Source: Candidatus Thorarchaeota archaeon (GTDB lineage: Archaea > Asgardarchaeota > Heimdallarchaeia > Hodarchaeales > Hodarchaeaceae). From it: 32,000 nucleotides of DNA. The stretch spans positions 60,001 to 92,000 of the forward strand of contig JBHLRO010000005.1 of the NCBI GenBank assembly GCA_048882505.1. The letters run 5' to 3'. How positions within the stretch are numbered: the stretch's first letter is position 1; the number at the start of each line of letters is the position of its first letter. This document shows positions 1 through 32,000 of the stretch, piece after piece. Made by a program: the position numbers and the translations under genes. The notes under the pieces were generated by a model. The model worked only from the letters and a program-made list of their open reading frames with translations. It was not told where the DNA came from and ran no database searches.

Positions 1-1416
1 AAATGTCTCTGCCTGAATATGGTGGGATTCATCTGCGATCAAGAGGCCAAACTTGTTAGTGAAAAATCCGATTGTATCAATTACGGTTTCTTCTTCTCGT
101 TGAGCTGCCTCTGATCGATCTTTTTGATATGCGTGGTAGTCTTGCAGGTATTGCGCCAGAAGCTGATAAGTAGAAATAACTACGGGATAATTGCGAAACG
201 CCTTTTTTTGTCCATTAAAGATACCTACACGTTCGACAGGTATTTGGAGGAACTTTCTTAGTTGAGTTACCCATTGATCCACCAAGGCAAGGTTGGGTAC
301 TAGGATTAAAGTCCGTTGGCGGATTTTTTGGATTGCATCAATGCCTAGAAGAGTTTTACCACTGCCCGTGGGTAACTGAATGGTTCCAAAGTAATCATTC
401 GCAATCCAATGCTCCATTGCTTTTTTCTGGTAGGAGCGAAGGGTGTAAGAAGTGAGAATGGATAGGTTGGTTTCTTTCTTAGGCGGTTTAAATCTTGAAT
501 ACTTAACTTTGAAGAGCGGATAACGTTTAGAACTCCTTAACGATTCAGAAATAACCTTCCAGAAGTAATTACCACGAAACGCGGCCCAATAATCGATCTC
601 AATGGCCATTGATCCTGTTTGTCGGATACAGGGTAAATAATCTGCATCAGGGTCATCTTCAGAGCGTACGGCCATATATCGCGCGAATACATTGAATAAT
701 GAGTGAAACCATGTATTAAAGTTCTCGTTCCAATGGATTTGCAAACGGTCTTCTTCAGTCTTAACAGTAACTAGAAAATCGTTGCTAGCAACTCGAGCCA
801 GCTTCTCTAATTTACGTTTAACTCCAGCTGCGTAAATAATCTTAATGCCCGCCTTTCTTAGCATTGCTAGGTCTTCAAAAGCCAGCTGGGGAAATGCAAG
901 TTCGAATTTGGTGGGTCGATGAGTTCTATCATTCTCCCAATAGCCATTAGTGCTCTTAAAATTGCGCTGCCAAATGCTAAATTGCTCTTCCACCCAATCC
1001 TGGTAGAAAAACTTCCGCTCATAATCCGCCTCCGTGATTTCCTTTTCAAGGTACAGGAACAGATCCTGAACATTCAGCGGTCTAGAACGTTCCGATTTAT
1101 AATGAGGCCGACGCGAGGGAATCCAGGCATTAATTTTGGTGAAAGGATGCCATGGAAATTCAACGAGAAAACTTAGGTCGTTTTCAATCCTAACTTCATA
1201 CGGTTTCCTTCGTGTTTTCCTAAGTTTTGCTTGCCACGCCTCCTTACTGATGCTCGCGCCCTCCAAACGTGGGCTTTGATCGCCCCGTAATCCTAGGTTG
1301 GGAGACGAACAAATGTGTGTCCGGACATTGTGTCGACAGAGTGGGGCTGAGCATTTGCTACACCTATAAATCGGCGCGTCTGCGGCGGCACATTCATTGC
1401 AGATTTCCAGACTCAT
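1..1416 (-). CDS. xpb: XPB/Rad25-like SF2 DNA helicase with long N-terminal extension and N-terminal Zn finger (3' end runs off the window)
   Basis: Translated by hand: open frame from ATG at 1416 to position 1 (472 codons). Q-motif LRSYQ, Walker A LPTGSGKT (352-375), motif Ia LILVPNLALVDQW, ISTYQ, Walker B LLIADESHH (DESH at 22-33). Absent from the ORF track because it has no stop in the window. Confidence 0.9.
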   Translation of the reverse strand, partial: MSLEICNECAAADAPIYRCSKCSAPLCRHNVRTHICSSPNLGLRGDQSPRLEGASISKEAWQAKLRKTRRKPYEVRIENDLSFLVEFPWHPFTKINAWIPSRRPHYKSERSRPLNVQDLFLYLEKEITEADYERKFFYQDWVEEQFSIWQRNFKSTNGYWENDRTHRPTKFELAFPQLAFEDLAMLRKAGIKIIYAAGVKRKLEKLARVASNDFLVTVKTEEDRLQIHWNENFNTWFHSLFNVFARYMAVRSEDDPDADYLPCIRQTGSMAIEIDYWAAFRGNYFWKVISESLRSSKRYPLFKVKYSRFKPPKKETNLSILTSYTLRSYQKKAMEHWIANDYFGTIQLPTGSGKTLLGIDAIQKIRQRTLILVPNLALVDQWVTQLRKFLQIPVERVGIFNGQKKAFRNYPVVISTYQLLAQYLQDYHAYQKDRSEAAQREEETVIDTIGFFTNKFGLLIADESHHIQAETF

Positions 1417-1683
1417 GAGAAATGGATTCCCCGTGGCTCTATTAGTTCTTTATTCGAAGGTAGGCGCTTTATTTCGGGTGTTGAGAGCGCCTTAAGATGA
1501 GATGAAAGCGAAGGATGGGTGATGGGGTGAAAAAGGATTGGTTTAACGGATAAGAATGCTAAAACTTCTTAATTCCCTCTGGTTGAATCTACATCAAGCT
1601 CCTTTATTAAACCTTTGCTTATTAACCCACGAATTTGTCATATTGGTACCCTTTAGTTAGTGTGTAACCTCTAATCAATTCCA

Positions 1684-2676
1684 CTATGTATAAGAGTCTG
1701 AAGCAATAGGAGATCCGCATTCTTGACAAAACTTGTCATCTTTTAGCACCATTTCCCCACATCGTTCACAAAATCTCACATAATCCTCCATATCTAATTC
1801 TGGTCTGCCCAAAAACCTCTCCAAGGATATTTGAGGAGGATCCCCCGCTTTCTTCCTGACTTTTGTCAAATCAACTGCATTCGGAGTTGGATAATCCTGT
1901 TTCAGTAGAATTGCCAGCTGGCGAGCGTTGTTAGGCGCCGACCCGTGCGGGTGGTTATTGAAATACACATAAATATCTCGTAACTGTTTGTTTTGAGTGA
2001 TTTCCTGGAGCTTACTTTTCCAAGACCTAAGTTCCTCAATAGAATACAGGTAATTGTACCAAGGTTTGAGGCCGTGTCCGTGGAATCGCATATATACGAA
2101 ATCAGAGGTAACAGGAAGTAGCGGCGGGAGAAGCGGCTCGTCTACAATACAATATGCAATATTGTGAGTCATGAGCAAATCCATAGTTTCCTCATACCGG
2201 GGTCGTTCTATCCAGGAAAGGTCTCGAAACTCAACCGCTAATCTAAGTTCTGATGGCCATTTCTGTAAAAACACTTTAAGATCATTGAAGTAATCGGAGG
2301 AGAATCTTGGGGGTAATTGAAGGAGGGCAGGGCCTATTTTTTTCCTTAGGGCAGAAGTCATTGTTTCTAAAAAGGGAGTGAGATCCAAAAAATAATCTTC
2401 ACGGAGCTTTTTTTTATGCGTAATGGTTCGTGGAATTTTATACGAGAATATAAAATACTCTGGCACCTGTTGATACCATTTCTGCACAGATGCTGTCCGA
2501 GGGGGGGAATAAAATGAAGTATTGATTTCGACAGTAGGAAAAATCTCTGAGTAAAAGGCTAATCTTTGATGATTCGCAATGCTTTGGGGGTAAAAAGGGA
2601 GTTGGGTTTGTTCATGTTTAGCATGCCAATCTGGATAACCCCACCCACTTGTTCCGATCCATAGCCCGATGGGCAT
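1684..2676 (-). CDS. DUF72 (YecE-like) protein with C-terminal PIP box and double-CxxC zinc ribbon
   Basis: IGTSGWGYPDW, VEINTSFYSPP, FSYKIPRTITH, LLQLPP, AVEFRD, YMRFHG, YVYFNNH are DUF72 motifs; tail QISLERFL then CERC...CQEC. Confidence 0.9.
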   Translation of the reverse strand: MPIGLWIGTSGWGYPDWHAKHEQTQLPFYPQSIANHQRLAFYSEIFPTVEINTSFYSPPRTASVQKWYQQVPEYFIFSYKIPRTITHKKKLREDYFLDLTPFLETMTSALRKKIGPALLQLPPRFSSDYFNDLKVFLQKWPSELRLAVEFRDLSWIERPRYEETMDLLMTHNIAYCIVDEPLLPPLLPVTSDFVYMRFHGHGLKPWYNYLYSIEELRSWKSKLQEITQNKQLRDIYVYFNNHPHGSAPNNARQLAILLKQDYPTPNAVDLTKVRKKAGDPPQISLERFLGRPELDMEDYVRFCERCGEMVLKDDKFCQECGSPIASDSYT

Positions 2677-2690
2677 TGTTTATCCCAGCT

Positions 2691-4769
2691 TTAACCGTCA
2701 TCTTTTTCAGATTGCTTTGACCTTCTTTCCTCATCAAACGTAACGTGTTCAACTTCTTTGTCTACCTGTCGTTGGAGGACTGTGTTGATGATTGTCTTGC
2801 TGTGTTGAAACGCTCTATCTAAATAGGCTTCCACGGACTCACTATCGACAATTGTGGGATCTTCTGGTAAATTATGGTGCAAAGTATTAGTCTCTTGATC
2901 CCTAATCTCATTATCAACATAATAAAGTGCCCCAAGAGCGTCACGAAGGGCCTCAACTACCAAATCATTCATTTCTACTGATTTTCGTCCAACGGCAGAG
3001 AGATTTTGCATATACCTTATCATTTCTCTAGCAAGATCTTCTAGCTCGTCCTGCCAAACCTTTGTTACTGGTGTTTCGATGTAAACCTGAAAACCAGCAC
3101 GCAAAATCTTTTTGATCCAAACCTTATTTAATGATAGTTTTACGTTCCCAAAGGCACGAATCAGATAATTTTCTGCCACGTCACTGCTACCGAACTTGGG
3201 AGAAATATATGGGACTTTCCGTCGCAAAACTTCCTGGAGAAGTCCAGCCTGGATTTTTTCTGTGGTTAGCTGTAATTGGCCCGGGGTGGATTTGTAATGC
3301 ATGGAATATCGGGGATCATCCTGCACAATTAACTTCACCCGTTCTCGTACGGTGAGTTTTTCAGCGCTTACGAGTCCTTTGGCGGCCAAATCTAGAATGA
3401 AATCATCCCATAGTCGAAGTTTCCATTTACTAGATTCATAATATGCCTTATAATACTTCATGACGGCATTTATTTGGTTCCCCAGCCCTCTCGGAGCACT
3501 TCCTAGATTTCTGAAGGCATTCCGCAGAGGCCGTTCGATTCCTCCCTTGTGTATCCCTATCAAATATCGGTACGCAAGTCGACGAGCAAAATAATCGACT
3601 GAAACCTTTATCACATTTATCGTTGAATGGTGAAAAATCCCCTCCAGTGTTATTATGGGGTGTTCATCACTTTTACCCACTTTCAGGACATTCCTTTGGA
3701 TCTCCCTGATGAGATCAATCAGGGTAGTTTCTTCTCCCAAAGGGACATTACGCGTCCACTCAACAAACTTAACCCTTCTTAGAATATTGAGAAGTTTTTT
3801 GCCTAGTTTTTCCAGTCCTTTGGGTTTGCATTCCGCTTCCAAACCAAGCCGTGAAAAATCTATATCAAAGGTATAGTCCAACGAGGCCAATTGTTCAACA
3901 TCGCGGAGATAGGTATGTCCTTGAGGGGGATTCAGGAGAATAGAATCGAGATCTCCAAAAAGATACGACGAAAAAAACTCCAAAAGTTCTTCTTCAGCGA
4001 AATTCACAGAGCCTATCTTATTAGCAATGCGGATAACACGTTGAAGTTCAAGTCCACCCCGTGAAAGTTGCGCTCCTGCATGGGCCGCGTCTATCATTAG
4101 TGAGATCTTCCCCTCTCCTTTATCTGTGAATGTTGGTTTCTTGAATGAGAATCCGATCTGTTCCAGAATCTTGGCATGTTTAGTGATGTCCTCAAAGAAC
4201 ATTCGGTGACTTGCCTCGGCATCCTCTCCATAAACCACATTTGCATAAGCTTTTAGGCCCTCATCAATCCATTCCTTCTCATCTATGACGGTTACTCCCT
4301 CTAAACGAATTAATATGCGTTTTTCATAGTCGGGATACGGAATTACATCTCTCTCTGATATTTTCAGTGCATCTAGAAGAGAATAAAGAAATGGCGTCTC
4401 CTCCGGGACTGATGGCTCGTATTTATTCCGCTCAATGGTCGTTCGGTACTCCTCCGGCACTACCTCTACCGAACTGTCATGAATAGTATCCCTCTTTGCT
4501 ATATACTGATACGCATCCTCCCATAGGTCTTGATTGTCATTAATAAAGGTGAAAATGCTTGTAGAGGTGAGTGAATCGGCGGAAAATGACTTTCCCTTCC
4601 CCAAGATGGTTGCGTACATTTTAACAAAGCTGGGATTATGAAAGGCAGAGATTTTTTCATCGAACTTTGTTTTAACGATCTCTCTCCGTTGAACCATTGA
4701 ACTCGGGATCTCAGAGAGGCGTAAGTTGTCCAGTATAGCTCGTAACAATCGAATTTTGTCCTCTGTCAC
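2691..4769 (-). CDS. Hypothetical 692-aa protein
   Basis: Long open frame with GTG start; ends 14 bp before the DUF72 start; no family recognised. Confidence 0.8.
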   Translation of the reverse strand: MTEDKIRLLRAILDNLRLSEIPSSMVQRREIVKTKFDEKISAFHNPSFVKMYATILGKGKSFSADSLTSTSIFTFINDNQDLWEDAYQYIAKRDTIHDSSVEVVPEEYRTTIERNKYEPSVPEETPFLYSLLDALKISERDVIPYPDYEKRILIRLEGVTVIDEKEWIDEGLKAYANVVYGEDAEASHRMFFEDITKHAKILEQIGFSFKKPTFTDKGEGKISLMIDAAHAGAQLSRGGLELQRVIRIANKIGSVNFAEEELLEFFSSYLFGDLDSILLNPPQGHTYLRDVEQLASLDYTFDIDFSRLGLEAECKPKGLEKLGKKLLNILRRVKFVEWTRNVPLGEETTLIDLIREIQRNVLKVGKSDEHPIITLEGIFHHSTINVIKVSVDYFARRLAYRYLIGIHKGGIERPLRNAFRNLGSAPRGLGNQINAVMKYYKAYYESSKWKLRLWDDFILDLAAKGLVSAEKLTVRERVKLIVQDDPRYSMHYKSTPGQLQLTTEKIQAGLLQEVLRRKVPYISPKFGSSDVAENYLIRAFGNVKLSLNKVWIKKILRAGFQVYIETPVTKVWQDELEDLAREMIRYMQNLSAVGRKSVEMNDLVVEALRDALGALYYVDNEIRDQETNTLHHNLPEDPTIVDSESVEAYLDRAFQHSKTIINTVLQRQVDKEVEHVTFDEERRSKQSEKDDG

Positions 4770-5205
4770 ACGTACTTCCTCATTTCTATAGTATCAGCAT
4801 GCAAGTCAAATGCTGATCCCAGAAATTCCATTAGAAAGGAATTGGAGGATGAAATCCATCAATTCAATTATTCTAGGGGGGGAAACACTTAGTGAAATTC
4901 GACTCTGATTAAAAAGCATTCGAATAACAAACATTCATCTCCCCAGGAAGTATGAGTCGCTGCCAGATCCGTTTAAAAATCTCTGATTGTATGAACTTAC
5001 GAGGAACAAAAAATCCGTGTTACAACGTCTTCTCAAGCATTACTTCCCGTAGGGACAACCATTTCTTTATTATCTCCTACAACTGCCCTAGTTTGAGAAT
5101 AACGTATTAACTAAACTGTAATTGACTCCTGTCGTAAATGCCAGATAGCTTATCAAACATCCTAGGATCCTTGGTTCCTGATTCAGGTTTTAGTAACCTT
5201 CCGTG

Positions 5206-6186
5206 TCATTTGGCACAGAGACTATGCAGTCTATTGTCATCTTTATAAGCAACAGTGCAGGGATGACCTTCAGCCCGCCATATTTGCCGTGTGTTGAGGT
5301 TTGCAACCATAGACCAGAGAGTTCCAAGCTGAATTTCGTTTAGATGGCTGCAAACCAGTCCATCATGACCAGATAGAACAGACTTGAGGAATTTTTCGTC
5401 CAAGGTTGACGGAGGGTTCTTAAGAGAGTTATTGATGGCGGCATAGCGTGTTCTTGAATCAGGAGGTTCAAAGAGCCTTATATTTCGCATTTTAGGATGA
5501 TTAAGGTGATTAGTTGAAATTATGAATCCATCATCAGAGTATCTGACTTCCGTTTGCATGGGGCTCGCTTCTACGACCGCCATAGCGCCTGTTGGATCCG
5601 CTAAAAGAAAAGTGATGGTGCAATGGTGAGGAAGATCTAGAAGGAAGTCTATCCCTTCTTGGACTGTATGACACTTATCTAAGATGTACCTAATGCATAT
5701 CCAGAACGCAATACCTGGCTTAAAATAGTCGGTAATACCACTCATGGCGACCCCCAGTCCTTTCTCATTGATACCATCTTCGCGTCCAATAAAAATGTCG
5801 GTATGACCGATGCTTCGGTATCCATCAAGGGGGGAGGTAAAATAACATTCGGTGAATTCTTGGAGCGAATAGAACATGTCGTAGTTTCTTCCCAGGAAAG
5901 TCTGTTCTCCATCGGTTACTGCAAATATACTACACTTTGGAAGTGATTGGGGATGCAGTAAAACCTGGGCCTCCAATTTAGAAGATTTCAGTTCAGCTGC
6001 TTCTGCAACTCCATCCAATTCATCCAAAATTTTGGGGAATATCGTGGCCACGTGATTTCTGCAATCTTTCGCTAACTTCAAAACCTTCTCAGTGAAGTTT
6101 GGAAGTCGAAATCCAGCAGTTTTCAATTTTTTTCCGTATTCTAGGCCCATCTCATAGTACGGGCCTTTTAGATCTGTAAAGTGCAT
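5206..6186 (-). CDS. Peptidase C45 / acyl-CoA:6-APA acyltransferase-like Ntn hydrolase
   Basis: Internal nucleophile motif CSIFAV...GRNYD, DGINEKGL, STNH, typical of family C45. Confidence 0.88.
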   Translation of the reverse strand: MHFTDLKGPYYEMGLEYGKKLKTAGFRLPNFTEKVLKLAKDCRNHVATIFPKILDELDGVAEAAELKSSKLEAQVLLHPQSLPKCSIFAVTDGEQTFLGRNYDMFYSLQEFTECYFTSPLDGYRSIGHTDIFIGREDGINEKGLGVAMSGITDYFKPGIAFWICIRYILDKCHTVQEGIDFLLDLPHHCTITFLLADPTGAMAVVEASPMQTEVRYSDDGFIISTNHLNHPKMRNIRLFEPPDSRTRYAAINNSLKNPPSTLDEKFLKSVLSGHDGLVCSHLNEIQLGTLWSMVANLNTRQIWRAEGHPCTVAYKDDNRLHSLCAK

Positions 6187-6308
6187 TTGAATTCAGATGA
6201 GAATATGCTAACTGAAATTTAAGGCTTTTTGGGGTTTTAAGTAAAAAATTAGACAATACCAGCGATTTATTTACCAAAAGGTATAAGCTTGGATCGAAAG
6301 GTGTAACT

Positions 6309-6617
6309 TTGATTATGGCCGTTCTCAGACGATTATCGGAAGTTTTTAGTGCATTAGGTAATGAAGGACGATTAAGGATACTTCAGGCTATAAAACGAGG
6401 AACCTCAAACCCAGGCGAGCTTTCCCGACTCTTAGGGCTTCCTCGATCAACAGTTGAAAAAAACATTCGCATCTTAGCGAGGGCAAACCTCCTAGAAAAA
6501 AAGCCTGGATTGAGTCCCAAAGGGCAGCTAAGGGTTTACTATCAGCAGACGGGTTTATCAGCGCTTCTTATGGAAACAGCCATGCGTTTGTTTGATGAAA
6601 AGACCTCTTATCCCTAA
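6309..6617 (+). CDS. ArsR-family winged-helix transcriptional regulator
   Basis: FSALGNEGRLRILQAI...GELSRLLGLPRSTVEKNIRILARANLL; divergent from the C45 gene. Start may be the ATG at 6315. Confidence 0.85.
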   Translation: MIMAVLRRLSEVFSALGNEGRLRILQAIKRGTSNPGELSRLLGLPRSTVEKNIRILARANLLEKKPGLSPKGQLRVYYQQTGLSALLMETAMRLFDEKTSYP

Positions 6618-6642
6618 TCAAACTCGCCAGGAGTGTTTAGGG
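6612..6642 (+). terminator. Imperfect hairpin at the ArsR stop (possible terminator)
   Basis: CCCTAA (6612-6617) pairs with TTAGGG (6637-6642); inner ACTC/GAGT. Confidence 0.25.
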
Positions 6643-6889
6643 TTGTATACGTTGAAAGGTTCTATTGCTGTCAAGGATTCTCTATTAGCCAATTAGTGCG
6701 TTGATTAAAGGTGTTATTTATTTACCAAGACATCGAGGCCTTGGTATTCTGTTTATCTTCGAGTGTAAGAGCTTTTGTTTAAACAAATCTCTTTGGTACT
6801 GATGCGATTAGGTCAAATAATAACTGAATGGGTGAATCGGATCTTGGTTTTCCCAAAGGAGAAGCTGGACATGAAAATGAGGTGAAGAA

Positions 6890-7305
6890 ATGACAAAACA
6901 TTCACAGGCTTTGAAGCAAATACAAGATGTTATCAGAAAAGAACTAGATGCTGCTGCGAACAATGAACTCAACTCTTATTTGGATAACCTATCAGAAAGC
7001 GCCGTTTTTTATCCACCGAACAGTGTGGGGAAAAAGGATAAAGATCTCAAGCAGTTTTTGGGAGATTTCCTGGCAGATTTCAGAGTAGGGTGGTTGAACT
7101 TCGATCATCTTGAGATCAGCATAATAAGTAATCTTGCCTACCACATCTACAGCTATAAATGGAAAATAACACCTAATTCAGGGGGAAATCCATCCGTGTT
7201 TACAGGAACTGGGATGCGTATCCTTCGTCGGATGTCGACCGCGAATGGAAGATTGAATGTGAACTTTGGAATTCACCGCCAAATGAGTATTTCGATCCTG
7301 ACTAA
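6890..7305 (+). pseudogene. SnoaL/DUF4440 (NTF2-like) protein with a single-base frameshift near 7230
   Basis: The ORF-track frame loses family character after GMRILRR; the -1 frame reads DVDREWKIECELWNS...DPD-stop (TAA 7303-7305), the RRxxDxxWKI...WN end expected for this family. Confidence 0.7.
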
Positions 7306-7360
7306 GAGAGAACCACATGGGAGATTTCGTTTAGGAGGTGGATCCGAATTGCTCCTCGAG

Positions 7361-7585
7361 CTAATAAACTCCTAAGCCGACTATTAGAGCATCAATCAGT
7401 AGTACGATGAGTTGGATTGAACCATCGATAAGCAAGTCGAACTGAACAATCGATTGTACTCCACAAACGAATAGCGCAAGGAAAAGCGCGAGGTAATACA
7501 CGACAGCGATAACCTGACCAACAACTCCAATAATGCCCCCATACACCATTTTAGTTCCAACCTTTACGTTTATGGCTTTTGCCAT
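7361..7585 (-). CDS. Small membrane protein (74 aa, two hydrophobic segments)
   Basis: ATG preceded by purine-rich GAGGAAAGAGG; hydrophobic GGIIGVVGQVIAVVYYLALFLALFVCG and IQLIVLLIDALIVGLGVY. Confidence 0.5.
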   Translation of the reverse strand: MAKAINVKVGTKMVYGGIIGVVGQVIAVVYYLALFLALFVCGVQSIVQFDLLIDGSIQLIVLLIDALIVGLGVY

Positions 7586-7944
7586 ATTTTTTTCGCCTCT
7601 TTCCTCATTAGATACCAGGTTTTTCTATCGTTGAGTTAAATATCATTTGCATGCGAGAATCGGAGGGAGATTCCATCGGGAATATAATCTGTCTTCAAGC
7701 TACAGACGTCAAGGGCTCTGTACAGGTGTCGAAGGATTAGGAAAGGGATGCTGCGTTCTGACTAGAGAAAAATACACCCTAAATTGCATATTAGGGAAGA
7801 AGTTGGTTAAAGACCAGCCGCAGATTTTCATAACTTTTTCTCAAACATTCGTAACGTCATCTTCTCATTTTCAGTCATCTTTGCTGACCTCTCTCTTGTA
7901 CATCTTTATTACTCCCCCCTCCTTCCAACTCTACTCGGCAAAGA

Positions 7945-8781
7945 ATGCGAGGCCATGACACTTTCAGTGGATACTCCACAAATAGCTTTATTTCTGCCGA
8001 TGCGCGATACGCTCAACTTCAAGATTGCCTTCGTTTCGGGATTACTCAGCTAGATGAACTGTTGGTAGGGGCGCTCCGACCTGGAAGCCTGGTACTCTTT
8101 TATGGAGAGTGGTCACGAGGAAGTTTGCGCAAATTCATCACTCAAATGACTGTTTCCTTATTATCTAGTAATCCCACAGTGGATATTGCCTTTGTAGATG
8201 GAGCGAACATATTTCCATATCATGATGTGTCATTAGAGGTCAGGAAGCAGGGATATGATCCGCTAAAATCACTGGATCGTATTCAATTGGCACGGGCGTT
8301 CAATTATCATCAAATCACCGAGATTGTTACAAAAAACCTTCCCCAACTGATACACGAACGGCCGACAATCCGATTAATCTTTGTTCCGCAAATTTCTTCC
8401 CAATATCTCTCCGAAGAGGCTGCGCAGTATCTCGCCTATGCGAAGCAACCCGCAATCGCCTCATTGGCCGAACTCAAGACTACAGTAGGAAAATTGAAGT
8501 CATTGGCACTCCAATATGATCTGGCTGTCATCACAACCGCTGAACCCGCCCCTCATTCTCGAAATAAGGCCTTGGGAGGAACATTTATCGCCCACGCCGC
8601 TACTACCGTAGTACGTGTCTCCCCTGACCCCGCTAGAGGTAGACAGGTGACAAACTATCGTTTCTTCCTCCAGCAAGACCCTGCTCACCCTGAGACAGTG
8701 GGTCAGATTAAGGCTCAACCCCTACGAATGGATCATCCCCTTACCTTAACCCGATTCCTTGATCCAGAAATAAAGGACTGA
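7945..8781 (+). CDS. Inactivated RecA/RadA-superfamily ATPase associated with PolB2
   Basis: FGITQLDELLVGALRPGSLVLFYG entry; Walker A degenerate (GEWSRGSL, no Lys); FVDGAN, IQLARAFNYHQ, GGTFIAHAA are RadA-like motifs. Confidence 0.85.
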   Translation: MRGHDTFSGYSTNSFISADARYAQLQDCLRFGITQLDELLVGALRPGSLVLFYGEWSRGSLRKFITQMTVSLLSSNPTVDIAFVDGANIFPYHDVSLEVRKQGYDPLKSLDRIQLARAFNYHQITEIVTKNLPQLIHERPTIRLIFVPQISSQYLSEEAAQYLAYAKQPAIASLAELKTTVGKLKSLALQYDLAVITTAEPAPHSRNKALGGTFIAHAATTVVRVSPDPARGRQVTNYRFFLQQDPAHPETVGQIKAQPLRMDHPLTLTRFLDPEIKD

Positions 8782-8787
8782 ATACAC

Positions 8788-9069
8788 ATGGGACGTACTC
8801 TCCCGTCATTTCGACGCATGCTCGAAAAAGAACGTTTTGAGTGGGAGCGGCACTTTGCTAGTCGTCTGCGTGGCATCGACAAGACGAGTTTTACTCAATT
8901 ATGGGAAAAGGCCTTTCAATTAGCCGATGCAGCCTCCGGTAACACTCGTCCTCTTGTTTACGACAATGTGGTCATGTCGATGTTAGTCAGCCAGCAATCC
9001 GAAATCCAGCGCTTGAAACAGAAAGTGAAACAATTGGAGGGGGGATCTGGTTCGTCTTCCAATCCCTAG
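8788..9069 (+). CDS. Small alpha-helical/coiled-coil PolB2-associated protein (arCOG07300-like)
   Basis: MGRTLPSFR N-terminus, C-terminal coiled coil, located between the RadA-like gene (6-bp gap) and polB2 (18-bp gap). Confidence 0.8.
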   Translation: MGRTLPSFRRMLEKERFEWERHFASRLRGIDKTSFTQLWEKAFQLADAASGNTRPLVYDNVVMSMLVSQQSEIQRLKQKVKQLEGGSGSSSNP

Positions 9070-9087
9070 ATGGCGTAATATAAGAAA

Positions 9088-11310
9088 ATGTCCCCCAAAT
9101 ACACAGCCTGGCTCCATGACATTACAGCAGCCGATTGGGGAGTCAACATGGTTTGGTTGACCGAGGAAGCTCCGATCCACACATTCTATCCTCTGACCGC
9201 TGAATTCTATATGACCAAAACCGATCGTGACACCATTGCGCAAGTGCTCTCCCATCCACACATCGAGGATGCCCAAGTCGTCTCACGATATCAGTCAATC
9301 CACGATTGGCAGATGGCCGATGTCCTCCAGATCCGAGTTAACCCGAAGAAACTTCAGCAGACCTATCACGATCTGCGACAACATTGGGATCCCTTTCTAT
9401 TTAATGCAGATTTAAGTCTCTATCAACAATTCTGCTTTCAAACCGAATTGTTTCCGTATGCGTACGCAGAAATCGAAGTAGAACGGGGGAAGCTGAAAAA
9501 CAACTGGCAGCTCCTTGAAACCTACGAACAGATGGACTACCGTTCTGTACCGTTTTCTCCCCTCTGGTTTCATCCGACCTTTGAGGAACCCGAGTTTCAA
9601 CGAGGTAAGATCACGGAGATTCGCAGCTGTCGTTCCGTTGTGGATGAAGCAGAAGAAGTAGTGGTATTCCAGGGTTCAGAAGATGAACTACTTCAAGATT
9701 TCTGTCAATATGTTCAGCAAGTTGACCCTGACATCCTGTTTACCAAGGGAGGAGATACATTCCTTCCTCTTATGGGACAAAGGGCCAGCATGAACGGACT
9801 TGGTTACCTGCGCCTGGGGCGTGGCCCTCGATCCCTGGTCAACTACACAAAGCGCCCCACCTTGCCACGGGGCCATACTTTCGTGTCCTACGGACGCGTC
9901 TACTATTCAGAACATGGTGTCTATACAGATGGCGGCCGCCACCATTATGATGTCGGGAACTCGTTCATGTGGGGGGATGGCAACATCGAAGGCATCCATG
10001 AACTAGTCCGCCTCGGTTGTAGCGATCCCCAGCGCATCGCTCGGGGTACTATCGGTACCACCCTGTCGGCAGTTCAAATGCGCACCGCTTATCTGTACAA
10101 AATCCTCATTCCGATGAGAAAAGCTGATGCAGAAGCATTCCGGCCTGCCTGGACAATGATGACTGATGTTGGAGGTTTGGTCTTCAGTCCTCGGGTGGGT
10201 TGGCATCGGAACGTGACCGAGTTTGATTTTCTTTCTATGTACCCAAACATCATGGTCTACCGGAATGTGTCCCCAGAAACTGTGAACTGTACCTGTTGTC
10301 CAGGCAAGCGTCCGGTCCCCCTCACACATCACCATGTGTGTGTAGAACGGCCGGGACTCATCAATTTATCCCTCAAAAACATCTTGAATCGACGGGCTTA
10401 CTTCAAGAAGCATCGGCATCAACAACACTATGAGCGGCGACAACAGGTGCTAAAATGGCTTTTAGTATGTTCATTCGGTTATACAGGCTATAGAAACGCT
10501 CGATTTGGGCGTATTGAGGCTCATGAAGCGATTTCGGCATTTAGTCGTGATGCCTTAACCCAAACCCAGCACATAGCAGCTGATTTCGGCCTTCAAGTAC
10601 TTGCGGGGATTGTAGACTCAATTTGGGTGCAACGACCTGATAAAGAACGTCTGGATGAAGCAACAATCGACCAAATGCTTCGTCGAATCGAGGAAGTAGT
10701 TGATCTTCCTATTGAGCATGCAGCCGACTACCACTGGATTGTGTTCCTTCCTCGTCGTCATGAACCAGCTATCGGTGTGTTAAACCGGTACTATGGCTTA
10801 CGAAGTGACGGGACATTCAAGGTGCGGGGTATTGAGATTCGTCAGTCCTCAAGTCCTTTGATCTGCAAAAAAATGCAAGAGGAAATCCTTCATCTGCTGA
10901 GTAAGGTACGGACACGTTCCCAATTCCGAACCCAGCTCAGGTGTGCCAAAAAAATCCTCCAAGATTATTTGGACCGTTTAGGATCAGGGGACATCCCTCT
11001 TGAAGATCTTACGATTTCTATTCGCCCCTCTCGATCACCTGAAGAATATGTCAGCAATACTCGAACTGCAATTGCTGCACTCCAATTGGCCCGTTCGGAC
11101 GTCAAAGTGGAAGCTGGAATGAAGCTTCGTTATGTCATTCTCGATGCGCAGGCCCAGGACTCTATGGAACGGGTTCGCCCCGTCCAACTTCTCAAAGGCA
11201 ATGAACAATACGATGTGCAAGAGTATCAAAAACTTCTGAAACGCACTTACGAAAATTTAATCCCCCCAGAGTTAGAAGAAAAAAGACAGAATTTAAATCA
11301 ATTTTTTTGA
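9088..11310 (+). CDS. polB2: Family B DNA polymerase, PolB2 group
   Basis: Motif A DFLSMYP, motif B KWLLVCSFGYTGY, motif C GIVDS (PolB2-type replacement of DTD), KVRGIE; exonuclease motifs eroded; operon context typical of PolB2. Confidence 0.92.
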   Translation: MSPKYTAWLHDITAADWGVNMVWLTEEAPIHTFYPLTAEFYMTKTDRDTIAQVLSHPHIEDAQVVSRYQSIHDWQMADVLQIRVNPKKLQQTYHDLRQHWDPFLFNADLSLYQQFCFQTELFPYAYAEIEVERGKLKNNWQLLETYEQMDYRSVPFSPLWFHPTFEEPEFQRGKITEIRSCRSVVDEAEEVVVFQGSEDELLQDFCQYVQQVDPDILFTKGGDTFLPLMGQRASMNGLGYLRLGRGPRSLVNYTKRPTLPRGHTFVSYGRVYYSEHGVYTDGGRHHYDVGNSFMWGDGNIEGIHELVRLGCSDPQRIARGTIGTTLSAVQMRTAYLYKILIPMRKADAEAFRPAWTMMTDVGGLVFSPRVGWHRNVTEFDFLSMYPNIMVYRNVSPETVNCTCCPGKRPVPLTHHHVCVERPGLINLSLKNILNRRAYFKKHRHQQHYERRQQVLKWLLVCSFGYTGYRNARFGRIEAHEAISAFSRDALTQTQHIAADFGLQVLAGIVDSIWVQRPDKERLDEATIDQMLRRIEEVVDLPIEHAADYHWIVFLPRRHEPAIGVLNRYYGLRSDGTFKVRGIEIRQSSSPLICKKMQEEILHLLSKVRTRSQFRTQLRCAKKILQDYLDRLGSGDIPLEDLTISIRPSRSPEEYVSNTRTAIAALQLARSDVKVEAGMKLRYVILDAQAQDSMERVRPVQLLKGNEQYDVQEYQKLLKRTYENLIPPELEEKRQNLNQFF

Positions 11311-11403
11311 GAGATTATGACATAGCGTTTAACTATATGCATTTCATCCAGGCAGATATCCGGTAAGAAGGCTGTTTTATTTAGATTTTTGGAGTAGTGC
11401 GTT

Positions 11404-12168
11404 TTGAGCGCGGCTGATTACAAGATTGTCGACATAACTGACCAGAATGTCGAAGATTATGATCTATTGTGTTACAAATCAAAGAAGAAATCCTTGGGCT
11501 ATCAGAAAAAACTTGAATGGTTTAAAGAGCAATACAAGGTGGGATTGCGAATTAAATTGCTCTTAGTACGAGAAAAGAAGGGATTTACTTCAAGAGGCTT
11601 TATTGAATATGTTCCAGGAGAATATTCGTGGCGGGCAATTGACGCGGCGGGATATATGGTTATCCATTGTTTATGGGTTGTAGGTCGCAATAAAGGGAAG
11701 GGATATGGTGGGAAACTAGTCAAAGCGTGTTTGAATGATGCCAAAGATATGAATGGTGTTGCTGTGATAACTTCAGAAGGAACGTGGCTACCTGGCAGAA
11801 AAATTTTCCAAAAAAATGGATTTAAGAAAGTGGGATCTGCTTTTACCAACATAGAACTATATGTCTGCCGTTTCCGCGAAAATTCGGCGTTACCAAGATT
11901 TAATCTTGATGAAGTAACGAAACCAGGTGATGAAAAGGGTTTTACGATTTTTAAATCGGATCAATGTCCGTATACACATGTATCTATGACTGAAATTGAA
12001 GAATATGCGAAAGAAAAGGATATACCATTCAATGTAGGTGTGATTTCGAATTCTATTGAAGCACAGAACGTTCCCCATCCCTATGGTACTTACTGTGTAG
12101 TTTTAAATGGAAAAATACTGTCCTATAGACCGATTGGAAAAAAAACCCTGCAAAAAACAGAGTTGTGA
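11404..12168 (+). CDS. GNAT acetyltransferase with YoaP-like C-terminal domain
   Basis: GFIEYVPGEYSWR, IHCLWV, acetyl-CoA loop KGKGYGGKLV, C-terminal QCPY...PHPYGTY. Confidence 0.85.
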   Translation: MSAADYKIVDITDQNVEDYDLLCYKSKKKSLGYQKKLEWFKEQYKVGLRIKLLLVREKKGFTSRGFIEYVPGEYSWRAIDAAGYMVIHCLWVVGRNKGKGYGGKLVKACLNDAKDMNGVAVITSEGTWLPGRKIFQKNGFKKVGSAFTNIELYVCRFRENSALPRFNLDEVTKPGDEKGFTIFKSDQCPYTHVSMTEIEEYAKEKDIPFNVGVISNSIEAQNVPHPYGTYCVVLNGKILSYRPIGKKTLQKTEL

Positions 12169-12595
12169 GGGTATTCTAAACCCTAGAATCAAGGGGATAG
12201 TTTAGGGGCAGTAGAATGCGTAAGTAGACATGAAATCCTAGTAAATCCGCGCTCTCTAGTAAAAGGTGAGGGAGCTCAGACCAGGGGCGATATAATGTTC
12301 CAGGCAGGAGGAAGGCAAGATGAAAACCCATGACCCCGACGGGTATTGTCATAATTAGAACCATAAAGTTTAAACAATCAAGAATCATGATTTAAAAATC
12401 TAAGGCCTTAGAAATCAGTCATAGTATCACTCAGATTTTTTCGCCTAGGATTTTATAATTTACTTCGTTTTCAATAGATATTATCTAGATACTATGAGCC
12501 GTTCTACTGATTTCGAACTGTCAACGAGGGTACTCTAAGTTAATTCGTAATACAATAGATAGCTATTTAATCCAGGCGATTGATATATTTGATGG

Positions 12596-13309
12596 ATGTG
12601 TATGCCGGATATAACGGAATTTGCAATATTAAAGGATTACTTGAATAGCGAAGGTTTAGTAGATTACGAATCACTACATGAAAATCCGTGGTTACACTCA
12701 CAAATTCAGCGGATCGAACAAACAGATCTCTCCGCTCTGTCAGAGAAAGAAAAATTTGCATTCTGGTTAAATGCGTACAATTTACTCGTGTTGAAATCCG
12801 CGTGCCAGGAGGTGGGCAAGAATCCCAACTGGAGGGGCAATACCTCTTTCTGGAAGCGTTTCAAGTTTTTTTATTTGAGGAAACACTTGGTGGCCAATCG
12901 GAGGATTTCGTTGCATCATTTAGAAAATAAGATCCTTCGGGAGGAATTCAGAGATCCACGTATCCATTTTGCCATTAATTGCGCAAGTAAGAGTTGTCCA
13001 GTACTTCCTGGAAAATTATTTGAAGAATCGACATTAGAAAAACATCTAGAGGAACTTACTGCTTCCTTCGTTAACAATGAATCTCACGTTCGGCTTGATA
13101 AGAAGAATGGAATTCTTTGGCTGAATGAAATATTCAAAATGTACACCAATGACTTTGATTCGGTAGGAGGGGTGAAATCATTCATCAACAGATATCTAAA
13201 ATCCCCGCCAGAGCAAAGCATCTTTAATCAATCGACTATCAAGTACATGGAATATGATTGGAGCTTAAACAGTCAATCTTTATTCCTAAAAATCGCTATT
13301 CATCCATAA
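12596..13309 (+). CDS. DUF547 domain protein
   Basis: GLVDY, AFWLNAYN, LENKILR, DPRIHFAINCASKSCP, YDWSLN. Confidence 0.9.
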   Translation: MCMPDITEFAILKDYLNSEGLVDYESLHENPWLHSQIQRIEQTDLSALSEKEKFAFWLNAYNLLVLKSACQEVGKNPNWRGNTSFWKRFKFFYLRKHLVANRRISLHHLENKILREEFRDPRIHFAINCASKSCPVLPGKLFEESTLEKHLEELTASFVNNESHVRLDKKNGILWLNEIFKMYTNDFDSVGGVKSFINRYLKSPPEQSIFNQSTIKYMEYDWSLNSQSLFLKIAIHP

Positions 13310-13549
13310 TCAGAACTTTCCATTCCGTAGGCTCTCCTATTACCAGAAGTCTAATGAATCTTCTCTTCGTATAGACATTTTTGTTTGTTAAAGACGAGGA
13401 AAAGGAAAACTTCGAGATCCCGAAGTAAATGTACCACGATATGGTTGGTTTAGGTATTGATCTCGTATCTGGTAAGATCCTGAAACCCAATAAAGTTCCA
13501 TCATCAGGTTGAAATATTCAGGAAGATTTTAAGACGCTTCTACTGTAGA

Positions 13550-14587
13550 TTGAATGGGATTCTGTTGAACAGCAATAGACGGCTATATATTGACAACTGG
13601 GCCGTTTTTACAGCGGAAAACCAAGTAAATTGGCACTTTGGCGATATAGATCAAGAAAAACTCATTCAGGTTGTTTCTTTCATTAAAGCCCTCAGCAGTC
13701 TCGGGACAGAGATGCTTGATCAAGTTATAGGGTTGATTAGACTCCGATATCCCAGACCACATCCAACAAAAGCACGAGAGATATTGATAGTAAATCTTCT
13801 CGAGAAATATTCTATAATAGTTTCTGATCCGTTGGTCACAACCAGGTTAATGAATCGGATACAGCTCAATTCTGATCCGATTCCTCCGCTCGACGATATA
13901 AGAAGTATCCTCGCGGGTACCGCTTCACTTATCTACTCTGATTTCTATACTAGAGACACTATCCAGGTTGATAATACAATCATAGACAGTATTTTCCAGG
14001 AAGCTGTACAGGCGGTGACTTATGACAAGAATGTCACTGTTGGAAATGGCGAATGTTCCTTTTCAGCCTTATCTATAGAGGAATTGCTGTTCTTTCATGC
14101 GTTGTTAAGGGATCTCCTTGAAGGATACATACCCATTATTTCAGGAACCTCCCCGTGGGGAGTGATCTCCTCACTTGCCGGAACTGAATTGTACCTTTCC
14201 CATTGTCCTCCGGCTGATCCCGCGTTAATTGCAGCTTTTTCAGGGGTGATCGTCCAATTTAGCCGGTTCCTTTTTGATGCAACACCAGCACGGCTGATAT
14301 TCGGTTACTACCCGATGAATGCAATGGATTTCGTTGTTACTAACGACAATCTGTTTTTGTTCGGCAGTCCTAGTGTTTTATTGAAAAAGACAGGATTTCG
14401 GAAAAAATGGCGAAATCTTCCGGTCAAAATAGCTCAAGATCTTGTTCCAGGGCTAAAAACATATCTAACGGAGCTTTGTACAGCAAATCAAAAAGCCCAA
14501 ATCCGAGATATGGAGTTTTATCAAGTTGTTAACCAGCTAACGGGAATGGGAGCGCGCAAGGCGCAAGAGGTTTATTCTCTCTCCTAA
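13550..14587 (+). CDS. Hypothetical 345-aa protein with two longin/roadblock-like repeats
   Basis: Segments LIQVVSFIKALSSLGTEML and DPALIAAFSGVIVQFSRFLF resemble the longin helix DLFGGLLAAISSFAENLM of ORF 24202-24645. The fold call is inference. Confidence 0.55.
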   Translation: MNGILLNSNRRLYIDNWAVFTAENQVNWHFGDIDQEKLIQVVSFIKALSSLGTEMLDQVIGLIRLRYPRPHPTKAREILIVNLLEKYSIIVSDPLVTTRLMNRIQLNSDPIPPLDDIRSILAGTASLIYSDFYTRDTIQVDNTIIDSIFQEAVQAVTYDKNVTVGNGECSFSALSIEELLFFHALLRDLLEGYIPIISGTSPWGVISSLAGTELYLSHCPPADPALIAAFSGVIVQFSRFLFDATPARLIFGYYPMNAMDFVVTNDNLFLFGSPSVLLKKTGFRKKWRNLPVKIAQDLVPGLKTYLTELCTANQKAQIRDMEFYQVVNQLTGMGARKAQEVYSLS

Positions 14588-14589
14588 TA

Positions 14590-15045
14590 TTACTTAGAAC
14601 CCCGTTTTAATGATTTTTCGTATTCTTCTAGGAATTGATACTGAATTGGATTATTTACAACCTCCCGTGCGCATGGCCTTACTGATAACAATCGTTCTAG
14701 AGTTGCATCTAGATCTTCCCCAAAGAAAAACATGTTAATGACGGCCAGCATTATCCCCGTACGACCACAGCCGGCGTAACAATGAACCAGAATGTTTTTG
14801 TTCTCTAAAAGGCGTTCCTCAACAATCTGAAGAAACTCCTCCAGATTTGACCGAGACGGTACCCCGAAGTCCTGAACTGGAAATGGTATATGCTCAATGC
14901 CAGTTCCCTGAAAGGATATCCGTGAACGAGCGAACGAGACAACTACTGCTATATTTAGAGATTGCATAATTTCGATGGCTTCTCTGGAAGACGGTAGCGA
15001 GCTACCATACAGTTGGGGTCGGAACCGAAAGATATCACTTGCCAT
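14590..15045 (-). CDS. Dual-specificity / protein-tyrosine phosphatase (Cdc14-like CX5R family)
   Basis: P-loop VHCYAGCGRTG; general-acid loop FPVQDFGVP; RP...Q tail. Confidence 0.9.
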   Translation of the reverse strand: MASDIFRFRPQLYGSSLPSSREAIEIMQSLNIAVVVSFARSRISFQGTGIEHIPFPVQDFGVPSRSNLEEFLQIVEERLLENKNILVHCYAGCGRTGIMLAVINMFFFGEDLDATLERLLSVRPCAREVVNNPIQYQFLEEYEKSLKRGSK

Positions 15046-15229
15046 GATTACACGTCCACGAGACCATGTTAAAAACTGAGTGGTAGAAGCTCTGGAGGAT
15101 GCTGTTCAAAACCCTCATCCATAAAAAAAGTAAATTCTACTTCAAACAGGTATGCTCTTGATTTTATAATTCACAATCCTATAGGAGATTGGTCTTTCGA
15201 CATTTGTCTAGCAAGTGTGTGGGTAGATT

Positions 15230-16672
15230 ATGCGAGTTGCCATGTTCGCCAGTGAAATGGAACCGTTTGCCAAGACGGGAGGCCTTGGTGATGTTATCAG
15301 TGCGCTCCCTCGAGCTTTAGCGCCCCACTTAACAGCAATAGATGTGTTTCTTCCCTTGTATCGTCAAATAGAAAAATCGAATCTTTCGTTGAAACTCGTT
15401 CTGGACCCAATACCGGTGAAAATCGGGAGACGATCATATTTTGGCAAAGTATGGGAATATCAAACAGAGATTCAAAATCTAAAGGTTTACTTCATCAGTA
15501 ATTATCCGTTATTTGGTTCACGAAGGCATCTTTATGGTAAAGAAGGCAGGGATTATAGAGATAATCTCACTCGATTCGTTTTCTTTTGTAAATCAGCACT
15601 GATGGCTGTCTCCGCTCTTTCTAAAGGAAATCAATATGATGTTTTCCACATGCATGATTGGCAAACAGCCTTGATCGCATTATATACTGGCTTACTGGAA
15701 TTTTCCAAGAACCATATGCCATTGCGAATATTTACCATCCACAATTTGGCCTATCAGGGGATCTATCCCAGGTCTTCGTTCCCCCTTTTGGGAATCGATC
15801 CTGGGTTTTTTCACCGGGACCAACTTGAGTATTGGGGGAAAATCAATCTCCTGAAGGCTGGAATTCTTCATTCCGAATGGCTTACTACTGTCAGTCCCAC
15901 ATATGCACAAGAAATCCAAACTGAAACCCAAGGGGCAGGGCTTGGGGGTTTGATTAAGTCCAAAGCCGCAAAACTTGTGGGGATTCTCAATGGGGTAGAT
16001 TATTCTATCTGGAATCCCAAAAATGATCCATCAATTGCCGTGAATTACGATAAAAATGACTTTTCTGGAAAGGTAGCTTGTAAACAAGCTTTACAAAGGA
16101 TTTTCGACTTAGATCCGGCTGCTGAAATTCCCTTGTGCGCTGTAGTCTCCCGATTAGATTGGCAAAAAGGGATGGACTTGATCCTAGACGTTTTACCTGA
16201 CTTATTAGAAGATCAAATCCAATTTGTGCTTTTAGGAACTGGAGACCCAACTATTGAAGATAGGTTTTTGGATCTAAATCAAACATTCCCTGATAGTACA
16301 GGTATTGCGCTTACATTTAATAATTCGCTTGCCCATCAAATTGAAGCAGGGGCAGATATCTTTCTAATGCCTTCACGATACGAGCCCAGCGGACTGAATG
16401 ACAAGTATAGTTTAAGATATGGAACAGTTCCAATTGTTCATAAAACAGGAGGGCTTGCTGACAGTGTTATTGATTACTTTACGTATCCAGAGAAAGGTAA
16501 TGGCTTTACATTCAGCAAATTCGATGTTCAACATTTCAAACGCACTTTTACTAAGGTACTCGGGATTTTCAAGAATAAAACGACGTGGCACCAAATTATG
16601 CGGCGAGGGATGAAACAGGATTTCTCATGGACGAAAGCGGCGGCCGAATACTTAAATTTATATCACAGTTAA
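15230..16672 (+). CDS. glgA: Glycogen/starch synthase (GT5, bacterial GlgA type)
   Basis: KTGGLGDV, HMHDWQT, TIHNLAYQG, TTVSPTYAQEI, GILNGVDY, MPSRYEP, TGGLADSV. Confidence 0.95.
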   Translation: MRVAMFASEMEPFAKTGGLGDVISALPRALAPHLTAIDVFLPLYRQIEKSNLSLKLVLDPIPVKIGRRSYFGKVWEYQTEIQNLKVYFISNYPLFGSRRHLYGKEGRDYRDNLTRFVFFCKSALMAVSALSKGNQYDVFHMHDWQTALIALYTGLLEFSKNHMPLRIFTIHNLAYQGIYPRSSFPLLGIDPGFFHRDQLEYWGKINLLKAGILHSEWLTTVSPTYAQEIQTETQGAGLGGLIKSKAAKLVGILNGVDYSIWNPKNDPSIAVNYDKNDFSGKVACKQALQRIFDLDPAAEIPLCAVVSRLDWQKGMDLILDVLPDLLEDQIQFVLLGTGDPTIEDRFLDLNQTFPDSTGIALTFNNSLAHQIEAGADIFLMPSRYEPSGLNDKYSLRYGTVPIVHKTGGLADSVIDYFTYPEKGNGFTFSKFDVQHFKRTFTKVLGIFKNKTTWHQIMRRGMKQDFSWTKAAAEYLNLYHS

Positions 16673-16689
16673 GCCGAATATGATTAAAA

Positions 16690-18000
16690 TTGGTGGAACT
16701 AGCGCTTCTAAAGGGAACAAAAGATTATCTCCCTCAAGAACAGATCCTCCGCGATCAGATTGTGACAGTAATTAAAGAGATATTTCAGAAATACGGATAT
16801 CAGCCCGCGCAAACCCCAATTATCGAAATGTGGGACATTCTGGCCTCAAAATACGCTGGCGGAGAAGAGATCCTTAAAGAGGCTTATAGGCTCCGTGATC
16901 AAGGACAAAGGGAGCTAGGCCTTCGCTATGATCTATCCGTTCCGCTTTCGCGTCTTGTAGGGATGAATCCAAACCTTGGAAGACCCTTCAAGCGGTACGA
17001 AATTGGTTCCTGTTTTCGTGATGGTCCAGTCAAGAAGGGTCGTTATCGAGAGTTTGTCCAATGCGATGCCGATGTAATTGGCGTTTCTTCCATGTTGGCC
17101 GATGCCGAATGTCTGGTGGTAGCACACAACATATTTACAACTCTCGGTCTTGACGTGTATCTAGAGGTCAACAATCGTAAATTATTAACTGGAATTTTAA
17201 TGGAAGCTGGAGTCCCCAATGATAAACTTAAGACAACCATTCTTTCTATAGACAAATTAAAAAAAATTGGATTTGATGGAGTTCAGGCTGAGTTAGGAGA
17301 TAAAGGTATTGACTCTGAACTTGCTGAACGTATTTTCTCGTACTTCAGATTCTCGGGCAAATACATGAGGATTTTAGATCAACTCGAGCCTAAACTTTCC
17401 AATAAGATTGGTTTAGAAGGGATTACTGAATTACGACAGCTCTATCACTTTTTACAGTTATTTCAAATTCATGAGGATGTTAAACTCCTGTACAGCCTTG
17501 CACGTGGCCTGGAAATTTACACTGGAACCGTGTTTGAAGCATTTCTTAAAAAACCTGGAATTGTAGACTCCTCACTGTGCGGTGGGGGTCGCTATGATAA
17601 AATAATTGGAAGTTTTCTCGGGGGTAAGGAAGATTTCCCTGCCGTCGGGATATCCTTCGGTCTAGACACAATTTTCGATGCCTTGGTGTCGGTAAAGACC
17701 CCTCCCAAGTCGCTTACCCAGGTTTTCATCATTCCGATTGGAACTTTGGATCGATGTGTCGTACTTGCAACCGATCTTCGTATAGAAGGTATCCGAACAG
17801 AAATCGATTTGTTAAATAGAAGCATCTCTAGAAACCTGGAGTACGCCAACCAATATGAAATACCTTACGTAGCAATAGTAGGAAAAAGAGATTTGAAGGA
17901 AAAAGCGGGCACTCTCCGATCCATGAAAGATGGTAAGGAAGTGAAATTACCGTTGGATCAGCTTCCTTCGAGATTAAAGAGCCTCCTTGAACAAAAATAA
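16690..18000 (+). CDS. hisS: Histidyl-tRNA synthetase
   Basis: KGTKDY, LRYDLSVP, FRDGPVKKGRYREFVQCD, LARGLEIYTG, GGGRYD, C-terminal anticodon-binding domain. Confidence 0.96.
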   Translation: MVELALLKGTKDYLPQEQILRDQIVTVIKEIFQKYGYQPAQTPIIEMWDILASKYAGGEEILKEAYRLRDQGQRELGLRYDLSVPLSRLVGMNPNLGRPFKRYEIGSCFRDGPVKKGRYREFVQCDADVIGVSSMLADAECLVVAHNIFTTLGLDVYLEVNNRKLLTGILMEAGVPNDKLKTTILSIDKLKKIGFDGVQAELGDKGIDSELAERIFSYFRFSGKYMRILDQLEPKLSNKIGLEGITELRQLYHFLQLFQIHEDVKLLYSLARGLEIYTGTVFEAFLKKPGIVDSSLCGGGRYDKIIGSFLGGKEDFPAVGISFGLDTIFDALVSVKTPPKSLTQVFIIPIGTLDRCVVLATDLRIEGIRTEIDLLNRSISRNLEYANQYEIPYVAIVGKRDLKEKAGTLRSMKDGKEVKLPLDQLPSRLKSLLEQK

Positions 18001-18048
18001 TGGTTTATTCAATCCTCCAGGTCGATAAAGAAGCTGGGGGTATATATA

Positions 18049-18843
18049 GTGATACACCCTTGCTCAGTTTTTATTATTCTCCCATTTAATGTTATCGAGC
18101 TTTGTTTTTCGCGAGACGAGCGAATTGAGCAATATACCAACCAGGCAGATGTTTCGCAATTTCTCATATTTGCAGCGGTTGATTACATTAAACGTTTTGG
18201 AAGAGCAAGTGAGGACTGGAAGAAATGGCTGTTTTTTGTATTACAGTTCGCTTTCGGAGAAAATTTCCGATTGGATAGCTTCCGAGATTACCCACGGATA
18301 GAGTTTGCCCAGATAAGTCTTTTAAAGGTTTTAATCAATCAATATGATTTGATAATTAACCCGTTTAGTAAAAAAATTGACCTACGCGTTACTAATGAAA
18401 CGTTAGAACGCTTTTTAATGGTAGATAACTTAGAGGCATCTCTACTCACATCTCATGTCGGAAATGTACACGATCCGTTAGATCAGATCGTTTTCTCCCA
18501 TAGTCTTCGTATTCTTGACCTGAAAATAATACCTAAGCGCTTTTACCTTGTAACGCCAGAAAAGGAGGCGGTTCAAGCGAATCTTATAAAATGGAAGGAT
18601 CTGACTCCCGCGGAATATCGAATGTCCAACCATTTGGCAGGAGTTCCCGAATCAGAGAACATCAGGCAGCTTCCTCCTTTATTATCCGAGGAAGAACTTC
18701 TTGACCTAGGTTGGAATGATCATCGGCAAGTCGATCTCGAACAACCCTATGGATTGTATTGTCCAAAATGCCACCTTGCTTACGAATCAAATATCTATGC
18801 TAAGGAGTGTTCTTCGTGCTTTATTCCCCTTACCAAGGCATAG
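18049..18843 (+). CDS. Hypothetical protein with C-terminal zinc ribbon
   Basis: 264-aa ORF ending CPKC-x11-CSSC; 48 bp after hisS. Confidence 0.7.
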   Translation: MIHPCSVFIILPFNVIELCFSRDERIEQYTNQADVSQFLIFAAVDYIKRFGRASEDWKKWLFFVLQFAFGENFRLDSFRDYPRIEFAQISLLKVLINQYDLIINPFSKKIDLRVTNETLERFLMVDNLEASLLTSHVGNVHDPLDQIVFSHSLRILDLKIIPKRFYLVTPEKEAVQANLIKWKDLTPAEYRMSNHLAGVPESENIRQLPPLLSEEELLDLGWNDHRQVDLEQPYGLYCPKCHLAYESNIYAKECSSCFIPLTKA

Positions 18844-19111
18844 ATACTGAAAAAGAAACAGTAGTTAACGGAAAAGGGCTATAGATTATTGAGGGCAGTT
18901 ATCAATAAAGGTAAAGACTTCCATTATTTGCCAAGGGCAGGAAAATCAACCTAGAATGATCATATTTCCTCACTTTTTCCCATAATTTTCATTTGTTAAC
19001 ACTTCTGATAAATATTTCAAGGCATAATGGGTGATAAATACTATCCCTATGCAGAAAGCGGCCATATTAACCTCGAATAAAACCGTAAACCAGATATCTT
19101 TGGTTTCGAGT

Positions 19112-20737
19112 TCAGAGCGTTTTTCTTCGTTTTCGTAAGGTTAGCAAGCCAATAATAAGAACACTTGCAATTATGAATGTCACTTGAGGAACAGGAGTAG
19201 TAGAAGACGTTATAGTTGTCGAGGAGGTTCCCATAGCTTCATGTTCTTCATCGACGTAAACATTCATCTGCCTAGGATCGGAATTGACCTGAAATCCACC
19301 CCTTTCAAGTTCTTCTTTGGTTAACCTAAACCAGACACCGAACGATTCTTCTGAAACGGTTTTTTCAGTATTCTCTGGATCCAGGGAACGCGTATCTTGA
19401 TATCCAATTTCAGATGAAGCTCTCATTAGGACGTTCTTTGCGGCCCAGTAATCAAGCGCTACTGGATCTTTGCCCGCTATAAGGATATTTACTCTCGTCG
19501 CAAGTTCAAATGCAGTAGAAGGGCCTTGGAATGAACTGGGGTAGGGATTAGCATTAATCCAAATTGCATCTATAATACTTAGAACGGGAAGTCCGCATTC
19601 CACCATTAGAGTTCCCAACCCTCCTGTCGCTACTGACCTATGACCGTTTGCTAAACCTCCAGTATTCGCTTCTCCTTCCGATTGAACTCCCATATAGTTT
19701 TTTAAAGCTCCTGTTACTCCATAAACGAAATGAGATTTCAGCACAGGGAGATTTATTGTTTTTAATCGAGTCTCGTAGGCATTTCCATTCCATATGCCAT
19801 GTTTCAAACTGATATTCGTACCAAACGATGTTTTGAACTTGGGATAAGAAACTTTAATTCCCGTTTCTGCGTCAGCGGTTTCATTTAGGTAATATCCGTC
19901 TATCGTGTCACCATCAGAGTACTCCTGAACCTGATGTCCTCTGATAGCCTGCCAGTCATAAGTCGAAACTCTATGGGTTACTGAATATAAATCTACGACA
20001 TCTTGGGCGGACTGAGAGCGGTTTTCTGCATTATTTTGAGTCCAATCTAAATTTCCACGACCTTGACCATTGTCGGCAACCACAATTTCTCCTGTGAATT
20101 CATCGGGGTGGTCAATAATTGCCTGTATAATTTCTTTCAAGAGATCAGTATTTGTACCCCCACGATATGGCCATTGTGCATTAATCTTCAGCACTACCAC
20201 ATCATTACTTGCAATTAGTCCATCTGGCCCTTGGTTCTCTTTTGTTTCAGAGGACTTGTAAAAAACGAGACCCTGAGAACCCATCAGGTTCACTAGACGA
20301 TCAATGTTTGCAGCCTTTCTGCCATTGACCACAAATATGTTTGATGCTGGGGGGATAGTCGCAGTTTGAGAATTCAGGGTTAATTGTATCTCCTGAAAAG
20401 GTTTAGGTTCTGCGGTCCTTAGAAATATTCCTCCACTGATTATTCCAATAAGAAGCATGGAGAGAATTATTGTACTATTCTTGGAAAAGAAATCCTTGAC
20501 CATCATGGCAAACGAGGTAGCTAGTGAGACTGGAGTAATAACAGATAGAGTAAACGAAAAATTCGATAAAGCCGTCCGTTGACAAGGGTAATTTATTCTT
20601 GTAGGTTTTAATCCTGTCCTAAAAATAAGCCAAAACAGGTTCATTAACCCGAACGCTATGAAATTTCTTCTTAGTGTTTGTTTCTTATCATTTTTTGGGA
20701 TAGAAAGAGGGAAAGGGGACTTCTTCCAAGAAGACAT
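19112..20737 (-). CDS. DUF362-domain protein with N-terminal membrane segments and C-terminal CTERM-like anchor
   Basis: FWLIFRTGLKPTRINYPCQ, VVLKINAQW, GEIVVADNGQG, INLPVLKSH, VTGALKNYMG, DPVALDYWA; tail S/T linker-TPVP-hydrophobic helix-RKRRK. Confidence 0.85.
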   Translation of the reverse strand: MSSWKKSPFPLSIPKNDKKQTLRRNFIAFGLMNLFWLIFRTGLKPTRINYPCQRTALSNFSFTLSVITPVSLATSFAMMVKDFFSKNSTIILSMLLIGIISGGIFLRTAEPKPFQEIQLTLNSQTATIPPASNIFVVNGRKAANIDRLVNLMGSQGLVFYKSSETKENQGPDGLIASNDVVVLKINAQWPYRGGTNTDLLKEIIQAIIDHPDEFTGEIVVADNGQGRGNLDWTQNNAENRSQSAQDVVDLYSVTHRVSTYDWQAIRGHQVQEYSDGDTIDGYYLNETADAETGIKVSYPKFKTSFGTNISLKHGIWNGNAYETRLKTINLPVLKSHFVYGVTGALKNYMGVQSEGEANTGGLANGHRSVATGGLGTLMVECGLPVLSIIDAIWINANPYPSSFQGPSTAFELATRVNILIAGKDPVALDYWAAKNVLMRASSEIGYQDTRSLDPENTEKTVSEESFGVWFRLTKEELERGGFQVNSDPRQMNVYVDEEHEAMGTSSTTITSSTTPVPQVTFIIASVLIIGLLTLRKRRKTL

Positions 20738-20910
20738 GGTTCTCGAAGATTATAGATTCCTAAGTTTAAAATGAGTGGTGGTTACTGCAAAATACAGTGT
20801 CCTCAATCTATTGGAATGATCTACCATTTGATGTCAGCTAGTTATTTTCATGGAATAAAAAAAGGGGAGGAGGGAGTTAACATCTCTCCAAGTGATCTAT
20901 AATTATCGAA

Positions 20911-21800
20911 TCAAACAATGGAGAATTCTTTGATTAAGTTGGCTGTCATTTCTGGAATAACTGGATTCCCGACAACCAATGTGGCACCTCGTTGGCGAAG
21001 AAGATGAATTTTTGAACGAAGATTCTCTGATGTGAGGATATATTCTCGAATATGTCTCCTCAATACTTGTTGCTCAATTTCCTTGTAAGATTTCCCGTTA
21101 ACTTCACCTTGATCTCTCTTTAGTTCATTTAATGATTGTTGTACCAATTTGCGACGCAGTAAATAATTTTTAACCTTCTGAGTCTGTAGTACATCCGATT
21201 CACTTAATGTGTGGGCGATCGGGGAATATATTGCAATCTGATTTCCATTGCTGTCCCCCTCTCCGTTTCTTTTGTACACTCGGGCGTCACCGTGAAGATA
21301 GAACGGAATCACTCTTCCGAACTTATTTTGAATATTATCAATGAGAGAAGATGATAGATTTTCTGCGCCTAGGTATAATTCCGCGTCGAAATTTTGTCTA
21401 ACTTGTGTAAATATTTTGTAGAAGGCGTCTTGTAGCGGAATTCTTCTGTTTATCGTATCATAGGCGGGGTGCCCTGCCACAATGCAGAAGCCGAGATTCG
21501 AGAATACCTGGATCAGATTGAGGTATTCAAATAACCCGTTATCTGAGTAGAAGTACTCATCCCTTGCTGCAACGGTAAGCACCAAGGTGTTTTCCATGCT
21601 TTGAAGGATGCTCTTTAATTCTTCAGCAGATAGAAGGTTGTCTCGTCCCTCGTAATCTATGAAGACATACTGATGATGCCGGTCGGACAACTGAATCGCA
21701 CTTAAAAAACTTTCAAAAGAAGAGAAGTGTGTGCGTTTCAGCGCTATACCAGTGTGTTTTTTCGACTGGTCAGTTGAATAAGCCAGGAACTAAATCCCAC
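20911..21800 (-). CDS. Uncharacterised archaeal (beta/alpha)-barrel protein (recalled as DUF7388-like), with a -1 frameshift near its 5' end
   Basis: Motifs IDYEGR, VAGHPAY, IYSP...YLLRR, VVGNP match a haloarchaeal family as I recall it. The main frame stays open upstream of the tracked TTG (21690) through GIALK to a TAG at 21790-21792; the SD-preceded GTG at 21800 is in another frame. Confidence 0.6.
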
Positions 21801-21924
21801 ATGTTTTTCTCCTATCCTGTGGTATAACCGCTGATATGGTATTTAATATCCCTATTTTCGGAGATCATTTTAAAATGTTCGATATAGGCATCAGAGATAG
21901 AAACACTACCTACCTTTTCCTTCG

Positions 21925-23388
21925 CTACCATGGTTTCGAATTGCTGAAGTCATAGGTTTTACTGATCTCTATATTCCACTTAATTACCCCTTGTCTCATA
22001 TTGACTTTTGGGATATATCCATGATCGATCAATTGGATCCAAACACCATAAAAATCAACAAACCAAGAAGATGGAAACCAAAGTAGTCCCGCCAGTAAGG
22101 GCCTAGTATCGGTATCCATTTTGCTTTCATTATAAAACAGCCAGCTAAACGGGAAGAATTTTAAATGTTCTACGATGTTGTTAAGTAAGTTATAGTCATT
22201 ATTTCCTTCTGATCCAATCAAAGTGATCCAAACTTTCGAATCAAGCCCCATATGTCCAATCTGTAAAAACCGAGTTATCAATTCCGTTTCCATAAATAGC
22301 TCAAAATACTCTTGAACATATTTTGGGGTTATACCTAGGGTTTTACTAATATGTTTATTAGCTATTGCTTCTACTTGGAGAAGATCCAACATTTTTGCTT
22401 GAACTTTTGAGATCTTAAGCGCTGTCAGATCATTAAATAGGTTCTGTTCAATACCACTATCTTCTGAAAGGACTATATCGCTCCATTGTTCCCCAATAAA
22501 AATGGGGGGATAGATTTTCCAGCGATCAGCGGTGGAGGGTTTGAGTCCGCTCAAATTCCACCCTAGAAAGCTTTTGGTGAGCGCAATTTCATAGACAGGC
22601 CTATAAAATTCCCTTATGCTACTTAACAGTATTTTATTTGTAAAAGGAATTTGAAAAATCTTAATCTTTGCAACTTTCTTTCCCCAATCAATAGGAATAT
22701 CCGCCAAACAGAATGGTTTGAACGAAGGGGGGAGATTTTCAAACTTATCCTTGTGTATAATTGCGAAACTATTATAACCAAGCTTGGCCAGATCTACTCT
22801 GTATTTCTGAGTAAACATAGCCCTATTGGCCAAATAATTAATCCTACGCGAGATGGTGTTTTCGCTGCAGCGAATTAATCGAGCCAGCTGACGATTTGAT
22901 GGAAAAACAGGGATTTTATCCTTTATTAGTTGATTCGTCAACGTCGTAATGATTCTTACATCGTTTCTCAACAAAGGGAGGTTTAATACTCGCTGAATTT
23001 TATTGAGCGTAAAGAAGAATGAATTAGGGCTCCTTGCTTTTTTTAGTTGGTCTATAATGTCAGTTTCAGGTTGTAAGTTCAAGTAAATCAAAAACCGATG
23101 GGGAAGCAGAATCTTTGTACTGAGATATTCGAGCATAAATGAACGGTAATTTTGGTTATACTCGGAATTCCATGAAATAAGGTTTAAATCTGCCCATTTG
23201 CCGTAGAAAGGTTTTGTATAATCTTTATACAGCTTTTCGCATATCTTATTTATCTCGTTGGCATCTTTTGGAATGAAACGTTTTATGATCTCGAGGTAGT
23301 CAACGAGATCTTTGAAGAAGAGATCATATTCGATTTCACTACTTAAATCCTCTCTACTCTGTATGTAAAAAGGTTGCTGTTGAAACAT
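21925..23388 (-). CDS. Large regulator with two tandem Lrp/AsnC-like (wHTH + effector domain) units
   Basis: HTH1 SNRQLARLIRCSENTISRRINYL + linker VDLAKLGY; HTH2 ANKHISKTLGITPKYVQEYF + linker IGHMGL. Confidence 0.75.
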   Translation of the reverse strand: MFQQQPFYIQSREDLSSEIEYDLFFKDLVDYLEIIKRFIPKDANEINKICEKLYKDYTKPFYGKWADLNLISWNSEYNQNYRSFMLEYLSTKILLPHRFLIYLNLQPETDIIDQLKKARSPNSFFFTLNKIQRVLNLPLLRNDVRIITTLTNQLIKDKIPVFPSNRQLARLIRCSENTISRRINYLANRAMFTQKYRVDLAKLGYNSFAIIHKDKFENLPPSFKPFCLADIPIDWGKKVAKIKIFQIPFTNKILLSSIREFYRPVYEIALTKSFLGWNLSGLKPSTADRWKIYPPIFIGEQWSDIVLSEDSGIEQNLFNDLTALKISKVQAKMLDLLQVEAIANKHISKTLGITPKYVQEYFELFMETELITRFLQIGHMGLDSKVWITLIGSEGNNDYNLLNNIVEHLKFFPFSWLFYNESKMDTDTRPLLAGLLWFPSSWFVDFYGVWIQLIDHGYIPKVNMRQGVIKWNIEISKTYDFSNSKPW

Positions 23389-23490
23389 CAGCTAACCGCC
23401 GTACATTTTTGGCGAATCAAGTGCACTGCACTACAAGCAGGAGCATACAATTTAAAAGTTGTGATATCAAATAGAAGGGCCATCCAATTG

Positions 23491-23535
23491 TATCATGATA
23501 TGATTTCACTATTTTTTCGCGAAAAGCTGTGAAAT
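23491..23535. promoter_or_regulatory. Palindrome cluster in the divergent promoter (candidate operator)
   Basis: TATCATGATA (23491-23500), TTTTCGCGAAAA (23514-23525) flanked by ATTTCAC (23503-23509) and GTGAAAT (23529-23535). Confidence 0.45.
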
Positions 23536-23591
23536 GGTTTTCGTTACTACTTTTTCTATATAGCTTCAAGCGAGTAAGGGGAGGTGTTAAA

Positions 23592-23726
23592 TTGAACCTA
23601 AAACAATACTTTCCCAGCCGTCTTAGATTAATACAAGCTATACCGCTTTTAATCTGGATTACACTTCTTTTTATAAGCGTTGTAGCAAGTACAGCTCCTC
23701 CTGGAGACAATGCGGGTGGTGCCTAG
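23592..23726 (+). CDS. 44-aa signal-peptide-like micropeptide (putative secreted peptide precursor)
   Basis: Strong SD GGGGAGGTG (23578-23586) 5 nt before TTG; MNLKQYFPSRLRLIQAIPLLIWITLLFISVVASTAPPGDNAGGA. The ORF-track start at 23529 is less likely. Confidence 0.55.
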   Translation: MNLKQYFPSRLRLIQAIPLLIWITLLFISVVASTAPPGDNAGGA

Positions 23727-23761
23727 GATCCAGGGATCCCTCAGGATGTAGAACCAAAAAC

Positions 23762-24052
23762 ATGTGGAAACCAACTGAAATTTTCGAGGACGTAGGAATT
23801 CAACTCCTACTCCTTCCGATATTTTTATTTGAGGATTTTTCAGTTTTAGATGACTCCGTACAGTTAACTCTAAAAGCAGAATATCATCCGCCCTATATCA
23901 AACGTCTCCTCAGTCTAATATCTCTTGCGACAGGCCATTCATTCTACATGAAGAAGAAGCAGAACGAAGATATCTTACATTTGTATTGTTCTGATAATCC
24001 CAAATTGTTTAGGTTGCTTATCCAAAGCATGGGCAGAAGTGAAAAGATCTGA
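23762..24052 (+). CDS. Hypothetical 96-aa protein
   Basis: ATG ORF 35 bp after the micropeptide; no family recognised. Confidence 0.5.
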   Translation: MWKPTEIFEDVGIQLLLLPIFLFEDFSVLDDSVQLTLKAEYHPPYIKRLLSLISLATGHSFYMKKKQNEDILHLYCSDNPKLFRLLIQSMGRSEKI

Positions 24053-24201
24053 TATTTTCAGAAAAGGAACTGAAAATCACCCGTTGATTCGTCCCAAAGA
24101 AATTAAGGAGCACTGAAGAGGAATCTAAACAACCAGGAAGAAATGTGCATGTATTGGCGCGGTACGGTATTTGTGAAAATCCCTGATCAAGGAGAAGGAG
24201 A

Positions 24202-24645
24202 ATGATTCAAAACATCCTGTTAATTCACGAAACGGGCTTTGGATTAGTATCACGGTCATATGGGGACGATTCGAAGGATCTCGATCTATTTGGTGGATTG
24301 TTAGCCGCCATCTCAAGTTTTGCGGAAAACCTCATGGGAGATGCAATCAACGAAATTCGAATGGATCACCATAATATCTTCTATGAATCGGAACAGGGTG
24401 TGGTTTTGGCCATAATCACACCTAAGAGAACCATATCCAGACGAAAAATATCTGCAATAATGAGGAAGATTCACTCGAACTTTTTGGAAAGATATTCTGA
24501 ATATCTACGTCAAGATTTCTTAGAACCAAAAAACTTTGAGGAATTCTCATTTGAAATAGATAGCATTTTACGGAAGAATGGAGTTCTCGGGACAAAAAGT
24601 TCTCCTGTCAAGGAGAAAATTATTTCAACACTTAAACAAAAATAG
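24202..24645 (+). CDS. Longin-like domain protein (Asgard eukaryotic-signature type)
   Basis: MIQNILLIHETG...SRSY, DLFGGLLAAISSFAENL, INEIRM, IFYE, KIHSNFLERY; SD AAGGAG upstream. Confidence 0.8.
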   Translation: MIQNILLIHETGFGLVSRSYGDDSKDLDLFGGLLAAISSFAENLMGDAINEIRMDHHNIFYESEQGVVLAIITPKRTISRRKISAIMRKIHSNFLERYSEYLRQDFLEPKNFEEFSFEIDSILRKNGVLGTKSSPVKEKIISTLKQK

Positions 24646-24699
24646 GTGATAATAACTTAATAAAATAACTCCCAAAAAACGATATCGAGCTGTTGTAGC

Positions 24700-25584
24700 A
24701 TGAAAGGATTAGAAGGCGTTTGTTCGATGCCCGACCTTGGACAAATCGGGGACCAGCCTTTTAATCCGTATGCAATTGTTTCTCCACAAGATAATACGAT
24801 ACTCTTTTACTCTCAAGCATTCGCGCAGGTAAGCAAATTTCACCCCTCCACGGATCCCATATTTCGATCTGGGTTTCAAAAGACCCATCTCGAACTCAAA
24901 CAAACCAAGTTGAACGATTGTTATAATTTTCTGCAATGTTTAAACACTGTCTATCGATACAGAACCAGCTTGGTCGAGACGATAATACACGAGTTAAGGA
25001 CGGCAAGTCTGGCCATTAGTTTAGGAGCATACGCATTCGCCTTAGATGAACAAGTGGCACCCCTGATATTAGGTAGAATATTACAGGCATCGCACAGACA
25101 AAAAATTTCGACATTGATCGCCTCCGATATAATTCAATTGATTACTGCCCCTCCCATAACACATCCGACCTGCCTTACTAGAATTATTAAGGGAAGTCTT
25201 TCTCATTTTCCGCTTTTGCTTCAGATGAACTTTAGCTTGGGCTCAATGGTAAAAACAAATACCGTAGAACATGTTAATCCAGCCATTTGGGGGAATCCTG
25301 GATTTTTAGAACATTTTTTTGATACCATTTTTTCGTGGCTGGAAATGGAGGATGTTATGGTAGAGATGGAAATAGTTAACCCTGTTACCGTCAAGGTGTG
25401 CATTAGAATTCCACCAGATCAGTTCCTCCCGTCTATTCAAGGATTTCGCATGATATCTCATTATATTGAATATGTTATTGCTTATTTCAATGGACGTTCG
25501 TGGGTAGACCAGACTTCAATAAACATACTATTCCCTCTCTGTCAGAACTACTGGATGAACCGTCCTGATAAAAATAGTTCATGA
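24700..25584 (+). CDS. Degenerate histidine-kinase-like protein (PAS-like start, H-box, eroded HATPase domain)
   Basis: H-box IIHELRT (His at 24988-24990); N-terminal AIVSPQDNTILFYSQAF; C-terminal layout follows the GHKL fold but N/G1/G2 boxes are missing. Confidence 0.6.
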   Translation: MKGLEGVCSMPDLGQIGDQPFNPYAIVSPQDNTILFYSQAFAQVSKFHPSTDPIFRSGFQKTHLELKQTKLNDCYNFLQCLNTVYRYRTSLVETIIHELRTASLAISLGAYAFALDEQVAPLILGRILQASHRQKISTLIASDIIQLITAPPITHPTCLTRIIKGSLSHFPLLLQMNFSLGSMVKTNTVEHVNPAIWGNPGFLEHFFDTIFSWLEMEDVMVEMEIVNPVTVKVCIRIPPDQFLPSIQGFRMISHYIEYVIAYFNGRSWVDQTSINILFPLCQNYWMNRPDKNSS

Positions 25585-25737
25585 GGGTTGTCCAGATTCA
25601 AATAAATCCACGTTTCGTCCCTTTTTCTTGGGTTTGTAGTTGGAATTTGAAACCGTGTTGCGGATCGGCCTATTGAATTGGTAAGTCCTTGTTTAAAGTC
25701 AAATGTTACTAGAGAGAAATTCAGGTTCAGCAACAAC

Positions 25738-26901
25738 CTATACCAGGTTGCCACGCTCCTCTTGTTCTCGTTCAAGAGATTCGAAAAGAGCCTGAAAATT
25801 ACCTTTTCCGAATCCTTGTGAACCTTTCCGCTGAATTACTTCGAAGAAGAAGGTGGGTCGGTCTTGGATTGGCCTGCTAAACAGTTGTAATAGATAGCCA
25901 TGTTCATCTCGATCAACCAGGATTCCATGTTTAGCTAAATCCTTCAAGTTTTCATCAATTTCACCGACTCGATCGAGAACTGTGTCATAATAGGTCTGCG
26001 GTACGTGGAGAAAATCTACCCCGTTACCGCGCATCATGCCAATCGTACTGAGGATATCCTGGGTCAGGAAGGCGATGTGCTGGACACCTGCACCATGATA
26101 ATAATTGACATATTCTTCAATCTGAGACATGCGTATTCCATCGGCAGGCTCGTTTATTGGCATTTTCACCTTATCGTTAAAGTTTTTCACAACTTTTGAA
26201 CGAAGAGCCGAGTATTTTGTAGCAATGTCTTTCTCTGTAAACTCTATAAATTCGCCAAAACCGAAAACATCATGATAAAATTTTACCGTTGAATCCATCT
26301 TGCCTAATGGCTGGTTTCCGACAACATGATCAATTCTTTTGAGTCCTGCCTTCGGAGTATCAATTATGGGTTCAATGGGTTGATATCCAGGAAGATATGG
26401 GCCATCATAACCGTCACGTTCTATGAACTTGTGGTTTACATCTCCATATGTCTGTACGATAGCATAACGGGCGGTTCCGTATTCATCCTTAATTTCAGTC
26501 GGTGCTGTGATCCCTTTACCACCTCTAGCAACACATTCCTCCCATGCAACTTCTAAATCACGGACTTGAAGCCCGATAACTTTTACTCCATCGCCATGCA
26601 TAAGGTGATGGGCCGCCATTTCGCTTGTTGGATGATAAGGCGCTGATAAAATTACCTTAGCGTCACCTTGTTGCATAACATAACTCGCAAAATCACGATT
26701 TCCTGTTTTAAGTGATGACCATGCGATAGGTCTGAAGCCGAGTCCGTGCTGGAAATAATAAGCACTTTGTTTCGCATTTCCTACCCAAAACTCCATTGCA
26801 TCAAAATCAGTAACAGTAAGGATATCCGTCGCTTGCTTCATATTTTCAGCTGGGGATGACCTCCGTTTTGTATCCTCACGTTGAACTGTTGCCTGTTTCA
26901 T
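25738..26901 (-). CDS. hppD: 4-hydroxyphenylpyruvate dioxygenase
   Basis: EFWVGNAKQ, HGDGVK, IDHVVGN, SALRSKVV, PINEPA, SQIEEY, GVQHIA, GYLLQLF, FFEVIQRKG, GFGKGNFQALFES; His/His/Glu iron ligands present. Confidence 0.97.
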   Translation of the reverse strand: MKQATVQREDTKRRSSPAENMKQATDILTVTDFDAMEFWVGNAKQSAYYFQHGLGFRPIAWSSLKTGNRDFASYVMQQGDAKVILSAPYHPTSEMAAHHLMHGDGVKVIGLQVRDLEVAWEECVARGGKGITAPTEIKDEYGTARYAIVQTYGDVNHKFIERDGYDGPYLPGYQPIEPIIDTPKAGLKRIDHVVGNQPLGKMDSTVKFYHDVFGFGEFIEFTEKDIATKYSALRSKVVKNFNDKVKMPINEPADGIRMSQIEEYVNYYHGAGVQHIAFLTQDILSTIGMMRGNGVDFLHVPQTYYDTVLDRVGEIDENLKDLAKHGILVDRDEHGYLLQLFSRPIQDRPTFFFEVIQRKGSQGFGKGNFQALFESLEREQEERGNLV

Positions 26902-27088
26902 TTTTTTTCATCATCCTGTTAAGTTTTTCAAACATCCCTGGATCTTCTAGTTCCTAATCTTAGAAAGAAGATTAGCATCATGGAAGCAGTTTTTAGGTTG
27001 TTTAAAATTGTAATTAGCAGACTTTCGAAATTGGTCATGGTATATTTTTAAATCATCTTAGAATGCTTATTAATTGGACGTACATTCT

Positions 27089-27123
27089 TTATTGAGTCAA
27101 TAAGCTTTGAAAAAAGTTTTAAG
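27089..27123 (+). promoter_or_regulatory. 7-1-7 palindrome followed by a BRE/TATA-like element upstream of hmgA
   Basis: TTATTGA-G-TCAATAA (27089-27103), then GAAAAAAGTTTTAAG; SD GGTGAGG before the ATG at 27141. Confidence 0.45.
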
Positions 27124-27140
27124 TTGCAATTGGTGAGGTT

Positions 27141-28289
27141 ATGCCTGAAAAGAAATTCACTACAGTATTCCCTTTGGTGAGGGGTAAAACTAGCAAACAA
27201 GCACATGCTGATTTACCAAAATATAATGAAAACACCACTTTTGAGGAAGAGCATGGAAGAAAGGGATTTTTCGGAAAAGTTTCTCATTTATACCATATTC
27301 ATCCTCCAACTGGTTGGATCAACATTGACGGACCACTTAAGCCAGAACTTCTGGATACAAACCTTCTGGAACCTAATGGTTCGAACGATGTATGGAGCAC
27401 GCCTACCGTCCTGATGCAAAATTCGGATGTCAAATTGAAAGTTTCCAAACGTTCTGGACCGATGCCGTATTATTTTCGCAATTCGGAAGGCGATGACCTA
27501 TGGTTTGTCCATCAAGGAAAGGGAACCATCGAAACAACCTATGGTCCTTTGGAGTTCGATCAGGGAGATTATATCGTAATTCCGAGGGGAACCATGTACA
27601 GAGTCGTTCCTGAAACTAAAAATAATCATTTTTTGGTGATCGAATCTAGATCGGAGATCGAAATACCCGATAGAGGGATGTTAGGTCCTAATGCTTTGTT
27701 TGATCCCGCAGTTATAGAGACTCCAGAGCCCGCTCCAATAATTAACTCTGATAAAAAGGATTGGATTGTCCGAGTCAAACGTAATGATCAATATACTGAT
27801 TTCACTTTTCCTTATAATCCAATTGATGTCATTGGCTGGAAAGGAGATGTAACGCCATGGAAACTAAACATTCACGATTTTCGCCCGATTATGTCCCATA
27901 GATACCATTTACCTCCTTCAGCACATACAACATTCCTCAGTTCTACGGGGAGTTTTGTTATCTGTTCATTTGTTCCCAGGCCATTTGAAACGGAAGAATC
28001 GGCGATAAAAGTTCCTTTTCATCATTCAAATGTTGATTATGATGAAATAATCTTTTATCATGATGGTAATTTCTTCTCAAGGGATAATATTAGCTCTGGT
28101 ATGATAACATTTCACCCGTGCGGATTTACGCATGGCCCACATCCCAAGGCCCTAACTAAGATGTTTAAGCAAAATAAAACAATGACAGATGAATATGCAG
28201 TAATGCTTGATACAAAAAATCCCATGGAATTAACTCCTGAAGGAAGAGGAGTTGCCAATCCAGATTACTGGAAGTCTTGGATGAGCTAA
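27141..28289 (+). CDS. hmgA: Homogentisate 1,2-dioxygenase
   Basis: EEEHGRKGFFG, FRNSEGDDLWFVHQGKG, GDYIVIPRG, HYHLPPS-like HRYHLPPSAH, HSNVDYDE, HPCGFTHGPH, YAVMLDT. Confidence 0.93.
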   Translation: MPEKKFTTVFPLVRGKTSKQAHADLPKYNENTTFEEEHGRKGFFGKVSHLYHIHPPTGWINIDGPLKPELLDTNLLEPNGSNDVWSTPTVLMQNSDVKLKVSKRSGPMPYYFRNSEGDDLWFVHQGKGTIETTYGPLEFDQGDYIVIPRGTMYRVVPETKNNHFLVIESRSEIEIPDRGMLGPNALFDPAVIETPEPAPIINSDKKDWIVRVKRNDQYTDFTFPYNPIDVIGWKGDVTPWKLNIHDFRPIMSHRYHLPPSAHTTFLSSTGSFVICSFVPRPFETEESAIKVPFHHSNVDYDEIIFYHDGNFFSRDNISSGMITFHPCGFTHGPHPKALTKMFKQNKTMTDEYAVMLDTKNPMELTPEGRGVANPDYWKSWMS

Positions 28290-28323
28290 ATAAGAGTCTT
28301 TTAGATCTAGGTTTGAAGGACCT

Positions 28324-29319
28324 ATGCTACGCAGCCTTTACTCATTCCTTCACACGAGTATTGATTATGCGGGAATCTATCCTCCCGCAAATCTTTCAAT
28401 AGAAATGGCCCTCCGAAAGTATTCAGAATATAGAAACATAGCTGAATCATGGATGCTAGCACGATTTGTAATTGGAACGCCGTTTTTACCTCAACTAGAG
28501 AACTTTGAAGAGATATTTCTTGCCCCGCCTAAATTTAGGTTCTCCATCCTAAATCAGAAGACTAAGAAACTGGAATCCTTCCCACAAACACTTGATTCCG
28601 ATATACAACAAGTTGAAACGTTCATTGAGAACTATAAATCGAATATCCAAATAGAATCTTTTGAGATTAGGCTTCCCGAAGCGGTCGGGCTCACTTCTGA
28701 TGAAAAAGCTATTCTGAACGTTCTAGATAGAACCATGAGCGTCGTTGAAGCAAGTAACCTGCCAAGGGATATTCAAATCTTCTTCGAGAGCACATATCCA
28801 GGCAATTGGAAGATTAAGCTAGAGAATGTACTCAATGGCCTTTCCACTTTGAATCATACATTAGCCAAAAAGTCGTATAATCCAAACAGAATCGGCTTCA
28901 AGATAAGAACCGGGGGCGAAACAAAGGCTTCGATTCCCTCAGTAGAGTTTGTATCGAGAGTCATATACGAGTGTGGTAGGCTTAATATTCCCCTTAAGGC
29001 AACAGCTGGACTTCACCATCCCTTAAGGCATTATGATATTGGATCGGATCAGATTCTGCATGGTTTTATTAATCTGATAGGAGCAGCGGTTCTGAATTAC
29101 GAGAACGAATTAACATTAGAGACGATTCAAAAGATCATTGAAACTGAGGACACCAATGATTTCGTTTTTGGGAATGGAGACTTTAGATGGAACAATTATG
29201 CAATTTCGGAGGTAAAAATTGCAGAGGCAAGACAAAGGACCTTTATTTCCTTCGGAAGTTGTGATTTCGATGATCCTCGTCTAGATCTCAAAAAACTTCA
29301 TTATAAACTACGCCCCTAA
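28324..29319 (+). CDS. Conserved hypothetical (beta/alpha)-barrel protein between hmgA and fahA
   Basis: [40 protein letters not shown]: a family I recall next to fahA/hmgA in bacteria; function unknown. Confidence 0.8.
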
Positions 29320-29357
29320 CTTACCTTAGAGCTATTGGCCCCAAAGGAAAGATTAAA

Positions 29358-30656
29358 ATGACTACATTGAAGGAAACTATAGATCCGAATTTACGCTCTT
29401 TTGTTTCTGTACCCGCAGATTCTCATTTTCCAATTCAAAATTTACCTTATGGTGTTTTTCAAGTTCAAAAACATCCGCCGCGTGTCGGAGTTGCTATTGG
29501 AGATCTGGTGCTCGATCTTGCAGAAATCGATCATCTTGGGTTTTTCCGCGATACGGTTTTGGAAGGATCGCATGCATTTGATCAGCCTTTTCTAAATAAA
29601 TTCATGTCTTTGGGAAGGGAGGCTTGGACTGAAGCACGAATTACAATTTCAGAAATCCTCAATATAGAAAATTCGGTCCTCCAAGATGACCTGGAACTGA
29701 GGAAACGGGTTCTTATACCTCAAGAAGAAGCCAATCTCCGTTTACCGGTCCAGATTGTTGACTACACTGATTTTTATTCATCAAAATACCATGCGTATAA
29801 CGTTGGAGTTATGTTTAGGGGAAAGGAAAATGCCTTGCAACCTAATTGGCTACATTTGCCTGTAGGTTATCACGGAAGGGCAAGTTCAGTTGTGGTAAGT
29901 GGGACATCCCTTCATCGACCACATGGGCAACTGAAATCAGATGAAGAAGATAACCCTAAACTGGGATCATGTAAACAACTGGATTACGAGCTAGAAATGG
30001 GATTCTTCATTGGTGTGGGGAATGATTTGGGAATCCCAATCCCAATAAAAGAAGCCGCCGAACACATCTTCGGAATGGTAATTGTAAACGATTGGAGTGC
30101 ACGAGACATTCAAAGATGGGAATATGTGCCATTGGGGCCCTTTTTGGGAAAGAGTTTTGGCACATCTATTTCCCCCTGGGTGGTTACTCTTGACGCATTA
30201 AGTCCGTTTAGAGTGGCCAATACTGAACAAAAGAATCCGACTCCATTACCTTACCTTCGATCCCCTGATAACTGGGGTTTAGATATCGAATTAGAAGTAT
30301 TTATAAAGACTAAAGCGTTGGAAAAACCGTTTCGTGCAGCTAAAACGAATTTAAAGTACCTTTACTGGAATATCCTCCAACAAGCAACGCATCATACAAT
30401 TAATGGCTGTAATCTTCAAACAGGGGATCTACTGGCCACGGGAACTCTAAGTGGACCGAATCCTGGATCTTATGGCTCCCTTCTTGAAACTTCTTGGAAA
30501 GGAACGAAATCATTAAAGCTTCCGAATGGCGAAACTCGAAAGTTTCTTGAAGATGGAGACCGTGTGATAATGACTGGTTGGTGTCAAGGACCAGGATATC
30601 GGGTTGGATTTGGCGAAGTAGTCACGGAATTATTATCCAGCCTTCCTTTAACCTAA
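29358..30656 (+). CDS. fahA: Fumarylacetoacetase (long, eukaryote-like type)
   Basis: [85 protein letters not shown]. Confidence 0.97.
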
Positions 30657-30694
30657 ACCATTGATTGGAGAGTACAGTTAGGAGGAAAAAAAAA

Positions 30695-31087
30695 ATGGAT
30701 TATTATATAATCTGGTGTGATTTGAAGAATAGCGCAAGGGATTTAGAATTTGTCCAAAGCGTCAGAACTTATCTGGGACATCTTCAAGGAAAGGAACTTA
30801 TAGAGGGTTTCAAGATTACGAGACGAAAACTGGGTTTTGGGCCAAATGAATTGGGAGAATTTATGCTAACACTCGCTGTTAGAAATATGGCTCAATTAGA
30901 GAACACTTTTGAGCTGGTAGCAACAAGAGAAGGCGTAGTTGAGGAGTTCCATAGAGCGGTGTATTCTGCCGTTACAAACTTTAAAGCAGCACTTTATCGA
31001 GACTTTCCAGACCCTATCAGGACTTTAAGTGAAAAAAAGAACAGTGTTTCTGGAGAGAAAGATCTACGGGGGAATTTGGAAATTTAG
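30695..31087 (+). CDS. DUF6614-like protein (dimeric alpha/beta-barrel)
   Basis: YYIIWCDLK, RRKLGFGP, LGEF, ALYRDFPD; ATG at 30695 with SD GGAGG preferred over the tracked start at 30665. Family name from memory. Confidence 0.7.
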   Translation: MDYYIIWCDLKNSARDLEFVQSVRTYLGHLQGKELIEGFKITRRKLGFGPNELGEFMLTLAVRNMAQLENTFELVATREGVVEEFHRAVYSAVTNFKAALYRDFPDPIRTLSEKKNSVSGEKDLRGNLEI

Positions 31088-31089
31088 AG

Positions 31090-31602
31090 GTGGAAAAATT
31101 GGATGCCTATACTCAAATTATTCATAGATTAGAAACTCGAAACTTTATGGAGGAACAGAATATTCCTAATGCCATAGTTCGGAAAATTGTTGAAGCTGGT
31201 CGCTTGTCTCCATCCGCAATGAATCGTCAACCATGGAAATTTAAGGTTATTACGAATCAGAGCAAACTAGCGGAATTGGCTTTGATCCATCGACATGCAC
31301 GTTTTGTTGGTTCCGCAGGTTTTGCAGTTGCGGTGTATATATCCGATCAGAAATATGGTCTAATTGATGCTACAAGGGCAATCAGCCATATGCAAATAGC
31401 GGCCTGGTTATTATCACCACGGATTGGTTCATGCTTTAATTTTGGCTGGAACGAAGGGCAGGTCGAAGAAATAATAGGACCAGTTGCCGGATATCAATTA
31501 TTTACCATCATTCCGTTTGGATATCCGAGGATTTCAAACGTTCAGGGTAAGAAAAACAGAAAACCATGGAACGAAGTTGTGCTTGAAGATCAAGGTTCAT
31601 GA
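31090..31602 (+). CDS. Nitroreductase-family flavoprotein
   Basis: RLETRNF, AGRLSPSAMNRQPWKF, GIGSC-like RIGSCF, IIPFGYP. Confidence 0.9.
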   Translation: MEKLDAYTQIIHRLETRNFMEEQNIPNAIVRKIVEAGRLSPSAMNRQPWKFKVITNQSKLAELALIHRHARFVGSAGFAVAVYISDQKYGLIDATRAISHMQIAAWLLSPRIGSCFNFGWNEGQVEEIIGPVAGYQLFTIIPFGYPRISNVQGKKNRKPWNEVVLEDQGS

Positions 31603-31615
31603 TCAAAACAGGAAT

Positions 31616-32000
31616 CTAGGAGAGAATTTCCGCAAAAGCTCGAACTGGCATTGCTGCAACTTGTTTTCCTTTGATAGGAACACAGAAAAACCTGAACCGT
31701 TTATTGTATAGCGCGCTTAAATTGGTTAGGTTCTCAACTATCAAGATATCATTTTTCAGGAATTCAGTGTGTGCGGGCCTAGCCAAATTGCGTGAATCGT
31801 CAATATTGATTGTATCGACACCTACTAAACCTACGTTAGTTTTTGAAAGAAACTTGATTAGCTTTTCAGATATGAATGGGTAGTCGTGGTACTTTTCTGT
31901 CCCCCAATGTTGATCCCACCCGAAATTAATTAAGATCGCCTTGTTAGCAATCTCCAATTCATCTGGAATAATTTCTAAACCAACAGACGTTCCAGCTGAT
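31616..32000 (-). CDS. Cyclase / kynurenine-formamidase-like metal hydrolase, C-terminal part (5' end beyond the window)
   Basis: Frame stays open from 31957 to the edge; LVGVDTINID, AHTEFL, IVENLTNL, PVRAFA. Confidence 0.85.
   Translation of the reverse strand, partial: SAGTSVGLEIIPDELEIANKAILINFGWDQHWGTEKYHDYPFISEKLIKFLSKTNVGLVGVDTINIDDSRNLARPAHTEFLKNDILIVENLTNLSALYNKRFRFFCVPIKGKQVAAMPVRAFAEILS

Follow-up and report, generated by a model that had tools for sequence, protein, structure and literature searches.

The five genes described here form one copy of a regulatory cassette specific to one genus of Hodarchaeales (Asgard), in which it is conserved and has been duplicated repeatedly. They lie in the 32,000-nucleotide stretch of DNA that was analysed as a whole (the window). 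The core of the cassette comprises a regulator gene (REG), a micropeptide gene (PEP), and p96, with PEP opening an operon that is transcribed divergently from REG; in the subfamily to which the window belongs, this core is extended by two genes, one for a longin-like protein and one for a pseudo-histidine kinase of PAS-DHp type (pk). The coordinates of all five reading frames and the 203-bp length of the spacer between REG and PEP, both given in a preliminary description of this DNA, agree with the ORF list.

21925–23388, minus strand: REG, an ORF of 487 aa; N-terminal region (~1–135) and two tandem wHTH+RAM (Lrp/AsnC-like) modules in the AlphaFold2 model
23389–23591, no strand: divergent spacer of 203 bp with the promoters and a candidate operator, aligned with G016 and the JGI contig L070
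23444–23468, no strand: conserved block CATACAATTTAAAAGTTGTGATATC, with the symmetric TATA-like AATTTAAAA inside it, largely kept in G016 and L070
23503–23535, no strand: inverted repeat ATTTCAC-N17-GTGAAAT, candidate REG operator, with outer arms kept at three diverged loci
23580–23586, plus strand: GGAGGTG, Shine-Dalgarno-like, 5 nt upstream of the TTG start of PEP
23592–23726, plus strand: PEP, 44 aa; tail TAPPGDNAGGA preceded by 20 uncharged residues and a basic N-region; family alignment of 25 sequences
23762–24052, plus strand: p96, 96 aa, the third core member
24202–24645, plus strand: longin-like protein, 147 aa; Pfam Longin at E = 1.2e-3, below the cut-off
24700–25584, plus strand: pk, 294 aa; PAS-like domain, DHp, and truncated CA-like domain; AlphaFold2 pLDDT 79.5

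In terms of conservation, a PEP homologue adjoins REG at 24 of 25 loci of the close subfamily A and at ~24 of 39 loci of the distant paralogues, subfamily B. The supposition that a micropeptide gene would be found beside homologues of the regulator is thus borne out at ~48 of 64 REG loci, and the other neighbours are likewise kept together in subfamily A: p96 lies downstream of PEP at 24 of the 25 loci, pk is present at 15, and the longin-like protein at 9 or more. The REG-PEP pairs span 21 species of one genus, in which the family is multi-copy (2–11 REG copies per genome) and includes tandem arrays. PEP is divergent from REG at most loci; in L027 and L028 it shares the strand of REG and lies downstream of it. 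Operon genes are tightly spaced or overlapping, orthologous loci are syntenic between species, and dN/dS values indicate purifying selection on all five genes. The distribution is narrow: pk was detected in 1 of 85 sampled Asgard genera, and only 61 relatives of REG at E ≤ 1e-10 were found among 1.84 billion representative proteins. Functional linkage of the cassette genes is well supported by the co-occurrence of REG, PEP, and their partners across loci together with this restricted distribution. No component reaches threshold in a Pfam search, and PEP, p96, and the N-terminal domain of REG match no sequence family.

The AlphaFold2 model of REG (mean pLDDT 86.9) and fold searches place the two wHTH+RAM modules at residues ~136–280 and ~323–480. 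The top Foldseek match is NirDL (4ch7/4czc, E = 1.6e-8), followed by Lrp/AsnC proteins, and VIA-align superimposes 268 residues within aa 141–480 on 4czc with Z = 13.9 and aa 323–480 on Lrp/AsnC structures with Z = 6.6–7.3. The "double Lrp" assignment made earlier therefore holds at the level of the fold. In Pfam, REG has sub-threshold HTH matches alone, at aa 155–195 (HTH_AsnC-type, E = 0.021, 15.1 bits with a cut-off of 27), and AsnC_trans_reg has no match. REG resembles the Lrp/AsnC proteins in having a wHTH followed by a β-α-β-β-α-β RAM domain, here twice, whereas those proteins are ~150 aa long and are assembled from separate chains; the 487-aa REG fuses two modules behind an N-terminal region of ~135 aa, and its sequence similarity to them is below Pfam thresholds. 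Two Lrp-like modules in one chain are also seen in the siroheme decarboxylase NirDL/AhbAB (4czc, 4czd), but no genes of haem d1 or alternative haem biosynthesis lie near REG; besides the cassette genes, its neighbors include a DUF7388 gene and genes of tyrosine catabolism. The first recognition helix is conserved, with T178 invariant and R181/R182 present in at least 90% of sequences. These residues, the two modeled modules, and spacer motifs that are conserved within each REG subfamily suggest a DNA-binding-like protein. The model and two fold searches reveal wHTH+RAM modules only, with no TPR-like helical repeat and no other known peptide-binding domain, and REG has no receiver domain.

The small reading frame that ends at 23726 can be read as 65 aa from a GTG at 23529 or as 44 aa from the TTG at 23592. 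The shorter form is favored by the GGAGGTG lying 5 nt upstream, by an ATG at the same codon in an 86%-identical relative, by an in-frame stop upstream of the start codon in L070, and by the NCBI gene calls, which contain the exact 44-aa product. PEP is a real gene: it is under purifying selection (dN/dS 0.26–0.37 in four subfamily A comparisons, of which those among the window, G016, and L070 give 0.26–0.29, and 0.05–0.23 among subfamily B orthologues), the same or a similar GGAGG precedes many homologues, and the gene is annotated by NCBI in several genomes. The PEP HMM has five strong matches in the 68,922 small frames of the window's genome, and all five abut a REG gene. Orphan PEP-like ORFs that have no REG gene also occur.

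Family members are 44–55 aa long and share a basic N-region (net charge +2 to +8), ~20 uncharged residues, and a tail of 8–17 aa, which in the window is an 11-aa, Pro-rich sequence and in subfamily A follows the pattern G-[IV]-A-[DP]-P..PP. The distance from the K/R to the D-P is exactly 20 uncharged residues in 14 of 25 sequences, and the span contains no indels. Within it, a hydrophobic core of 13–17 residues gives way to small residues (e.g., S-L-G, V-A-S), a transition also seen in Sec signal peptides that are cleaved, and two homologues carry an R or K at span position 14. Conservation is distributed differently in the two subfamilies: mean identity in subfamily B is 44% in the N-region versus 28% in the tail, with orthologues having a nearly invariant leader and a variable tail, whereas across subfamily A paralogues the N-region is least conserved (19%) and the tail most (38%). 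Several homologues have a hairpin and T-run directly 3′ of the PEP stop, which suggests a separately abundant peptide transcript.

p96 has a dN/dS of 0.04 versus G016, subfamily B has a related protein of 94 aa, and searches of Pfam and of PDB sequences gave no match. The next gene product had been called longin-like. Longin-clan Pfam models bear the name out at a sub-threshold level only, all matches being below gathering: among 13 homologues, Longin is matched by six (best E = 5e-4), Fuz_longin_1 by five (2e-4), and Intu_longin_1 by two. The gene adjoins p96 or pk in at least nine other genomes, and its product has many longin-like paralogues there. Its small domain of ~140 aa and the sub-threshold Longin, Fuz_longin_1, and Intu_longin_1 matches are reminiscent of the longin/roadblock platforms (MON1-CCZ1, FUZ-INTU, MglB, Ragulator); unlike these, the cassette has no GTPase gene.

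The AlphaFold2 model of pk places the DHp helices at residues 89–149 and retrieves WalK, HK853, DivL, and RetS in Foldseek with E values of 3e-8 to 1e-6. The H-box, I-H97-E-L-R-T, is invariant in 31 sequences. In the sequence alignment of the same 31 members, from which the ATP-binding boxes were read, the N, G1, F, and G2 boxes are missing, as are a DxGxG/GxGxG motif and a conserved Asn in the first CA helix. None of the 31 has a Pfam match to HisKA or HATPase_c, and the pk profile matched no kinase in the PDB. Invariant H-box, absent ATP boxes, and kinase-type fold all agree with the proposal of a His-retaining pseudo-kinase. The suggestion that it is part of a phosphorelay found no support: the cassette has no ATP-binding motif, receiver domain, or response regulator, and a search limited to its conserved neighbors found no receiver-domain gene. 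DivL (4q20) and RetS (6dk7) use a DHp and CA-like fold as a protein-interaction module, as pk may do, but pk differs from both in retaining the H-box histidine, in its CA-like domain, which lacks a lid and at ~125 aa is much shorter, and in having no sequence-level match to any kinase.

The divergent spacer had been described as palindrome-rich, a description that is moderately supported. Relative to 1000 dinucleotide shuffles, it contains five 8-bp palindromes versus 1.0 expected (P ~0.003), and its inverted repeats with arms of 6 nt number six versus 1.9 expected (P ~0.03); only two elements, ATTTCAC-N17-GTGAAAT and the block around AATTTAAAA, are kept in the two diverged relatives, G016 and L070. 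The symmetric AATTTAAAA may be a bidirectional TATA box. The inner bases of the inverted repeat vary among the three diverged loci and show no compensation, and the motif is not rare genome-wide (six sites versus three expected).

The reading that we favor, with a probability of about 0.4, is that a membrane-inserted micropeptide is coupled to a tandem-Lrp output regulator. REG would bind the conserved inverted repeat of the spacer and control both promoters. By the positive-inside rule, the observed layout of PEP would place the basic N-region in the cytoplasm, the 20-residue span in the membrane, and the 11-aa Pro-rich tail outside (N-in/C-out), and PEP would remain there to serve as a membrane-proximal sensor or anchor. 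p96, the longin-like protein, and pk may then be adaptors in the cytoplasm through which the state of PEP reaches REG by protein contacts; contacts rather than phosphorylation would be in keeping with the missing ATP-binding motifs of pk and the absence of a receiver domain from REG. MgrB and SafA, small membrane proteins that act on PhoQ in enterobacteria, offer a parallel, as each is a single-span peptide of ~45–65 aa encoded with, or controlled by, the system that it modulates. The likeness is one of logic only, with no sequence relation, and the kinase-like partner in the cassette differs from PhoQ in being soluble and in having no ATP-binding motifs. On the alignment, the 20-residue span, the conserved N-region of subfamily B, and the conserved tail of subfamily A appear no less suited to a membrane anchor than to a pheromone. 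The shortness of the 13–17-residue core, the small residues after it, the R/K at position 14 in two homologues, and the hairpin and T-run that several homologues have after the PEP stop would count against an anchor, and because the tail is most conserved in subfamily A, the outside tail has a function that an anchor leaves unexplained.

The preliminary description raised the idea of a secreted pheromone, an explanation that we regard as possible but doubtful. PEP would be a Sec pre-peptide from which signal peptidase frees the 8–17-aa tail, here TAPPGDNAGGA; the tail would accumulate outside and be re-imported or sensed, altering REG activity, and paralogous REG-PEP pairs would be separate channels. 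The pairing of regulator and pre-peptide throughout the family, the 2–11 REG copies per genome, and the terminator-like T-runs after PEP at several loci are consistent with this proposal. So is the peptide itself, with its n-h-c layout, core length, and small residues ahead of the tail; a charged residue within the span would be less at home in a membrane helix than in a c-region, and the nearly invariant leader and variable tail of subfamily B orthologues point the same way. Across subfamily A paralogues, however, conservation peaks in the tail, which speaks against channel specificity, and a signal peptide needs neither a constant 20-residue span nor a conserved N-region. The cassette also has no importer or processing gene. 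The RRNPP systems (Rap/Phr, PlcR/PapR, NprR/NprX, AimR/AimP) are similar in pairing a cytoplasmic regulator gene with an ORF of ~40–55 aa encoding a basic N-region and a hydrophobic segment, and in having several diverged pairs per genome. Their receptors are TPR proteins, whereas REG is built of tandem wHTH+RAM modules and lacks a TPR domain or any other domain known to bind peptides; the three additional cytoplasmic proteins of the operon have no RRNPP counterpart, the host is an archaeon, and the cleavage, export, and re-import that RRNPP peptides undergo are hypothetical for PEP. It is unlikely that REG-PEP pairs are the first peptide-based cell–cell signalling of Archaea, with a tandem-Lrp receptor-regulator replacing the TPR protein and several channels per genome.

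Lrp/AsnC regulators commonly control divergent neighboring operons, and RAM domains bind small ligands. REG could accordingly be an ordinary local transcription factor, perhaps responsive to an amino acid or metabolite, that switches on a non-signalling operon whose products, a membrane micropeptide and its helpers, act on the envelope, a transporter, or membrane organization, with no feedback from PEP to REG. The fold matches of REG and the orphan PEP-like ORFs fit such a role, as do the tyrosine-catabolism genes (HPPD, homogentisate dioxygenase, fumarylacetoacetase) that the cassette adjoins in the window's clade. Flanking metabolic genes vary from clade to clade, however, the accessory folds are of signalling type (PAS-DHp, longin-like), and the REG-PEP pairing outlasts duplication and rearrangement (L027, L028) beyond what is expected of a simple regulator and its target, which makes this explanation improbable.

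A selfish, toxin–antitoxin, or defence module, in which PEP would be a membrane-damaging toxin silenced by REG and conflict would drive a fast-evolving family, would suit a multi-copy family with tandem arrays in one genus and a small hydrophobic peptide of a size typical for type I toxins, but it is very improbable given that PADLOC and PHROGs gave nothing beyond an HTH-only match (E = 0.008), that the chromosomal context is one of housekeeping genes (DNA polymerase B, HisRS, glycogen synthase), that orthologous loci are syntenic across species, that purifying selection acts on each of the five genes, and that the loci examined contain no integrase or transposase.

Hodarchaeales are reportedly the archaea most closely related to eukaryotes, and to our knowledge almost nothing is known of their sensing and regulation. 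The cassette provides a concrete, testable regulator–micropeptide pair from this group. If the peptide is released, signalling by this pair would form a new peptide-based class and have no precedent in Archaea; if it stays membrane-bound, the pair would link an Lrp-type transcription factor with a micropeptide in a new way. The cassette falls largely outside sequence families, with REG, pk, and the longin-like protein recognizable by fold or sub-threshold matches only, and a 44-aa ORF labeled just "hypothetical protein" is among its best-conserved members.

We class the cassette as a transcription factor paired with a neighboring gene for a small peptide, and an ORF listing of the window places its five genes precisely where the preliminary description had put them. 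The regulator, REG, is divergent from an operon of tightly spaced or overlapping genes that encode the micropeptide PEP, a 96-aa protein (p96), a longin-like protein, and a pseudo-histidine kinase (pk). A tyrosine-degradation cluster (window 25738-30656) adjoins it.

Genes of the cassette (from the ORF listing) and of the adjoining tyrosine-degradation cluster, in window coordinates
21925-23388, minus strand: REG, 487 aa
TTG 23592 to 23726, plus strand: PEP, small ORF, 44 aa from the TTG, 65 aa if read from a GTG
23762-24052, plus strand: p96
24202-24645, plus strand: longin-like 147-aa protein
24700-25584, plus strand: pk, 294 aa
25738-26901, minus strand: 4-hydroxyphenylpyruvate dioxygenase (TIGR01263, E 9e-126)
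27141-28289, plus strand: homogentisate 1,2-dioxygenase
28324-29319: 331-aa protein without an assigned family
29358-30656: fumarylacetoacetase

The cassette together with its tyrosine-degradation neighborhood is also found in G016, the genome of a relative, and on L070, a JGI contig. The genes around the cassette include housekeeping functions (family-B DNA polymerase, a RadA-like protein, glycogen synthase, and HisRS), and scanning the window for Rfam families and tRNAs turned up none. Judging by the source organisms of homologues, the host belongs to Hodarchaeales (Heimdallarchaeia). Directly downstream of REG lies a gene for a 541-aa membrane-anchored DUF362 protein (19112-20737, minus strand), and a DUF7388 protein, whose paralogue on contig C19 is 38% identical, is encoded at 20911-21690 (minus strand); both genes are kept in G016 and lie outside the cassette in other genomes. 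The stretch at 8001-11000 is G+C-rich (0.48-0.49 versus ~0.40 elsewhere) and spans the RadA/Rad51-like gene (7945-8781) and the family-B DNA polymerase gene (9088-11310).

PEP is a genuine gene, conserved and linked to REG. The 44-aa form is favored over the 65-aa form because GGAGGTG lies 5 nt upstream of TTG 23592, the closest relative has ATG at the matching codon, the more distant relative on L070 carries a stop codon within the upstream part of the frame, and the NCBI gene calls contain the exact 44-aa product. G016 is one of the genomes in which NCBI lists PEP, labeled as a hypothetical protein, so that the idea of an unannotated gene is ruled out. About 70 loci were fetched and scanned with profiles and a hydrophobicity filter. 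PEP adjoins REG in 24 of the 25 assessable loci of subfamily A (close relatives, profile E < 1e-85) and in about 24 of 39 loci of subfamily B (distant paralogues), so that homologues of the regulator do carry an adjacent micropeptide; many of the PEP-less subfamily B loci are additional REG copies within tandem arrays. When the PEP profiles were run against 68,922 small frames of the window's own genome (G000), all five strong matches abutted a REG gene.

The subfamily A ORF (44-56 aa, mostly divergent from the REG gene it adjoins) encodes, in the family alignment, an N-region that is basic and contains K-P-x-K, then 20 uncharged residues, and finally the tail G-[IV]-A-[DP]-P...P-P. In subfamily B, the peptide reads M-x-K-x-R-N-R...D-V-E-L-x-L-L-K, then L-L-P-W-L-F..., with a tail that ends in D. 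Pairs from subfamily A give PEP a dN/dS of 0.26-0.37, and orthologues within subfamily B one of 0.05-0.23; for REG, p96, the longin-like gene, and pk of the window, the values against G016 are 0.04-0.21. Two weaker, orphan PEP-like ORFs occur in G000 (C7:21209-21430, plus strand, and C14:81887-82078, minus strand), with tails ending ...N-P-A-G-G-P-I-P-P-R-T and no REG gene within ~4 kb; the C7 copy is near a gene for a small Ras-like GTPase.

In terms of fold, REG is the double Lrp protein that had been proposed. The AlphaFold2 model (30 homologues; pLDDT 86.9, pTM 0.84) has ~135 N-terminal residues of unassigned fold followed by two repeats, each with a winged helix-turn-helix and a beta-alpha-beta-beta-alpha-beta unit. 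The fused Lrp-like siroheme decarboxylase NirDL is the top Foldseek match (E 1.6e-8), followed by many Lrp/AsnC regulators, and VIA-align aligns NirDL over residues 141-480 (Z 13.9) and Lrp/AsnC proteins over residues 323-480 (Z 6.6-7.3). By sequence and architecture REG falls outside Lrp/AsnC; its HTH matches in Pfam are all sub-threshold. The REG family has 2-11 copies per genome; REG is full length in 21/21 other species of the genus, and elsewhere in the class only distant partial relatives are found. Among 1.84 billion representative proteins, 289 are related at E<=1e-3, 61 at E<=1e-10, and 34 at E<=1e-30; the hydrophobicity filter detected no adjacent PEP for distant ~490-aa REG-like proteins of other Heimdallarchaeia families.

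Four REG paralogues with a single PEP (68966-69172) form a tandem array in G000 (C14:65747-75370), which also encodes a p96-like protein of 94 aa and a winged-helix-like one of 148 aa; just past the array, at ~76.4-76.9 kb, is a longin-like ORF. G020 (C234, C126) and G004 (C14) have arrays of this kind. Near another REG paralogue, on C1 of G000, a putative actin-family (lokiactin-like) gene (L027:3279-4457, minus strand) lies ~1.2 kb upstream.

The neighboring genes are conserved together. p96 lies 3' of PEP in 24/25 subfamily A loci; subfamily B has a related 94-aa protein and a winged-helix-like 148-aa protein in place of p96 and the downstream partners. p96 is without any match in Pfam or in a PDB sequence search, and hhalign detected no relation to REG, as a stand-alone RAM domain (probability 0.3%), or to the longin family, as a second longin (1.3%). 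In most loci p96 starts 30-55 nt beyond the GG at the PEP C-terminus, which rules out that this GG doubles as the p96 ribosome-binding site; for the 94-aa protein of subfamily B this role is possible. The 147-aa protein is termed longin-like for its consistent Pfam matches to Longin, Fuz_longin_1, and Intu_longin_1, all of them sub-threshold. PDB sequence searches gave no matches for this protein or for pk. The longin-like gene adjoins p96 or pk in G009, G017, G007, G019, G014, G011, G020, G021, and G016 and on L070; a dedicated search, which placed it in the cassette of at least nine further genomes, rules out an insertion specific to the window's clade.

The designation of pk as a pseudo-kinase that retains its histidine is borne out. 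All 31 aligned homologues keep I-H-E-L-R-T unchanged, yet no N, G1, or G2 box is seen, and the AlphaFold model (pLDDT 79.5) shows a two-helix DHp between a PAS-like domain and a short alpha/beta domain, with WalK, HK853, DivL, and RetS as top fold matches. Pfam and PDB profile searches gave no kinase match, and by its sequence and its missing ATP boxes pk stands outside the histidine kinases. Found in 19/400 Asgard genomes and 1/85 genera, pk is inside the cassette in 15/25 loci, and of the 23 full-length copies of pk known from the genus, at least 15 adjoin a REG gene. A second pk clade (profile E ~1e-80; L067, L068, L069, L081, and L082) stands alone, with no REG, PEP, or p96 within ~4.5 kb. 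The cassette contains no receiver domains, response regulators, or ATP-binding motifs.

We tentatively favor a reading, at a probability of about 0.4, in which PEP sits in the membrane and is coupled to REG via p96, the longin-like protein, and pk. REG would bind the spacer and control the divergent operon, and the net charge of the PEP N-region (+2 to +8) suggests targeting to the membrane in an N-in/C-out orientation. Exactly 20 uncharged residues separate the flanking K/R from D-P in 14/25 sequences, the span is without indels, the predicted cytoplasmic N-region is conserved in subfamily B, and the operon encodes three cytoplasmic partners, all consistent with a stable anchor. Somewhat unlikely is cleavage of PEP and its release as a pheromone, for which speak a hydrophobic core of just 13-17 residues followed by small residues, a charged residue at span position 14 in two homologues, and a tail that varies within subfamily B orthologues. 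Terminator-like T-runs point the same way: in several subfamily A loci (L033, L034, L038, L040, and L043), the PEP stop codon is immediately followed, ahead of p96, by a short G+C hairpin, by 7-10 consecutive T, or by both, suggesting that transcription partly ends there and that the peptide transcript is abundant in its own right. Among subfamily A paralogues, however, the tail is the best-conserved part of PEP (38% versus 19% for the N-region), which argues against tail-encoded channel specificity but shows that the predicted outside motif matters. Co-folding of REG with PEP scored 0.00 in a run without controls, which carries no weight for or against binding.

That REG is a plain local regulator of a membrane-function operon is unlikely, and a conflict or toxin module is highly improbable; PADLOC and PHROGs gave nothing useful for the cassette. 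A polyproline translational-arrest leader (SecM/MifM-like) is also an unlikely role for PEP: with just 8-17 residues between its hydrophobic segment and the stop, the ribosome tunnel would still enclose that segment and leave no way to pull on it. An archaeal prepilin signal is rejected, since neither G nor A precedes the segment.

The preliminary description had likened the cassette to RRNPP regulator/pro-peptide pairs. The logic is alike, as it is to that of MgrB-type small membrane modulators, but the cassette belongs to neither; REG falls outside RRNPP by the TPR criterion. Searches of the accessible literature found no published description of the REG/PEP family, and the only systems covered by a genome survey of archaeal quorum sensing (PMC12781772) are six that do not use peptides. 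We consider it unlikely that the cassette is a new kind of peptide signaling.

With PEP starting at TTG 23592, the REG-PEP spacer measures 203 bp as claimed; its description as palindrome-rich holds only as a moderate enrichment (five 8-bp palindromes versus 1.0 expected, P about 0.003). Of the two elements kept across the window, G016, and L070, one is a block surrounding AATTTAAAA, the other the inverted repeat ATTTCAC-N17-GTGAAAT. As the outer arms of the latter are conserved and its inner bases drift without compensation, it looks more like a site bound by protein than like a hairpin formed in RNA. Across the genome the repeat is not rare (6 sites versus 3 expected), and its weight therefore rests on positional conservation. 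Subfamily B spacers carry a TATA-like CATTTAAA ~30 nt from the REG start, then a motif close to TCTAGAGAAA-N3-TCCGGAT (L045, L047-L050, L055, L057, L062-L064, and L079); this motif, present twice on C14 of G000, is a candidate family-wide operator. Inverted repeats TTCACCAT...ATGGTGAA that look like the window's candidate operator occur at L022:8951 and L025:1706, close to the orthologous cassettes in G009 and G019 but not within them, and could be further REG targets.

Follow-up and report, generated by a model that had tools for sequence, protein, structure and literature searches.

Bacillota and their phages are known to communicate by means of peptides, in systems organised as cassettes of the RRNPP type (PlcR-PapR, Rap-Phr, NprR-NprX and AimR-AimP) and also in Rgg/SHP. 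In such systems the genes for pheromone precursors adjoin dedicated regulators. MgrB offers a second point of comparison: it is a 47 amino acid feedback inhibitor of PhoQ whose gene is controlled by its own system. A third is given by the Lrp/AsnC regulators, the RAM domains of which bind amino acids. Within the RRNPP group the number of receptor-peptide pairs can exceed 25 in some Paenibacillus species (PMC7425212). A full-text literature search returned no description of archaeal peptide-based communication, nor of the cassette presented below.

The cassette lies within a window of 32,000 nucleotides (G000:C5:60001-92000) from a Hodarchaeales genome of 4.3 Mb that is 94.6% complete; positions are those of the window unless a contig is named. 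As in the RRNPP systems, a cytoplasmic DNA-binding regulator is encoded beside a gene of 40–50 codons, the product of which is mostly a predicted export signal followed by a short C-terminal peptide. The reading that we prefer, with a probability of roughly two in five, is that the tail of this micropeptide is cleaved off, released and acts as a signal under the control of the adjoining regulator.

The micropeptide gene and its neighbours

The micropeptide gene occupies positions 23592–23726 of the forward strand (44 codons and a stop codon), starting with TTG at 23592 and ending with TAG at 23724–23726, and it encodes a protein of 44 amino acids (P0001; window:23592-23723:+). The strong Shine-Dalgarno motif claimed in a sequence-only reading of this DNA is found as GGAGGTG at 23580–23586 (+), 5 nt before the start codon, and is the same in the ortholog from a sister species (G016). 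The ortholog is 80% identical and keeps the 44-codon frame, with ATG at the position where the focal gene has TTG, and the upstream AGGGGAGGTGTT is identical in the two genes. The 19 substitutions separating them comprise 10 synonymous and 9 non-synonymous changes (dN/dS 0.23). The frame is also conserved in other relatives: NCBI PGAP annotates orthologs of 44–51 amino acids in five of them, with the same starts and in every case as 'hypothetical protein'. The ORF is a genuine gene, and its start and frame are under purifying selection.

Two further frames overlap this gene. An extended frame of 65 amino acids beginning with GTG at 23529 is noncoding, because its 21 in-frame upstream codons show no synonymous change relative to G016 among nine base changes counted from the codon listing; the GTG is also without a Shine-Dalgarno motif. 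An antisense ORF of 97 amino acids (23417–23710, reverse strand), overlapping the spacer and the greater part of the micropeptide gene, is closed in G016 and is probably spurious. At the 3′ end of the gene, two overlapping palindromes with GGATCC (CCTAGGATCCAGGGATCC) are seen at 23717–23741, on and after the stop codon and before the next gene; they are conserved only in part in G016.

The peptide is composed of three parts. The basic N-region, M1–R12 (23592–23627, +), carries K4, R10 and R12 and is predicted to be cytoplasmic. It leads into a hydrophobic segment, L13–A32, including Pro18 in the context I-P-L, which is followed by S33 (23628–23690, +). The C-terminal tail, TAPPGDNAGGA (T34–A44; 23691–23723, +), is predicted to be extracellular and is the candidate released peptide. 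When defined strictly, the hydrophobic core extends over the 17 residues A16–A32. The residues at the junction run in the order V31-A32-S33, T34-A35, P36-P37, with S33 at position −1 of the candidate cleavage junction V-A-S↓T-A. These features agree with the earlier description of a basic n-region (K4, R10, R12), a hydrophobic core of about 19 residues, for which the stretch L13–A32 is observed, and a small-residue site followed by PPGDNAGGA and the stop codon. In the comparison with G016 the tail differs by a single replacement, A41P (pN 0.04 versus pS 0.40).

A spacer of 203 bp separates the micropeptide gene from the divergent gene of the regulator (21925–23388, reverse strand). The spacer contains a dyad, ATTTCAC-N19-GTGAAAT (23503–23535), both arms of which are conserved in G016 and which is a candidate operator. 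Just downstream of the dyad is a TATA-like element, TTTTTCTATATA, at 23551–23562, which is likewise conserved in G016. As RNA, the spacer has no Rfam match and its predicted fold is not significant (z-score −0.97).

On the other side, 35 nt downstream of the micropeptide gene, a protein of 96 amino acids is encoded (23762–24052, +), which was modelled with AF2 as an alpha-beta-beta-alpha-beta-beta-alpha arrangement (pLDDT 87). Neither a significant fold match in the PDB, using Foldseek, nor a match in Pfam or NCBIfam was returned for this protein; a roadblock-like fold had been guessed from the order of its secondary structure elements and was unsupported by any search. Two co-oriented genes follow (24202–25584, +), coding for a 147 amino acid Longin-like protein, the Longin match being weak and below the Pfam cut-off, and for a 294 amino acid protein that has no match in Pfam or NCBIfam. 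Going by orientation alone, both may also belong to the transcription unit. The best explanation of the overall arrangement is that the micropeptide gene heads a small operon, divergent from its own tandem Lrp/AsnC-type regulator. Beyond the regulator, on its other side, lie genes for a DUF7388 protein (E 1.2e-14; 20911–21690, reverse strand) and for a 541 amino acid protein with DUF362 (19112–20737, reverse strand).

The tandem-Lrp regulator and the micropeptide family

The regulator is a single chain of 487 amino acids (about 480 in its homologues), in which a helical N-terminal extension of 135 amino acids precedes two Lrp/AsnC units, each with a winged helix-turn-helix (wHTH) and a RAM domain (AF2 pLDDT 86). 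A Foldseek search with the AF2 model gave the fused double-Lrp fold of NirDL as the top match (PDB code: 4ch7; E 1.5e-8), and the next matches were many Lrp/AsnC regulators with weaker scores (E from 3e-3, probability 0.9–1.0). Pfam returned HTH matches only, HTH_36 among them. A decarboxylase role for the protein is unlikely. Complex prediction of the regulator (A2) with the peptide (A3) gave a score of 0.00, which was weighed neither for nor against an interaction.

The micropeptide family was assembled starting from weak tblastn matches within the same genus that showed the same architecture. A profile HMM built from eight members matched in 17 of the 21 genomes of the genus, and in the rest of the class it gave only spurious matches within large proteins. 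The flanks of every regulator homologue were also scanned. Overall, 48 members of 43–56 amino acids were collected and aligned, with three more at a looser threshold. Five copies are present in the genome of the window: the focal gene on C5 and those at C6:58324-58476, C1:460400-460549, C13:12405-12554 and C14:68963-69172. When 5.8 billion proteins were searched with a profile, the matches were solely unnamed proteins from Hodarchaeales-type MAGs, and as far as searched the family is confined to Hodarchaeales. Pfam and NCBIfam contain no match for the micropeptide, and the ESM Atlas provided no usable neighbour.

The architecture seen in the focal peptide holds throughout the 48–51 homologues, with tails that differ between paralogs; this is the pattern of variable tail and conserved architecture that the sequence-only reading had proposed to look for in relatives, and it speaks for that reading. 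The N-region of the family is about 19 amino acids long, the focal copy having the shortest, with a recurrent M-x-[KR]-K-[LI]-R-x-R motif (MxKKLRxR). The hydrophobic segment opens with K-[LIM]-[LIV]-P-[LW] across the family, in which the Pro is conserved at 90% or more; the median length is 15 residues for the strict core and 20 for the uncharged run. The proposed V-A-S↓T-A site aligns with a family-wide S-x-G↓x-A junction. By inspection of the 48 members, position −1 is G, A, S or T in 46 and position +2 is A or G in 43, while position −3 is mostly S, T, A, V or I and Pro never occurs at +1. GGAGG- or GGTG-type motifs stand upstream of the start codons of most paralogs.

The tails consist of 11–17 residues rich in Pro, Gly and Ala and fall into two types. 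In one, to which the focal copy belongs, A-[DP]-P is followed by Pro runs, and in all 24 cassettes with such a tail a gene of about 100 codons, for an alpha/beta protein of cytoplasmic appearance, lies directly downstream, at a gap of 6–53 nt or with an overlap of at most 11 nt. In the other, which accounts for about half of the family, the tail is G/A-rich with an [IWFV]-[DE] ending and there is no same-strand gene within 400 nt downstream. The G/A-rich tails (for example L069, L073, L075, L080 and L083) nearly always end in ID, VD, WD, FD, FE or YE, and this ending of a hydrophobic or aromatic residue and Asp or Glu suggests a free C-terminus that is recognised by something.

Selection on the family was estimated from ortholog pairs. 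Nine comparable pairs have dN/dS values of 0.07–0.25, a further one consists of identical sequences, and 0.53 is obtained for L057/L050, which are more divergent. When the regulators are at least 70% identical, the tails have an identity of 0.63 versus 0.72–0.76 for the rest of the peptide, making the tail slightly more variable without being hypervariable. The tail is constrained among orthologs though paralogs differ.

Regulator and micropeptide are found together. There are eight regulator copies in the genome of the window and 11 in G020; a micropeptide gene adjoins 51 of the 63 regulator copies, the two genes being divergent in 46 of 48 pairs, and conversely the regulator is present at each of the 18 loci that the family HMM search recovered in the genus. 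Most regulator copies without a micropeptide lie at the end of a contig or in a cluster of regulators in tandem. Moreover, peptide identity drops in step with regulator identity. Nearly all family members have a paralog of this one regulator as their partner, and the two diverge in parallel.

Some regulator copies show other arrangements. In G002 a regulator 47% identical to that of the window (L042, G002:C109:9200-13700) has neither a micropeptide ORF nor the gene of about 100 codons on either side, which may represent a natural loss and so offer a point of comparison. Outside the window, at G000:C14:64000-77000, four double-Lrp paralogs of about 480 amino acids are grouped within 10 kb, and one of these alone (69403–70707) has a micropeptide gene (68963–69172, reverse strand). 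Comparable tandem clusters are present in G020 (C234 and C126) and G004 (C14).

Profiles of the regulator and of the protein of about 100 amino acids match in 21 of 21 and 16 of 21 genomes, respectively, of the family f1. Among 400 genomes of the phylum, one f2 genome alone is matched by the two profiles outside f1. A search of 1.84 billion representative proteins yielded only 54 clusters with E ≤1e-10, and for the 496 amino acid proteins of genus g5 the match is limited to residues 111–216, with no ORF for a tiny proline peptide in their vicinity. Six of the seven distant regulators that were looked up have a divergent small protein of exported type (49–84 amino acids) beside them, as opposed to one lacking an export segment; at the seventh, L151, no small export-tagged gene was identified. 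The distant cassettes retain the N-terminal export segment and have tails of 14–45 amino acids. In the 49 amino acid product of L149:2222-2371:- the tail, PAPPGDGTIGPQ, resembles APPGDNAGGA of the focal peptide. In four of the six, the gene of about 100 codons is present, followed by an Arf-like GTPase or a response regulator. These distant cassettes show that the module predates the genus and is tied to signal-transduction genes.

The loci concerned, L149, L152, L154 and L155, come from public MAGs and metagenomes and encode either an Arf-like small GTPase with a TrmB-type HTH protein or response regulators, the latter with a PAS/HisKA kinase nearby. The position of these genes corresponds to that of the 147 amino acid Longin-like and 294 amino acid proteins in the window.

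Proposed export and release, and alternative explanations

In the mechanism that we propose, the basic N-terminus would stay in the cytoplasm while the hydrophobic segment enters the membrane via Sec, so that the 11-residue Pro/Gly tail is displayed outside the cell. Type I signal peptidase would then cut at the S-x-G↓x-A junction, here V-A-S↓T-A, setting free a protease-resistant TAPPGDNAGGA or PPGDNAGGA. The freed peptide would be an extracellular signal specific to its cassette, with its production controlled by the regulator from the shared spacer. Sensing by the regulator could be direct, following uptake, or indirect, through the linked protein of about 100 amino acids and the GTPase or response-regulator genes. 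We know of no precedent for a peptide as the ligand of Lrp/AsnC RAM domains, and cleavage and the signalling role are the weakest steps of this explanation.

It is likely that the peptide is exported with its tail outside the cell. An N-in, C-out topology is predicted from the distribution of charge: in the family mean, the 19 residues of the N-region contain 5.7 K+R versus 1.5 D+E, giving it a net charge near +4, and basic residues are almost absent from the tail (K+R 0.2). A charged n-region, seen both in the focal copy (K4, R10, R12) and in the family mean, and a c-region in which, by inspection, positions −3 and −1 are small and +1 is never Pro are features of Sec class I signal peptides. 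SBP_bac_5 proteins of the same genome have signal peptides with h-regions of 13–18 residues and V-x-A sites, and the core length and the junction of the micropeptide fall within the range of these. The genome encodes an S26 signal peptidase (G000:C1:294963-295361) and eight Opp/Dpp-type binding proteins (SBP_bac_5), genes for which are common among peptide-using archaea.

Three other types of signal were considered and set aside. For Tat, the family has R-x-R (R10-L-R12 in the focal copy) 10–12 residues before the hydrophobic segment and lacks S/T-R-R-x-F-L-K. For a class III (prepilin-type) signal, the junction K-[LIM]-[LIV]-P-[LW] lacks G or A after K/R. A PGF-CTERM/archaeosortase substrate would show the reverse of the order seen here (basic, hydrophobic, Pro/Gly tail), and the micropeptide contains no other domain.

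The membrane micropeptide that had been offered as the alternative to a pheromone precursor is almost as likely as release of the tail. In this explanation, tentative as it is, all 44 residues would stay in the membrane as an uncleaved, signal-anchored protein with N-in, C-out topology and would act as a small modulator or sensor, the basic N-region for example tethering or modulating the protein of about 100 amino acids, the regulator or a membrane partner, much as MgrB and other small membrane proteins of bacteria work. MxKKLRxR is conserved and the Pro nearly invariant even in paralogs whose regulators share less than 25% identity, and the K-L-[LIV]-P-[LW] motif is likewise conserved across deep paralogs. 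This constraint on the N-region and the Pro exceeds that usual for a throw-away signal peptide. Pooled over 12 pairs, dN/dS amounts to 0.31 for the N-region and 0.27 for the hydrophobic segment versus 0.35 for the tail, such that the first two are at least as constrained. The uncharged run (median 20) is long enough for an uncleaved membrane anchor, and from the length of the ribosome tunnel, proteins of 44–56 residues would have to be inserted post-translationally, like tail-anchored proteins. The conserved N-region motif, the invariant Pro and the 20-residue uncharged stretch thus favour membrane retention, or else a functional signal-peptide remnant.

Set against this, the strict core, with a median of just 15 residues, runs into a conserved junction of small residues that resembles a c-region. 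Each genome has five to eleven paralogous pairs with paralog-specific tails that are constrained, which favours a released, cassette-specific peptide and is more easily explained by separate signalling channels than by modulators in the membrane. The longer extracytoplasmic tails of the distant relatives, reaching about 45 residues outside the membrane, point in the same direction. Of the pheromone-like peptide originally proposed, then, the architecture, the junction motif and the adjoining regulator stand; the N-region and the Pro are over-conserved for a disposable signal peptide.

It is improbable that the micropeptide is a membrane-damaging toxin, of type I or holin-like, which is silenced by the adjacent repressor as part of an addiction or defence module. 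A small, basic and hydrophobic single-helix peptide that is present several times in a genome, each time next to a regulator of its own, would fit such a role, and the multi-copy pattern of small hydrophobic peptides recalls the hok, ldr and ibs families. However, the paralogs are old, with regulators that are 22–30% identical, and they are vertically co-inherited within the genus; no mobile-element genes are seen among the listed neighbours. The constrained Pro/Gly tail, the linked protein of about 100 amino acids and the signalling genes are unlike known toxin modules, and searches for a conserved antisense frame, an Rfam family or a stable RNA fold found none.

Still less probable is an upstream ORF or leader peptide, for which the act of translation, rather than its product, would control the downstream 96 amino acid gene. 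The ORF is on the same strand, 35 nt before that gene, and its Pro-rich C-terminus could slow ribosomes. However, the half or so of the family with G/A-rich tails has no gene in the corresponding place, purifying selection extends over the whole peptide, N-region and hydrophobic segment included, and the spacer has no notable RNA structure. A chance ORF in an AT-rich spacer, which the short frame and TTG start might suggest, is refuted by conservation in the ortholog and paralogs, dN/dS well below 1, the conserved start and Shine-Dalgarno motif, and the strictly syntenic regulator.

Comparison with known systems

Hodarchaeales is the archaeal order closest to eukaryotes. The strongest form of the proposal is that the cassettes represent the first archaeal cell-to-cell signalling by peptides, with several Sec-processed, Pro-rich peptides of 9–16 residues each having its own tandem-Lrp sensor. 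We regard this form as rather unlikely. If true, the closest archaeal relatives of eukaryotes would own orthogonal peptide channels that are analogous to RRNPP and built from unrelated parts. The pairing of a multi-copy micropeptide with a regulator of ligand-binding type is a concrete hypothesis, testable with synthetic peptides. Even if the peptide is retained in the membrane, the analysis defines an undescribed micropeptide family, a new Lrp-type regulator architecture with an N-extension and two Lrp units, and a module of gene regulation associated with GTPase, longin and response-regulator genes of Asgard archaea. A further outcome is that these genes, with some 50 codons and either labelled hypothetical or missed in annotation, are shown to be real.

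The micropeptide resembles MgrB in size and in having a basic N-terminus, one hydrophobic helix and a short extracytoplasmic tail. As for MgrB, control of the gene by its own system is suggested here, from the divergent promoter. The two proteins have no sequence similarity, however, and the Hodarchaeales peptides differ from MgrB in being multi-copy with paralog-specific tails, in their c-region-like small-residue junction and in having as partner an Lrp-type regulator, not a two-component system.

The partner itself folds as two wHTH + RAM units, like NirDL/AhbAB and the Lrp/AsnC (feast/famine) regulators. Unlike these, it has an N-extension of 135 residues, is a single chain of about 480 amino acids, occurs in 8–11 copies per genome and is accompanied by an exported-type micropeptide. 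To our knowledge, neither the N-extension, the doubling within a single chain, the expansion nor the pairing with a micropeptide has a counterpart among Lrp proteins.

The cassette shares with RRNPP systems the small adjacent gene for a predicted exported propeptide, at 51 of 63 regulator copies, the presence in each genome of many paralogous pairs with a distinct peptide in each, and the encoding of oligopeptide-binding proteins in the genome. It is not a member of that group, because the defining TPR receptor is missing: the AF2 model and the Foldseek matches show a tandem Lrp/AsnC protein (wHTH + RAM) in its place. The Hodarchaeales cassettes differ further in their host, an Asgard archaeon, in the long N-region of the peptide with its conserved sequence, and in a third gene of about 100 codons that belongs to the unit, often together with GTPase or response-regulator genes.

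Follow-up and report, generated by a model that had tools for sequence, protein, structure and literature searches.

Gene cluster for homogentisate breakdown in a Heimdallarchaeia genome

We analyzed a 32,000-nt stretch of contig JBHLRO010000005.1 (positions 60,001 to 92,000; hereafter, the window) from a Heimdallarchaeia genome with an estimated completeness of 94.55%. The window encompasses genes of the homogentisate route of phenylalanine and tyrosine breakdown, along with a gene denoted here X:

25738–26901, minus strand: hppD, 4-hydroxyphenylpyruvate dioxygenase (TIGR01263, 420 bits against a cut-off of 277)
27141–28289, plus strand: hmgA, homogentisate 1,2-dioxygenase of the short (~380 aa) type (PF20510, E = 4e-15)
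28324–29319, plus strand: X, 331 aa, predicted TIM barrel resembling DERA; member of an unnamed family and candidate maleylacetoacetate isomerase
29358–30656, plus strand: fahA, canonical (eukaryote-like) fumarylacetoacetase (TIGR01266, 600 bits against a cut-off of 375)
30665–31087, plus strand: DUF6614 gene, co-oriented with and downstream of fahA
31090–31602, plus strand: nitroreductase-family gene, also co-oriented and downstream of fahA

The hppD gene is divergent from hmgA and separated from it by 239 nt, whereas hmgA, X and fahA follow one another with gaps of 34 and 38 nt, as the initial annotation of this locus had stated and the ORF coordinates bear out. HmgA matches PF20510 above the cut-off of that family, with a weak match to PF04209 and a match to TIGR01015 below the cut-off; the product of this enzyme in the pathway is maleylacetoacetate. 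The product of homogentisate dioxygenase is cis, whereas fumarylacetoacetase hydrolyzes the trans form; the isomerase known to act between them depends on glutathione (PMC9338888). The initial annotation had placed X in the slot of the gene for this isomerase (maiA), which it missed in the window; indeed, TIGR01262 was not found in the whole genome, and neither was any glutathione synthetase above the cut-off. Another isomerase in the same genome, which that annotation considered as telling against its proposal, did not emerge either: no MDMPI-type protein was detected above the cut-off, the only match being a weak, DinB-like one (E = 4e-4).

A contig from the probable source run spans the 3' half of hmgA, X and fahA with zero differences, and in a Candidatus Heimdallarchaeota MAG, the nearest relative of the window X (81% identity) is followed by fahA, DUF6614 and nitroreductase genes. 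Thus, the hmgA-X-fahA order is not an assembly artifact. The GC content of the cluster (0.407) equals that of the genome (0.411). The DUF6614 and nitroreductase genes, although kept in the sister MAG, were not seen in 80 other X loci and, therefore, probably lie outside the tyrosine-breakdown pathway.

With this cluster, a few Heimdallarchaeia are seen to have an intact pathway for aromatic compounds that requires oxygen. No hmgA, X or fahA was found in six genomes of the same genus (G062, G102, G115, G127, G133 and G136; 87–96% complete). The pathway is patchy across Asgard archaea, with hmgA in 5 of 151 genomes, and the X genes of other Asgard archaea, which make up a clade of their own, lie scattered at a distance from hmgA.

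A widespread, unnamed protein family

Searches of Pfam, NCBIfam and the PDB sequences with X and two alignments yielded nothing significant, ESM Atlas returned only 'hypothetical protein' clusters, TIGR01262 did not match X, and GST Pfam domains matched neither X nor 119 of its relatives. A match to 4-alpha-glucanotransferase (E = 0.03, limited to one motif) was rejected as chance. The family is large: one sequence search retrieved 1,277 relatives, and a profile search gave 5,795 representatives at 50% identity; the named ones are nearly all 'hypothetical protein'. Its members span Actinomycetota, Bacillota, Chloroflexota, Planctomycetota, Verrucomicrobiota, Bacteroidota-related phyla and some archaea, including an actinobacterial branch at ~20% identity that was reached via plasmid records. 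In a literature search, we found no biochemical or genetic characterization of this family. In a quick tree, the window X groups only with its counterpart from the sister MAG, apart from the other Asgard clade; this tree lacks resolution at depth, and hence no donor is named.

Among 376 aligned X sequences, the invariant or nearly invariant positions are D14, P20, P21, E114, E155, K193, R195, G197, K225, T227, G229, L230, H231, G247, F248, N250, G311, C313 and P318, with K193, R195 and C313 conserved in 100% of the sequences down to ~20% identity. C313 is the sole invariant cysteine; the other cysteine columns reach at most 55%, and in two of them, the window X has a different residue. The initial annotation had singled out the basic and histidine motifs KIRTGG (193–198) and KATAGLHHP (225–233), both of which are indeed present. 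Of the two adjacent histidines, however, His231 alone is invariant in the alignment, H232 being replaced in actinobacterial members. The conserved core consists of Lys, Glu, Asp and Cys rather than of a His cluster. A histidine-metal site as the main reading of X was rejected because H232 and H246 are not invariant.

Genomic neighborhoods and gene fusions

Across 80 loci from GTDB genomes, fahA lies within 6 kb of X in 70 and is the next gene in 68; hmgA and hppD were found nearby in 12 and 10 loci, respectively, and no other pathway-related neighbor recurs across phyla. Annotated plasmids show the orders hppD-X-fahA-aminotransferase-hmgA in Priestia and hmgA-X-fahA in Rhodococcus and Pseudonocardia. 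In four of the Planctomycetota-type carriers and two Asgard carriers, a long distance separates X from fahA or the two genes are on separate contigs, which indicates that their link is not only a matter of block transfer. In addition, we identified one X::FahA fusion and six fusions of acetoacetyl-CoA synthetase with X at the C-terminus, in all of which the X motifs are largely intact.

The near-constant adjacency to fahA, together with the X::FahA fusion, could indicate that X is a non-catalytic partner of canonical FahA, that is, an activator, a metal chaperone or a channel. We find this hardly credible, given that the polar residues that are invariant in the family are gathered, as in an enzyme, on the strands of the barrel and in the loops after these (see below), and that homologous FahA proteins of Pseudomonadota occur without X.

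The six synthetase fusions (P0261–P0266), which are 49–81% identical to each other, hint at a different role, in which X would act downstream, on the FahA product acetoacetate, through Schiff-base decarboxylation or hand-over to acetoacetyl-CoA synthetase; acetoacetate decarboxylase likewise employs a lysine Schiff base. Several observations make such a role improbable. In both fusion loci examined (L137:2590-5676 and L138:8001-11036), the order is (hppD-)hmgA-aminotransferase-[synthetase::X]-fahA, so that the fused gene directly precedes fahA and may have arisen by fusion of operon neighbors; the synthetase was not seen as a recurring neighbor of X in the 80 loci; decarboxylation would be wasteful of carbon and would counteract the synthetase to which X is fused; and the invariant cysteine of X would be left without explanation.

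Two further loci deserve mention. A single 1068-aa protein (P0260) joins X to a PF10459 domain, possibly, through an artifact of gene calling or a frameshift. On the Streptomyces plasmid NZ_CP108982, a gene with a maleylpyruvate-isomerase N-domain lies two genes upstream of X-fahA (L134:5346-9085), with no hmgA annotated within 7 kb; the presence of this gene counts against the reading of X as an isomerase.

Phylogenetic profiles of X and the homogentisate pathway

We searched for X and canonical FahA independently in 500 randomly drawn genomes from three phyla (150 + 200 + 150), excluding the genomes on which the samples were centered. In the pooled samples, 27 genomes have canonical FahA, and X was detected in 19 of them; the other 473 genomes yielded no X. 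Related genomes are not independent, and kinship inflates all these counts. Among 150 Asgard genomes, X was found in 3, FahA in 5 and hmgA in 4; among 200 genomes of the phylum of G186, apparently Planctomycetota, X and FahA were present in the same 9 genomes, and hmgA in those 9 and 4 more; among 150 Chloroflexota (the phylum of G161), there were 7 genomes with X and 13 with FahA. Of 50 genomes encoding X, 46 carry hmgA and none has a maiA scoring above the TIGR01262 cut-off. This absence is partly taxonomic because the sampled phyla carry essentially no maiA (0 of 181 genomes in the apparently Planctomycetota set).

Such profiling had been suggested in the initial annotation, and its expectation holds insofar as X tracks hmgA and canonical FahA in genomes where maiA was not found, but not to the point of X being obligatory, given that 8 of the 27 genomes with canonical FahA show no X. 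These are G107, G145, four similar Chloroflexota, G502 and G535. The case of G107 is explained by fahA starting at the contig end, at the slot of X. In the four similar Chloroflexota genomes, hmgA directly precedes fahA, and G502 has the order hppD-hmgA-fahA; six of the eight genomes were checked for both X and maiA, and neither was found. X is therefore tightly bound to the pathway without being obligatory for it, since there are genomes with hmgA and fahA in which no X was found.

At the corresponding loci of G145 (Asgard, L105) and of Chloroflexota (L164–L167 and L169), hmgA adjoins or lies near canonical fahA, with neither X nor maiA found in those genomes that were searched for both. Organisms of this kind may have a hole in the pathway or may rely on non-enzymatic isomerization. 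A non-enzymatic, thiol-dependent bypass has reportedly been observed in MAAI-null mice.

That X follows FahA more tightly than hmgA and is dispensable in some genomes with hmgA and fahA would also fit a function in metabolite repair or detoxification around FahA, with isomerization proceeding spontaneously with cellular thiols. The substrates would then be maleylacetone, fumarylacetone, succinylacetoacetate, succinylacetone or thiol adducts, and the Schiff-base lysine that we predict for X (see below) would suit beta-diketones, in line with class I aldolase chemistry. We nevertheless regard repair as unlikely because the same by-products arise in Pseudomonadota with MaiA, whose fahA plasmids nevertheless yielded no X, and because X sits at the gap in a three-step pathway, in genomes in which searches turned up no other isomerase.

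Plasmid records served as a control for the converse pattern. We found fahA on 252 records, mostly from Pseudomonadota, and X on 23, none of them from Pseudomonadota. On plasmids of Acinetobacter, Roseomonas, Sphingobium and one Paracoccus, maiA adjoins fahA and takes the slot next to it; at the Ralstonia locus and that of a second Paracoccus plasmid, maiA is not next to fahA.

The four Planctomycetota-type genomes that have hmgA but no canonical FahA also lack X and maiA. In three of these (G270, G370 and G391), the vicinity of hmgA contains a different FAH-family gene of ~330–350 aa, accompanied in one of them by a flavin-reductase-like gene. This alternative FAH-family gene possibly represents a second isomerase-free route, with direct hydrolysis of maleylacetoacetate.

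In one sample center, the fragmented MAG G186, X and hmgA are present, whereas no FahA was found. The record is titled 'Alcaligenaceae'; its X groups with those of Gemmataceae, and its phylum sample is that of a Planctomycetota genome. It is probably mislabeled and is therefore not counted as a case of X in Pseudomonadota.

Predicted structure and resemblance to DERA

The barrel fold that the initial annotation had guessed emerges clearly from the AF2 model of X, an eight-stranded TIM barrel predicted with high confidence (pLDDT 95.9, pTM 0.93). Foldseek yielded weak, generic TIM-barrel matches (best E = 3e-4). In a VIA-align comparison with 48,161 chains, the top six matches are all DERAs (Z 15.7–13.4, rmsd 3.4–3.8, 212–240 aligned residues), the best at Z 15.7 with rmsd 3.5 over 230 residues (Z 16.1 upon re-ranking), and identity to X is only 9–13% for most of these chains. 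The next match is L-rhamnose isomerase (Z 13.3). PDB entries 7p75 and 7p76 are also among the matches. No GST, DinB or racemase-fold chains appear among the top fold matches listed.

The charged invariant residues of X map to strands 1, 4, 5, 6 and 7 or to the loops immediately after strands 7 and 8, that is, in the model, to the usual catalytic face of the barrel, forming a predicted enzyme-like center. The Schiff base of E. coli DERA is formed by K167, with K201 depressing the pKa of this lysine and D102 taking part in the proton relay (PMC6016325; PMC6244999). X has Asp in strand 1, an acidic residue in strand 4, Glu in strand 5, Lys in strands 6 and 7, and Gly in strand 8, which may correspond to those of DERA. 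With the strand motifs placed in register by eye (DERA/X: IDH/IDYAG, KVIIE/FE, KTSTG/KIRTG, KAAGG/KATAG and IGAS/FGSC), Asp14, Glu114, Glu155, Lys193 and Lys225 of the modeled X appear to fall at the Schiff-base machinery of DERA.

X also differs from DERA. The insert between strands 7 and 8 is longer in X, with a median of 88 residues from K225 to C313 compared to ~21 between the respective DERA motifs; X has a cysteine at the position of the phosphate-site serine of DERA, as well as the extra Arg195 and His231; and sequence identity is only ~10%. The source genome carries a separate DERA besides X. Neither a match to DeoC (TIGR00126) in NCBIfam nor a DERA in the PDB sequence searches was obtained, and profile-profile comparison with hhalign was not significant (probability at most 1.9%, with a local match on the strand-7 motif). 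X is therefore not filed as a DERA.

An aldolase-type barrel can cut C-C bonds via an imine, so X might instead hydrolyze or cleave maleylacetoacetate directly to maleate and acetoacetate, as maleylpyruvate hydrolases act on their substrate, without isomerization, which would likewise fill the maiA gap. This seems very improbable to us: FahA would become superfluous, whereas all sampled genomes with X retain canonical FahA, whose gene usually follows X directly, and no gene for the use of maleate recurs near X.

X was found only along with canonical FahA, the genomes concerned yielded no maiA, and the conserved center of X is enzyme-like; the simplest interpretation is that X is a substitute isomerase. 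We infer that X is probably a non-GST enzyme with maleylacetoacetate cis-trans isomerase activity (EC 5.2.1.2) in organisms possessing HmgA and canonical FahA but lacking MaiA. The isomerase step of the homogentisate route is without an assigned gene in many MaiA-less bacteria and archaea, and X is one candidate for it.

A tentative mechanism and comparison with known isomerases

In DERA, crotonaldehyde bound to K167 as a Schiff base is attacked by C47 in a partly reversible Michael addition (PMC6016325). Given that X appears to have a DERA-type lysine pair, we propose that it could activate its substrate as an iminium. The enone carbonyl would form an iminium with Lys193, in strand 6, and Lys225 and Glu114 would tune this lysine in the way that Lys201 and Asp102 tune Lys167 in DERA. 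Taking the part of glutathione, Cys313, located just after strand 8, would then attack the activated cis double bond, the bond would rotate, and elimination of the thiol would release fumarylacetoacetate, with Arg195 and His231 perhaps holding the carboxylates of the substrate. In a variant of this scheme, the nucleophile would be a free small thiol, such as cysteine, CoA or bacillithiol. The analogy with DERA is incomplete: C47 follows strand 2, whereas Cys313 follows strand 8, and the thiol attack in DERA is accidental and comprises only the first two steps. We advance this combination of lysine iminium and cysteine addition-elimination as a working scheme, which we consider somewhat more likely to be wrong than right.

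If the mechanism holds, a DERA-like scaffold would support iminium/Michael catalysis in nature, a chemistry previously reached through the engineering of DERA. X might then be the first of a widespread family of maleylacetoacetate isomerases that need no cofactor, with a class I aldolase-type barrel repurposed and the reaction that poisons DERA turned into a catalytic cycle, a scenario that we consider somewhat less likely than not.

The proposed reaction and place in the pathway are those of MaiA/HmgC/GSTZ1, the zeta-class GST (EC 5.2.1.2, TIGR01262), which works by reversible addition of a thiol to the enone. X differs in being a predicted TIM barrel that would supply the thiol itself, through Cys313. 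Another thiol-dependent enzyme, BagL, is a cysteine-dependent isomerase. A non-GST isomerase is also known in the gentisate pathway, namely, the mycothiol-dependent maleylpyruvate isomerase MDMPI of the DinB/YfiT family (PMC5790435). MDMPI and BagL resemble X as non-GST answers to the same cis-trans step, but they belong to the gentisate pathway and are DinB four-helix bundles that have a metal-His site and depend on a free thiol as cofactor. No PF11716/DinB match, or indeed any Pfam match, was obtained for X, which lacks a three-His site and has a single invariant histidine. Maleate cis-trans isomerase, of the Asp/Glu racemase superfamily, is cofactor-free and forms an adduct with an enzyme cysteine, using a dyad of two cysteines. 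It shares with the mechanism proposed for X the idea of cofactor-free isomerization via an enzyme cysteine adduct, but differs in scaffold, in its substrate, maleate, and in having two cysteines compared to the one invariant cysteine of X. The reaction and the non-GST isomerases of the gentisate pathway are known; for the X family itself, no description was found in the literature searched.

Other genes in the window

Upstream of the homogentisate cluster, a Rad51/RadA-like gene, a small ORF and a family B polymerase gene lie in a row (7945–11310; weak Pfam scores), and a DUF72 gene is located at 1684–2676; these may resemble the archaeal PolB2 repair cassette. A 147-aa protein encoded at 24202–24645 shows a weak match to longin domains (E = 0.0012, below the cut-off). 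Longin-type proteins are common in Asgard archaea, and this gene fits an Asgard contig.
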